Under the pieces are notes generated by a model. It had not been told where the DNA came from. It was given only the letters and a program-made list of their open reading frames with translations, and did not search any database. A DNA stretch of 40,364 nt, from NCBI GenBank assembly GCA_027347685.1, contig DAIEQM010000033.1, positions 1 through 40,364 on the forward strand, read 5' to 3'. The DNA comes from Candidatus Woesebacteria bacterium. Its GTDB lineage: Bacteria; Patescibacteriota; Microgenomatia; UBA8517. A program made the translations under genes and the position numbers. Below are positions 1 through 40,364 of this stretch, piece by piece (position 1 is the stretch's first letter; each line of letters starts with the position of its first letter).

Positions 1-1045
1 ATGGGCGCAAATTAAAAGAAGACACGGCTAAATTTCTGACCGGCTTTTTGGGAGACTCTTTGAGAACAACCATTGCCGCTTCGTAAAAGTCAGAGGTGCT
101 CCGTAAGTCCCGCTCTGTTTTATATCCTCGGTGATACACCGCTCCATCGCGATACCAAATAGACAAATGAATTCCTCGTGCAGCGAGATTGGCCTTGCGC
201 ACGCGCGCACTCATTTTGGTAACCAATTTTGAAAGAAGGGGAGACAAATCGGAGACACTCACAAACGGTTTGGGGAGTGCATAACTATTGCCATAACTTC
301 TCCGACCAAATTCCACCCGATCAATTTCATAGCCATGCAAACGCATATGCCAATAATAGCCATTTACACTTTCAAACGCGGCTTTGAGCTTCCACACGGG
401 AGCTTCATAAAAATCCCACACCGTAAAAATACCCAAAGAATTGAGACGAGCGGCATTTCGTTCCTTAATTCCCGTTAAGTCAGTGAGTGCCATTTTTTTA
501 AAAATTTGTTCGTAATTGGTGACGTCAATCGTGTCGAGGCCATCGGGCTTCGTAAGATTTGCGCCAGTTTTTGCCAAAAAACGGTTGGGGCCAATACCGA
601 CTGACACGGTAAGAGCGTCACCAATATCAGTTTTTATACGCGCCTTAATTTCAGCTCCCAGCTCCATCATGGTTTTGTTGTGCATAGGGAGTGTTTTCTC
701 AAAGTGAAGCACAAATTCGTCGATGGATTTTGGAACAAAGTCCCAAGTGTAGTTTTTCAAAAGCTTCCTAAAAGCGCGGTGAACATGGCGATATTTATGG
801 GGGTCGGGCCCCAAGACTATCATCTTTGGGCAAAAGAGTTTTCCATCTTTCACCCGCATGCCAGTTTTAACTCCCATGCGCTTGGCTTCATACGAGGCGG
901 CCAGAATACAACCATTTGCGGTGGGGTATGCAGCAACCGCAACGGGCTTACCACGCAGGAGGGGGTTGGCTTGTTGTTCAACTGAAGCAAAGCATGCATT
1001 CAGGTCGATATGCATGACCGTTGGAGGAGTTGAGTTAAATTGCAT
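1..1045 (-). CDS. Y-family (UmuC/DinB-like) translesion DNA polymerase; the C-terminal end runs off the left window edge
   Basis: Absent from the ORF track because it has no stop in the window. My minus-strand translation from ATG 1045 stays open to position 2: MQFNSTPPTVMHIDLNACFASVEQQANPLLRGKPVAVAAYPTANGCILAASYEAKRMGVKTGM...KSIDEFVLHF...LTVSVGIGPNRFLAKTGANLTKPDGL. The HIDLN..ASVEQ and SIDE catalytic motifs and the NGC..AS.EAK..GVK.GM block are Y-family hallmarks. GAGGAA lies 7 nt upstream of the ATG. Confidence 0.8.
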   Translation of the reverse strand, partial: MQFNSTPPTVMHIDLNACFASVEQQANPLLRGKPVAVAAYPTANGCILAASYEAKRMGVKTGMRVKDGKLFCPKMIVLGPDPHKYRHVHRAFRKLLKNYTWDFVPKSIDEFVLHFEKTLPMHNKTMMELGAEIKARIKTDIGDALTVSVGIGPNRFLAKTGANLTKPDGLDTIDVTNYEQIFKKMALTDLTGIKERNAARLNSLGIFTVWDFYEAPVWKLKAAFESVNGYYWHMRLHGYEIDRVEFGRRSYGNSYALPKPFVSVSDLSPLLSKLVTKMSARVRKANLAARGIHLSIWYRDGAVYHRGYKTERDLRSTSDFYEAAMVVLKESPKKPVRNLAVSSFNLRP

Positions 1046-1325
1046 CTCCGATTTCCTCAAGCTTCCAAAACAAGGTGTCGGTGTTTAAGACAAGCCGCAT
1101 AAAAAGTGTTTCAGTAGCCACTGAAAACACATGAAAGAGTGTTTTCCCTTCACGGAAGACGTGATGAAGCCCAAGTTTTTTGACCGTATATTCTCGATTT
1201 TTCCAAATAACTTTTTGAGGAACGACAAAAGCGGGGAGGGCATTATGTTCACAAATAACCGATACCGGCTCGCTAATTTTAAATGAAGAGTATCCCGCTC
1301 CTTCGGATATTGTTTGGGTGGACAT
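1035..1325 (-). CDS. hypothetical 96-aa protein, overlaps the polymerase start by 11 nt
   Basis: Track ORF. It sits directly upstream of the polymerase gene and overlaps it, which suggests translational coupling. I recognise no motif. A promoter lies immediately upstream. Confidence 0.55.
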   Translation of the reverse strand: MSTQTISEGAGYSSFKISEPVSVICEHNALPAFVVPQKVIWKNREYTVKKLGLHHVFREGKTLFHVFSVATETLFMRLVLNTDTLFWKLEEIGDAI

Positions 1326-1330
1326 ACTTT

Positions 1331-1359
1331 AAAATAAACCAAACAAAAACCGAAGTCAA
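1331..1359 (-). promoter_or_regulatory. sigma70-like promoter: TTGACT, 17-nt spacer, TATTTT, then 5 nt to ATG 1325
   Basis: The minus strand reads TTGACTtcggtttttgtttggttTATTTTaaagtATG. No SD is present, which implies a leaderless or near-leaderless mRNA. Confidence 0.5.
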
Positions 1360-1446
1360 GAGATCAAAAACCAAGATGTAGATTTGATAAATAGTATATA
1401 CCTGATATTATTCGGCTATCAGGTATCTATAAAAGAGAGGTGTGGC

Positions 1447-1926
1447 ATGTCTGATGGTCATTGGATAAGAAGTGGTAAAGACATAGAGTATGTCTTAGAT
1501 ATGTACGATAAGACGAGTAGGTCGGTGTTAGTCAATTTTGCACCATGGAATGGGCCACAAGAGGCACTCTACGACCGAATATTGATGGGACTCAGTGAAG
1601 GAGTTGGATACTTCGCAAATGAAGAACAACATCAAATGTTTGTTCAGATTTCATGGGCTTTTCCGATAGTTGCCTATTATCACTTTTCTGCGAACCATCG
1701 AGTGGCCGTCGTTTCACGATATTTTCGAGCAAAGGCAGACTACTTTGGAAGTGAAGCCACGGAAATGACGCTCTTGTCGAATGAAGCAGCAGTATTGGCT
1801 CGGGTGTGTGCAAAAGCAGATATTCAGTTCAATCCCGAAATAACTGAATTATCATTTCACCAGCTTGAGCTTGACTTGAAGTACTACAAAAAAACTCAGC
1901 CGTGGTTTTATAATCAGTACAGCTAA
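1447..1926 (+). CDS. hypothetical protein (159 aa from ATG 1447)
   Basis: Track ORF 1384..1926 starts at TTG. The internal ATG 1447 is preceded by GAGAGG, so I prefer it. No recognisable domain. Confidence 0.55.
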   Translation: MSDGHWIRSGKDIEYVLDMYDKTSRSVLVNFAPWNGPQEALYDRILMGLSEGVGYFANEEQHQMFVQISWAFPIVAYYHFSANHRVAVVSRYFRAKADYFGSEATEMTLLSNEAAVLARVCAKADIQFNPEITELSFHQLELDLKYYKKTQPWFYNQYS

Positions 1927-1933
1927 AAGGAAT

Positions 1934-1959
1934 ATGGGCGCCCACCAACGAGCGCCCAT
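1934..1959. terminator. hairpin shared by two convergent genes
   Basis: ATGGGCGC, 10-nt loop, GCGCCCAT (8-bp stem) lies between stop 1926 (+) and stop 1959 (-). T-richness follows only on the minus side (ATTCCTTTT). Confidence 0.4.
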
Positions 1960-2219
1960 CAATTTACAATTTGAACAACTATATAAATTTCTTTTCCCAC
2001 TCTTTGCGCCCAACAACTCACTTCAGAAACTGCATCCTCAATTGCCTGCTTTAAAATATTACAGTAGTTGGCGGGTACAAAAGGAAGTTCCTCTGAAAGC
2101 CCTTTGGTATCACACAATACGACAAAACCGCCTTCATGAACAGACTTTCTCATTCTCACCAACAGTGCACGTTTTAATACAATGCGATTTTGAATATCAA
2201 TCGCTTTCGCACGGTCCAC
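1959..2219 (-). CDS. hypothetical 86-aa protein
   Basis: Track ORF. The GTG start at 2219 is preceded by AAGGAGAC with a 6-nt spacer. The overlapping plus-strand ORF 1934..2272 has junk-like composition. Confidence 0.6.
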   Translation of the reverse strand: MDRAKAIDIQNRIVLKRALLVRMRKSVHEGGFVVLCDTKGLSEELPFVPANYCNILKQAIEDAVSEVSCWAQRVGKEIYIVVQIVN

Positions 2220-2260
2220 AAAAAAGTCTCCTTAGTCACCAAAATTCTGTCGTCAGTATA

Positions 2261-2274
2261 TGGTATATTTAATT
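2261..2274 (+). promoter_or_regulatory. extended -10 (TGGTATATT) 5 nt before ATG 2275
   Basis: tggtatatttaattATG. No SD. Confidence 0.4.
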
Positions 2275-2652
2275 ATGAAACCAGAAACGATCAAAGCAAT
2301 TTTTACCAATCTCTTGTTTGTTATTGGAGTCATACTTCTTATTGTAGGGTTTGCACAAGGCACCCGAACTGCGGTGAAGCTTCTCACCTTTGATCAGTAC
2401 CCGCTCGATTCATATGAGGAAACAAAATGCGACCAACCGCCATATGCAATGCCAGTGCCTGCTCCGCTTGAAGGAGGTAAAACAGCTCCCGTCGTAGATG
2501 AAGGAGCGGCTCGTCAAACAAAAGCAGATTGTGTAACGCAGCTCACGCATCAGCGAAAGGTAAGACAAACTGAAGACATTGTTGGTGCAATAACGATGCT
2601 TGTTTCAGGTGGAGCCTTAGTCTACTTCTTTAGAAGATATATTTTGAAATAA
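2275..2652 (+). CDS. small membrane protein with two hydrophobic helices
   Basis: MKPETIKAIFTNLLFVIGVILLIVGFAQG...ITMLVSGGALVYFF. I prefer ATG 2275 over track start 2260 because of the -10 box position. Confidence 0.6.
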   Translation: MKPETIKAIFTNLLFVIGVILLIVGFAQGTRTAVKLLTFDQYPLDSYEETKCDQPPYAMPVPAPLEGGKTAPVVDEGAARQTKADCVTQLTHQRKVRQTEDIVGAITMLVSGGALVYFFRRYILK

Positions 2653-2680
2653 AACCCCTTGGCGTGGGGGTGGTGCCTAC

Positions 2681-2899
2681 CTAAATTGCTTCTGTATTCT
2701 CGTTTTTCGGAACAAAAACTGGCTTTAGTATTGTTCCGTGAAATTTATTTGCGTTTTGCTCAAGTTGTTTGCCGTTGGTAACGGTCTTTAAAATACCTGC
2801 TTTCCCTTTTTTTCCGCTCAGTCGTATGTGTACTTCTGTGCATATGTGACCATCGGGAACGGTTATACCGTATTTTTCTAACAATCCTGCTGTGAGCAT
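2681..2899 (-). CDS. hypothetical 72-aa protein (the supported part of track ORF 2681..3157)
   Basis: Internal ATG 2899 is preceded by GAGGAG with a 6-nt spacer. TGGTATACT (minus strand, about 2959-2967) could be its promoter. A CCCC/GGGG hairpin plus TTTTATTT follows the stop on the minus strand (about 2647-2670). Confidence 0.5.
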   Translation of the reverse strand: MLTAGLLEKYGITVPDGHICTEVHIRLSGKKGKAGILKTVTNGKQLEQNANKFHGTILKPVFVPKNENTEAI

Positions 2900-3037
2900 A
2901 CTTCTCTCCTCACTACATTTAAATGAATACTTCCCACGCCAAGGACTCAAAGTATACCAATATATTCGATCTACTGCAAATAGATATAGGATATGATAAA
3001 ATTCGTGAGGTATTTTTAACAGTCCAAAGGATATCTC

Positions 3038-3178
3038 GTGAGAATCTGGATTACGGCTATTTTGAAAAAAGCAGTGTGGGTTTGCACCAAATGCAAAACT
3101 GAGCACGAAAAACCGCCCAAAGGGGGGTGTTCTAACTGTGGTTGCACTGAATTTCACTACTTTCCATCATCCACATAA
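3038..3178 (+). CDS. 46-aa zinc-ribbon micro-protein
   Basis: Below the track cutoff. From GTG 3038 it reads MRIWITAILKKAVWVCTKCKTEHEKPPKGGCSNCGCTEFHYFPSST, with CxxC, 11 residues, CxxC. AAAGGA lies 6 nt upstream, TGATAAAAT (2994-3002) is an extended -10, and a plus-strand terminator follows. Confidence 0.45.
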   Translation: MRIWITAILKKAVWVCTKCKTEHEKPPKGGCSNCGCTEFHYFPSST

Positions 3179-3195
3179 GCTCATCATTCTCATTC

Positions 3196-3222
3196 AACCC
3201 GCATGAAAAATTGCGGGTTTTA
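3196..3222 (+). terminator. intrinsic terminator
   Basis: AACCCGCA, 8-nt loop, TGCGGGTT, followed by TTAT. The T tract is only on the plus strand. Confidence 0.55.
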
Positions 3223-3259
3223 TGTGCACAAAAAAGAGGGCGGGATAAAACCCGCCCTC
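3223..3259 (-). terminator. intrinsic terminator
   Basis: GAGGGCGGG, 6-nt loop, CCCGCCCTC (9 bp), followed on the minus strand by TTTTTTGTG. Confidence 0.6.
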
Positions 3260-3281
3260 ACTTCAAAATCACGTAATAACA

Positions 3282-3407
3282 CTAAGTATGCTGATGCTTC
3301 TTGTCGCACTCAGCGCAATGAAAACCGCGATTACCTGTGCAAAGGTCACAGGTGCAACGGCAGCGACGTATTTGGAAAGTCCAGAAGTGCTTGAAAAACG
3401 TAATCAT
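3282..3407 (-). CDS. 41-aa Cys/His-rich micro-protein
   Basis: Below the track cutoff. It reads MITFFKHFWTFQIRRCRCTCDLCTGNRGFHCAECDKKHQHT (6 Cys, 4 His). GGGAG lies 8 nt upstream of the ATG, TATAAT on the minus strand sits at 3464-3469, and a terminator follows about 22 nt after the stop. Confidence 0.45.
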   Translation of the reverse strand: MITFFKHFWTFQIRRCRCTCDLCTGNRGFHCAECDKKHQHT

Positions 3408-3441
3408 CCAGATATCTCCCTTTAGTGAACTGTATTAGTTG

Positions 3442-3455
3442 CACCATAAATGGTG
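3442..3455. promoter_or_regulatory. 14-bp palindrome CACCATAAATGGTG in the divergent control region
   Basis: Perfect 6+6 inverted repeat. It lies between the -10 box and SD of the Cys-rich micro-gene and upstream of the transporter gene. It is a candidate operator. Confidence 0.3.
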
Positions 3456-3531
3456 TTGTGAGAATTATACAACTCTGTGAGGAGAGTGCAAAATTGCTAA
3501 ATAACAGAAAACTTCATACACTGAAATATAT

Positions 3532-4920
3532 ATGAGCCTTGCTCCTCTGAAAAAAGCGTCTATTCCGCCATCACCCGCGTTTATCAAACTCTTGGGACCA
3601 AGTTTTATTTTACTCGGGCTTGGGCTGGGGAGTGGGGAACTTATTTTGTGGCCGTATTTGGCTAGTAAGTGGGGACTCGGGATTATTTGGGGAGCAGTGA
3701 TTGGAATTACACTCCAGTTTTTTATCAATATGGAAATTGCACGATACACATTGGCCACTGGCGAAAGTGTATTTGTAGGTCTCACTCGGAAACTCGGCAA
3801 GATTTCGCCAGTCTGGTTTATTTTTTCTACTCTTATTCCATGGATGTGGCCCGGTATTATCGCAAGCTCAGCTACTCTTTTTGCCAGTTTACTCGGGATT
3901 TCCTACACCCCCCTTATTCCCGTTCTTCTCCTCATTCTCATTGGTGTGATTTATACGCTTGGGCCGGTTATCTATAAAACTCAGGAGAGTCTGCAAAAAC
4001 TTATTATTGGCATTGGCGTACCATTTGTTTTTGCCCTTGCCGTGTATTTTGCACACCCCACCGACTGGCAGGCTCTTGGAGCGGGACTGGTAGGGATTGG
4101 CGACCATTTTTGGCTCATTCCAGCAGGTGTTTCAGCTACAACTTTTTTGGCAGCATTTGCATATGCAGGAGCTGGGGGAAATTTGAATCTGGGACAATCA
4201 CTCTATATTAAAGAAAAAGGATACGGAATGGGGAAGTACTCCGGGCACTTAACCAGTTTCCTAACTGGAAAACAGGAGGCAATCTCTCTAACCGGCACCA
4301 CATTTACCAACAATACAAAGAACTTACATGTCTTTAGAGAATGGTGGCGAAAAATAAATGCTGAGCATGCATTTGTTTTTTGGGGCACCGGGGCCGTTAC
4401 CATGCTGCTCTTGGCACTTCTGGCATATGTTACCGTATACGGAAAAGTTCAAGAGCCGGGAATTTTGTTTGTGATTGAAGAGTCGAAAGCAATGACTTCA
4501 ATGGTAGGGCCACTCGTTGGGAGTTTATTTCTGATTGTTGCGGCCATCATGCTCTTCTTTACTCAATTTTCTGTGTTTGGTACTACTAGCCGAATCATGA
4601 CTGAAAACCTGCTCCTAACTTCTCGCACATTCAAAACGACATTGTCAGGTGCATATTTTTATTTCTTTTTGTGGCTCCAGATAGTGTTAGGAATTGTTGT
4701 GTTTCTGTTAGGATTTAAAGAACCACTCACCTTGGTAATCATCGGTGCAGTACTCAACGCGTTTTCAATGTTTGTCTATACAGGCCTTGTTCTTTGGCTC
4801 AATAAAACGGCACTATATAAACAAATTCAACCCAATGTAATAAGAACCGTTATTGTATCGTTTGCCTTTGTCTTTTATGGCGCTTTTAGTATTTACACCA
4901 TTTTGAGCAAAATTCTGTGA
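3532..4920 (+). CDS. Nramp-family-like (APC-fold) polytopic membrane transporter
   Basis: 462 aa with about 11 hydrophobic helices. The N-terminal LGPSFILLGLGLGSGELILWPY occupies the position of the Nramp TM1 motif. The canonical DPGN and MPHN motifs are not present, so substrate is uncertain. Confidence 0.6.
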   Translation: MSLAPLKKASIPPSPAFIKLLGPSFILLGLGLGSGELILWPYLASKWGLGIIWGAVIGITLQFFINMEIARYTLATGESVFVGLTRKLGKISPVWFIFSTLIPWMWPGIIASSATLFASLLGISYTPLIPVLLLILIGVIYTLGPVIYKTQESLQKLIIGIGVPFVFALAVYFAHPTDWQALGAGLVGIGDHFWLIPAGVSATTFLAAFAYAGAGGNLNLGQSLYIKEKGYGMGKYSGHLTSFLTGKQEAISLTGTTFTNNTKNLHVFREWWRKINAEHAFVFWGTGAVTMLLLALLAYVTVYGKVQEPGILFVIEESKAMTSMVGPLVGSLFLIVAAIMLFFTQFSVFGTTSRIMTENLLLTSRTFKTTLSGAYFYFFLWLQIVLGIVVFLLGFKEPLTLVIIGAVLNAFSMFVYTGLVLWLNKTALYKQIQPNVIRTVIVSFAFVFYGAFSIYTILSKIL

Positions 4921-4939
4921 GTTAGCGATATAATAGCTC

Positions 4940-5968
4940 GTGACTCGAAAAATCCTCGGAATAATTCTTTTGTGCGCACTTACTGGTGTCGTTGCTTTTT
5001 TTGTGGGCCGTGCAAGCACTTCTTCTGAGTCTCACATTTTTGAGCTCGGGCCGACCCCCGTTCCAACTCCACTTGCTAAATACAGCATTGAAAACATTAA
5101 GTCCGCACCAGTGGCACCAGCAGAATTTAGTAAAGCCCGGGATATCAGTGAAACAAAAACAACCAGTACCTACGCTATTGCAATGAAATTCGACCCAACG
5201 CTTCAGGGAGAAGCAAAAAAAACAGTAACCGGAGTTGTAAATACACCTAAAGAAGGCGGGAAATACCCGCTCGTAGTTATGATTCGAGGGTTTGTTGATC
5301 AAAGTATTTACACGCCCGGTGTTGGGACCAAAAATGCTGCATTGTTTTTTGCACAAAATGGATTTTTAACGGTGGCTCCTGATTTTCTTGGATATGCGGG
5401 AAGTGATAGCGAATCAGGAAACATTTTTGAAACCCGGTTTCAAACCTACACAACCATGGTGTCACTTCTCAATTCACTGGCAACCCCCTCATTTGACGAG
5501 GCAACAGGCCACCAGTGGGATGGGAAAAATGTTTTTATCTGGGCACACAGCAATGGTGGGCAAGTTGCGCTAACAACTCTTGCTATAACAGGCGTGGCGT
5601 ATCCCACAACACTGTGGGCACCGGTCACCAAACCATTTCCATACAGTGTGCTCTATTACACCGATGAATCGGCTGATGGAGGCAAATTTATTAGACGTGA
5701 GCTTTCCAAATTTGAGACGCTTTACGATGTTGACCATTACACATTCACAAACTATTTGAGCGACATCAAAGCGCCCATTCAATTTTCACAAGGAACTGCA
5801 GACGATGCCATTCCAGTCGCGTGGACCAACCTCATCGTTTCAAAACTAAAAAAAGCCGGAGTAGACATAACCTATCACATATATCCAGGGGCAGACCATA
5901 ATATGCGCCCTTCATGGGACGCGGTTGTGTTAGAAGATTTGAAATTTTTCCAAAGTCGTCTAAAATAA
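4940..5968 (+). CDS. membrane-anchored alpha/beta hydrolase (S9 peptidase / dienelactone hydrolase-like)
   Basis: N-terminal TM helix, nucleophile elbow WAHSNGG, and later GTADDAIP and PGADHNM (candidate Asp and His of the triad). GTG start. TATAAT lies 5 nt upstream. Confidence 0.75.
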   Translation: MTRKILGIILLCALTGVVAFFVGRASTSSESHIFELGPTPVPTPLAKYSIENIKSAPVAPAEFSKARDISETKTTSTYAIAMKFDPTLQGEAKKTVTGVVNTPKEGGKYPLVVMIRGFVDQSIYTPGVGTKNAALFFAQNGFLTVAPDFLGYAGSDSESGNIFETRFQTYTTMVSLLNSLATPSFDEATGHQWDGKNVFIWAHSNGGQVALTTLAITGVAYPTTLWAPVTKPFPYSVLYYTDESADGGKFIRRELSKFETLYDVDHYTFTNYLSDIKAPIQFSQGTADDAIPVAWTNLIVSKLKKAGVDITYHIYPGADHNMRPSWDAVVLEDLKFFQSRLK

Positions 5969-5972
5969 ACTA
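5961..5972 (+). promoter_or_regulatory. -10 box TAAAAT 6 nt before ATG 5973
   Basis: taaaataaactaATG. The box overlaps the stop codon of the upstream gene. No SD. Confidence 0.35.
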
Positions 5973-6320
5973 ATGAATATTTTTGTAACTCTTATTATTA
6001 ACGTTTTAAGTTTGATGATTGTGAGCTATTTGGTACCAGGATTTCATTTCACTGATTTCCAGGCACTGCTAGTGACAGCCGTAGTCATTGGAATTGTAAA
6101 CACCTTTGTCAGACCGGTTTTGCAGCTTATTGCGCTTCCACTCTCAATTATTACGCTTGGGCTTTTTGCATTCTTTGTAAACGTGGCGCTCTTGTGGTTT
6201 GTCTCAAATATTGTTCCTGGATTTCAAATTGACAGCTTCTTTACCGCAGCCGTTGCTTCAGTAGTTATTGCATTGGTGAGTGCTTTTTTTCACCAAATGG
6301 ATAAAGAACCACGACGATGA
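5973..6320 (+). CDS. phage holin 4_2 / DUF360 (YvlD-like) membrane protein
   Basis: 115 aa with 3-4 TM helices. NTFVRPVLQLIALPLSIITLGLFAFFVNVALLW is typical of this family. Confidence 0.7.
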   Translation: MNIFVTLIINVLSLMIVSYLVPGFHFTDFQALLVTAVVIGIVNTFVRPVLQLIALPLSIITLGLFAFFVNVALLWFVSNIVPGFQIDSFFTAAVASVVIALVSAFFHQMDKEPRR

Positions 6321-6478
6321 GTAACAAAGACGACAACACTAGTAAAAAGAAAACTACGGTGAAGCCGGTTGTTCCGTTTGTGGCGCAAAGTCGATTTGGA
6401 GGAGCGGGAAACGCTCAATTTCAGCAAAAATCGCAGTATAAACCCACACCAATAAGAATCACTCAACACAAAGGATAA
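6317..6478 (+). CDS. possible 53-aa basic protein, ATGA-coupled to the upstream gene
   Basis: Below the track cutoff. It reads MSNKDDNTSKKKTTVKPVVPFVAQSRFGGAGNAQFQQKSQYKPTPIRITQHKG. Its ATG overlaps the TGA of the holin-like gene. Confidence 0.3.
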   Translation: MSNKDDNTSKKKTTVKPVVPFVAQSRFGGAGNAQFQQKSQYKPTPIRITQHKG

Positions 6479-6503
6479 GTATTACTTTGTAATAATTTTC
6501 GTG

Positions 6504-6516
6504 TATAATAAGCCCC
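6504..6516 (+). promoter_or_regulatory. -10 box TATAAT 7 nt before the tig ATG
   Basis: gtgTATAATaagccccATG. No SD. Confidence 0.45.
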
Positions 6517-7398
6517 ATGGCATCTAAAGCAAAAAATCAACAAGGTGTAACTGTCGCAAAAACCGACGATGGAACTGTTCAAATGACATTTATAATTCCG
6601 TGGGCTGAGGTTGAAAAGGCTGAGAAAGAGGCAACAACCAAGTTATCGCAAACCGTAACTGTTCCCGGATTCAGAGCAGGAAAGGCACCCGTTGAAACTG
6701 CAGCTTCACACATTCCTCGCGAAACATTAGTGCAAGAAACAGTAACTGCTCTCTTGCCTTCAAAAATTTCACAAGCATATAAAGATCATGATATTACCCC
6801 TATCATGTATCCAAAACTCGAACTTTTGCACGCACACGATGGAGAAGATTGGGAAATTCGAGCAACAACCGCACAATTCCCCGAAATTAAAATGGGCGAT
6901 TACAAAGAAAAAATTAAAGGCGCAATTGCTTCAAACGGTATTTGGACTCCAGAAAAAGGTAAACCTGAAGAACAAAAAGAATTAAGTCCTGAAGAAAAAG
7001 AGAACATTGCACTCCGTACTATTCTTGAAACCGTTGAAGTAAAGCTCCCAAACATTTTAGTTGAAGAGGAAGCCGATCACCGAGTGGCCAATTTACTTGC
7101 ACGACTTGAGAAACTGGGACTCAGTTTAGAAAGCTATTTGTCATCTCAAAACAAAGATGTGCAAACGATTCGAGCTGAATATGCACAGGCCGCGAGTGAA
7201 TCACTCAAATTAGAACTGGTTCTTGGAAAAGTAGCGGAAGAAGAAAAGATCGTGGTTGACGAAAAAGAGGTGGATGCATTTGCAAAAGTTACTGAAGCAG
7301 ACCCTCGCCGAGCGGGTCAAGCCGTTACCCCAGAGGAGAGAAACACCATTCGTACGCTGCTTCTTAAGCGCAAAGCTATCGACAAACTCGTTTCCTAA
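6517..7398 (+). CDS. tig: trigger factor, short form without the PPIase domain
   Basis: PGFRAGKAP matches the GFRxGxxP ribosome-binding signature. The N-domain is followed after a roughly 35-aa linker by a C-domain-like LPNILVEEEADHRVANLL. It is 293 aa, against roughly 430 in typical bacteria. Confidence 0.85.
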   Translation: MASKAKNQQGVTVAKTDDGTVQMTFIIPWAEVEKAEKEATTKLSQTVTVPGFRAGKAPVETAASHIPRETLVQETVTALLPSKISQAYKDHDITPIMYPKLELLHAHDGEDWEIRATTAQFPEIKMGDYKEKIKGAIASNGIWTPEKGKPEEQKELSPEEKENIALRTILETVEVKLPNILVEEEADHRVANLLARLEKLGLSLESYLSSQNKDVQTIRAEYAQAASESLKLELVLGKVAEEEKIVVDEKEVDAFAKVTEADPRRAGQAVTPEERNTIRTLLLKRKAIDKLVS

Positions 7399-7435
7399 CT
7401 AGATTTATGCATTTGTGTAGTTTACATTTAAGAAA

Positions 7436-8050
7436 ATGGTAAACACTTCTCAAAACCACAAAGTAAAAAATCCTCTTGAAGCCCTCCGAGAAAGCAGTAG
7501 TGAAGTACTCAAAACCACCTCAAACGAAGTATTTAAGCCTATTGCTCAAGAATTCATGGACCAGCTTTTGGGAAGAAAGCGAAAATTTAGCGGAGAAATT
7601 TTACCAGGTGAATCTCTTGAAATGCGAACCGTTTTAAGTGGAAAACAAACAGAAACTGATCGGCTCAAAAAGCAAATTGTTATTGAGCGCCAGCTCCACG
7701 AAGAAGAAAAAATGTTGGTTGAAAAAAGAGGAAGAGAGCTGAAGGTTCAAATTGAAGCCATAAAATCCGAAGTTGTAAAGCTTGCCGCGGCTACTCCAAA
7801 ACTTTCACAACAGGTAGAGATTGCTTCATTTCAAGCAACCTCAAGTGTAAGTACCTATGAACTCTTTTTTCTTCAGCAACTGTTTTTGTTTATTAAAAGT
7901 TTTAGAGAACACATTGATGATGCTCACGTTTGGCTGGGAGCGGTAAACGCCAGGGCAAAAAAGAAAAATGTTTGGGGAGCAAACTACAAAAAATATGGTG
8001 CAAAATATCTCCTTTCAGGAGAGCACTATTCGGGCCGATCTTCGGCCTAA
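7436..8050 (+). CDS. hypothetical coiled-coil protein
   Basis: Track ORF. The central segment is rich in heptad-like charged repeats. TACATT lies 7 nt before the ATG. Confidence 0.6.
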   Translation: MVNTSQNHKVKNPLEALRESSSEVLKTTSNEVFKPIAQEFMDQLLGRKRKFSGEILPGESLEMRTVLSGKQTETDRLKKQIVIERQLHEEEKMLVEKRGRELKVQIEAIKSEVVKLAAATPKLSQQVEIASFQATSSVSTYELFFLQQLFLFIKSFREHIDDAHVWLGAVNARAKKKNVWGANYKKYGAKYLLSGEHYSGRSSA

Positions 8051-8051
8051 T

Positions 8052-8081
8052 TTGACTTCAGCTGAGAGAGTTTCATATAAT
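8052..8081 (+). promoter_or_regulatory. near-consensus promoter: TTGACT, 18-nt spacer, TATAAT
   Basis: ttgacttcagctgagagagtttcatataat. Confidence 0.6.
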
Positions 8082-8087
8082 ATGCGC

Positions 8088-8196
8088 ATGAAACACGTTT
8101 TCGTTATTACCAATCTCATGCTCCTTACGGGCAGGGGGTAACGTGTTTTAAAAAAATAAACACGGGCAACCCCTTCAAATAGAAGGGGATTTTTTA
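8088..8196 (+). other. tiny stand-alone transcription unit: a 17-codon leaderless micro-ORF or small RNA, with alternative hairpins and a terminator
   Basis: ATG 8088 lies exactly 6 nt after TATAAT. The ORF reads MKHVFVITNLMLLTGRG with stop at 8139-8141. AAACACGTT (8091-8099) pairs with AACGTGTTT (8140-8148), and CGTGTTT can alternatively pair with AAACACG (8158-8164). The terminator CCCCTTC, 5-nt loop, GAAGGGG plus ATTTTTT lies at 8170-8196. Confidence 0.4.
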
Positions 8197-8304
8197 TTGC
8201 GAAGCAACAAGCTTTACGTAATGCTGCAAAGACGATAGTAGGAAAGCGATTTTTATAAAAAGTCGTTTTTCAATATCGTTTTAGGCTCATGAGGAGACTG
8301 TACG

Positions 8305-8625
8305 ATGGAAAAGGTACTGTTACCGCTTTTTGTTGGAGATGAACGTGACAGCAGCACAAAGCGGCTTATGACATGGCTATTTCTGAAAGATTTCCCTATC
8401 GGAGATCTCATGAATACGCCACTCACGCCCGATTACATTCCGGTGATTCATACGGAACTAATCAAGGGAATGATTGTCACGACATGGCCAGCAGGGTTTG
8501 TGCGCCCACAATGGTGCGCTGATCGGCAAAAAGTGCTTTTATTTCGTGAACGAATGCTTTCGCAGTGTCCACAAGGGCAACTGATTGAAGCAATTAATCG
8601 ACTTGTGTCACCCGCACACGCATAG
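8305..8625 (+). CDS. hypothetical 106-aa protein
   Basis: Track ORF with GAGGAG 8 nt upstream and a strong terminator after it. Confidence 0.6.
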   Translation: MEKVLLPLFVGDERDSSTKRLMTWLFLKDFPIGDLMNTPLTPDYIPVIHTELIKGMIVTTWPAGFVRPQWCADRQKVLLFRERMLSQCPQGQLIEAINRLVSPAHA

Positions 8626-8637
8626 TTTCTCTGAATT

Positions 8638-8672
8638 GGGGTTGAGTCAATTCTCAACCCCTCTTTTTTTTG
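8638..8672 (+). terminator. intrinsic terminator
   Basis: GGGGTTGAG, 6-nt loop, CTCAACCCC (9 bp), then TCTTTTTTTT. Confidence 0.7.
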
Positions 8673-8693
8673 GTATACTAGCGGCACGAGGCA

Positions 8694-8781
8694 AACAAGG
8701 ACCCTTAGCTCAAGTAGGTTAAGCATAGCTTGGCCAATTGAGCACAGGATCTAATTAAATTAACAAGGACCCTTAGCTCAA
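8694..8781 (+). repeat. 20-nt exact direct repeat that copies the tRNA-Val 5' end into its own leader
   Basis: aacaaggacccttagctcaa occurs at 8694-8713 and 8762-8781. The first copy runs into a long hairpin (8707-8743): GCTCAA/TTGAGC enclosing GGTTAAGC/GCTTGGCC. Confidence 0.8.
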
Positions 8782-8840
8782 TTGGCTAGAGCGATTCATT
8801 GACGTTGAATAGGTTCTGGGTTCAAGTCCCAGGGGGTCCA
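8767..8840 (+). tRNA. tRNA-Val (anticodon GAC)
   Basis: Hand-folded cloverleaf: acceptor GGACCCT/GGGGTCC, D arm GCTC/GAGC, anticodon stem ATTCA/TGAAT with loop TTGACGT (GAC at 8801-8803), T arm CTGGG-TTCAAGT-CCCAG, discriminator A. CCA is not encoded. TGGTATACT (8671-8679) is a likely promoter. Confidence 0.9.
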
Positions 8841-8898
8841 CAAAAGTTTGTAAAACCAAAGCGAAGATGACATTTCAGCTCCTTAGTTGGATTTTTAT

Positions 8899-10074
8899 TT
8901 ATACCAACTTCAGTTCTTTGTGTGAGAAGATCTTAATTGCCAAATAAATACACACAACGGTAAGTACACTTGCTCCCAAAAATGGAGCACTAATAGAAAT
9001 TGTTGCCAGGGCTCCAGCAAGAATAGGCCCAATAATTTGGCCAATACTCATATATGACGCGTTCAAACCTTGCATTTCTCCTTGTTCGGTCTCTTCCGTC
9101 TCTTCAGACAAAATAGTTTGAGTAATCGGTTGCACAAAGTTGTTCACGAGCCCCAGCGCAACACTTGCAATGACAAATGGCACCACACTGCGGGCAAAAA
9201 ACATAAACGCGAAAACAGTTGCCACCCATGTTAACGAAAAGAGTAATGCCTTTTTTACCTTAAAAATCTTAAGTGCTTTTTGTAACAGTACCAGTTGTGA
9301 AATAAGTCCCAAAACGCCAAATAAGCTAAACAAAAGTGATATACCTGTTGGGCTCATGTGAAGAACTTGAACCGTTGAGCTCTGAAATCCAAAGATGAAA
9401 AGAGAAAAGGCCATAAAATAGCAGAGGGTCAATAGAAGGGTGGCTCCAACCGTTTTATTGGTAAGAGCAGAAGCAAGCTTCTTAAAATCAAAGAGTTTCG
9501 CATGTGATAATTTGCCCATGTTTTTGTTTGTTTCAGGCAAAAAGATTGCTGTGATAACTACCGCAACGAGTGATATCGCGGCTGCAATAAGAAAAGGAAT
9601 TGAGGCATTAATTCCCACGGTTGCTGCTGAAATTGCTGGGCCAAAAATAAATCCAAATCCAAACGCCGCGCCAATGATGCCAAAACCTTTCGCTCTGTCC
9701 TTTGGTTCAGTAGTATCGGTAATAACAGCTGAAGCGACCGGAATGTTGCCCGCAGTAATGCCATCAAGCGCTCGAGCCAAAAACAGAAAAATAGCGCTCG
9801 GAGCAAAAGCGGTAATGAGAAATGATAGTGCAGTTCCAGCAATAGAAATGATGAGAAGTGGTTTACGACCATATTTATCAGAGAGACGGCCAATAATAGG
9901 AGTTGAGAAAAATTGGCACAGGGAAAAAAGCGCAAACAGGATTCCATTTTGAAAGTCGGTGAGTCCAAATCGCTTTGAATACGAATAGAGAATTGGAATA
10001 ATAATTCCATATCCCAATGCGTTCACAATAGCGATAAGGGCAATAATAGCGAGGTTTTTATTGTTTTTAAACAT
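8899..10074 (-). CDS. MFS transporter (drug/H+ antiporter-like)
   Basis: 391 aa with about 12 TM helices. GRLSDKYGRKPLL matches the MFS loop 2-3 signature. Confidence 0.85.
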   Translation of the reverse strand: MFKNNKNLAIIALIAIVNALGYGIIIPILYSYSKRFGLTDFQNGILFALFSLCQFFSTPIIGRLSDKYGRKPLLIISIAGTALSFLITAFAPSAIFLFLARALDGITAGNIPVASAVITDTTEPKDRAKGFGIIGAAFGFGFIFGPAISAATVGINASIPFLIAAAISLVAVVITAIFLPETNKNMGKLSHAKLFDFKKLASALTNKTVGATLLLTLCYFMAFSLFIFGFQSSTVQVLHMSPTGISLLFSLFGVLGLISQLVLLQKALKIFKVKKALLFSLTWVATVFAFMFFARSVVPFVIASVALGLVNNFVQPITQTILSEETEETEQGEMQGLNASYMSIGQIIGPILAGALATISISAPFLGASVLTVVCIYLAIKIFSHKELKLV

Positions 10075-10091
10075 GAAGTTTTATTATACCA
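10075..10091 (-). promoter_or_regulatory. extended -10 TGGTATAAT 8 nt before the MFS ATG
   Basis: The minus strand reads TGGTATAATaaaacttcATG. No SD. Confidence 0.4.
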
Positions 10092-10140
10092 ATTGCCATC
10101 GAAATCTAAAAGGGTGAGGGTATTGCTACCCCCACGATAT

Positions 10141-10488
10141 TCACCACATACCATAGTAAGCTCTGATCCAAACACAACGCCACTCACATTTCCAGTGCAC
10201 CCACTTTACAAACGAGTCAGCAAACTGACGAGCTGTTTCAAATTCTACGATTGCGGCTGTGAGATCATCAAGGGTTTTAAAACCCCTAAACTCAACAATA
10301 CCGTCCTGATGGTACAAACCATTTCCATTAACGCCTTCACCATGATACCGAATGCACACCACTCGCCCCAGATTTTTCGAATTGTCATTGAGTACGGAAT
10401 AAAGCGAATGAGTGTTGACCACATGTTGCTGGCCATTTAAAAGTAAGCTTCTCCAAAAACCCAGTTCTGTGACCTGAACAGAAGCCAT
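10141..10488 (-). CDS. hypothetical 115-aa protein
   Basis: Track ORF 10141..10503 starts at TTG. ATG 10488 is preceded by GGAGGTG with a 6-nt spacer, and TGATATAAT lies upstream on the minus strand (about 10523-10531). Confidence 0.6.
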   Translation of the reverse strand: MASVQVTELGFWRSLLLNGQQHVVNTHSLYSVLNDNSKNLGRVVCIRYHGEGVNGNGLYHQDGIVEFRGFKTLDDLTAAIVEFETARQFADSFVKWVHWKCEWRCVWIRAYYGMW

Positions 10489-10729
10489 TTCATACACCTC
10501 CAAAATCAGTAGATCGAGGCTAATTATATCAGAAAATGATATACTAACTCACTGTATCGTTGTTTTAAACAAAAAGGTTTACCTTTTTTACATTTAGGAG
10601 TAGTTTTTTTATTGTATTGTAGGTTTTAACCCAAAAATATTTTTAATATTTTTGAAGGTGAGAAACAGTTTAGAAGTGAGGCTTTTTGCGTCCAGCATAA
10701 AAGCAAGCTCATAAACTGATTTCGAACGC

Positions 10730-10800
10730 GGGCCCCTCGTTCAGTGGTAGGACACATGGCTGGCAGTCATGGAATGAGGGTTCGATTCCCTCGGGGTCCA
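10730..10800 (+). tRNA. tRNA-Ala (anticodon GGC)
   Basis: Acceptor GGGCCCC/GGGGTCC carries the G3-U70 wobble pair, the alanine identity element. D arm GTTC/GGAC, anticodon loop CTGGCAG (GGC at 10762-10764), T arm GAGGG-TTCGATT-CCCTC. CCA is not encoded. Confidence 0.85.
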
Positions 10801-10806
10801 CAAAAG

Positions 10807-10822
10807 TGCTACTATGTAGGTA
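10807..10822 (+). promoter_or_regulatory. extended -10 TGCTACTAT 7 nt before ATG 10823
   Basis: tgctactatgtaggtaATG. No SD. Confidence 0.4.
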
Positions 10823-11596
10823 ATGTTTCTTCAATCTCTTCTTATTTGCAGTATTGTTATTTTCTTCTTTGTCACCGGTTTTTACATTCTCGCCCTTAAA
10901 CTTAAAAACAATTCTGTTGCAGATATTGCTTGGGGACTTGGAATTATGATCATTGCCATTACGACACTATTGGCAAATGGCTCAAGCTCTCCACGACAAC
11001 TCCTCATCACTGCACTTGTCGTGTTTTGGGGAGTACGACTTGCTACTCATATCTATATGCGAAATAAAGGAAAGCACGAAGACTTTCGGTACAAGCAGTG
11101 GAGAGAGCAGTGGGGAAGCAAATGGAAAGTAAAAAGTTATGTGTATGTATTTTTGCTTCAAGGAGCACTCATGCTGTTGGTTTCATTTCCGGTTATTTAT
11201 ACCAATTCGTACAGTGTGGGAGCTCATGGTGTTTTTGATCGAATGGGAACACTGCTCTGGATTGTTGGCTTTTATTTTGAAACGGTGGGCGACTCTCAAC
11301 TTATGAAGTTTAAAAGTAAATCGAGCAATAAAGGTAAAATTATGACTTCCGGATTATGGAAATACACCCGACACCCAAATTATTTTGGAGAAAGCGCCAT
11401 GTGGTGGGGAATTTATATCATTACGCTTTCAAACTTGAACGCTTGGTGGACTATTGTTGGACCACTTTTTATTACCTACTCACTTTTAAAAGTGTCGGGG
11501 GTAACACTTCTTGAAAAGAAATATTTTGGCAACAAAGAATATCTGCAATATCAAAAAAACACTTCAGCTTTTATCCCATGGTTTTCCAAGAAGTAA
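10823..11596 (+). CDS. DUF1295 / steroid 5-alpha-reductase-like membrane protein
   Basis: 257 aa, polytopic. The C-terminal GLWKYTRHPNYFGESAMWWG is the family signature. Confidence 0.8.
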   Translation: MFLQSLLICSIVIFFFVTGFYILALKLKNNSVADIAWGLGIMIIAITTLLANGSSSPRQLLITALVVFWGVRLATHIYMRNKGKHEDFRYKQWREQWGSKWKVKSYVYVFLLQGALMLLVSFPVIYTNSYSVGAHGVFDRMGTLLWIVGFYFETVGDSQLMKFKSKSSNKGKIMTSGLWKYTRHPNYFGESAMWWGIYIITLSNLNAWWTIVGPLFITYSLLKVSGVTLLEKKYFGNKEYLQYQKNTSAFIPWFSKK

Positions 11597-11666
11597 GCTT
11601 GACTTTTTGCAGTCTTTAACCCATAATAATATATCGGTAAGTGTAGATTTGTTGATAGGACTAATT

Positions 11667-11861
11667 ATGCTTAGGAGATGGAAAACTCGAAATGAAAAGA
11701 CTGATGATTTTCTAAAGATGCGCGAGCAAGATCTTCGAATTGTGGCAGCACAAAACGAGAAGATAGACGATCCAACAAAGAAAGCGCAGTCTGTTCCTGA
11801 AAATCAACGTTTCATTCCGTGGAATGAGCGGAATGACATCGACCTGACAGACACTGATTAA
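11667..11861 (+). CDS. possible 64-aa acidic protein
   Basis: This is the internal ATG of track ORF 11511..11861, which otherwise overlaps the previous gene. TTGACT, 17-nt spacer, CATAAT lies at about 11601-11629. A weak AGGA lies 7 nt upstream and a terminator follows. Confidence 0.35.
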   Translation: MLRRWKTRNEKTDDFLKMREQDLRIVAAQNEKIDDPTKKAQSVPENQRFIPWNERNDIDLTDTD

Positions 11862-11868
11862 CAGCAGG

Positions 11869-11897
11869 GGGAGCGGTAATGCCGCTCCTCTTTTTTA
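11869..11897 (+). terminator. intrinsic terminator
   Basis: GGAGCGG, taat loop, (G)CCGCTCC, then TCTTTTTTATT. Confidence 0.7.
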
Positions 11898-12110
11898 TTG
11901 ACAAACAAAGGGTAACTCCTCATACTATATTTACGAGCTGCAGTGACTAAGTCTAACCACCTTACGAGCACCCCGTCGATTAATCTCGTTATCGATTTAA
12001 CAAGTCCCTTTCACAGGGAGAAGCGAAGTGGAACCACGGCTTGACCGTCTTCGCAAATGCATTTTTAGTGCGTTTGCTAAGACGGTTATTTTTTATGTAA
12101 ACAACCATAT
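11898..12110 (+). promoter_or_regulatory. T-box riboswitch leader of thrS (promoter, antiterminator, terminator)
   Basis: Promoter: TTGACA (11898), 17-nt spacer, CATACT. Antiterminator at 12023-12054, in order: GCGAAG, UGGAACC, ACGG, CUUGA, CCGU, CUUCGC. These are helix A1, the 7-nt bulge carrying UGGN, and helix A2. A mutually exclusive 18-bp terminator (12043-12087) is followed by a U tract (12089-12094). The candidate Thr specifier ACC-A at 11956-11959 is tentative. Confidence 0.7.
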
Positions 12111-13871
12111 ATGAACAAACAATCACCTGACTATCTCGATCACTTACGACATTCAACTGCGCATCTTCTTGCGGCCGCAGTTATGGAGTTGTGGCCAACT
12201 GCCAAGAAAACCATTGGCCCTTCTATTGAAAACGGATTTTATTTCGACTTTGATTTTGGAGATACCAAAGTTTCAGAAGACGATTTTCCAGCAATCGAAG
12301 CCAAAATGAAAGAAATTATTGGAAGCTGGAAAGGTTTTGAGAGAATTGAGCTTTCTAAAGAAGATGCACTTAAAGAGTATACCGATAACGAATATAAAAA
12401 AGAGCTGATTGAGGAATTTGCAGGTGAGGGCCAAACACTTACTCTGTATAAATCTGGTGAATATTCAGATCTTTGTCGCGGAGGTCACGTCGAGCATCCC
12501 AATTCTGAAATCAACCATTTTAAAATTCTCTCGATTGCAGGCGCTTATTGGAGAGGGGATGAAAAAAACAAAATGCTTACCCGCATTTACGGAACCGTTT
12601 TCCCCACAAAAGTGGAGCTTGATGCCTATTTACTTTCTATAGAAGAAGCCCGCAAACGTGATCACCGAAAACTGGGGAAAGAGCTTGATTTGTTTAGTTT
12701 CTCTGAATATGTAGGAAGTGGCCTGCCACTTTACTCACCCAAAGGCGCGCTTGTTCGGCGACTTCTTACTGAGTTTATTGAAGAGGAACAAGTTGCGCTT
12801 GGGTATACACAAGTGTGGACACCACAAATTGCCAAAGCAGAACTCTTTAAGATTTCAGGACACTACGACAAATATAAAGAAGATATGTTCAAAGTTATGT
12901 CTAATTATTCAAAAGAAGAATTTTTCTTGAAGCCCATGAACTGTCCGCAACACACACAAATTTATGCAGCTCGACCAAGAAGTTACAAAGATTTACCCCT
13001 GAGGTACTCAGACTTTGCCATGCTCTACCGCGACGAACGCCCTGGAGAGCTTTCAGGCCTAGCTCGCGTTCGCTCGTTTTCAACCGATGATTGTCATATT
13101 TTTTGCAGAGAGGACCAAGTGGACGAAGAAATTGACAAAGCATTGCAAATGACCAAAAAAGTTATGAACGTATTCGGATTCAAATATCGCTACCGCTTGT
13201 CTACGCGCGATCCTCAGAATAAAGCCAAATATCTGGGTGATCCAAAGACATGGGACAAAGTAGAGGCATGGGCAGTTGAAATCATGAAGCGAAACGGTAT
13301 TGAGTATTATGATGGCCCCGGGGAAGCAGCATTTTACGCGCCAAAGATGGATCTTATGGCAACCGATGCTCTTGGCCGCGAATGGCAACTCTCAACCGTG
13401 CAAATCGACTATGTGCAGCCAGAACGCTTTGGTTTGGCCTATACCGACTCAGACGGCTCAGAGAAGCGTCCTATTATGCTTCATCGGGCAGTTTTGGGTT
13501 CCGCAGAGCGTGCAATGATGATTTTGATTGAGCATTTTGCGGGAAGTTTCCCTGTGTGGCTTTCTCCAGTGCAAGTAAAAGTACTCCCAATATCTGAAAA
13601 ACACCTTTTGTATGCAAAAGAGATTGAAGGGAAGCTTAAGGAGCGCGGAATACGAGTTGAACTTGATGAACGGAGTGAAACACTAAATGCAAAAATTCGG
13701 GATGCACAGTTAAGTAAGATTCCTTATATGATTATTCTGGGCGACCGTGAGATGGAAACCGCCCAAATTTCGGTCAGAAAACGCGATAATCAGAAATATG
13801 AAGGTACTGATCTCTCTGAATTTATTAACTTTGTGCTTGATAAAGCTCATACAAAGCACATAGAATTATAG
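12111..13871 (+). CDS. thrS: threonine--tRNA ligase (no N-terminal TGS domain)
   Basis: 586 aa. It starts in the editing domain (LRHSTAHLLAAAVMELWP) and has class II catalytic and anticodon-binding regions (FLKPMNCPQH, RVRSFSTDDCHIF). Confidence 0.95.
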   Translation: MNKQSPDYLDHLRHSTAHLLAAAVMELWPTAKKTIGPSIENGFYFDFDFGDTKVSEDDFPAIEAKMKEIIGSWKGFERIELSKEDALKEYTDNEYKKELIEEFAGEGQTLTLYKSGEYSDLCRGGHVEHPNSEINHFKILSIAGAYWRGDEKNKMLTRIYGTVFPTKVELDAYLLSIEEARKRDHRKLGKELDLFSFSEYVGSGLPLYSPKGALVRRLLTEFIEEEQVALGYTQVWTPQIAKAELFKISGHYDKYKEDMFKVMSNYSKEEFFLKPMNCPQHTQIYAARPRSYKDLPLRYSDFAMLYRDERPGELSGLARVRSFSTDDCHIFCREDQVDEEIDKALQMTKKVMNVFGFKYRYRLSTRDPQNKAKYLGDPKTWDKVEAWAVEIMKRNGIEYYDGPGEAAFYAPKMDLMATDALGREWQLSTVQIDYVQPERFGLAYTDSDGSEKRPIMLHRAVLGSAERAMMILIEHFAGSFPVWLSPVQVKVLPISEKHLLYAKEIEGKLKERGIRVELDERSETLNAKIRDAQLSKIPYMIILGDREMETAQISVRKRDNQKYEGTDLSEFINFVLDKAHTKHIEL

Positions 13872-13913
13872 ATAATTGCGTTTAAAGCGTAATTTTGATA
13901 TCATAACCTGCCG

Positions 13914-14486
13914 TTGAATAAGCTAAACGTTCCAGTAAACCAAGAAATCCGCGCACCAGAAGTGCGTGTTTTATCCGAGGATGGAAAACAGGTGGGAGTT
14001 ATGAAGATTGGTGAGGCCTTAGCTCACGCACAACAGCTTGGGGTTGATTTAATTGAAATCGTTCCCAATGCAACACCACCCGTTGTAAAAGCTATTGAAA
14101 TTGGCAAATATAAATATCAGGAAGAGAAAAAAGCTCGGGAAGTAGCAAAAAAAAGCAAGGGCGGGGAAGTAAAAGAATTACATTTTAGTCCGTTTATTGG
14201 AACTGGAGACTTTGAAACTCGAATCCGAAGGATCGATGAGTTTTTGGGGGATAGTAACAAAGTTCGTTTAGTCGTAAAGTTCAACAATAAGCAGCTAGGA
14301 GCAAAAGAGCACGGATATTCTGTTTTAAATAGAGTAAAAGAGCGCTTTGTAGATAGAATCGTCGTAGATATGGAGCCAAAGTTCTTTGGAAAATATCTCT
14401 CAATGGTTATTTCGCCATATAAAAAGAAAAACAAAAAACCTGAAGCCGTACAAATACAAGAAAATGCCGAAAATAAAAACGAATAA
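13914..14486 (+). CDS. infC: translation initiation factor IF-3
   Basis: NQEIRAPEVRVLSEDGKQVGVM...IEIGKYKYQEEKK. The first possible start after in-frame stop 13896-13898 is TTG 13914 (or CTG 13908). No ATG is available. Confidence 0.9.
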   Translation: MNKLNVPVNQEIRAPEVRVLSEDGKQVGVMKIGEALAHAQQLGVDLIEIVPNATPPVVKAIEIGKYKYQEEKKAREVAKKSKGGEVKELHFSPFIGTGDFETRIRRIDEFLGDSNKVRLVVKFNNKQLGAKEHGYSVLNRVKERFVDRIVVDMEPKFFGKYLSMVISPYKKKNKKPEAVQIQENAENKNE

Positions 14487-14697
14487 ATCAATTTCTAAAC
14501 GATTTAGAATTACCAAGAACGGGAAAGTTCTTCGTGGACAAAATTTCAACCGACATTTAAGTGTACGAAAATCAAGTAAGCACAAGAGAGCCTTGTCAGG
14601 AACCGTTGTTACCAAAGAAACATTTGCTAAGAAAATTCGTAAAGCATTAGGAATTAAAAAGCCAAGTGCACTCAAAAAACTACTAAAAAGATCATGA
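14464..14697 (+). CDS. rpmI: 50S ribosomal protein L35
   Basis: MPKIKTNKSISKRFRITKNGKVLRGQNFNRHL. This is an internal ATG of track ORF 14386..14697. It overlaps the infC end by 23 nt. Confidence 0.9.
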   Translation: MPKIKTNKSISKRFRITKNGKVLRGQNFNRHLSVRKSSKHKRALSGTVVTKETFAKKIRKALGIKKPSALKKLLKRS

Positions 14698-15029
14698 GAG
14701 TAAAATCAATCGCAAGCCGCAAACACAAAAAAATTCGAGAAGCCACAAAAGGCTTTCGAAACGCTGCACGTCGACGTATTGTTGTGGGAAAGCAAGCTAT
14801 TATGCATGCCGGACAATATGCATATGTTGGACGACGTCTCAAAAAGCGCGACCTAAAGTCGCTCTGGATTATTCGTCTTGGAGCTGCAGCTAAAGAAAAC
14901 GGCACAAGTTATAGTGTTCTTATCAATAAACTTAAAAAAGCCAATGTTGAGCTGGACCGAAAAGTTTTGTCAGACATTGCAGCACGAGATCCACAAGCCT
15001 TCAAACAAATTGTTTCTTCATTGAACTAA
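14694..15029 (+). CDS. rplT: 50S ribosomal protein L20
   Basis: MRVKSIASRKHKKIREATKGFRNAARRR...LWIIRLGAAAKENG. ATGA overlap with rpmI. Confidence 0.95.
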   Translation: MRVKSIASRKHKKIREATKGFRNAARRRIVVGKQAIMHAGQYAYVGRRLKKRDLKSLWIIRLGAAAKENGTSYSVLINKLKKANVELDRKVLSDIAARDPQAFKQIVSSLN

Positions 15030-15099
15030 CAGTTTTGACACTGTACCCACGGTTATCTTATTATCGATGTGAGTAGTTTTTAGTGAAGGGGGTGTTGTA

Positions 15100-15300
15100 A
15101 TGATAAACGCTGACCGGCATGTGGAAATTTCGAAAGTGATCACACGGTTGCAGAAGTATCAGTTAGAAGATTTTGAAGCCTTATGTTTGGCAAAAACCAA
15201 TACAGAGCGCGACATCTTGAGGCACATGATTAAAGCTCGTGCACGAACGCTTTCCTTAATCTACGCATGGATGAAAATCGAATATCTCAAGGGTGACTAA
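15100..15300 (+). CDS. hypothetical 66-aa helical protein
   Basis: Track ORF with GGGGGT 7 nt upstream and its own terminator. Confidence 0.5.
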   Translation: MINADRHVEISKVITRLQKYQLEDFEALCLAKTNTERDILRHMIKARARTLSLIYAWMKIEYLKGD

Positions 15301-15310
15301 CCGTACCCAA

Positions 15311-15337
15311 AATCCCTACAGCAGTGGGGATTTTTTT
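15311..15337 (+). terminator. intrinsic terminator
   Basis: AATCCCTAC, 4-nt loop, GTGGGGATT, then TTTTT. Confidence 0.6.
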
Positions 15338-15394
15338 ATGTCTGTTTTCAGGCTACAATGCCCATGCGTTTGTAGTATCAAGGAGATAGAGTTC

Positions 15395-15589
15395 ATGGAA
15401 GTTCGAGAATTCAGAGCACACTTGTGGCAGTACGAGACACTTGAAAGGCTTCAGAAGATGGATATTGCTCGGCTGAAAGCTTTTCCTCAAAGAAATAACG
15501 GTGTCAGTATAAACACTCTCAAGGAGAATATCAGAAGTCGAGAAATATCACTCCGAGCATTGCGTAAACGCTTAACAGAATCATTTTAG
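15395..15589 (+). CDS. hypothetical 64-aa helical protein
   Basis: Internal ATG of track ORF 15293..15589. AGGAGA lies 8 nt upstream and TACAAT at 15350-15355 is a likely -10 box. Confidence 0.5.
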   Translation: MEVREFRAHLWQYETLERLQKMDIARLKAFPQRNNGVSINTLKENIRSREISLRALRKRLTESF

Positions 15590-15606
15590 TTTATTCAAGC
15601 TAGACG

Positions 15607-15632
15607 ACTCTCCACAAATGTGGGGAGTTTTT
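15607..15632 (+). terminator. intrinsic terminator
   Basis: ACTCTCCAC, 4-nt loop, GTGGGGAGT, then TTTT. Confidence 0.65.
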
Positions 15633-15651
15633 CTTTTGCTTGTGTTCACGC

Positions 15652-15663
15652 TACAATACCCAT
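15652..15663 (+). promoter_or_regulatory. -10 box TACAAT 6 nt before the pheS ATG
   Basis: gcTACAATacccatATG. No SD. Confidence 0.45.
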
Positions 15664-16686
15664 ATGCACGAAGAAGTTAGCAGTCTCAGAAGCGAATTTA
15701 TCTCACGAGCGCTTTCAACACAAAATCACGATGAGCTTGAAGCGCTTCGTATTGAATTTTTGGGGAGAAATGGCCGATTTACTGCTCTGCTCAAATCGCT
15801 AAAAGATATTGAACCCGATAAACGGCGCCAGATGGGGGAACTCCTCAATCAAACAAAGAAAATTTTAGAAGAAACTCTCGCCACACAGGAAAAGGAAACA
15901 ACACAGAAAGAAGAGAAAAAGTTTGACGATACGATTCCCGGAATTCAGCCTCCCATTGGACATCTTCATTTAGTGACCCAAGCAATCGATGAAATTTCTC
16001 GAGTGTTTATGGATATTGGATTCGTGCGCCGAAGATACCCAGAGATTGAAACTGATTTTTATGCATTTGAAGGCCTTAACATGCCAAGCACCCACGCGGC
16101 ACGTGATGAATGGGAAACATTTTTCGTGGAACCAAACTTTCTCCTTACTCCACACACCAGCAATGGACAAGTTCGCGAAATGGAGCGGGGGGCGCTTCCC
16201 ATTCGTATGATTAATATAAGCAAAACCTACAGAAGGCAATCTGATATTTCACATGTACCGATGTTTCACCAATTTGAAGGACTTGTGGTCGATCAGAATA
16301 TTCATATAACACATCTCAAAGGAACGCTTGATTATTTTGCCAAAAATTTCTTTGGAGAATCTCGCAAGACGAGACTTCGGCCATACAACTTTCGATTTAC
16401 CGAGCCTTCATTTGAAATAGATATTACCTGTGGAGTTTGCAATGGAACTGGCAAGCTCCCTTCTGGAAACAGTTGCAAGCTGTGTAAAGCTGGCTGGCTC
16501 GAACTGGGAGGCGCGGGTATGGTTCACCCAAATGTCTTAAAAGCCGGCAAAATCGACCCTACAAAATATTCAGGCTTTGCCTTTGGGTGGGGAGTGGAAC
16601 GAACCTATATGATGAAATCAGGAATTCAAATTCCCGATATACGAATGCTGTATTCAACTGATCTCAGATTCTTGAGACAATTTTAA
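15664..16686 (+). CDS. pheS: phenylalanine--tRNA ligase alpha subunit
   Basis: MHEEVSSLRSEF...FRFTEPSFEIDI...GAGMVHPNVL...GWGVERT. ATG 15664 is preferred over track start 15640. Confidence 0.93.
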   Translation: MHEEVSSLRSEFISRALSTQNHDELEALRIEFLGRNGRFTALLKSLKDIEPDKRRQMGELLNQTKKILEETLATQEKETTQKEEKKFDDTIPGIQPPIGHLHLVTQAIDEISRVFMDIGFVRRRYPEIETDFYAFEGLNMPSTHAARDEWETFFVEPNFLLTPHTSNGQVREMERGALPIRMINISKTYRRQSDISHVPMFHQFEGLVVDQNIHITHLKGTLDYFAKNFFGESRKTRLRPYNFRFTEPSFEIDITCGVCNGTGKLPSGNSCKLCKAGWLELGGAGMVHPNVLKAGKIDPTKYSGFAFGWGVERTYMMKSGIQIPDIRMLYSTDLRFLRQF

Positions 16687-16704
16687 GAGAACATAAACAA
16701 AAAT

Positions 16705-18567
16705 ATGGATGTACTACTAACCGATTCACTGCTGAGAGAATTTTTAGACACAAAAGCAAATCCACAAAAACTTGCTGAATGTTTGTCTCTCTGCGGGCCT
16801 TCCATTGAGAAGATCACGAAAGAGGGACCAGAGACTGTGTACCACATCGAGGTAACAACAAATCGAGTAGACGCGGCAAGTGCGTACGGAATAGCTAAGG
16901 AGGCAGTCGCAATACTCCCTCAGTTTGGCTTGACCGCAAAACTCGTAAAGCCCGCACTTTCACCATCTGCATCAAAAAAAGAACTTGATATTGCAATCAC
17001 TATCGATCCGAAGCTTTGCGAGCGTTTTACGGCAGTAAAGCTTACCGATATCGAAGTTTCAGACTCGCCCCAATTTATAAAGAATAGACTTACCGCCATG
17101 GGACAACGCCCGCTCAATAATGTAATCGATATTACCAATTATGCTATGTTTGCTCTCGGAATTCCGATGCATGCCTTCGATTATGACAAGCTTGGCAAAA
17201 CAATTATTGTTCGTGAAGCCAAAAAGCATGAAAAGTTTGTAACGCTCGACGACAAATCCCATACAGCAGAGGGAGGGGAAGTTGTTTTTGACAACGGAGC
17301 CGGAGAAATTATTGACTTACCAGGGGTAATGGGCACCAAAAACAGTATGGTCACGAGCGCAACCAAAAGTATTCTTCTGGTTTTAGAACACATTGACCAT
17401 CACAAAGTGAGATCTGCTTCTCTAAAACATGAAGAACGCACAAATGCAGCAATATTAAACGAAAAAAATCCCGATCCCAATGAAATCGATAGTGCTTTGC
17501 AATTTGCACTATTTCTGTTTGAAAAATATGCAAAAGGTCACGTCGCGAGCAAAGTTTTTAATTGGTATCCGAAACCACGAACAGAGCACACGATACGGGT
17601 CAACAAAGACGAAATTGATACCATGCTGGGGGTTTCACTGTCTAAAAAAGATATTTCAAATATTCTTGAATCATTACAATTTAAAACAAAATGGAACGAA
17701 GCGGCAATCACCGTCGTGGTACCCACTTCTCGTGTGCAAGATGTCACTATCCCAGAAGACATTATCGAAGAAATTGCTCGTATTTATGGCTATTTCAGGC
17801 TTCCGAGTGTGATTCCGGAAGGATTTGTAAATGAAGCACGCAATAAGCAGTTTGATTTTGAAATGAAAATAAAACGACTCCTTGCGGGGTGGGGAGGCAA
17901 TGAGGTGTATACACTTTCTCTTGTATCAAAGGCAATGGCAGGAGAAAAGGCAATGAAGCTTAAAAACCCACTGGGAGGAGACGGTGAATATATGCGCACA
18001 GAGCTTACTGCTTCTCTTGTAGAAGCCACAAAAGTAAACAAACACGAGTCACTACCATTTCATTTGTTTGAAATATCAAACGTGTATATTCCCCAAAATA
18101 AAAAACTACCAATTGAGGAAACACAGCTTGCAGGGATATTTGTAAATACCGATTACCGACATGCAAAAGGGGTGATCGAGGCACTTTTTGAAGTATTGAA
18201 TATCAAAAAAATAGAACCAAAACTTATGAGGTTGGGGAAAAACTTCGTATATGAGTATCGTGTCGAAGATCTGCTCAGTGCCCATGCTGAGCATACAAAA
18301 TATAGAGCGATCCCGTTATTTCCTCCGCAAATCGAAGATTTCACACTGCTTACGAATGACACAAAAATAGGAGAGGTCATATCAGTCATCAAGAGCACTC
18401 ATGAGCACATTTCTGCAGTTCAATTTATTGGCAATTTCGAGAACAAGGCGAGTTTCAGAGTAACGTACCAAGATCCAAATAAAACATTAACAGATAGCGA
18501 GGTTTCAAAAATAAGAGCAGAAATATTGAAAAATCTTCAAAGCACATTGGACGTGGTAGAAGCTTAA
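16705..18567 (+). CDS. pheT: phenylalanine--tRNA ligase beta subunit, short form (620 aa)
   Basis: It contains the B3/4 domain (TTNRVDAASAYGIAKE), B5, a catalytic-like domain and a C-terminal FDX-ACB-like domain. The N-terminal OB-fold tRNA-binding domain of typical bacterial PheT is not visible. Confidence 0.9.
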   Translation: MDVLLTDSLLREFLDTKANPQKLAECLSLCGPSIEKITKEGPETVYHIEVTTNRVDAASAYGIAKEAVAILPQFGLTAKLVKPALSPSASKKELDIAITIDPKLCERFTAVKLTDIEVSDSPQFIKNRLTAMGQRPLNNVIDITNYAMFALGIPMHAFDYDKLGKTIIVREAKKHEKFVTLDDKSHTAEGGEVVFDNGAGEIIDLPGVMGTKNSMVTSATKSILLVLEHIDHHKVRSASLKHEERTNAAILNEKNPDPNEIDSALQFALFLFEKYAKGHVASKVFNWYPKPRTEHTIRVNKDEIDTMLGVSLSKKDISNILESLQFKTKWNEAAITVVVPTSRVQDVTIPEDIIEEIARIYGYFRLPSVIPEGFVNEARNKQFDFEMKIKRLLAGWGGNEVYTLSLVSKAMAGEKAMKLKNPLGGDGEYMRTELTASLVEATKVNKHESLPFHLFEISNVYIPQNKKLPIEETQLAGIFVNTDYRHAKGVIEALFEVLNIKKIEPKLMRLGKNFVYEYRVEDLLSAHAEHTKYRAIPLFPPQIEDFTLLTNDTKIGEVISVIKSTHEHISAVQFIGNFENKASFRVTYQDPNKTLTDSEVSKIRAEILKNLQSTLDVVEA

Positions 18568-18572
18568 TTTTC

Positions 18573-21143
18573 TTACGGCTGAGCGTCCCAATTCGTTTTT
18601 ACCCCAACAGTAATAATGCGTTCTGTTTCATTTCCTTTTGAGTCCTTGGCATACGCGCGAAGTTTGTGTACTCCCGTGTCAAGTGATGCATCATATTCAT
18701 AGGGGCCATTTTTATCAAACTGCTTCACGGTGACTCCATCGATTTCAAGGTGGGACTCTGAAATATTTTCTACTGAGTCGACATTAAATTTTACATGAAA
18801 GGTTTTTTCAAGATTACTGGTGCGGTCCCGTGGATCGACGAAATCAATATTCATCTGTGCATGTGAACCGCCGCTACAAAACTGCGTGGGCGGATTGTAG
18901 AGATTAGTTGTTCCGGATTGGGAAGCAATCCACGCGTTTATGCCGTCTTGCCAATGATTGATTCCATTTGCACCAAACGGATCGTTCTCCTTTAAAATAA
19001 CAAATTCTTTGGAGTCAAAATTGTTCGCCGCAACATCTGATGGAGTAGCAAGATTCCCTTCGTTTTTACAAAGTTTGAGCATAACATGAACGGTATCGTC
19101 CGAAGGTTCTGTGCCTTTTACAAAAAATTCTTGATGTGACGGAAATCCATCATGCTCTTTCATTCCCGAAATATTGTCTACATTCATTGCAATGAGATCA
19201 TCAGGCTGTTGAAAGTTTACAACCGGCTTTCCACTAAGCCCTGCTTTTAAAATTTTATTCCAAATAGGTGAGGCGCCACTTACCCCTGAAGCCACCTGCT
19301 TCATGGCAGAATTGTCATTGTTACCCACCCATACACCAACCGTCATCTGAGGAGTGCCACCAATGGTCCAGTTGTCACGTTTATCGTTGGTCGTTCCTGT
19401 TTTTACTGCAACTTGACGGCCTGGAATATTTAAAAGAGAGTTTAAACCGAAGGTGTCCTGGCGTGCTTTATTGTCAGACAAAATATTGGTAATTTGAAAA
19501 GCAAAATCAGGATTAAGAACAGAAGGGCCATGATCTGGTTTTGTTTCTTCCAAAACTTTTCCATCTTTGTCCTCAACTCGGAGTATTGCAATTGGGCTTA
19601 CTTTATATCCTCCGTTCATAAACGCGCCATACGCGCTCGTCAATTCCAACAATTTTACTTCACCACCACCGAGGGTGAGGGACAGACCAACGCGTTTCAA
19701 TGTTTCGTCTGTTGGGGGGAGACTGGTTATTCCCATATCCGTGGCCGTTTGCAATACGTCTTTTATTCCCACCAAGGCGAGCATTTTGACGGCAGGAACG
19801 TCGAGTGAGTTTCCTAAGGCATATCGTACTTGCACGGGTCCTCGATATTTTCCGTCATAACTTACTGGTGTGTAATCAGGTTGGCCAATGCCGCCTGGGA
19901 AAATCGTAGGAACATCGGCAAGAAGCGTGGCCGGTGTATATCCCTTTTTGAATGCCGTTACATAGGTAAACGGCTTAAATGATGACCCAGGTTGCCGCAG
20001 TGCTGTGGTCACATTTACCTGCCCGTCATAGTCGGTTGCCCCAAAGTTTTTAGATCCGACCATTGCCAAAATTTCACCAGTATTGGAATCAACGACAACT
20101 GCAGCACCATTGGTAATATGAACATTTTCAACTTTGGCAATTTCATCGGCAACAATTTGTTGAGCGGATTCTTGTAAATCAAGATCAAGTGAAGTGGCCA
20201 CTTTCAGACCACCCGTTTCTACCGTTTTCTCCCCATATCGATCGTTTAAAATGTTTTCTACATATTGCACAAAATGAGGCGCTTTAAAGTCAGCTCCTTT
20301 TGGCTGAAATTTTACGTTGGGAAGCTCGGCCACGGCTTGTGTCTCTTGATCTGCAGTAATTACCCCATCTTCTCTCATGCGCCGTAGTACTCCGGTCGTG
20401 CGTGCCACATATGCCGTGGGTGTACTTGAATATGGTGAATATCGAGAGGGAAGCTGTGGAAGCCCCGCAAGAATTGCACATTCAACCAAGTTTAAGTCTT
20501 TTACATTTTTACCAAAATACGTTTCTGCCGCCGATTCAACTCCATATGCAGTACCACCATACGGTACTTCATTTAAATAGAGAGACAGAATTTGGTCCTT
20601 TGAATAACGTCGTTCAATTTGAAGAGTCAAAACAAGTTCATTCACTTTCCGAATAACAGTTCTATCGTTATTCAAAAGAACATTCTTCACGAGCTGTTGG
20701 GTAAGAGTCGAAGCACCAATTAGGCGGCGATGTACGACAAGATCATAAAAAATACGAATGTACCCAAGCGGGTCAAATCCTGAATGCTGATAAAAATTCT
20801 TATCTTCAACTGACACTGTCGCTTTTTTTAAGTAATCGGGAATGTCACTGAGCGCAACTTGTGTTCTTCTTTTGTCAACAAAGATGTCGTAGAGTAATTT
20901 TCCATTGCGATCAACAATTTTAGTTGAAAAGCCGTCATGACGTACGATATTTTCAGGGGAAGGAAGTGTAAGAGCGAGAACTTGAAACCCTACAAAGCCA
21001 ACAATACTCAAAATTACGACAGCAATAAACCCAAACTTTGCAAAACGTGCAATTTTTTGAGCACGCGAAAGGCTTGGGTCGCCAACAAAGCTTCTTTTGG
21101 TTACTCGGATACGCCGTCTACTTCTTAAATTATCTTTCCACAT
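18573..21143 (-). CDS. class A penicillin-binding protein (glycosyltransferase plus transpeptidase) with a long C-terminal extension
   Basis: GT51 motifs VSVEDKNFYQHSGFD and GASTLTQQL. Transpeptidase motifs PGSSFKP and KTGTTND. I prefer start ATG 21143 (MWKDNLRSRRR... then a TM helix). TACAAT lies 11 nt upstream on the minus strand. Confidence 0.9.
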   Translation of the reverse strand: MWKDNLRSRRRIRVTKRSFVGDPSLSRAQKIARFAKFGFIAVVILSIVGFVGFQVLALTLPSPENIVRHDGFSTKIVDRNGKLLYDIFVDKRRTQVALSDIPDYLKKATVSVEDKNFYQHSGFDPLGYIRIFYDLVVHRRLIGASTLTQQLVKNVLLNNDRTVIRKVNELVLTLQIERRYSKDQILSLYLNEVPYGGTAYGVESAAETYFGKNVKDLNLVECAILAGLPQLPSRYSPYSSTPTAYVARTTGVLRRMREDGVITADQETQAVAELPNVKFQPKGADFKAPHFVQYVENILNDRYGEKTVETGGLKVATSLDLDLQESAQQIVADEIAKVENVHITNGAAVVVDSNTGEILAMVGSKNFGATDYDGQVNVTTALRQPGSSFKPFTYVTAFKKGYTPATLLADVPTIFPGGIGQPDYTPVSYDGKYRGPVQVRYALGNSLDVPAVKMLALVGIKDVLQTATDMGITSLPPTDETLKRVGLSLTLGGGEVKLLELTSAYGAFMNGGYKVSPIAILRVEDKDGKVLEETKPDHGPSVLNPDFAFQITNILSDNKARQDTFGLNSLLNIPGRQVAVKTGTTNDKRDNWTIGGTPQMTVGVWVGNNDNSAMKQVASGVSGASPIWNKILKAGLSGKPVVNFQQPDDLIAMNVDNISGMKEHDGFPSHQEFFVKGTEPSDDTVHVMLKLCKNEGNLATPSDVAANNFDSKEFVILKENDPFGANGINHWQDGINAWIASQSGTTNLYNPPTQFCSGGSHAQMNIDFVDPRDRTSNLEKTFHVKFNVDSVENISESHLEIDGVTVKQFDKNGPYEYDASLDTGVHKLRAYAKDSKGNETERIITVGVKTNWDAQP

Positions 21144-21185
21144 TAGGTCTGTACATTGTAGCAAATATATAATAAAATCGCCTAT

Positions 21186-21310
21186 GTCAGGGTTCTTGTT
21201 CACACCTTGCCCTGACGGTACTGATTTCACCTTGAACCGCATAGCGGTTCCCAGTAGTACAGAGGACGGTAATTGCAGCAACACATCGCAGCAAACCGTC
21301 CTTCTTTTTT
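21186..21310 (+). promoter_or_regulatory. structured region upstream of tyrS: three hairpins, the last terminator-like
   Basis: GTCAGGG/CCCTGAC at 21186-21216. GAACCGC-ATA-GCGGTTC at 21234-21250. GGACGGT..TTGC / GCAA-ACCGTCC at 21263-21300, followed by TTCTTTTTTT. Confidence 0.35.
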
Positions 21311-21312
21311 TG

Positions 21313-21327
21313 TGCTAAAATGCCACT
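21313..21327 (+). promoter_or_regulatory. extended -10 TGCTAAAAT 6 nt before the tyrS ATG
   Basis: tgtgctaaaatgccactATG. No SD. Confidence 0.45.
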
Positions 21328-22461
21328 ATGAATACACAGGAATTGCTTACTCGCGGAGTCGCGACCGTTCTTCCCACAAAAGATATGGTGGAGAAATTAT
21401 TGTCGTCTGACAAAAAACTAAACGTCTATTTAGGAATTGACCCAACAGCAACAAGAATTCATTTGGGGCATGCAGTGGCACTTCGAAAACTCCAGGCGTT
21501 TGTAGAACTTGGCCACAATGTAACCTTTCTGATCGGCGACTTTACCGCGCTCATTGGAGATACCTCTGACAAAGACACTGAGCGCCCCGTACTCACCTCA
21601 GAGGAAATCAAAACAAATTTTGAAACCTACAAAGAGCAAGCAAGTAAAATTTTAGACTTTAGTAAAGTGTCTGTCGTTCACAACAGTGAATGGCTCTCAA
21701 AGCTCACGTTTACCGATATTGTCAAATTGTGTCAAAACTTTTCAGTTGGAGATTTTGTAGGGCGGGAACTTATCAAAAAACGCCTTGCAGACGGCAAAAA
21801 AGTGGGTCTTCATGAAACACTATACCCCGTTATGCAAGGGTATGATAGTTATCACCTAGACACTGATATTCAAATTGGGGGGAGTGACCAAACATTTAAT
21901 ATGTTGGCGGGAAGGACCCTTCAAAAGAACCTTCGAAACAAAGAATCATTCGTGCTCTGTGTTGACTACTTACCAGGTACTGACGGACGTAAAATGAGTA
22001 AGTCGTGGGGGAACGCAATTTGGCTCACCGATGAGCCAAATGACATGTATGGCAAAGTAATGAGTCTCAAAGATGAACTCATTAAAACCTATTTTTCGCT
22101 TGCTACAGCTGTCGGATCTGAAGGAATCGACTTTTCAAATCCACTTCTTTCAAAAAAACAATTAGCCTTCCAAATTGTTTCTGAACTCTATGGCAATGAT
22201 GCAGCACATGAAGCACAAGAATATTTTGAGAAAACATTTCAAAAAGCCGAGCCCGAATTCAAAGAAGAGCTTTCACTCACCGGAGAAGGTACAGTACTCG
22301 ATGTATTGTCTGGTAAAGTAGGGAGTACATCAGAGTTGAAGCGACTTGTTCATGCCAACGCAGTTGAAGTAAATGGAGAAGTTGTAACCAATATAAAAAT
22401 GCAATTGAAATCGGGAGATAAAGTACAAGTAGGAAAGCGCGGATTCTACACAATTTCATAA
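21328..22461 (+). CDS. tyrS: tyrosine--tRNA ligase
   Basis: HIGH motif (RIHLGHAV), KMSKS motif (RKMSKSWGNAI) and a C-terminal S4-like domain. Confidence 0.95.
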   Translation: MNTQELLTRGVATVLPTKDMVEKLLSSDKKLNVYLGIDPTATRIHLGHAVALRKLQAFVELGHNVTFLIGDFTALIGDTSDKDTERPVLTSEEIKTNFETYKEQASKILDFSKVSVVHNSEWLSKLTFTDIVKLCQNFSVGDFVGRELIKKRLADGKKVGLHETLYPVMQGYDSYHLDTDIQIGGSDQTFNMLAGRTLQKNLRNKESFVLCVDYLPGTDGRKMSKSWGNAIWLTDEPNDMYGKVMSLKDELIKTYFSLATAVGSEGIDFSNPLLSKKQLAFQIVSELYGNDAAHEAQEYFEKTFQKAEPEFKEELSLTGEGTVLDVLSGKVGSTSELKRLVHANAVEVNGEVVTNIKMQLKSGDKVQVGKRGFYTIS

Positions 22462-22462
22462 T

Positions 22463-22585
22463 ATGGAAACAACTCCCACCACCAAAAAAAAGAAACGCAT
22501 GTTAGTAAAAATACTGGTTCTCTTGTCAGGATTGGCTCTCTTGTTCACCAGTTTTCTTCCCTTTTTGCCGTATCTTTTTAAGTAA
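22463..22585 (+). CDS. possible 40-aa single-pass membrane peptide
   Basis: Below the track cutoff. It reads METTPTTKKKKRMLVKILVLLSGLALLFTSFLPFLPYLFK. The ATG lies 1 nt after the tyrS stop. Confidence 0.35.
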   Translation: METTPTTKKKKRMLVKILVLLSGLALLFTSFLPFLPYLFK

Positions 22586-22597
22586 CAACAATAGCGC

Positions 22598-24604
22598 ATG
22601 AAGCTTACCGATCCGGTCACCTCACTCCCATTTGTTGGCGACGTGATGGGCAAAAACCTCAAAAAACTCGCAATTTACTCAATAAGTGATTTACTCCATC
22701 ATGTTCCGTCGCGCTACAGCGACTTTTCGAGAACTGCTTCTATCCAAGACTTAAGAATTGGCGACATGGTAACGGTTGAAGGGCAAATTATTTCCCTAAA
22801 AAATATTTACACAAAAACGGGAAAGGTGATGCAGGAAGGCGTCTTGAGTGATGGAGAAAACACCATTTATGTAATTTGGTTTAGGCAAGTGTATTTGGTC
22901 AAAACGCTGCCACCGGGAACAATGGTAGCTCTCACAGGAAAAGTTGGCTTTTGGGGAAAGAAGAAAGCTATTACCGCTCCAAGTTATGAAAAAATAGTTG
23001 AAAACAAAGAACTACTACACTCAGGGCGTATTGTTCCGGTATATCCAGAAACCGCCGGTATCACGTCTAAATGGCTCAGACGCCTTGTAAATGAGGCTAT
23101 TTCACGGCTTGAAGTAGAAGATTTTTTATCAAGTAAGTTCTTAAGCACCCATCAATTACTACCACTTGTCGATGGATTTAAGAAAGTTCACGCACCTCAG
23201 GACCTCGTTGAAACAGAAGTAGGAAGAACTCGCCTCGCATTCAATGAACTGTTAGGCCTTGAAATTGCCCAACGGCAAAGAAGAAGAGAGTGGCTTGCCA
23301 AAAGTGTAGCCATGAAGCTTTCAGTAACAAATGCCGATATTTTTGATTTTCTCGCAAAAATTCCGTTCACTCCCACAAGCTCACAATCAAGATCAATGGG
23401 GGAGCTTGCCCAAGAGCTTTCAAAAGAAATTCCCATGAATCGGCTTTTGGAAGGGGATGTGGGTTCGGGAAAAACACTTGTTGCCGCATTTGCGGCCTAC
23501 GTTGCGGCCAAAAACAATGTGGTAACGCTTATCATGGCTCCCACACAAATATTGGCCACTCAGCATGAAAAAGTTCTCAAAGAGCTTCTGGCTCCATTTG
23601 GAATACCCGTGAATTTGGTAACCGCAAGAGAAAAAACAAAAACACTCAAAGAACGAGGGGTGTATGTTGGTACACAAGCGCTTTTATTTAAGCTTATTTC
23701 CAAAGAAGTGGGCCTTGTCGTTATCGATGAGCAACATCGATTTGGGGTTGGGCAACGATCACGTCTTGCTGAACTGGGCACACAAGTACCACATATTCTT
23801 ACCATGACGGCAACTCCCATTCCGAGAACAATCGCGCTCACCTTATACGGTGACCTTTCCCTTTCCACACTTGATGAACTTCCCAAAGGGAGAATTCCAA
23901 TAAAAACATGGGTTGTTACTCCAAAGAAGAGGGACAGTGCATATGAATGGGTAAAGAAGGAAATAGAAGAACACGAAGCTCAAGTATTTGTGGTCTGTCC
24001 ACTTATTGATGAAAGTGAAAACGAAAAAATGAAAGAAGTAAAAAGCGCCACCGTTGAATACAATCGCTTGAAAAAACTGTTCCCGAAGAAAAAAATAGCC
24101 CTTCTTCACGGTAAAATGAAGTCTGCCGAAAAAGATGCAATTTTGGCCGACTTTAAAGACAAAAAATACGACATTTTGGTAAGTACTCCCGTTGTAGAAG
24201 TGGGAATTGATATCCCCAATGCAACGATCATGGTAATTGAGGCAGCCGATCGGTTTGGGCTTGCCGCACTTCACCAACTCCGTGGACGTGTGGGACGTGG
24301 ATCAAAACAATCCTATTGTTTACTGATGAGCGAGAATACTTCTGAGAAGGTACAAACAAGACTTACGGCAATGAGTAAAACGTTATCGGGTCGTGAACTT
24401 GCAGAACTTGATTTATCACTTCGCGGCCCAGGGGAAATATTTGGCACCAAACAATCGGGCCTTCCTGAGCTTAAAATTGCACGGTGGACTGATATTGATT
24501 TAATAAAAAAAGTAAAACAAAGTGCCGATGAAGTGATTAATACAAAAGAACTGTATGAGGCAGTAATGGAGTACTTCAAGGCAATTCAAAAAGCGGCAAA
24601 TTGA
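22598..24604 (+). CDS. recG: ATP-dependent DNA helicase RecG
   Basis: Wedge domain, then GDVGSGKT, DEQHRFG, TATPIPRT and QLRGRVGRG. Confidence 0.95.
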   Translation: MKLTDPVTSLPFVGDVMGKNLKKLAIYSISDLLHHVPSRYSDFSRTASIQDLRIGDMVTVEGQIISLKNIYTKTGKVMQEGVLSDGENTIYVIWFRQVYLVKTLPPGTMVALTGKVGFWGKKKAITAPSYEKIVENKELLHSGRIVPVYPETAGITSKWLRRLVNEAISRLEVEDFLSSKFLSTHQLLPLVDGFKKVHAPQDLVETEVGRTRLAFNELLGLEIAQRQRRREWLAKSVAMKLSVTNADIFDFLAKIPFTPTSSQSRSMGELAQELSKEIPMNRLLEGDVGSGKTLVAAFAAYVAAKNNVVTLIMAPTQILATQHEKVLKELLAPFGIPVNLVTAREKTKTLKERGVYVGTQALLFKLISKEVGLVVIDEQHRFGVGQRSRLAELGTQVPHILTMTATPIPRTIALTLYGDLSLSTLDELPKGRIPIKTWVVTPKKRDSAYEWVKKEIEEHEAQVFVVCPLIDESENEKMKEVKSATVEYNRLKKLFPKKKIALLHGKMKSAEKDAILADFKDKKYDILVSTPVVEVGIDIPNATIMVIEAADRFGLAALHQLRGRVGRGSKQSYCLLMSENTSEKVQTRLTAMSKTLSGRELAELDLSLRGPGEIFGTKQSGLPELKIARWTDIDLIKKVKQSADEVINTKELYEAVMEYFKAIQKAAN

Positions 24605-24660
24605 CCAGACGACTATAAGTCAGTATACTCCTGACAGTTGTTTACGAGGGGAGAATAAGT

Positions 24661-24957
24661 ATGAGTGAAGTTACCTCTTTCTTTTTGATGAGAGGACAGG
24701 ATGGGCATGCACTATCAATGGCAACCCTTGCACCAGAGATATCACATGCTTTCAAGGGAATGCAAATTGATTCGACAGGTAAAATGAATTTCTATTTTCA
24801 CTTTAACCCAGCGTCGTCAGTTGCGCTCCTTTCTCAAGTTGACGCACAAATCAAAGCTTTTTTCATTGAAGCAAAATTTGATGCAAAGCGTACCTGTTTT
24901 GAAATCATTAACGGGGGAACCGGGCCGTTTCAGGTTGCCTACACCATAAATTTCTAG
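24661..24957 (+). CDS. hypothetical 98-aa protein
   Basis: Track ORF with GGGGAG 8 nt upstream and its own terminator. Confidence 0.55.
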   Translation: MSEVTSFFLMRGQDGHALSMATLAPEISHAFKGMQIDSTGKMNFYFHFNPASSVALLSQVDAQIKAFFIEAKFDAKRTCFEIINGGTGPFQVAYTINF

Positions 24958-24978
24958 CAGGTCAATACTATATGTGGC

Positions 24979-25010
24979 AACTCCTCACCCTCAAAAGTGG
25001 GGAGTTATTT
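24979..25010 (+). terminator. intrinsic terminator
   Basis: AACTCCTCAC, 8-nt loop, GTGGGGAGTT, then ATTTAT. Confidence 0.6.
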
Positions 25011-25074
25011 ATGAAAAATAAAAAAACAGCTCAGTCTTTCATTTTGAGTTAAGTTAGGATATAATTAAGTTCGT

Positions 25075-25230
25075 ATGGCACCAACACCGAAGAAAAAACA
25101 CAGTCACAGTAGAACAAGGCAGCGCAGAGGCAAGCTCGCAGTAGCTCTTCCTTTGCTCACCACATGTAAGAATTGTGGTAAAAAGAAATTCCCACACAAA
25201 GCGTGCCCTCATTGTGGCAGCAAAAACTAA
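25075..25230 (+). CDS. rpmF: 50S ribosomal protein L32
   Basis: Below the track cutoff. It reads MAPTPKKKHSHSRTRQRRGKLAVALPLLTTCKNCGKKKFPHKACPHCGSKN. TATAAT lies at 25059-25064. Confidence 0.9.
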   Translation: MAPTPKKKHSHSRTRQRRGKLAVALPLLTTCKNCGKKKFPHKACPHCGSKN

Positions 25231-25241
25231 GTTTTTTTTAA

Positions 25242-25622
25242 ATGAAATCAGTTAGAGATCCCCGACATCTGAGACGTCAACGTGTAATACAAGATCTTTT
25301 TGCCAACACGTTTCTTCCTCAAGACAGCCAAGAACAAATATCTCACGACGTTATAAAAATTTTCCCAGAACTTGATGCTCGTATTACAAAAAGTGCTCCT
25401 GCGTGGCCGATTGATAAAATAAACCGAATTGATCTTGCGATACTCCGCTACGCAACGTATGAGATTACACACTCAGACACCCCATCAAAGGTAGTTGTCG
25501 ATGAGGCAATAGAGCTTGCAAAAGAATTTGGGGGAGACAACTCTCCATCGTTTATAAATGGCGTTTTGGGAAGCATTATCAAACAAACGGAAACTGAAAA
25601 ACAACATGAAAACAGTAACTGA
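25242..25622 (+). CDS. nusB: transcription antitermination factor NusB
   Basis: [14 protein letters not shown]...[29 protein letters not shown]. Confidence 0.9.
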
Positions 25623-26283
25623 CGTTAAATCTACATTTAAAAATAGTGAGCTTTTTGACCAAGCGCTCACTCATCGTTCATGGGTGAATGAAAACCCCGC
25701 ACAAAGAGGCACCAATGAACGTCTTGAATTTTTGGGAGACGCGATTTTGGAATTTGTGGTGAGCAGTTTCATTTACACCGCGTTCCCTTCAGAAGAAGAA
25801 GGGTTTTTAACAGCTCTTCGAGCAAACATTGTAAACACAAAAAGTCTTGCTGCACTTGCCACTAGGCTTTCGGTTGGGGAATACTTATTCCTTTCGAAAG
25901 GGGAAGAACAAGGGGGAGGACGAAACAACCCCTCGCTGTTAGCAGATACCATTGAGGCTATTATTGGCGCACTCTACATTGATCAAGGTTTTGATGCTTC
26001 AAAAGAATTTATCCAAGTCAATTTACTCGAACGAATCGACGAATTTCTAGAAAAACCTCTTAAAGATCCAAAAAGCCGGCTTCAAGAGCTGGTTCAATCA
26101 AAAGGAATGGAAGCTCCACGATATAAATTGGTTCGGGAAGAAGGGCCAGATCACTCAAAAGAATTTGTTATTGAGGTTTTTGTAGGCGAAAAGTCGCTTG
26201 GGGAAGGGCTCGGGCGAAGCAAAAGTGCCGCTGAGCAATCGGCTGCTGAGCATGCGCTTGAGACTTTCGCTGAAATAGAGTAA
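25606..26283 (+). CDS. rnc: ribonuclease III
   Basis: [16 protein letters not shown] signature and a C-terminal dsRBD (GPDHSKEF...[16 protein letters not shown]). ATG 25606 overlaps nusB by 17 nt. The track start 25558 is an upstream extension. Confidence 0.93.
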
Positions 26284-26295
26284 AATACTTTCGCC

Positions 26296-26511
26296 ATGGT
26301 AAAAATCAGACTTACAAAGCTTGGAAAGAGAAATGATCATTTTTATAGAGTCATCGCAATCGATGAATCAAAGAAAAATGGTGGAGAGGCACTTGAAGTG
26401 CTTGGTTTTTGGCATCCAAAAACTTCCGACAAGAAAATTGATAAAGCAGGAATTGAACGCTGGGTTGCCAAAGGTGCACAGGTTTCACCTGCAGTTACCA
26501 AACTTATATGA
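26296..26511 (+). CDS. rpsP: 30S ribosomal protein S16
   Basis: MVKIRLTKLGKRNDHFYRVIAIDESKKNGG. Confidence 0.95.
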   Translation: MVKIRLTKLGKRNDHFYRVIAIDESKKNGGEALEVLGFWHPKTSDKKIDKAGIERWVAKGAQVSPAVTKLI

Positions 26512-26735
26512 AGAAACTTCTCACTTTTCTTATTCATGAAATTACGGGTATTGATGACTTTACCGTAACAGAAGAACAAGTTGACGACAAAATCAACTTA
26601 ACGGTTGTAGCTCCACAAGAAACAGTTGGTCTTATTATTGGCAAAGAAGGCAAGACTATCAAAAACATTCGAAAGATTTTGGCAATAAAAGCAACACAAG
26701 AAAATACTGTTGTGAGTGTCAACGTAAACCCTTAA
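26508..26735 (+). CDS. KH-domain RNA-binding protein (KhpA/YlqC-like)
   Basis: LIIGKEGKTIKNIRKIL contains the GxxG KH motif. ATGA overlap with rpsP, which is the conserved position of this gene. Confidence 0.85.
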   Translation: MKKLLTFLIHEITGIDDFTVTEEQVDDKINLTVVAPQETVGLIIGKEGKTIKNIRKILAIKATQENTVVSVNVNP

Positions 26736-26784
26736 CGAATCTTCATTAATTCTCATTTTGAGAACTTCGTAATTTTTATTTCTA

Positions 26785-27477
26785 TCAGTTAACCGGTGAG
26801 AACGGTGATGTGTTTACAATAATCGCAGATGAACTGCTGTCTGGTGTATCGGAATTGATGACAGGGCTCGTGTAAGATGCCAGCTGTGTTAAGAGTGTTG
26901 TTTCTTCAGGAGTCAGCGCAGAAATTGATTCAGTGATTGCAGGCAGCTGTGTTGGGAACGGAGCCCAATACGAGTTCAGGGTCACCTGAGCAACCGTCGT
27001 TACCGGATTTGTAACGAAATTTACTCCACCTAATTCAATAAGCGGTGCTTGCGTGGTAAGACTTGTTAAGAAGTCGAGAACAGAATTGCTTTGACCTTCT
27101 ACGATAATACCCACTTGAGTTGAGCCCGCTAGTGGATCGGTTTCACTCGTTATCGAACTAGTCGTAAGCGTTTTAATGGTTACTTTATTTGCAACTGCAG
27201 TAGTTCTCACCTGAGAGGTAACCAGTAAGACAGAATTTTCTGCGGGCAAAACGGTCGCAATTTGCTTTGATGCTGCAATAACGGTAGGCGAGAGTGAGGA
27301 GAGTGTGTTATTACGTTGTTCCAAGACGGCAATACGACTATTCAAATCATGTTCTGTTTGAGTAAGCGATTGAACTTTACCGTAAAAAAATTGAGCTTCA
27401 AAAATAATTGCAACAAACAAACCCATGAGTATAAGGCCGTACCAAATCATAGATTTATATTGATTGAGAGATCCCAT
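26785..27477 (-). CDS. PilO-like bitopic pilus alignment protein
   Basis: N-terminal TM helix followed by a coiled coil. It is the last gene after pilM-pilN, with a 1-nt overlap to pilN. The assignment rests on position and topology only. Confidence 0.5.
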   Translation of the reverse strand: MGSLNQYKSMIWYGLILMGLFVAIIFEAQFFYGKVQSLTQTEHDLNSRIAVLEQRNNTLSSLSPTVIAASKQIATVLPAENSVLLVTSQVRTTAVANKVTIKTLTTSSITSETDPLAGSTQVGIIVEGQSNSVLDFLTSLTTQAPLIELGGVNFVTNPVTTVAQVTLNSYWAPFPTQLPAITESISALTPEETTLLTQLASYTSPVINSDTPDSSSSAIIVNTSPFSPVN

Positions 27478-27998
27478 TATTTTAGTTTAAATTTCACTTG
27501 ATACCCGAGTGATTGGTTATAAGAAATTGTGTCTATTACCCCTAAAGCAAATTCTTTTGTCTTCATCTTTTGCAATACATCCCCGAGTGCTGCAGAATCG
27601 GGCGCCGTTATCGAAAAATCAGATTGAGAATCGGCCACATCAAGTTGTTTGAGTTCTATTCCTGGTGCAAATGTTTGAAAAACATTTTTTTGAGCTAGAA
27701 AGTCCGCAGTAGCGCTATTTTTAGCCTGCAGCTCTTTTATTTTTGAAAGACGATCACGAACAAAGATAAGTGTCTGTTCTGTGGTTTCCTGAGCTAAAAT
27801 TTGTTCCTTAAGATTTTTTTCCTGAGCTTCAAGTTTAGTGACTGAAGAGTTTCTGTAAAAAATAAATATGGTGCCAATAATAGCTACAACCAAACAAACA
27901 AATCCAAGCAGTGCTGTAAAGATTTTAAGTTTTCCACTAACAGCACTAACTTGTTTATTTTGAATCTGGTCTTGTGGCAGAAAATTAATTTCAGACAT
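27477..27998 (-). CDS. pilN: PilN-like fimbrial assembly protein
   Basis: The N-terminal INFLP motif, a TM helix, a coiled coil and its position after pilM. Confidence 0.7.
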   Translation of the reverse strand: MSEINFLPQDQIQNKQVSAVSGKLKIFTALLGFVCLVVAIIGTIFIFYRNSSVTKLEAQEKNLKEQILAQETTEQTLIFVRDRLSKIKELQAKNSATADFLAQKNVFQTFAPGIELKQLDVADSQSDFSITAPDSAALGDVLQKMKTKEFALGVIDTISYNQSLGYQVKFKLK

Positions 27999-28018
27999 AA
28001 TGTGTAATTAAAAAATTA

Positions 28019-29041
28019 CTAATCTTCTCTCAAAGCAAGCCCTACAGCCACTGCGTAAATAGGAGCAAAACTTGCAAGGCTTCGTGCACTTTCAGCGTCT
28101 ACAGTCAGGTCGGGTCGAGAGAATGGATTTCCAACTTGCACTTCCATATTAAGCAGTCTGGTAAGCTCAGCAGCGAGACCAGGAAGCCCGGAAGTTCCAC
28201 CAGATAAAATAAGAGATCGAGGAATATCGTTATGAGTTTCCATTTGGAAATAGCTCATCGACTTTTTGATTTCATCTACAATAACGGTAAGTACAGGGCG
28301 AATCGATCGTCCAACTTTTCCTTCGAGTTGGGTATCATTGAGTCCATAAGTGGCCTTGTATTCTTCTGACTGAATAGGAGTTACTCCAAGACCAAGACTT
28401 ACTGCACGAGAAAAAGCTTCCCCCGCAGTTGGTACCGATCGTGAGAAAAAGAGCTGTTCGTTTTTAACAATAGCAATATTTGTTGTTCGTGCGCCAAAAT
28501 CAGCAAGAATTACTGTTTTGTCAGGAGAACCCCATGTTCGTGAAAGTGCCAAGAGTTCCGTTTCTATAGCGACTACTTCAAGTCCAGCACTATTCACCAC
28601 ATTCATATATTTCTCAATCAAAAGTTTTGGAACGGCTATAACTTGAACCAACACTTGAGGTGGGTTCCCAACTTCTTGACGCTCCAAAATTTTATGACGG
28701 ACTATTGCGTCTTTAACCGGGATTGGAATATATTCTTCAGCTTCCCATTTAACTGCCGACTCAATTTCTTCATTGGTAAGAAGCGGAAACTTTACGGTTC
28801 GCATAAATATGAGCGATTCTGGAATTGATATCGTAACTTTCTTTGAAGAAATACGTGCGTCAGTAAAGAGCTTTTTAATAATTTGTGCAAAAGCATCCAC
28901 TGCCTTTTGATCTGCAAGTTTTTCAATTTGCGTTGATTGAAAATTAACAGCCCCAGCTGCTTTCAGCGAAAAACCAGATCCAACTTTTTCAAGTTCAACT
29001 ACTTTTAATGTTTTTGATCCAATGTCGAGTCCAACACTCAT
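28019..29041 (-). CDS. pilM: type IV pilus assembly protein PilM (actin-like ATPase fold)
   Basis: MSVGLDIGSKTLKVVEL...ILADFGARTTNIAIV...LILSGGTSGLPGL. ATG 29041 is preferred over track TTG 29065. Confidence 0.85.
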   Translation of the reverse strand: MSVGLDIGSKTLKVVELEKVGSGFSLKAAGAVNFQSTQIEKLADQKAVDAFAQIIKKLFTDARISSKKVTISIPESLIFMRTVKFPLLTNEEIESAVKWEAEEYIPIPVKDAIVRHKILERQEVGNPPQVLVQVIAVPKLLIEKYMNVVNSAGLEVVAIETELLALSRTWGSPDKTVILADFGARTTNIAIVKNEQLFFSRSVPTAGEAFSRAVSLGLGVTPIQSEEYKATYGLNDTQLEGKVGRSIRPVLTVIVDEIKKSMSYFQMETHNDIPRSLILSGGTSGLPGLAAELTRLLNMEVQVGNPFSRPDLTVDAESARSLASFAPIYAVAVGLALRED

Positions 29042-29074
29042 AGGCAGGTAATTAATAATAAACAAAACCGAGTC

Positions 29075-29204
29075 GCTTTACTATCCCGAATAGCAAACGT
29101 GCTTTACTATCCCAAATAGCAAACTTGCTTTACTATCCCGAATAGCAGATTTACTTTACTTTCGTAGAAAGCAAGTTTACTTGACTATCCCAGGTGGAGA
29201 ATAG
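29075..29204 (-). repeat. five tandem 26-bp units (three near-identical, two degenerate), each a stem-loop in the sense RNA
   Basis: Units start at 29075, 29101, 29127, 29153 and 29179. The plus-strand consensus is gctttactatcccgaatagcaaacgt. The last unit overlaps the final codons of the PilX-like gene. Confidence 0.9.
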
Positions 29205-30106
29205 AGCGACGATTGAAACATACTTGGGATTTCAGGATACAGTGAATACACTTGTACTTTGCGTGTAGAAGTTCCAGACGTTCCCAGAGAGTCTACTTGA
29301 CGACCCTGATCTGGTAAATCTGAGGGGAGGTTCGTGACACCAAAAAGAGTGGGGGTTGTATTGTACAAAAGGAGAGCAGTAAGAGACTTTAAGCGTTTTC
29401 CATTTATTGATCCATTTGGAATTGCGAGATCGGTAAGCAGGTTTACGGTAACTTTGTTAGCAAGTGGAGTACCGTCGATGGTACAGGAGCCAGAACCTGT
29501 ATTGGTACTTATTCCGTTCGTGATAAAGCGATTTTGAGATGCGCGAGAACCGTTCGAATCGTAGGCAATGTATGCATATTTTCGAACACCTCCACCAGCC
29601 GGGTCTTCATACAAAAGTGCAAGGGCAATTGCTGGCTGTGTTCCACTGCCGGTTTTTCCCCAACAGACATCAATTGTTTGTCCTTGAAAACATTTATTAC
29701 CTCCGGTGCATGTAAGGCTGTTGTCGGTATCATGTGATGAAAGCCACACCGTAGCGCTGTCTCCAGCTGAAAGTTCTACCGGATATAAATATGAGCGAGG
29801 GTTTTGAGGAAATGCAGTCAAACTTGCAGTGTATGTAGAGCCAGACGAACCAACAGGCACCGGAGTAGGTGAGGGAACAAGGGGAAGGGATTCAATTGAA
29901 TTATTGAGGGTATTTTCAACGCCTGCTTCAGCAGCAGAAAAAGCTCGGAGAGATTCTTCACCTTTTGTACTCGTTGACACATCGGTAATTGAACGGGAGA
30001 CAACGGAAAGAGCAATAGTGAGGACTACTCCCACAGAGAGAAGAACCATAAGCAAAGCCTGACCATTCTGGCTGAATAGTGCTTGTCCTGATGCGTTTTT
30101 CTTCAT
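29177..30106 (-). CDS. PilX-like large minor pilin or tip-associated protein
   Basis: GQALLMVLLSVGVVLTIALSVVSRS...SLRAFSAAEAGVE resembles the PilX N-terminal domain. There is no canonical G/FxxxE site. The start is ATG 30106, or alternatively GTG 30124. Confidence 0.6.
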   Translation of the reverse strand: MKKNASGQALFSQNGQALLMVLLSVGVVLTIALSVVSRSITDVSTSTKGEESLRAFSAAEAGVENTLNNSIESLPLVPSPTPVPVGSSGSTYTASLTAFPQNPRSYLYPVELSAGDSATVWLSSHDTDNSLTCTGGNKCFQGQTIDVCWGKTGSGTQPAIALALLYEDPAGGGVRKYAYIAYDSNGSRASQNRFITNGISTNTGSGSCTIDGTPLANKVTVNLLTDLAIPNGSINGKRLKSLTALLLYNTTPTLFGVTNLPSDLPDQGRQVDSLGTSGTSTRKVQVYSLYPEIPSMFQSSLYSPPGIVK

Positions 30107-30113
30107 ATATTTT

Positions 30114-30635
30114 TCAGTATACACGTAATATTACTCTTCTCGAAATAGTCGCAAAACTGGTGTCGGTCGCGGCGGCATTTGCTGCGGTTCCTGCAAAGAC
30201 AAAATCAATAATCGGTGGATTGTATACGCCATTTGATGTGCAAGTGAAAGTGCAGGTAGTGAGATTTATATCAGAACTTGTTATGCGCGCACCAGATGTG
30301 CCATCACTTAAGTACTGATTGGCCCCACCACTACAGGTGTAGCTTCCAGTCGTTCCTGTTTGGGTTGTGTAGCTGATACTTGCATGGCTCGCGCCATCAC
30401 ATGCACTCGTAATCAATTTGGCGTTTCGTACGTTTCGTTCAACCAGTGAAGCAGCAAAGTCTAAATTGTCACGAACTCTACTTGAGGCATCAACTTTTCT
30501 CGTACCTCTAAATGACTGTAGTGTACTTTGCGTTACAATAAAAGCTAAAAGCGCGAACAAAAACATAACCACAAGCATCTCAATGATGGAAAAACCGTGT
30601 AAATTCTTACCCTTAGTGGTATGTGTATTTTTCAT
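30114..30635 (-). CDS. minor pilin with prepilin-type N-terminal cleavage/methylation domain
   Basis: MKNTHTTKGKNLHG/FSIIEMLVVMFLFALLAF. Confidence 0.75.
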   Translation of the reverse strand: MKNTHTTKGKNLHGFSIIEMLVVMFLFALLAFIVTQSTLQSFRGTRKVDASSRVRDNLDFAASLVERNVRNAKLITSACDGASHASISYTTQTGTTGSYTCSGGANQYLSDGTSGARITSSDINLTTCTFTCTSNGVYNPPIIDFVFAGTAANAAATDTSFATISRRVILRVY

Positions 30636-31084
30636 TATTTGTTTCCTTTCCAGTTGGTAAAGGTGGTTGTTGCAACAGATTGATGCACGCCATTTCCATC
30701 ACCCCAGCTTACTGTTACCGTCGCGTTTACGGTAGACGGATCAGTTCTCACAAAAGTAACATTTCTTAAAAAAGATGTACCTGCTATCACATCGCCTGAT
30801 CCGCATGCACCACTGTGTGAGCCATTGGCAGTCCAACTTAAACTCACAATACAGGCAGGGCTCCCGGTATGCGAATAAAACGTTGCCCAGTCTTTGTCTC
30901 TCTCTCCACGGAGCCATTCAATTCCTTCTTGGGTATAGCTTGTTGCAAGTGCTTTATTTCGAGAAAAAGAAGTATTGGCAATACTTTTGGTGACTAATGT
31001 AACGAGTGCAACGAGCACAAAACTGACAATAAGAAGTGCAGCAATAAGTTCAATAAACGATTGGCCGGAATTATTTTTATTCAT
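30635..31084 (-). CDS. minor pilin with prepilin-type N-terminus
   Basis: MNKNNSG/QSFIELIAALLIVSFVLVAL. Residue +1 is Q rather than F, and E5 is present. Confidence 0.7.
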   Translation of the reverse strand: MNKNNSGQSFIELIAALLIVSFVLVALVTLVTKSIANTSFSRNKALATSYTQEGIEWLRGERDKDWATFYSHTGSPACIVSLSWTANGSHSGACGSGDVIAGTSFLRNVTFVRTDPSTVNATVTVSWGDGNGVHQSVATTTFTNWKGNK

Positions 31085-31599
31085 TGTATTTCTCCAGAGG
31101 CAGACACCGAAATTGTTTTTGTTTGCGAAACCTGATCGCTCGACACAATAAGTGTTAGGTTGTTTGCTGGAGAAACATCAGTACCAAGTTCAAGCGGCTT
31201 AAACAAAAGACGAACTGTTCCACCCGAAGGAACTCTATTAATAACAAGAAATATATTGCTCGGAAGTGTCACCGACTTCACCACGGCAGATGCTGTCGCA
31301 CAAAGGGCAGAAATGGTATACGCGGTCGATTTAGCCCCACCTCCGGTGGCAGCTGCTGCAAAATCTATAGCATATCCCTGAAACGTTCCGGTGCAACCCG
31401 CTACACGCTTACCTCCTGATGCGTCTGCGTGTACCGTTCGAAGCTCGCCATTTAATGTTCGTGCATAATTATCAATTTCTTGGCGACGTCCAAAATCACG
31501 GAAGTTTGCAACTCCAACACCAGCCGCGAGTCCAATGATTACCATAACAATAAGAAGCTCTAAGAGGGTAAAGCCGGTTGACCTTGAGTAATTCGTCAT
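31081..31599 (-). CDS. GspH/FimT-like minor pilin
   Basis: MTNYSRSTG/FTLLELLIVMVIIGLAAGVGVANFRDFGRRQE. ATG 31599 forms an ATGA overlap with the upstream pilin stop. The track start 31656 is an extension. Confidence 0.65.
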   Translation of the reverse strand: MTNYSRSTGFTLLELLIVMVIIGLAAGVGVANFRDFGRRQEIDNYARTLNGELRTVHADASGGKRVAGCTGTFQGYAIDFAAAATGGGAKSTAYTISALCATASAVVKSVTLPSNIFLVINRVPSGGTVRLLFKPLELGTDVSPANNLTLIVSSDQVSQTKTISVSASGEIQ

Positions 31600-32099
31600 G
31601 GATTTACTGCTTTGTAATAGCACGACACCGAACCACAACTTGAGGATCCTCCACATGTTACCGTAGCTGCTCCTCCGGCAGGCTTTTCAAGTGTGGAGCA
31701 AATTTCGTATCCCGTGCCTCCTCCAGTTTGATTATATTTGTATGTTCCACTACCAGGGTCTGTTGGAACTTTTTGCATATACGTATAAGTCGTAAGGCAT
31801 TTACCAGAAGCATTTTTTCCATTCATAGCTCCTCCAAAGGTAAAACTACCAGTTCCAGAATTGGGCGGATACGAGTCACAATCCGAACGATAAATTTCAA
31901 GTGCAGAGCGAACAGTTTCAATATCACTTTTACGTCTTTGGTCGCGAGCACTTTCGCGCGCTCCCGCAAGTCCAAAAACGGAGATTGCCATAAGGAGCAC
32001 AATAATTGCAATAACAACAAGAAGTTCAATAAGGGTAAAGCCCTCAGAACCTCTGAACGTAGAGTTCATGAGGGTGAAGCCAGAATTTTTTTTCATCAT
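31596..32099 (-). CDS. type IV pilin (paralog B) with an unusually long duplicated-motif leader
   Basis: MMKKNSGFTLMNSTFRGSEG/FTLIELLVVIAIIVLLMAISVFGLAGARESARDQRRKSDI. The track start 32207 is an extension into the upstream gene. Confidence 0.8.
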   Translation of the reverse strand: MMKKNSGFTLMNSTFRGSEGFTLIELLVVIAIIVLLMAISVFGLAGARESARDQRRKSDIETVRSALEIYRSDCDSYPPNSGTGSFTFGGAMNGKNASGKCLTTYTYMQKVPTDPGSGTYKYNQTGGGTGYEICSTLEKPAGGAATVTCGGSSSCGSVSCYYKAVNP

Positions 32100-32103
32100 A
32101 GTA

Positions 32104-32583
32104 TTATGGACAATTACCATTACCTCCGGTAAAACCTGCAGCCGCTTTTGTTCCTGCATAGCCAGTAGAACAGACGTAAAATACCTGAGCTGGAACTGGC
32201 TTTTCAAGGGTTGCCCAAATTACATATTTGGTTCCACTTCCATCAGTAACATACTGGTACGAGTTTACCGAAGTCGGATCGTTTGGACAGGTTATGTTAC
32301 CAAGTGGGTTGGAAGCACCACACATAGAACTTGGGTTTACGGCAGATGCTTTGATTGGAAACACCCCGTTGTTTGCATTGGCATATATTTCAATCGCATT
32401 CTGGTATTGATGAATGTCAGACTGACGTTGTGCATCACGTGCTGCTGCTTTACTTCCATTAAAACTGAGAATAGCGAAAGACGCCATAACCGCAATGATA
32501 GCCACTACAACAAGAAGCTCAATGATGGTGAAGCCAGCAGAATCTCTGTAGTCAGAGTTCATGATGGTGAAACCTCTTTTCAT
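32104..32583 (-). CDS. type IV pilin (paralog A) with an unusually long duplicated-motif leader
   Basis: MKRGFTIMNSDYRDSAG/FTIIELLVVVAIIAVMASFAILSFNGSKAAARDAQRQSDI. Confidence 0.8.
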   Translation of the reverse strand: MKRGFTIMNSDYRDSAGFTIIELLVVVAIIAVMASFAILSFNGSKAAARDAQRQSDIHQYQNAIEIYANANNGVFPIKASAVNPSSMCGASNPLGNITCPNDPTSVNSYQYVTDGSGTKYVIWATLEKPVPAQVFYVCSTGYAGTKAAAGFTGGNGNCP

Positions 32584-32598
32584 ACTTTCAGACTAACA
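32584..32598 (-). promoter_or_regulatory. extended -10 TGTTAGTCT 6 nt before pilin ATG 32583
   Basis: The minus strand reads TGTTAGTCTgaaagtATG. No SD. Confidence 0.4.
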
Positions 32599-32637
32599 CA
32601 AAAAGAAAAGCAATGTAAAACAAGTTTACGTTTTACA
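32598..32637 (-). terminator. weak AT-rich hairpin plus T tract
   Basis: TGTAAAAC, 8-nt loop, GTTTTACA, followed on the minus strand by ATTGCTTTTCTTTTTG. Confidence 0.4.
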
Positions 32638-32668
32638 ACGCAAAACAAGTGTGCCTATTCAACGAAAA

Positions 32669-33199
32669 CTATTTGCGAGGAGTTGGCGAGGGAGAGGGGA
32701 GCGGGTCATAGAGTACTGGACGAGCTCCACTTGTGCGTCCTGCATTACAATCGACGTCTCCACAAGAGATTTTCATGAGCACGATGTTTTTGTCGTATTC
32801 ATCTTCGTAACTTCCTTCAAGCGCCGCGTATATTTGAAAGTTATCACCATTGCTTCGATATACAAACTTTCGTCCTTTATCAAAGTATGGATCGCGGGGG
32901 AGCGGGTCAAAGAATGGACTATTAATTTTGTTGTCACCCCATTCACACGGAGCAAAAACCCAATCTCCTTGCTTATTCTTAAAGCCATTACAGCCAATAA
33001 TTTTTCCATCTTCTGTAGCGAGTGGGAAGGTACCGATAGCTTTCTTAAAATCGGTAAGCCTGGATTCAATATCACCAAGTTCATTTTTGCGAGAGACGTC
33101 GCGACTCTTCCGATATGAAGCGAACAAATTTACCACTGTTACTACGGCAATAACAGTTAACACAATGGTAACAAAACTAAATTCTTTTTTACTAAACAT
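32669..33199 (-). CDS. pilin-like protein with a degenerate class III signal (no G at -1, no E at +5)
   Basis: MFSKKEFSFVTIVLTVIAVVTVVNLFASYRKSRDVSRKNELGDIESRL. It has a pilin-like helix and a pilin-like RD..R...I block, but EFSFVT replaces GFTLIE. The tail is Pro-rich (PLPSPSPTPRK). Confidence 0.55.
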   Translation of the reverse strand: MFSKKEFSFVTIVLTVIAVVTVVNLFASYRKSRDVSRKNELGDIESRLTDFKKAIGTFPLATEDGKIIGCNGFKNKQGDWVFAPCEWGDNKINSPFFDPLPRDPYFDKGRKFVYRSNGDNFQIYAALEGSYEDEYDKNIVLMKISCGDVDCNAGRTSGARPVLYDPLPSPSPTPRK

Positions 33200-33200
33200 A

Positions 33201-33983
33201 TTAAAAGTAAGGTGTTAGGTATTGTATCAAACTGGCACCAAATAGAGCACATACCCAAAAAGAAACAATCATAAACGGGCCGAATGGTACACGGGTTTTT
33301 TTTGTAGCACGACCACTTACTAACAGTGCGACACCCACAATAGAACCAATGATAAAGCTCACAAAAATCCAAACAATGCTTACCGGAAACCCAAGTAAAA
33401 ACCCAAGCGGAAGTGCGAGTTTAACATCTCCAAGCCCCATACCCCGACCGCGTGTCGCTAAGTTTAGTATCAAAAAAAACATACTGCTTACAAAGGCCAC
33501 CAACAGCCGCTGCCACATGTTTGTATCAGATGAAAACAGAACAAAAAGGAAACTAATCAAAAATAACAGAAACACAAAGCTATCGGGGATAATCATTTCT
33601 TCCATATCGGTTACAAAAATACCAATGGAAATAAACCCCACAAAACAAAATAATACAATTCCGGCAATGCCAAGGGAAGGAAGCCATGGAAATATTTCAA
33701 AAAACATCGAATACAACAAATATACCGATACAAACGTAAGTGCTGTTGTAAATTCTATTAATGGATAGCGAGCAGAAATTTTTTTGTGACAATGGCGACA
33801 TTTCCCCTGAAGTAAGAGATACGAGAAGAGTGGAATATTGTCATACCAGGAGATGGGCTTTTTGCAGGAGTCACAAAAAGACCTGCCTTTTGCAATAGAC
33901 ACGTCGTGCATCATTCTCCAGGTAAGCGCAGACAAGAATGATCCAAACACAAGGCCTGTTACAAACAAAAATAAAACGATCAT
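33201..33983 (-). CDS. pilD: prepilin peptidase (A24 family) PilD
   Basis: CDSCKKPISWYDNIPLFSYLLLQGKCRHCHKKISARYPLIE (Cys box), polytopic, and GMGLGDVKL as the second Asp motif. Confidence 0.9.
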   Translation of the reverse strand: MIVLFLFVTGLVFGSFLSALTWRMMHDVSIAKGRSFCDSCKKPISWYDNIPLFSYLLLQGKCRHCHKKISARYPLIEFTTALTFVSVYLLYSMFFEIFPWLPSLGIAGIVLFCFVGFISIGIFVTDMEEMIIPDSFVFLLFLISFLFVLFSSDTNMWQRLLVAFVSSMFFLILNLATRGRGMGLGDVKLALPLGFLLGFPVSIVWIFVSFIIGSIVGVALLVSGRATKKTRVPFGPFMIVSFWVCALFGASLIQYLTPYF

Positions 33984-33998
33984 ACAATCACTATATCA
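33984..33998 (-). promoter_or_regulatory. extended -10 TGATATAGT 6 nt before the pilD ATG
   Basis: The minus strand reads TGATATAGTgattgtATG. No SD. Confidence 0.45.
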
Positions 33999-34002
33999 AC
34001 AC

Positions 34003-34041
34003 AACAAAACACACACCAGACTGAAGTTGCCCTGGTGTGTG
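34003..34041 (-). terminator. intrinsic terminator of the major pilin gene
   Basis: CACACACCAG, 12-nt loop, CTGGTGTGTG (10 bp perfect), then TTTTGTTG on the minus strand. Confidence 0.7.
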
Positions 34042-34049
34042 AATTTGTG

Positions 34050-34637
34050 TTAGTTAACCCACGTACCTCCGGAAAAAGCAGCGACGGGAGCGGAAGCATT
34101 ACACCAAAGACCTCCACGACCTGCGGCTGTTGCATAGACCCAATAGGCTGTTTGACCGGCTGCACACTTAGCTGTATTACGCGTAGCCTCTGCTTGCGTA
34201 AAGACAACCATGTTAGCTGCAGTGCCGTCATAACACCAACCGTTTTCGCTGACAGATGTTCCAGGACATGCTGGAGCTGCTGCGAGAGATGTATAGCCAA
34301 TTGCGGCTGGCACTGCCTTAAGTTCACCAGTTCCCACCAAACAAGTAGTGATCCATGTAGTACTCGTGTTTTGTGGAACACCAGCTACAACTCCACATGT
34401 TCCAGCTGCGGCGTCAGGATTATACGATCCACCGTTTGCTGTTGCATGGGCTTCCATAGCATGACCGAGCTGGGCTACAGTTGAGGATCGTCCTGAATCA
34501 CGAGCTGCAGCAAGTTGCTGCACAGGATTCAATGCAAGAAGTACGACCACTGCAAGTGTACCTAAGATGGCAATAACGATCAAAAGTTCAATGAGGGTAA
34601 AGCCTCGTACGTTTAGTTTCAAAAATTTCTTATTCAC
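34050..34637 (-). CDS. pilA: type IV pilin, candidate major pilin
   Basis: MNKKFLKLNVRG/FTLIELLIVIAILGTLAVVVLLAL. It has its own near-consensus promoter, a perfect SD and a terminator. The body is Ala/Gly/Thr-rich and visibly more GC-rich than its neighbours. GTG start. Confidence 0.8.
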   Translation of the reverse strand: MNKKFLKLNVRGFTLIELLIVIAILGTLAVVVLLALNPVQQLAAARDSGRSSTVAQLGHAMEAHATANGGSYNPDAAAGTCGVVAGVPQNTSTTWITTCLVGTGELKAVPAAIGYTSLAAAPACPGTSVSENGWCYDGTAANMVVFTQAEATRNTAKCAAGQTAYWVYATAAGRGGLWCNASAPVAAFSGGTWVN

Positions 34638-34644
34638 TTGATAG

Positions 34645-34701
34645 TCACCTCCTTATATATATTCACTCTTTCAGTATTTTGTTTTCTGGACCAATTGTCA
34701 A
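34645..34701 (-). promoter_or_regulatory. promoter (TTGACA, 17-nt spacer, AATACT) plus SD AGGAGGTGA
   Basis: The minus strand reads TTGACAattggtccagaaaacaaAATACT...AGGAGGTGActatcaaGTG. Confidence 0.6.
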
Positions 34702-34705
34702 GCAA

Positions 34706-35911
34706 TCAAATCGCCGTCGTGAGATTGTAAATAGGCAGCACCACGGCAACTACCAAGAATGCTACCCCAAGTCCCAAAAAGATCATAATAATTGGCTCAA
34801 TAGCTGAAGTTAAGGCTTTGACTTTTTGTTCACTTTCTACTTCAAAAACATGGGAGACTTTCATAAGAACTTCATCCATTTTTCCCGTTTCTTCACCGAC
34901 TGAAATCATCTGTGACAAAATATACGGAAAAGCTTCTGGGTGTTTTGCAAACGAAAAGGCGATAGGAAATCCTTTCTCAATTTGAGTTCCGACGTCTTTG
35001 AGGGCATCGGCAACAATTACGTTGTCGACAACATCGGTTGTTACAGAAATACCTTCAAGAATTGGAACACCGGATGCAACCATAAGTGCAAGTGTTCGGG
35101 TAAGCTCGGTTAAAATAATTTGCTTGTTTAAAGCCCCCATGATTGGAATTTTGAAAACAAAATTTGCGAATTTTCGCTTGCCGCTATACGTTTTTTTCCA
35201 GAGGGTAAAAGCCCAAAACCCAATACCAAGTGCCACCACAATCACAAACCACCAGGCAATGACAAAGTCAGAAATTGACGTCAGTATTCGAGTGGTAAGA
35301 GGAAGTGTTGCCCCAAACTGTGTATACAGGGAGGTAAGTTTCGGAATGACAAAGACAATCATAAGAATTGAAACTCCAAGCATACCCACGACGATGATTA
35401 CTGGATAAATGAGCGCACCTTTTACTTTTCCCCGAAATTCTTGTTGTCGCTCCAAGTTATCCGCCAAGCGCCCAAGTACTTTATCGAGAACTCCACCAGC
35501 CTCACCAGCTTTGATAAGTGCAATGTATGAAGGGCCGAAAACTTTTGCGTGGTTTTTTAAGGAATTTGAAAAACTTTGTCCACCTTCGACATCAGCCAAA
35601 ATTGAATTGATAATTGGCTGCATTGCAGGAGTCGACTGCAGTTGCAAAATCGTAAGCGACTCGGTCAAGGGGAGACCTGCATTTACCATTGTTGAAAGCT
35701 GTCGAGTGAAGGCAACAATATCTGCAGTTCCCACACGATTTTTGAACTGTTGGAATGTTTTTGAAAAGGTTCCAATACTTTGAGAAATACTTAAAACAAT
35801 GTAGCCTCTGTCTCGAAGAAGCTTCGATGCTACTTGTTCGTTTTGAGCCTCAACAATTCCCGTAATTAATTTTCCAGATTTATCACGTACTTTATAGCGA
35901 AAATTCTTCAT
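34706..35911 (-). CDS. pilC: type IV pilus platform protein PilC (GspF family)
   Basis: 401 aa with two T2SSF repeats and three TM segments. Confidence 0.93.
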   Translation of the reverse strand: MKNFRYKVRDKSGKLITGIVEAQNEQVASKLLRDRGYIVLSISQSIGTFSKTFQQFKNRVGTADIVAFTRQLSTMVNAGLPLTESLTILQLQSTPAMQPIINSILADVEGGQSFSNSLKNHAKVFGPSYIALIKAGEAGGVLDKVLGRLADNLERQQEFRGKVKGALIYPVIIVVGMLGVSILMIVFVIPKLTSLYTQFGATLPLTTRILTSISDFVIAWWFVIVVALGIGFWAFTLWKKTYSGKRKFANFVFKIPIMGALNKQIILTELTRTLALMVASGVPILEGISVTTDVVDNVIVADALKDVGTQIEKGFPIAFSFAKHPEAFPYILSQMISVGEETGKMDEVLMKVSHVFEVESEQKVKALTSAIEPIIMIFLGLGVAFLVVAVVLPIYNLTTAI

Positions 35912-36045
35912 ATTTTGTATTTAGAATTTCGATATACAAAACCGTGTTTTTTATGAAGTTGGGAGAAATAAATTTCTCCAGATCTTCTCAGATTCACAGA
36001 TAAAAAAGGCAGTGTGTTTTTTATCTGATAGCGGAAATTTTTCAT
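35908..36045 (-). other. 45-codon upstream ORF that is a decayed copy of the pilC 5' end, ATGA-coupled to pilC
   Basis: It reads MKNFRYQIKNTLPFLSVNLRRSGEIYFSQLHKKHGFVYRNSKYKI, against PilC MKNFRYKVRDKSGKLITG...KLLRDRGYIV. 18 of the first 20 nt are identical. It contains perfect inverted repeats at 35962-35979 and 35997-36027. Confidence 0.5.
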
Positions 36046-36063
36046 GGGCAGGGTTTAAACATA

Positions 36064-37119
36064 CTAACGCCTCAGCATTCGTGCAAGTTGCTCAGGCCTG
36101 AGGGAATAATTTTGTGCGTCTTCAAAACTAATTTTTCCGTCTGTCACGAGAGAGGCAAGTGACGCCTCTAATGTGCTCATTCCAGCCTCACTTGATGTTT
36201 GAATAATGGAGTCAATTTGGTGCGTTTTACCTTCACGAATGGCAGTCTTTATAGCAGTGGAAGCGGTCATAATTTCATATGCAACGACACGACCAGCGCC
36301 AGGAGACGGAATCAAGCGTTGCGAAAATACCGCTTCAAGAACACTTGAGAGCTGAAGCCTCACCTGATCTTGTTGTTCATGTGGGAACACGTCAACAATA
36401 CGATCAATTGTTTGTGCAGCTGAATTGGTGTGTAGTGTTGCAAATACCAAATGTCCAGTTTCTGCAATCGTCAGTGCTGCAGCAACTGTTTCGTAATCAC
36501 GCATTTCACCGATGAGCACTACATCAGGGTCTTCACGCAAAACCGAGCGAAGAGCAATATTCCAAGAGTGTGTGTCAGTACCCATTTCACGTTGTGAGAT
36601 GATTGCCTTTTGTGATCGAAAAATAAACTCAACAGGATCTTCAATCGTTACAATGTGACACGAACGATTTGCATTAATTTCATTCAAAATTGCAGCGAGC
36701 GTCGTTGATTTTCCTTGTCCTGTTGGCCCAGTTACGAGAATAAAACCTTGTTTCAGAGTCGTAAAGGTATGAGCGGTATACGGAAGACCTAACGAATCAA
36801 TGGTGGGAATAACACTCGGAATCAAACGAAATGCCGCTGCCCACGTACCGCGTTGGGTATACGCGTTTACTCGGAAGCGTGCCCGTTCACTAAAAGCCAA
36901 TGAAAAGTCGATTTCTTTGTTCACCGCAAGGCGTTCAAGTTGATCATTACTCATGATTTTTTTCAAGAAGTTTTCCATTGCTTCTTGCGTTGTTGGCGCT
37001 TCATTGGGAACTGCACCAAGTTCGCCATCTTTGCGAATAATAGGAGGAATACCTGTTACTAAATGCAGATCAGATGCTCCTTGGGCGACAGTAAGTTCGA
37101 GTAATTGTTGTATTTCCAT
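36064..37119 (-). CDS. pilT: twitching motility retraction ATPase PilT
   Basis: GASDLHLVTG, GPTGQGKSTT, TIEDPVEF, and the Asp and His boxes. ATG 37119 lies 4 nt after the pilB stop. The track start 37176 is an extension. Confidence 0.93.
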   Translation of the reverse strand: MEIQQLLELTVAQGASDLHLVTGIPPIIRKDGELGAVPNEAPTTQEAMENFLKKIMSNDQLERLAVNKEIDFSLAFSERARFRVNAYTQRGTWAAAFRLIPSVIPTIDSLGLPYTAHTFTTLKQGFILVTGPTGQGKSTTLAAILNEINANRSCHIVTIEDPVEFIFRSQKAIISQREMGTDTHSWNIALRSVLREDPDVVLIGEMRDYETVAAALTIAETGHLVFATLHTNSAAQTIDRIVDVFPHEQQDQVRLQLSSVLEAVFSQRLIPSPGAGRVVAYEIMTASTAIKTAIREGKTHQIDSIIQTSSEAGMSTLEASLASLVTDGKISFEDAQNYSLRPEQLARMLRR

Positions 37120-37123
37120 AAAA

Positions 37124-38863
37124 TTATTCTTGTGCAACACGCAATACTTCTTCAATAGTAGTAACTCCTTCAACAACCTTCAAGTAGCCATCTTGTTTCA
37201 TACTCATCATTCCTTCAATGCGCGCCTCTTTATCGATTTCTGATGCGGGAGCGCGTTCCAAAATGAGTCGTGCAATTTTTTCGGTAACGGGGAGTACTTC
37301 AAAGATAGCAACACGACCTTTATATCCAGAATTATTGTTTTCAGGAGTAGGAATACCGTGTTTTAGTTGGCCATTAAAATCTTTCGGCATCATTGCACCA
37401 AGGTTTGCCCGAATATCTGCCAAAACCGGTGGTTCTGGAACATACGGTGCAACATTTTTTTCATCTATTTTACGAAGTACCCGTTGTGCCAAAATTGCGG
37501 TAATTGAAGAGGCGAGCAGAAACGGTTCAACTCCCATATCCAGAAGTCGAGGAAGTGCACCTGCAGCGTCATTGGTGTGAAGCGTCGCGAATACCAAATG
37601 CCCAGTAAGTGATGCCTGTATTGCGAGATCGGCTGTTTCATGATCACGAATTTCTCCAACCAGAATAATATTTGGATCTTGTCGCAAAAATGATCGAAGA
37701 CCGGATGCAAAAGTAAGTCCAACACCAGGATTGATTTGTACCTGATTGACGCCTGCAATTTTATATTCGACAGGGTCTTCAAGCGTCATGATATTCACTT
37801 TTTGTGTGTTCAGTCGTTGAATAATAGAGTAGAGGGTTGTCGTCTTACCCGATCCGGTAGGTCCACAAATGATAATAATTCCATGAGGGCGAAGAATTGC
37901 ATCTTCCAAATTTTTCAGAGCGCGCCCACGCAGCCCGAGTTCGGGAAGATCGGGGATACCTCCACTTTTTTTCAAAAGACGTATAACAATCTTTTCACCC
38001 CAGGTTGTGGGAAGAGTAGAAACACGAAGGTCTACTTCTTGATCGGTATTTTTAAAATTAAATCGTCCATCTTGAGGAATACGACGTTCGTCAATCTTCA
38101 TACCTGACAAAATTTTGATACGAGAAACGAGCGCGTCGTGGAGCTCACGAGGAGTTGTCAGCTTTTCTTGCAAAATTCCGTCAATGCGATAACGCACGCG
38201 AGTAGACTTTTCCATTGGCTCAATATGAATGTCAGATGCGCGGGCCCTGACGGCAAAGTCCAAAATGTGAGTTACCACTTCACTAATACGCTCTTGTCGA
38301 ACGAGTCCTGTTTGCTTAGTCAGGTCAAGCGTTTTTACCCCGTTTTCAGGAGTTACCTCTTTAAGGGCGGCGGTTACTTCTTGGGAAAGCGTTGTGGAGT
38401 AGCGTTTTGCCGTGACTTCATCAAGAAGAGAAGGAACTGCAGCTGCCGGTTTAATATGGTATCCCGTTTTTTGTTCGAAAAACTCAATGGTTGCAAGGTC
38501 GAGAGGTTCTGCCATTGCAAGCACCAGTTGATGAGTTTTTTCATCGGACGTAATCGGAAAGACTCGGAACTTTCGCGCTTGGTCTTGAGAAATCAGAGAA
38601 AGAGCGACAGGAGAAACAGGAGTATTATTTAAATCAACAAAAGGAATATTGTAAAATCGTGCTTTGGCGGCTACCAGCTGTTCTTCAGTTACCAAATTCT
38701 GCTCTCGCAAGACATCTTCTTGGCTTTTTCCAGTCTGAATTTCGGCCAACTTTACCGCATCTGCGCGCTCTTTGGTGAGTGCACCCATGGTAATCAAGAT
38801 GTCAGTAATAGTGCCACTGGTGGGCACGGAATTAGAATTAGGGGCGGCAGGATTCGGTTGCAT
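37124..38863 (-). CDS. pilB: type IV pilus assembly ATPase PilB (GspE family)
   Basis: N-terminal T2SSE_N domain, GPTGSGKTTT, TLEDPVEY and GEIRDHETA. Confidence 0.93.
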   Translation of the reverse strand: MQPNPAAPNSNSVPTSGTITDILITMGALTKERADAVKLAEIQTGKSQEDVLREQNLVTEEQLVAAKARFYNIPFVDLNNTPVSPVALSLISQDQARKFRVFPITSDEKTHQLVLAMAEPLDLATIEFFEQKTGYHIKPAAAVPSLLDEVTAKRYSTTLSQEVTAALKEVTPENGVKTLDLTKQTGLVRQERISEVVTHILDFAVRARASDIHIEPMEKSTRVRYRIDGILQEKLTTPRELHDALVSRIKILSGMKIDERRIPQDGRFNFKNTDQEVDLRVSTLPTTWGEKIVIRLLKKSGGIPDLPELGLRGRALKNLEDAILRPHGIIIICGPTGSGKTTTLYSIIQRLNTQKVNIMTLEDPVEYKIAGVNQVQINPGVGLTFASGLRSFLRQDPNIILVGEIRDHETADLAIQASLTGHLVFATLHTNDAAGALPRLLDMGVEPFLLASSITAILAQRVLRKIDEKNVAPYVPEPPVLADIRANLGAMMPKDFNGQLKHGIPTPENNNSGYKGRVAIFEVLPVTEKIARLILERAPASEIDKEARIEGMMSMKQDGYLKVVEGVTTIEEVLRVAQE

Positions 38864-38900
38864 ACAATCTAATATTCATTATATAGTGCGAACAACACTC

Positions 38901-39443
38901 ATGCACGCATTTCTTTTAGAAAGTGTAGAAAACCCACATACTATTGACCTAATCTCTGCTGTCCCTGAACAATTTGAAACAGTTGTTTTTTATGAAATTA
39001 GTTCGATTGGAGAAGTGAGAGAATTTAAAAAATCGTGGGTCTATTCGCAACCCACCAAAACGCTGTGTGTAATTTCTCATTTAGATGATGCAAAAGAAGA
39101 GGCACAAAACGCTATCCTTAAAATGCTCGAGGAGCCACCTCATGCAAATTTAATGTTTTTGCTTCTGGTCACCAATCAGTCACGAATTATACCGACTATT
39201 CTGTCAAGAGTTACCGTCATACGATCACCAAAAACAGAGAAAACAGAGACCAAACAAACGGAAGATGTAACCATTACATTTGAGTTGGTTTCCAAAACGA
39301 CTGACCGCGATGACGCTATAAAACTGTTAGCCAATAAAAAAAGTGAGTCTGCCCTCAAAGCAATCGAAGCACTCAAAAAAAACGGGAATGTTACCCTTCA
39401 ACTCACTAATTATTTGTTATCGCAAAATAAACCTATAGGTTGA
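38901..39443 (+). CDS. short DNA polymerase III delta-prime-like clamp-loader subunit
   Basis: AQNAILKMLEEPP and IIPTILSRV match delta-prime motifs. It is 180 aa with no P-loop and most of domain III missing. ATG 38901 is preferred; the track start 38772 overlaps pilB. Confidence 0.6.
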   Translation: MHAFLLESVENPHTIDLISAVPEQFETVVFYEISSIGEVREFKKSWVYSQPTKTLCVISHLDDAKEEAQNAILKMLEEPPHANLMFLLLVTNQSRIIPTILSRVTVIRSPKTEKTETKQTEDVTITFELVSKTTDRDDAIKLLANKKSESALKAIEALKKNGNVTLQLTNYLLSQNKPIG

Positions 39444-39468
39444 TTTAACATCTTTTTTATGATAGAAT
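39440..39468 (+). promoter_or_regulatory. promoter: TTGATT, 17-nt spacer, TAGAAT with TGn extension
   Basis: ttgatttaacatcttttttaTGaTAGAAT. Confidence 0.55.
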
Positions 39469-39505
39469 TTCGTGTTCGATTGATCACTGATATAGGGAGA
39501 CAAAA

Positions 39506-39922
39506 ATGGCCGATATGTACCGACCCGAGTGGAATCCTACCCATTGTGCTCAAATTGAAGCATATCTGAGTGGAATGCTCAGACAAATTTCTGGGGTCTC
39601 CGACTTAAAATCAGGAAGCGTGGCAGCTTACCGAAACTACAAAGTGAGTTTTCTGTTCGACAATCAAATGTGCAACATTCACTTCGTACCGGACGGCGAT
39701 GGTCTTTTGCATAAAGGAATTCTTCCTCATTCACATTTTATAGAAGTGTGGATGACGCACTTGAACGAGGCGGTTCCGCCCGAGCTTTACCAAGCATTGT
39801 GCGATACCTTTCCGCAAGCCGCACATGGGGTGAAAATTGATGAGGCCGGTGTCGCTGCGATAGACCGTGGGTGCTACTGGGAGGTAGTGACTGAAGACGA
39901 CCTTGCCACGGCCGCCGCATAG
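39506..39922 (+). CDS. hypothetical 138-aa protein
   Basis: Track ORF with GGGAGA 7 nt upstream and its own promoter and terminator. The 3' half is GC-rich. Confidence 0.6.
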   Translation: MADMYRPEWNPTHCAQIEAYLSGMLRQISGVSDLKSGSVAAYRNYKVSFLFDNQMCNIHFVPDGDGLLHKGILPHSHFIEVWMTHLNEAVPPELYQALCDTFPQAAHGVKIDEAGVAAIDRGCYWEVVTEDDLATAAA

Positions 39923-39941
39923 GTTATTGCCAATTTAGGTC

Positions 39942-39971
39942 ATATGCCAGTTTCTTAGCTGGCATATTTTT
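39942..39971 (+). terminator. intrinsic terminator
   Basis: ATATGCCAG, 8-nt loop, CTGGCATAT, then TTTT. Confidence 0.7.
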
Positions 39972-40029
39972 GTGCCACACTGCTTGCTCTTCACTCCTCC
40001 ACACGCTACAATGAGTCTCACGCTTTTTT

Positions 40030-40364
40030 ATGGCAGACAACACGTATACAGCTTCTGATATTCAAGTCCTCGAAGGACTCGAACCTGTTCGAAAACGCCC
40101 TGGAATGTACATCGGTTCAACCGATATTCGTGGACTTCATGAGTGTTTGCGAGAAATTATCGATAACTCTGTTGACGAAAGTTTTGCAGGCACGGCAACA
40201 GAAGTATGGGTGAGGATTGAAAAAGATGGACTCGCTACAGTACGTGACAACGGACGTGGAATCCCAGTCGACAAGCACGTCTCTGGAGTATCTGCACTTG
40301 AGCTTGCAATGACAAAGCTGCATGCAGGAGGAAAGTTCGGTGGCGGTGCATACAAAATTTCAGG
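40030..40364 (+). CDS. gyrB: DNA gyrase subunit B, N-terminal fragment (runs off the right edge)
   Basis: Absent from the track because it has no stop in the window. It reads [50 protein letters not shown]...[10 protein letters not shown]...[22 protein letters not shown] lies at about 40008-40013. Confidence 0.93.

Follow-up and report, generated by a model that had tools for sequence, protein, structure and literature searches.

A single-locus 26-nucleotide hairpin array between a PilX-like minor-pilin gene and pilM in a Patescibacteria genome: a candidate mRNA boundary element

Introduction

Protective stem-loops between cistrons are known from the REP hairpins of malE-malF and from the decay terminator of the puf operon. 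Several other classes of short structured elements have defining features of their own. REP and BIME elements occur in tens to hundreds of extragenic copies of an imperfect palindrome of ~20 to 40 nucleotides (nt) that is able to form a stem-loop, whereas intrinsic terminators consist of a G+C-rich stem with a U tract immediately after it. Csr/Rsm sites carry A(N)GGA with the GGA exposed in a loop, one site lying over the Shine-Dalgarno sequence or start codon, and go with a protein of the CsrA/RsmA family. For a short hairpin-prone sequence, tandem duplication is a common mutational outcome, and purifying selection on the unit core is not expected in a neutral minisatellite (VNTR).

Type IV pili play a central part in the episymbiotic way of life of the Patescibacteria, and to our knowledge almost nothing is known about the regulation of pili in their reduced genomes. 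In this study we describe a 26-nt tandem array, spanning positions 29073 to 29191, in the 135-nt gap between a PilX-like minor-pilin gene and pilM of a Patescibacteria/Microgenomates genome. The closest functional parallel comes from Escherichia coli, where protective RNA structures have been mapped to the borders between operon segments; many lie within coding ends, with elevated conservation at wobble positions (PMC5927463). The pilus locus shares the setting of such structures and differs from them in form, and we weigh below whether it might share their role.

Results

Genes flanking the array

The window, meaning the whole 40,364-nt stretch of DNA that was analysed, carries a type IV pilus cluster on its minus strand, which is the sense strand for the operon and the array alike. 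The cluster includes pilB/pilT-like ATPases, pilC and a prepilin peptidase (for which Pfam calls were taken from the identical locus L001), several genes with an N-terminal methylation motif and, after pilM, two genes of pilN/pilO size. A Pfam search gave no match for the PilX-like protein itself; its homologues match PF14341 or carry the JGI name "Tfp pilus assembly protein PilX." Homologue names point to a Woesebacteria-like organism within the Patescibacteria/Microgenomates. Both the gene order, PilX-like followed by pilM, and the N terminus of PilM are kept in all relatives. An extension of that N terminus from an in-frame TTG at 29065 was rejected as the main reading because the relatives all begin MSVGLDIGSK and, in the codons that would be added, third positions are conserved too strongly. 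The features of the junction, in minus-strand order, are as follows.

29177..30124, minus strand: PilX-like minor-pilin gene, an open reading frame of 315 amino acids ending ...YSPPGIVK, TAA; the last pilin-type gene before pilM
29177..29206, minus strand: PilX-like coding terminus, the partial "fifth unit," CTCTATTCTCCACCTGGGATAGTCAAGTAA; 7 nt longer than a unit
29151..29176, minus strand: unit u4, ACTTGCTTTCTACGAAAGTAAAGTAA; adjoins the PilX-like stop codon; degenerate, with an 8-9 bp hairpin of its own
29125..29150, minus strand: unit u3, ATCTGCTATTCGGGATAGTAAAGCAA
29099..29124, minus strand: unit u2, GTTTGCTATTTGGGATAGTAAAGCAC
29073..29098, minus strand: unit u1, GTTTGCTATTCGGGATAGTAAAGCGA; adjoins the pilM side; orthologue of the lone unit in the relatives at 85% identity (L014, L015)
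29042..29072, minus strand: conserved non-repeat tail, CTCGGTTTTGTTTATTATTAATTACCTGCCT; AU-rich, 31 nt, without a Shine-Dalgarno sequence
28019..29041, minus strand: pilM (Pfam PilM_2, E = 8e-40), starting at the ATG at 29041 (MSVGLDIGSK...)

Anatomy of the array

Tandem Repeats Finder reported the locus as one array, 29076 to 29191 (period 26, 4.5 copies, 80% matches, score 132), by far the top-scoring repeat of the 40-kb window, and carried it to 29191, that is, into the PilX-like coding terminus. The copies abut head to tail in the same orientation; since spacers are absent between the period-26 units, the array is not a CRISPR, as the sequence-only reading had already concluded. That reading had also described five units filling the gap, three of them near-identical and two degenerate. 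Four full units are present, with u1, u2 and u3 mutually identical at 22 to 23 of 26 bases and u4 identical to them at 16 to 17 of 26; a covariance model of the unit matches u4 at 32.3 bits. The fifth is half a unit, and the gap is not filled, as a 31-nt non-repeat AU-rich tail (29072-29042) is left before the pilM ATG. Aligned to a full unit, the coding end CTATTC-TCCACCT-GGGATAGTcAAGtAA fits only after 7 nt are deleted; left unedited (CTATTC-TCCACCT-GGGATAGTCAAGTAA), its match is confined to the 3' half of the unit.

The stems are as had been described, with UUUGCUAU pairing with AUAGUAAA over 8 bp, including one G-U pair, in u1 to u3, and UUGCUUUC with GAAAGUAA in u4. The loop reads U(C/U)GGG, and the A that comes next is the first stem base. 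Translation through the array is excluded because every unit contains TAG-TAA and the 26-nt period shifts the reading frame from copy to copy.

Junctions in relatives and the origin of the unit

Comparing the PilX-like/pilM junction of the window with those of its relatives revealed a graded series.

Window, 100% identity: 135-nt gap with four units and tail
L014 and L015, PilX-like 85%: 56-58 nt gap with a single unit and the same AU-rich tail
L008 and L010, PilX-like 74% and 71%: unit-less gap of 30-37 nt; coding ends ...CC(A/T)GGGATAGTAAAGTAG
L016, PilX-like 68%: 6-nt gap
L018 and L021 (PilX-like 57-58%) and the more distant L022 (PilM 78%): stop/start overlap ATGA
23 more distant metagenome loci, lower identity: 12 with overlap, 5 with gaps of <=3 nt, 4 with gaps of 14-32 nt

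The gap in the window is an outlier, related operons having 0 to 58 nt; one distant locus, L025, has a 103-nt gap with an unrelated structured insert. The relatives indicate that the ATGA overlap of the two genes is the ancestral state.

The 3' half of the unit is the ancestral terminus GGGATAGTAAAG, to which the coding ends of the unit-less L008 and L010 (GGGATAGTAAAGTAG) are identical, and the unit of L014 retains a stop codon after AAG (GGGATAGTAAAGTAA). The identity with the coding ends of unit-less relatives indicates that the unit arose by duplication of the ancestral end of the gene, which bears out the earlier suggestion that the array was seeded from the end of the gene. The duplicated segment was probably the last ~30 nt of the PilX-like gene, stop included, and the copy left in the gene has since diverged at synonymous positions.

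In the overlap lineages the PPG(V/I) codons present CCAGGAG at the Shine-Dalgarno position, 7-9 nt before the pilM ATG. The units were considered as a relocated Shine-Dalgarno sequence and rejected as such, since GGGA lies >40 nt from the ATG in the unit-bearing clade and the genome mostly lacks Shine-Dalgarno sequences; we retain relocation as an idea about the origin of the unit rather than its function.

Distribution of the unit

The exact PilX-like protein was found on five further contigs, from ENA, NCBI (GCA_021824385.1) and Logan. In four of these assemblies, which are consensus sequences, the array is spanned and is base-for-base identical to that of the window, so there is no sign of copy-number variation within the species; the fifth contig (Logan, L004) breaks off within u4. 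Allowing <=3 mismatches, the 23-mer of the unit occurs at three places only in the 40 kb, u1 to u3 (0 matches in 100 shuffles), and within the window the 13-nt palindromic core of the unit is confined to the array. Six units were used to build a covariance model, which, run over 229 kb comprising the window and the relatives' loci, found only those units. One weak extra match to the model fell in the coding terminus of a relative.

Wider searches gave a similar picture. Scanning 185,579 species genomes, one per species, for a 21-mer returned two single matches, both in Flavobacterium MAGs; the one that was read, L007, reads as unrelated, coding-looking sequence, and both matches are probably due to chance. 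The unit-plus-tail pattern had zero matches in a metagenome scan of a collection that evidently lacks even the JGI contig L014. A scan of metagenomes with the PilM protein yielded relatives all at <=78% identity, informative on the ancestral state and none with units. A separate protein search with PilM showed the clade to be sparsely sampled (top cluster, n = 4 members). Units are known from three lineages, those of the window, L014 and L015, and within the sequence that could be read (the window and the relatives' loci) the array is a single-locus element and not a member of a REP-like family.

These observations make it very improbable that the units are dispersed copies of a REP- or MITE-like repeat, or that they form a slippage-prone switch for phase variation. 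The units are palindromic and extragenic, as REP elements are, and the break of L004 within the array is what assemblers do at repeats. On the other side, neither pattern searches nor the covariance model found another copy in the 40-kb window or the 229 kb, and the Flavobacterium matches were the sole return from the species genomes. The proposal of a copy-number switch finds no support in the four independent spanning assemblies, which agree in both copy number and sequence; the array also lies outside reading frames, and there is no promoter spacing that would vary with copy number.

Rfam contained no family matching the array at gathering thresholds. The sole match up to E = 10, no better than chance, was CRISPR-DR9, outside the units, at 12.6 bits against a gathering threshold of 45 bits (E = 8.8).

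Predicted folding of the sense transcript

Folded singly, the unit hairpins (stems of 8-9 bp, loops of 3-5 nt) range from -3.9 to -6.0 kcal/mol in sense orientation and from -1.0 to -2.8 kcal/mol in antisense, and u4, at -6.0 kcal/mol, was equalled by 2 of 200 shuffles. The 104-nt array has a minimum free energy of -35.6 kcal/mol in sense and -18.4 kcal/mol in antisense orientation, an asymmetry that is due to G-U pairs. Column-permuted tandem controls averaged -21.1 kcal/mol (standard deviation, 5.3), and 3 of 300 reached the sense value, while the antisense value was unremarkable among them; for the 176-nt region, z was -3.69 in sense and -2.48 in antisense. The sequence-only reading had proposed that the fold is favored in the sense transcript, and the strand comparison and the shuffled controls agree with it. 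The folding signal is one signal amplified through repetition, not several independent ones.

The shape of the fold is another matter. Iterated stem-loops had been described, but the equilibrium fold comprises two long hairpins of two units each (-37.2 kcal/mol, against -18.6 kcal/mol for four local stem-loops). In the helix between u2 and u1, five of the 19 bp are G-U and there is a single mismatch; four copies permit inter-unit helices of 19-20 bp, which are impossible with a single unit.

Covariation among the six units amounts to one change from G-U to A-U, in L015, and one double change from A-U to U-A, in u4 (pair 8-16). The latter had been called compensatory; the exchange is real, but no other pair among the six units has changed on both sides, and a score as high was reached by 94 of 500 shuffles. 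The covariation is not significant (n = 6 units).

Across the relatives, the place of the hairpin changes. The last 36 nt of the coding terminus are essentially unstructured in the overlap lineages (0 to -1 kcal/mol), and the terminus folds significantly in the uncoupled, unit-less lineages, at -9.2 kcal/mol in L016 (0 of 200 shuffles as low), -10.6 in L010 (1 of 200) and -7.7 in L008 (16 of 200). In the clade that bears units the coding end has ceased to stand out (z = -0.3 to +0.4), and the hairpin lies instead in the non-coding unit, which in L015 forms a perfect 10-bp stem of -6.0 kcal/mol (0 of 200 shuffles). L014 has kept the 18-nt core of the unit and lost the hairpin through erosion of its 5' arm (-2.8 kcal/mol, z = +0.5). 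A hairpin at or after the gene end is therefore predicted in five of six uncoupled lineages, L014 being the exception, and its appearance seems to coincide with the loss of coupling between the PilX-like gene and pilM. Taken whole and compared with shuffles, the junctions of L014 and L015 have no extra structure (z = -0.6 and -0.7).

Conservation of the unit and tail

Third positions of identical codons are near saturation between the window and L014 or L015, being 0.46 to 0.49 identical over the PilX-like gene and pilM. Against the 0.49 background, unit and tail taken together (56 nt) agree at 45, 50 and 47 of 56 positions in the pairwise comparisons of window, L014 and L015 (80-89%; binomial p = 1e-6 to 2e-10). 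Identity of this order, where synonymous sites are ~47% identical, implies purifying selection, and the unit is accordingly a constrained cis-element rather than junk. Because one copy of it is conserved in the relatives, it is probably a local control element. Statistical power is low, since units occur in three lineages only.

Conservation is unevenly spread. The blocks invariant among window, L014 and L015 are CTATT-GGGATAGTAAAG, TTTTGTTTATTATTAA (16 nt of the tail) and CTGCCT ahead of the pilM start codon; core and tail are joined by an 8-nt linker whose length is constant and whose sequence varies. On the PilX-like side, sliding third-position identity stays at the background level (0.40-0.60) up to the stop codon. 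The conserved island begins directly after that stop and extends to pilM codons 1-30, third-position identity being 0.87-0.93 over codons 1-15 and 0.73 over codons 16-30 and reaching background by about codon 50-80. The island is thus contiguous with the 5' end of pilM rather than with the 3' end of the PilX-like gene, which a promoter or translation initiation element would fit equally well.

The extra copies seem to be under the same constraint, as all five sites that vary among u1 to u3 avoid the 18-nt core defined by the orthologues (chance, ~8.5e-4, with 8 of 26 positions open). This observation bears on the possibility, which we regard as real though on the doubtful side, that only the single ancestral unit and its tail are functional and constrained and that the three additional copies are a tolerated product of slippage or tandem duplication, fixed as a minisatellite that adds no role. 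The two closest relatives, L014 and L015, manage with one unit, unit number makes no difference to how accessible the pilM start is predicted to be, u4 has lost one third of its core as a decaying copy would, and tandem duplication of short hairpin-prone sequence is commonplace. Tolerated copies would not be expected to confine their variation to sites outside the core, and u4, while losing sequence, has kept and even lengthened its stem. Nor does that explanation sit easily with a gap of 135 nt where relatives have 0-58 nt, or with the base-for-base agreement of the array in four further assemblies.

The AU-rich tail and the pilM start

The tail is the start region of pilM, as a putative translation initiation region, internal promoter or both. 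In the 40 nt that precede the pilM ATG, neither GGA nor a Shine-Dalgarno-like sequence was found. The genome is mostly without Shine-Dalgarno sequences, and a -10 box frequently lies 6-8 nt ahead of the ATG; its promoters seem to be -10 dominated, with a weak -35. TATTAT, a -10-like sequence (5 of 6), stands 13 nt before the pilM ATG, comparable to TATAAT 14 nt before pilB, and the best -35 match upstream of pilM is 3 of 6. A scan for consensus promoters and terminators returned nothing in the array or tail. The unit stems contain one or two G-C pairs and the U-rich tract begins 9-10 nt past the last stem, so that the units do not resemble intrinsic terminators; canonical terminators with a GC-rich stem and a U run do occur in the window (for example, 33984-34049 and 8626-8670) and are unlike the AU-rich units.

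An alignment fold suggested a riboswitch-like switch, in which the 3' arm of the unit would pair with either its own 5' arm or the U-rich tail. This was rejected because the alternative arm-tail helix, at -4.7 kcal/mol, is weak and in two of three lineages does no better than shuffles, and because the pilM start is predicted to be equally accessible with 1, 2, 3 or 4 units.

A further, rather unlikely, explanation is that the element works at the DNA level, with the tail acting for pilMNO as a -10-type promoter inside the operon and the units as operators for a dimeric regulator or as an upstream part of the promoter. Such a role would suit the palindromic units (CTAT-N5-ATAG) at 26-bp spacing, the contiguity of the conserved island with the pilM 5' end, the resemblance of the TATTAT layout to the candidate pilB promoter in a -10-dominated genome, and the fixed length and variable sequence of the linker. 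It would also suit the conservation of loop bases and core even in L014, where there is no hairpin. The consensus scan found no promoter here, however, and the -35 match is poor; the 40 kb, also ahead of the pilus operon and of the major pilin gene, contain no second putative operator. Moreover, u4 has changed both half-sites symmetrically, keeping the pairing while altering the bases that a protein would read, and the difference in folding between sense and antisense strands would be meaningless for duplex DNA.

The YGGG loop

The YGGG loop and the A next to it do not vary among five copies of the unit drawn from three lineages. Together with the retention of the core in the hairpin-less L014, this suggests that primary sequence, and not only pairing, is being retained. 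Invariant YGGG plus A exceeds what a purely structural hairpin needs, and three near-identical hairpins stand in tandem, as would suit a multisite platform on which a Csr/Rsm-like or new RNA-binding regulator, bound at the GGGA loop, controls the translation of pilMNO or the fate of the mRNA. We consider such a platform highly unlikely. The likeness to GGA-in-loop sites pointed out earlier is not borne out, for the units contain no ANGGA, the base two positions before GGA is C or U, and the A of GGA is paired in the stem. The pilM start region has no overlapping GGA and no Shine-Dalgarno sequence, u4 lacks the motif, and the motif is unique to this locus.

A more specific version, which we hold to be quite improbable, is that the YGGG(A) loop and core are the site of a new sequence-specific RNA- or single-strand-binding regulator of the Patescibacteria that would set the ratio of minor pilin to PilMNO, the array serving as a cooperative platform. 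If such a putative regulator existed, its platform might, with similarly little likelihood, have evolved from coding sequence by the "export" of a hairpin from the end of the gene.

Discussion

The explanation we favor, tentatively and with slightly more doubt than belief, is that the array serves as a boundary element in the operon mRNA, separating the minor-pilin segment from the pilMNO segment. The sequences establish the anatomy of the array, its origin, its conservation, its strand-specific folding potential and its confinement to one locus; we infer that it is transcribed through, acts as RNA and influences decay, processing or expression. In this account, the PilX-like gene lost its ancestral ATGA overlap with pilM, after which the last ~30 nt of the gene, including the stop codon, were duplicated to give a 26-nt cis-element. 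That unit makes up, with the AU-rich tail and the opening codons of pilM, a junction element conserved at the nucleotide level, and at this single locus and in this lineage the unit was amplified in tandem to four copies. Stem-loops in the sense mRNA might mark the boundary, either protecting the 3' side of the minor-pilin segment or defining a processing site, with the unstructured AU-rich region downstream as the region of cleavage and of ribosome entry for pilMNO. Structure would in this way replace translational coupling, and the two segments could be expressed at different levels. Of the roles suggested earlier, one in processing or stability is plausible, the unit being under purifying selection; the same alignments link the conserved block to the pilM 5' region no less than to the end of the upstream gene. 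By analogy, we favor the logic of a boundary module as in malE-malF, puf and the protective structures of E. coli operons.

Several observations were counted against the boundary element. L014 has lost its hairpin, covariation is non-significant, single hairpins are weak, and the junctions of L014 and L015 as wholes are no more structured than shuffles. The joining of conservation to the pilM 5' end and the independence of accessibility from unit number were counted in the same way.

If the boundary model is correct, it would show how an operon can be divided into parts that are tuned independently, with no new genes required. The series of junctions can be traced from ATGA coupling through a hairpin in the last codons and a duplicated non-coding unit to fourfold amplification, making the array a small, clean case of a putative cis-regulatory element that came from coding sequence, with purifying selection that can be measured. 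Practical impact is limited, as the element is known from three lineages of an uncultivated clade.

The array falls outside the REP/BIME, CRISPR, intrinsic terminator and Csr site classes because the defining features of those four were tested and not found together in it. With REP/BIME elements (and ERIC and Correia repeats) it shares a short imperfect extragenic palindrome, able to form a stem-loop, within an operon, and BIMEs also cluster in tandem. Unlike them, it is present at one locus rather than dispersed, with zero further copies in the window (<=3 mismatches) or the 229 kb; its units have one orientation rather than the alternating arrangement of BIMEs, and its origin can be traced to adjacent coding sequence. 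Csr/Rsm sites resemble it in that several tandem copies of a short AU-rich stem with a G-rich loop precede a gene start; they differ from the array, with its YGGG and paired A in place of ANGGA, its lack of a site in the ribosome-binding region and its unique locus.

Minisatellites resemble the array in the head-to-tail repetition of a unit of at least 10 bp, here with a 26-bp period, in the degenerate copy at one edge and in the difference between one and four copies among species. They are set apart from it by the variation in copy number among strains that defines a VNTR, which the four assemblies do not show, and by the purifying selection on the core.

Intercistronic protective stem-loops are matched in the predicted sense-strand structure, stable by prediction only, between two co-oriented cistrons, in the hairpin found inside the upstream coding end in near relatives and in nucleotide conservation above the synonymous background. 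The array differs from them in its AU-rich and individually weak stems (-4 to -6 kcal/mol), in being a single-locus tandem array built from the last codons of the upstream gene and in conservation that reaches the downstream start. Among known systems, the array is therefore closest to intercistronic protective stem-loops by proposed function, and to minisatellites and BIME-like clusters of palindromes by form.

Gene starts and transcript boundaries

Most genes in the window lack a Shine-Dalgarno sequence, and several have a strong -10 box, often TG-extended, that ends 6 to 8 nt 5' of the ATG and is accompanied by a weak -35 element (examples are the upstream regions at 6517, 10074, 10823, 15664, 21328, and 33983). 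Together, these features suggest that leaderless or near-leaderless mRNAs are widespread in this genome.

One further element was found within the pilus cluster:

33984-34049, minus strand: canonical hairpin, GC-rich, with a U run behind it (CACACACCAGGG...CUGGUGUGUGUUUUG)

This hairpin lies 3' of a pilin-type gene with an N-methyl motif (34050-34457) and 5' of the prepilin peptidase gene, the identity of which was taken from the identical locus L001. Since the internal hairpin and U run are followed by a -10 box (TATAGT, 6 nt ahead of the next ATG), the pilus cluster is probably not a single uniform transcript.

Start and ribosome-binding site of pilM

An in-frame TTG is located 24 nt 5' of the pilM ATG (29042-29065 in the window; L015:1069-1098 in one of the 85% relatives), and starting PilM there, as ORF finders and, in L015, one gene caller do, lengthens the protein by MFIIN/KYLP. 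The stretch at 29042-29065 has two variable bases, both at third codon positions. Because the remaining third positions are over-conserved and PilM starts at MSVGL in all relatives, this putative N-terminal extension is probably not real.

In the ATGA-overlap lineages, the C-terminal PPG(V/I) encoded by the PilX-like gene is conserved, and its codons read CCAGGAG or CCAGGAA, 7 to 9 nt ahead of the pilM ATG:

L018:10900-10915
L021:2156-2171
L022:2490-2504

In these lineages, part of the conserved protein tail has a second role as the predicted pilM ribosome-binding site.

In the 68% relative, two contigs end at the same base, 6 nt inside pilM (L016:1570-1575 and L017:957-962). The contigs come from different sources (JGI and Logan), and their shared end may reflect a repeat immediately 3' of it, or variation between strains, in that lineage.

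Predicted structures at the junction

The predicted folds of both 85% relatives share an 8-bp long-range helix that encloses the whole junction, in which the PilX-like codons CAGCGCUC pair with GAGUGUUG at the extreme 5' end of pilM:

L014:850-857 with 943-950
L015:1006-1013 with 1101-1108

The overall z-scores of these folds are not significant. In the window the helix is lacking, GUCGCU pairing instead with AGCGAC after u1, the hairpin unit nearest pilM.

A distant metagenome locus (L025:2398-2500; JGI contig Ga0209518_1001508) carries a 103-nt insert at the PilX-like/pilM junction, for which no Rfam match was found. Its predicted fold is multi-branched, with a closing stem of 12 to 13 bp (GUCAUUCUGGAG.../...CUCCAGGAUGAC; -32.2 kcal/mol, z = -2.3), and the Shine-Dalgarno sequence AAGGGGG comes after the insert. 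The lineage is unrelated, its PilM being 54% identical, and the insert arose independently of the window array.

Follow-up and report, generated by a model that had tools for sequence, protein, structure and literature searches.

The DNA analyzed here, a single window of 40,364 nt from an uncultivated, ultra-small bacterium, carries a minus-strand block of type IV pilus genes. The block encodes PilC-like and PilM-like proteins, the prepilin peptidase PilD, two adjacent paralogous prepilins (A and B), and additional pilin ORFs. The relevant features are as follows.

33201..33983, minus strand: prepilin peptidase PilD, with Pfam domains A24_N_bact (PF06750) and Peptidase_A24 (PF01478)
32590..32595, minus strand: TAGTCT, 6 nt before the start codon of A, common to both same-genus genomes
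32104..32583, minus strand: prepilin gene A (ORF call), 159 aa, with a 17-aa leader, MKRGFTIMNSDYRDSAG
32563..32574, minus strand: upstream ("decoy") G-F-T-I codons of A, GGT TTC ACC ATC, at the ancestral cleavage-site position
32536..32562, minus strand: 27-nt spacer of A, MNSDYRDSA, encoded by ATG AAC TCT GAC TAC AGA GAT TCT GCT
32518..32535, minus strand: real prepilin site of A, G/FTIIE, encoded by GGC TTC ACC ATC (32535-32524) and then ATT GAG, followed by the hydrophobic helix
32527..32574, minus strand: imperfect 48-nt hairpin of A with 16 base pairs and the loop ACTA (32549-32552), spanning decoy, spacer, and real site
31596..32099, minus strand: prepilin gene B, 167 aa, GspG/T2SSG-like, with a 20-aa leader, MMKKNSGFTLMNSTFRGSEG
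32070..32081, minus strand: upstream ("decoy") G-F-T-L codons of B, GGC TTC ACC CTC
32043..32069, minus strand: 27-nt spacer of B, MNSTFRGSE, encoded by ATG AAC TCT ACG TTC AGA GGT TCT GAG
32025..32042, minus strand: real prepilin site of B, G/FTLIE, encoded by GGC TTT ACC CTT (32042-32031) and then ATT GAA
32041..32074, minus strand: inverted repeat of B, CCCTCATGAACTCT - ACGTTC - AGAGGTTCTGAGGG, with 14-nt arms complementary at 11/14 positions

The N-terminus of A reads MKR-GFTI-MNSDYRDSA-GFTI-IELL and that of B reads MMKKNS-GFTL-MNSTFRGSE-GFTL-IELL. Four nucleotides separate the A stop codon from the start of B, which has a first ATG at 32099 and a second at 32096. Both proteins contain the type IV pilin motif of G(-1), F(+1), and E(+5) with a hydrophobic helix of about 20 residues, where G17 precedes FTIIELLVVVAIIAVMASFAIL in A and G20 precedes FTLIELLVVIAIIVLLMAISVF in B. 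Pfam N_methyl (PF07963) matches A at residues 13-37 (E-value 2.6e-7) and B (8.3e-8), which additionally matches T2SSG; TIGR02532 scores 26.1 bits (A) and 25.6 bits (B) against a cut-off of 16.3. In both proteins, N_methyl and TIGR02532 match the downstream site only. The PilD encoded at this locus is the enzyme expected to cut off both leaders.

Each leader also contains a second copy of the cleavage-site tetrapeptide. The preliminary description placed the two G-F-T-[IL] copies exactly 13 codons (39 nt) apart in both genes and noted partly different codons; both points hold when the two sequences are re-read, with one synonymous difference between decoy and real site in A and two in B. A repeat finder independently recovers four copies of 14 nt (family D1), spaced 39 nt apart within each gene. 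Long leaders with a second cleavage-motif copy are likewise supported in A and B, and a leader with a repeated cleavage motif was, as had been supposed, not found described in the papers searched.

Comparison with homologs shows that the 39-nt segment is an insertion in both genes. The nine closest A homologs (53-85% identity) start M[KR]xGFT[LI]xELL and lack the 13-aa segment. Close B homologs (up to 88% identity) also lack the 13 residues and have short starts of the M-K-R/K-GFTLIELL type; the closest, P0106 (88% identity), starts ..MIKKNA-GFTLIELL. Neither insert is present in the lineage of P0001 and P0106 (85-88% identical), which are encoded together on one 1825-nt contig, and both same-genus genomes lack the segment within conserved synteny. 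Since orthologs of both genes lack the segment, it is a later insertion. Ortholog leaders span about 4 to 15 residues, and those of A and B (17 and 20 aa) are long only because of the insert. The inserts are present and ungapped in every contig from four runs in three studies; a presence/absence polymorphism resembling phase variation was not seen in these contigs, which drop rare variants. The strain-level change in the B spacer falls in the loop. A search with pilin A for related loci in metagenome contigs returned nothing.

The upstream start of A is conserved in sequence. MKR-GFT of A aligns with the entire ortholog N-terminus, and the upstream region and start codon are orthologous across three genomes. 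ATG 32583 and the 20 nt before it correspond to the sole possible start in two same-genus genomes, and the long form of A favored in the preliminary description is likely the translated one. The -10 box proposed before this ATG fares less evenly: a consensus scan finds no sigma-70-like promoter, whereas TAGTCT, its 6-nt distance, and the start codon are conserved in both same-genus genomes. The earlier suggestion that the decoy was retained at the protein level after the paralogs split finds no support in that form, as orthologs of A and B lack the segment and the A copy looks taken from a B-like gene. The homolog alignment proposed as a check finds the decoy and its 13-residue spacing absent from all close homologs of A and B.

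At the DNA level, the cassette is an imperfect palindrome built from the sequence of the cleavage site itself. In B, the decoy and the next 9 nt copy the real site and its I-E-L-L codons; two 1-nt deletions make this copy read "MNS", and the following 14 nt are the reverse complement, read as "RGSE". After the decoy, 9 nt can be aligned with the 11 nt that follow the real site by opening two 1-nt gaps (p = 0.0035), and the arm AGAGGTTCTGAGGG reverse-complements CCCTCATGAACTCT at 11/14 positions (pair I1; p < 5e-5 against random genomic 14-mers). Set against a single event with four switch points, the forward copy in B reaches 9 nt past GFTL and leaves a loop of 6 nt and a linker of 4 nt unexplained. 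The A spacer holds the stem GAACTCTG / CAGAG(A)TTC, and 11-nt direct repeats (TTCACCATCAT) lie on both sides of the palindromic core. The internal Met most plausibly derives from ATT, the I4 codon in a copied I-E-L-L, shifted by a 1-nt deletion (ATTGAACTT -> ATGAACT). That motif and spacer residues are dictated by hairpin-forming forward and reverse-complement copies of the cleavage-site codons further counts against protein-level retention.

The A hairpin folds at -14.7 kcal/mol (z = -3.03 against dinucleotide shuffles) and the B module at z = -2.36. The signal is confined to the module, as the mRNA starts (111-116 nt) fold no better than shuffles (z = 0.01 and -1.27). All seven differences between the A and B spacers fall outside the 14 stem positions (p = 0.002), a hint of constraint on the hairpin. 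Rfam gives no match across 31400-32900. A further inverted repeat, I5, lies within the same operon. The PilX-like gene of this operon has a third insert, GQAL/GQAL, with four synonymous differences; as a hairpin, its fold is not significant (z = -1.17).

The same architecture, with one to three extra units, occurs in about 8% of family genomes and also across Patescibacteria; the arrangement recurs, with copies in frame. A frame-agnostic DNA pattern (GFTx, 15-45 nt, GFTxxE) has 15 matches in 125 family genomes, while the reversed control pattern has none in the same genomes; the two motifs share one reading frame in 18 of 21 matches (p = 3e-6). Among 222 leaders collected through whole-protein similarity to A and B, eight contain an exact G-F-T-[LIVMF], where shuffling expects 0.03. 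Near-miss motifs in leaders stay at chance level (2 observed versus 1.5 expected); decoys are intact or cleanly absent. Modules in relatives also fold: 23 of them have a mean z of -1.83, versus -0.05 for 94 module-less pilin starts (Mann-Whitney p = 8.5e-8). A scan of 185,579 species genomes gives 29 independent period-13 modules with a mean z of -1.80. Another 21 of the 69 period-13 hits, of the "GFTM" kind and outside Patescibacteria, were discarded as chance G-F-T in the 5' UTR before the true start (mean z = +0.33). The insertion point is identical in many genes and lineages.

Spacers in other genera show the same construction. Their residues are the reverse complement of G-F-T-L codons, where ATGAATCC corresponds to rc(GGNTTCAT) and GAGGGCAAAGCT to rc(GGCTTTACCCTC). 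Spacer similarity across genera had been considered as a sign of peptide function, but M-N-x-T-S and E-G-K-A are frameshifted or reverse-complement readings of G-F-T-L-I-E-L-L codons. The residue at the internal-Met position in related modules is I, V, R, T, or L, and often not M. A recent tandem expansion is seen in one genome (G439), where four motif copies occur, including two within identical 19-aa units. Paralogs in another genome (G060) support copying between genes, being nearly identical from spacer through real site (pS 0-0.17) with differing decoy codons.

The decoy type always equals the site of its own gene (GFTI/GFTI, GFTL/GFTL, GYTL/GYTL, AFTL/AFTL), and degenerate decoys also occur (GLKL, AFTL, GFTQ, DFTL). 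Decoy pN is 0 between species with pS of 0.3-0.9, where synonymous sites are near saturation, which could reflect selection on the motif, although pN is biased by ascertainment; most tests of decoy selection share this bias because decoys were ascertained by motif. Compared with their own real sites, decoy codons are at synonymous saturation, with 41 identical and 46 synonymous (chance identity 0.44). Strong purifying selection on the decoy is not proven, given this saturation and the existence of degenerate decoys.

We favor, with modest confidence, a template-switch-type cassette that was copied between the paralogs and tolerated, in which the decoy is a by-product rather than a designed recognition element. 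Each gene carries a 39-nt in-frame palindromic cassette at the prepilin cleavage-site codons, laid out as a forward G-F-T-L-I-E-L-L copy, a short loop, a reverse-complement copy (R-G-S-E), and the original site. I-E-L now reads M-N-S because of single-base deletions in the forward copy. This forward-backward-forward layout is the footprint expected of a short template switch during DNA synthesis at a site that is itself quasi-palindromic (TTCA-N7-TGAA, the F-T..I-E codons). As such a switch would predict, the right arm in B reverse-complements the adjacent left arm at 11/14 positions, and orthologs lack the segment. Template switching is known to make reverse-complement repeats and hairpins (PMC8794818, PMC7202029).

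The event most likely occurred in gene B first, after which gene conversion would have carried the cassette and the first mature codons into gene A. The direction of copying is supported by the mature start of A, which reads ELLVV (CTT CTT GTT GTA) as B does; all nine A homologs read at this position have ELLIV, encoded as TTA CTG ATC GTA and TTA CTC ATC GTA in the two same-genus genomes. Translation would still start at the ancestral upstream ATG, so that the leader on the cytoplasmic side gains 13 residues, the second G-F-T-L/I among them. PilD would then cut at the membrane-proximal G/F beside the hydrophobic helix, leaving the mature pilin unchanged and the insert tolerated. Of these steps, the origin by template switching, copying from B into A, one PilD cut, and neutrality are inferred. 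Observations that count against reading the cassette as such a footprint include the A/B differences that spare the stem, the all-or-none decoys, the decoy pN of 0, and the non-folding PilX-like insert.

Several of these observations would fit a functional decoy, in which PilD recognizes the upstream G-F-T-L/I as a second cleavage site or pseudo-substrate and thereby tunes how fast or in what order pilins are processed, or frees a small N-methylated peptide into the cytoplasm. The decoys keep G(-1) and F(+1), both required by class III signal peptidases, exact motifs but not near-misses are far above chance, and pN is 0 over the pS range given above. Three genes of one operon have such a copy, always matching the gene's own site type, including GQAL/GQAL in the PilX-like gene. 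However, this match comes free with local copying, close relatives manage without the motif, degenerate decoys are tolerated, and reverse-complement DNA, not peptide function, accounts for the spacer residues. The PilD active site also lies at the membrane face beside the hydrophobic helix (PMC10191384), whereas the decoy is 13 residues away and followed by polar residues. This role is unlikely. A functional nucleic-acid hairpin, a stem-loop within the first 50 coding nt that controls translation, mRNA stability, or pilin-gene recombination with an incidental peptide, draws on the significant folds in A, B, and modules across Patescibacteria, the stem-sparing A/B substitutions, the loop position of the strain-level B change, and the presence of I5 in the operon. 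We consider it improbable, since spacer-only stems are weak (-7.1 and -4.4 kcal/mol), the longer mRNA starts do not exceed shuffles, Rfam has no match, relatives lack the element, and template switching can itself keep stems without selection (PMC8794818).

The two remaining explanations concern where translation begins and how the DNA arrived. Translation mainly from the inner start codon, ATG 32562 in A and ATG 32069 in B, would give a conventional 10-residue leader and leave the upstream M-K-R-GFTI as an untranslated relic. AAC, a common second codon in bacteria, directly follows the internal ATG, which in A lies 10 nt after AAGAGG; a homologous minor pilin in G136 can start only at the Met after a decayed decoy, and the mature pilin is the same from either ATG. 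This start nevertheless seems decidedly unlikely, because the upstream start and flank of A are conserved in orthologs having no other start, AAGAGG merely represents the K-R-G codons also present in orthologs, and related modules often lack the Met. The short leaders would have a net charge of -1 (A) and 0 (B), versus +1 and +2 for the long forms, and the internal ATG of B lacks a Shine-Dalgarno sequence, as do most genes of the operon. A miniature mobile element, a tiny hairpin transposon targeting the conserved cleavage-site codons, could account for the direct repeats around the core in A and for the single insertion point in many genes and lineages. Such an element is highly improbable: the 798,727-bp assembly holds no further copy, the cassette pattern in metagenome contigs gives only 15 unrelated chance matches, the arms consist of the target's own sequence, and 39 nt is too small for known MITEs. 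The spacers have no second copy in the genome or same-genus loci that could serve as donor. A 14-nt match on another contig (C46) was rejected as a donor copy, as it is not a palindrome.

The leaders resemble the long class III signal peptides of type IVb pilins and of the type IVa major pilins of Streptococcus sanguinis (PMC10191384) in their hydrophilic character beyond the usual 5-10 residues, in ending in Gly followed by a hydrophobic helix with Glu5, and in being predicted substrates of a PilD-type aspartic peptidase that removes them on the cytoplasmic side. In A and B, by contrast, a discrete 13-residue module missing from close orthologs supplies the added length; it contains a repeat of the cleavage tetrapeptide and is palindrome-encoded. 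A and B do not fit the type IVb class, as their leaders are long due to the insert, the +1 residue is Phe, B matches GspG/T2SSG, and PilM and PilC are T4a-like.

Rickettsia palindromic elements (RPEs) similarly place hairpin-forming DNA in frame within an ORF and add a tolerated peptide segment (PMC10969869). RPEs are about 150 bp long and form multi-copy families dispersed over unrelated genes (PMC10969869), whereas the A/B cassette is 39 nt, derives from the host site's own codons, and occurs in only two adjacent paralogs in the genome. The in-frame palindromic insert is shared with RPEs and MITEs, but a multi-copy dispersed family was not found in the 798,727-bp assembly or in metagenome contigs. 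Quasipalindrome template-switch mutations (PMC7202029; PMC8794818; PMC8604942) share the one-step reverse-complement copy of adjacent sequence that creates a hairpin, and they can act in coding DNA and keep stems paired. Described cases are mostly substitutions or short conversions in existing inverted repeats, whereas here there is a net 39-nt in-frame insertion with a forward duplication, recurring at one protein motif across a phylum.

Prepilin leaders are used for pilin annotation and processing prediction, and recurrent, previously undescribed in-frame palindromic cassettes that duplicate a peptidase motif can misdirect both the calling of start codons and the prediction of cleavage sites. 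The cassettes also offer a natural, testable substrate for asking whether PilD cutting needs the adjacent helix. On the favored template-switch reading, they would be a clean example of how a mutation of this type creates peptide sequence de novo at a defined motif in a protein. A broader and rather doubtful proposal is that the cleavage-site codons may be a phylum-wide safe harbor in which small, self-copying hairpin cassettes arise or insert, with G-F-T-L units read by PilD or hairpins that switch pilin expression. Reading by PilD, if true, would mean that the units are trimmed one after another or that they feed back on pilin processing as pseudo-substrates. Patescibacteria rely centrally on type IV pili for host attachment and DNA uptake, and the repeats, if functional, would represent a new regulatory layer and control point in the biogenesis of these pili among ultra-small bacteria.

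Pilin A and pilin B are adjacent paralogous prepilin genes, with 4 nt between the stop codon of A and the start of B. The surrounding type IV pilus operon encodes PilC, a major-pilin candidate, the A24 prepilin peptidase PilD, several minor pilins, a PilX-like protein and PilM. The assembly comprises 0.8 Mb at 42% G+C; the names of its relatives include Candidatus Woesebacteria and Candidatus Microgenomatus, both in the Patescibacteria, and nearly identical DNA is present in mine-drainage, wastewater and aquatic metagenomes.

32104..32583, minus strand: pilin A, N-terminus MKR-GFTI-MNSDYRDSA-GFTI-IELLVV
31596..32099, minus strand: pilin B, N-terminus MMKKNS-GFTL-MNSTFRGSE-GFTL-IELLVV

Both are ordinary type IV (GspG-like) prepilins and show the features of membership; a T4b identity was rejected despite the long leaders. 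PF07963 and TIGR02532 match only at the downstream site, the one with E5 and a hydrophobic helix behind it; the preliminary description held that the upstream copy (the decoy) lacks this context. The tetrapeptide duplicated at 13-codon spacing, also described there, is present in both genes, and a repeat finder independently recovered four 14-nt copies, spaced by 39 nt in each gene. The reported codon differences between the copies are likewise correct (GGT versus GGC in A; TTC/CTC versus TTT/CTT in B).

The closest homologs of the two pilins lack the extra segment. All nine closest homologs of A (53–85% identity) start M-[KR]-x-GFT[LI]-x-ELL, and the closest homolog of B, P0106 (88% identity), starts ..MIKKNA-GFTLIELL. 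P0106 and the closest homolog of A are encoded on a single 1825-nt contig. Gene order is identical in the two same-genus genomes, with the segment in neither gene. Upstream of A, TGTTAGTCT followed by 6 nt and the start codon is conserved in 3/3 genus genomes, and the orthologous start is the sole possible one in both relatives. With flank and start conserved and no other start available in the relatives, the ATG at 32583 is the ancestral start. Judging from the alignment, MKR-GFTI is the ancestral N-terminus of A up to residue +3, and the following 39 nt are new. The inserts are gap-free in all contigs examined (four runs from three studies), indicating fixation in the sampled populations.

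The long leader and, for A by orthology, the upstream start favored by the preliminary description are thus retained. Its proposal that the motif was kept at the protein level after the paralogs split is not, since orthologs lack the segment and the spacer consists of site DNA in forward and reverse-complement orientation. A leaderless-type −10 box had also been proposed before A: TAGTCT (window 32590–32595, minus strand), followed by 6 nt and the start codon, is conserved in 3/3 genus genomes (the start is GTG in G001) and is compatible with this idea, but a consensus promoter scan does not flag it. Also upstream of A, at 32611–32659, lies a 24-nt direct repeat (copies 75% identical) that includes an 8-bp inverted repeat without mismatches, TGTAAAAC/GTTTTACA, around an 8-nt loop; an extra 24-nt copy behind 32635 in contigs of two other samples indicates copy-number polymorphism.

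The pairing of motifs is not a product of chance. A frame-agnostic DNA pattern (GFTx, 15–45 nt, GFTxxE) matched 15 times in 11/125 family genomes, against 0 for the reversed pattern, and 18/21 matches were in frame once the phylum sample was added (p = 3e-6). An exact G-F-T-[LIVMF] occurs in 8 of 222 leaders of homologs picked by whole-protein similarity, where shuffling predicts 0.03. Several real sites have Ala at −1 rather than Gly (AFTLIELL; for example L043 of genome G002 and several homologs) and are missed by DNA patterns, making the census figures lower bounds.

Across the family, the architecture is present in 7/81 genera, with one to three additional units:

G014: MKKN-GFTL-INPTSESKTK-GFTL-MNPTSEGKAK-GFTLIELL
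G132: MRKTAH-GFTL-MNRNFKRKSK-GFTL-MKQVSVREL-GFTLIELL
G060: three to four paralogs with the module

The unit occurs in ~8% of B homologs in a large protein collection, and a profile of such leaders found 59 decoy-bearing sequences among the best 150 of 1.84 billion representatives. Searched for period 13 alone, 185,579 species genomes yielded ~30 plausible cases, mostly in Patescibacteria, the few others being Dyella sp. EPa41, Phycisphaerae and Rariglobus. Within genera, the module is patchy among orthologs. Without exception, the upstream copy matches the gene's own site type (GYTL/GYTL, AFTL/AFTL, GFTI/GFTI).

Several individual cases stand beside this survey. The profile matches include a family, GFTL-IELPVVRKR-GFTLIELL, located in Saccharibacteria by genome scan. 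Its module (GFTL-IELPVVRKR-GFTLIELLVV, ≤3 copies; loci L078, L093 and L119; proteins P0258, P0297, P0301, P0309, P0313, P0333, P0341 and P0371) is conserved across many protein clusters of <50% mutual identity labelled Saccharibacteria or Patescibacteria; the decoy retains Glu5 but has Pro at the helix start, and folding of the units is not significant (z = −0.2 to −1.3, relative to shuffled sequence). In G439, which belongs to the same class but another family, a pilin leader at L039:1336-1635 (plus strand) carries four motif copies, GFTF-LPRKKAEPLLKSSNK-GFTF-SRSEKAEPLLKSSNK-GFTF-SRSEKAEPLLKSSNK-GFTLIEIL; the 19-residue repeats encoded by two 57-nt units are identical, pointing to recent tandem expansion. 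A GYTL-site minor pilin of genus g89 (L048/L049, in G130 and G133) has a matching decoy, MK-GYTL-MKDFNRTER-GYTLIEIL, and the only possible start of its homolog in G136 is the Met after a decayed 'GSTL'. At 21 loci within L059–L125, G-F-T ('GFTM') is the in-frame reading of the 9 nt that precede the true start codon, and lies 10 codons upstream of the real site. These loci, many of them non-Patescibacteria pilin genes, were rejected as modules; without a fold and with Met as the true start, they look like chance plus Shine–Dalgarno GG bias, and are a pitfall for motif-based searches.

The cassette DNA is palindromic. In B, the repeat finder identified 14-nt arms, CCCTCATGAACTCT and AGAGGTTCTGAGGG, with 6 nt between them and 11/14 positions complementary (p < 5e-5 against random genomic 14-mers), and the 9 nt after the decoy (ATGAACTCT) align with the 11 nt after the real site (ATTGAACTTCT) with two single-base gaps (p = 0.0035). 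By these alignments, 'MNS' would be the out-of-frame I-E-L-L codons and 'RGSE' their reverse complement. A forms a 16-bp hairpin spanning 48 nt (z = −3.03), and B folds with z = −2.36. Units of relatives (n = 23) have a mean z of −1.83, with 43% below −2, as against −0.05 and 3% for 94 pilin 5′ regions without the module (Mann–Whitney p = 8.5e-8); the mean is −1.80 for 29 independent period-13 units from the species-wide scan and +0.33 for 21 chance 'GFT-ATG' matches. In other genera, the spacer is the reverse complement of the G-F-T-L codons, ATGAATCC pairing with GGNTTCA and GAGGGCAAAGCT with GGCTTTACCCTC, and the canonical cleavage site is itself a quasi-palindrome, TTCA-N7-TGAA. Copying from site DNA explains why spacers are alike across genera (M-N-x-T-S, E-G-K-A, S-x-x-K), with no need for a peptide function, and why these modules have another residue in place of Glu5.

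The spacers of A and B are homologous, with 20/27 nt identical. The first mature codons of A (ELLVV; CTT CTT GTT GTA) resemble those of B (CTT CTT GTT GTT), whereas the nine A homologs examined at the sequence level read ELLIV (TTA CTG ATC GTA and TTA CTC ATC GTA in the two same-genus genomes). This pattern suggests that a B-like gene converted A over the insert and the first mature codons. The G060 paralogs are nearly identical from the first spacer codon to the real site (pS 0–0.17), and their decoy codons are divergent (pS 0.6–1.3). A dispersed element was rejected, as the genome contains no further cassette copies and chance matches were all that metagenome contigs yielded.

The PilX-like gene (29177-30124) has an 8-residue in-frame insert of its own (window 30053-30088, minus strand), MKKNAS-GQAL-FSQN-GQAL-LMVLL, which recreates its junction motif. 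Both same-genus orthologs read ..S-GQAL-LMVLL without it. The ancestral copy (GGA CAA GCA CTA) matches the orthologs' codons, and the inserted one (GGT CAG GCT TTG) differs at 4/4 third positions. This insert has no significant fold (z = −1.17), and no GQAL-type insert is present in the PilX-like genes of four other module-bearing genomes.

Evidence that the decoy or hairpin is under functional constraint is mixed. A decoy is either intact or missing altogether, near-misses being at chance level, and decoys persist unaltered across species whose synonymous sites are near saturation; however, they were found via the motif itself, which biases most such tests, degenerate forms occur (GLKL, AFTL, GFTQ, DFTL), and close relatives lack the module. 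Prepilin cleavage requires the adjacent hydrophobic segment, as known from mutagenesis in P. aeruginosa, and the upstream motif has none. The PilD active site lies at the membrane face, beside the helix (PMC10191384). As for the hairpin, all 7/7 spacer differences between A and B fall outside the 14 stem positions (p = 0.002), and in a strain variant the decoy change is synonymous while the spacer change is non-synonymous and in the loop. Yet the stems are weak, the wider mRNA start folds no better than shuffles, and template switching itself can maintain a stem (PMC8794818).

In line with the preliminary description, the literature searched yielded no account of a prepilin leader in which the cleavage motif is repeated. 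Like Rickettsia palindromic elements (PMC10969869), the A/B cassette is a palindromic in-frame insert, but unlike them it is not multi-copy. Its layout is that expected of quasipalindrome template switching (PMC7202029, PMC8794818), except that the cassette is a net in-frame insertion and recurs at one protein motif.

Most likely, a template switch, gene conversion and tolerance of the cassette together account for these leaders. A short switch at the quasi-palindromic cleavage-site codons would have produced the 39-nt forward-backward-forward structure in B, and gene conversion would then have copied it to A, as the B-like first mature codons of A suggest. Translation would still start at the ancestral ATG, by orthology in A and presumably also in B. 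PilD would cut once, at the membrane-proximal site, leaving the mature pilins unchanged and the cassette tolerated. The mature product is the same from either ATG, which probably explains the accumulation of such inserts at this site.
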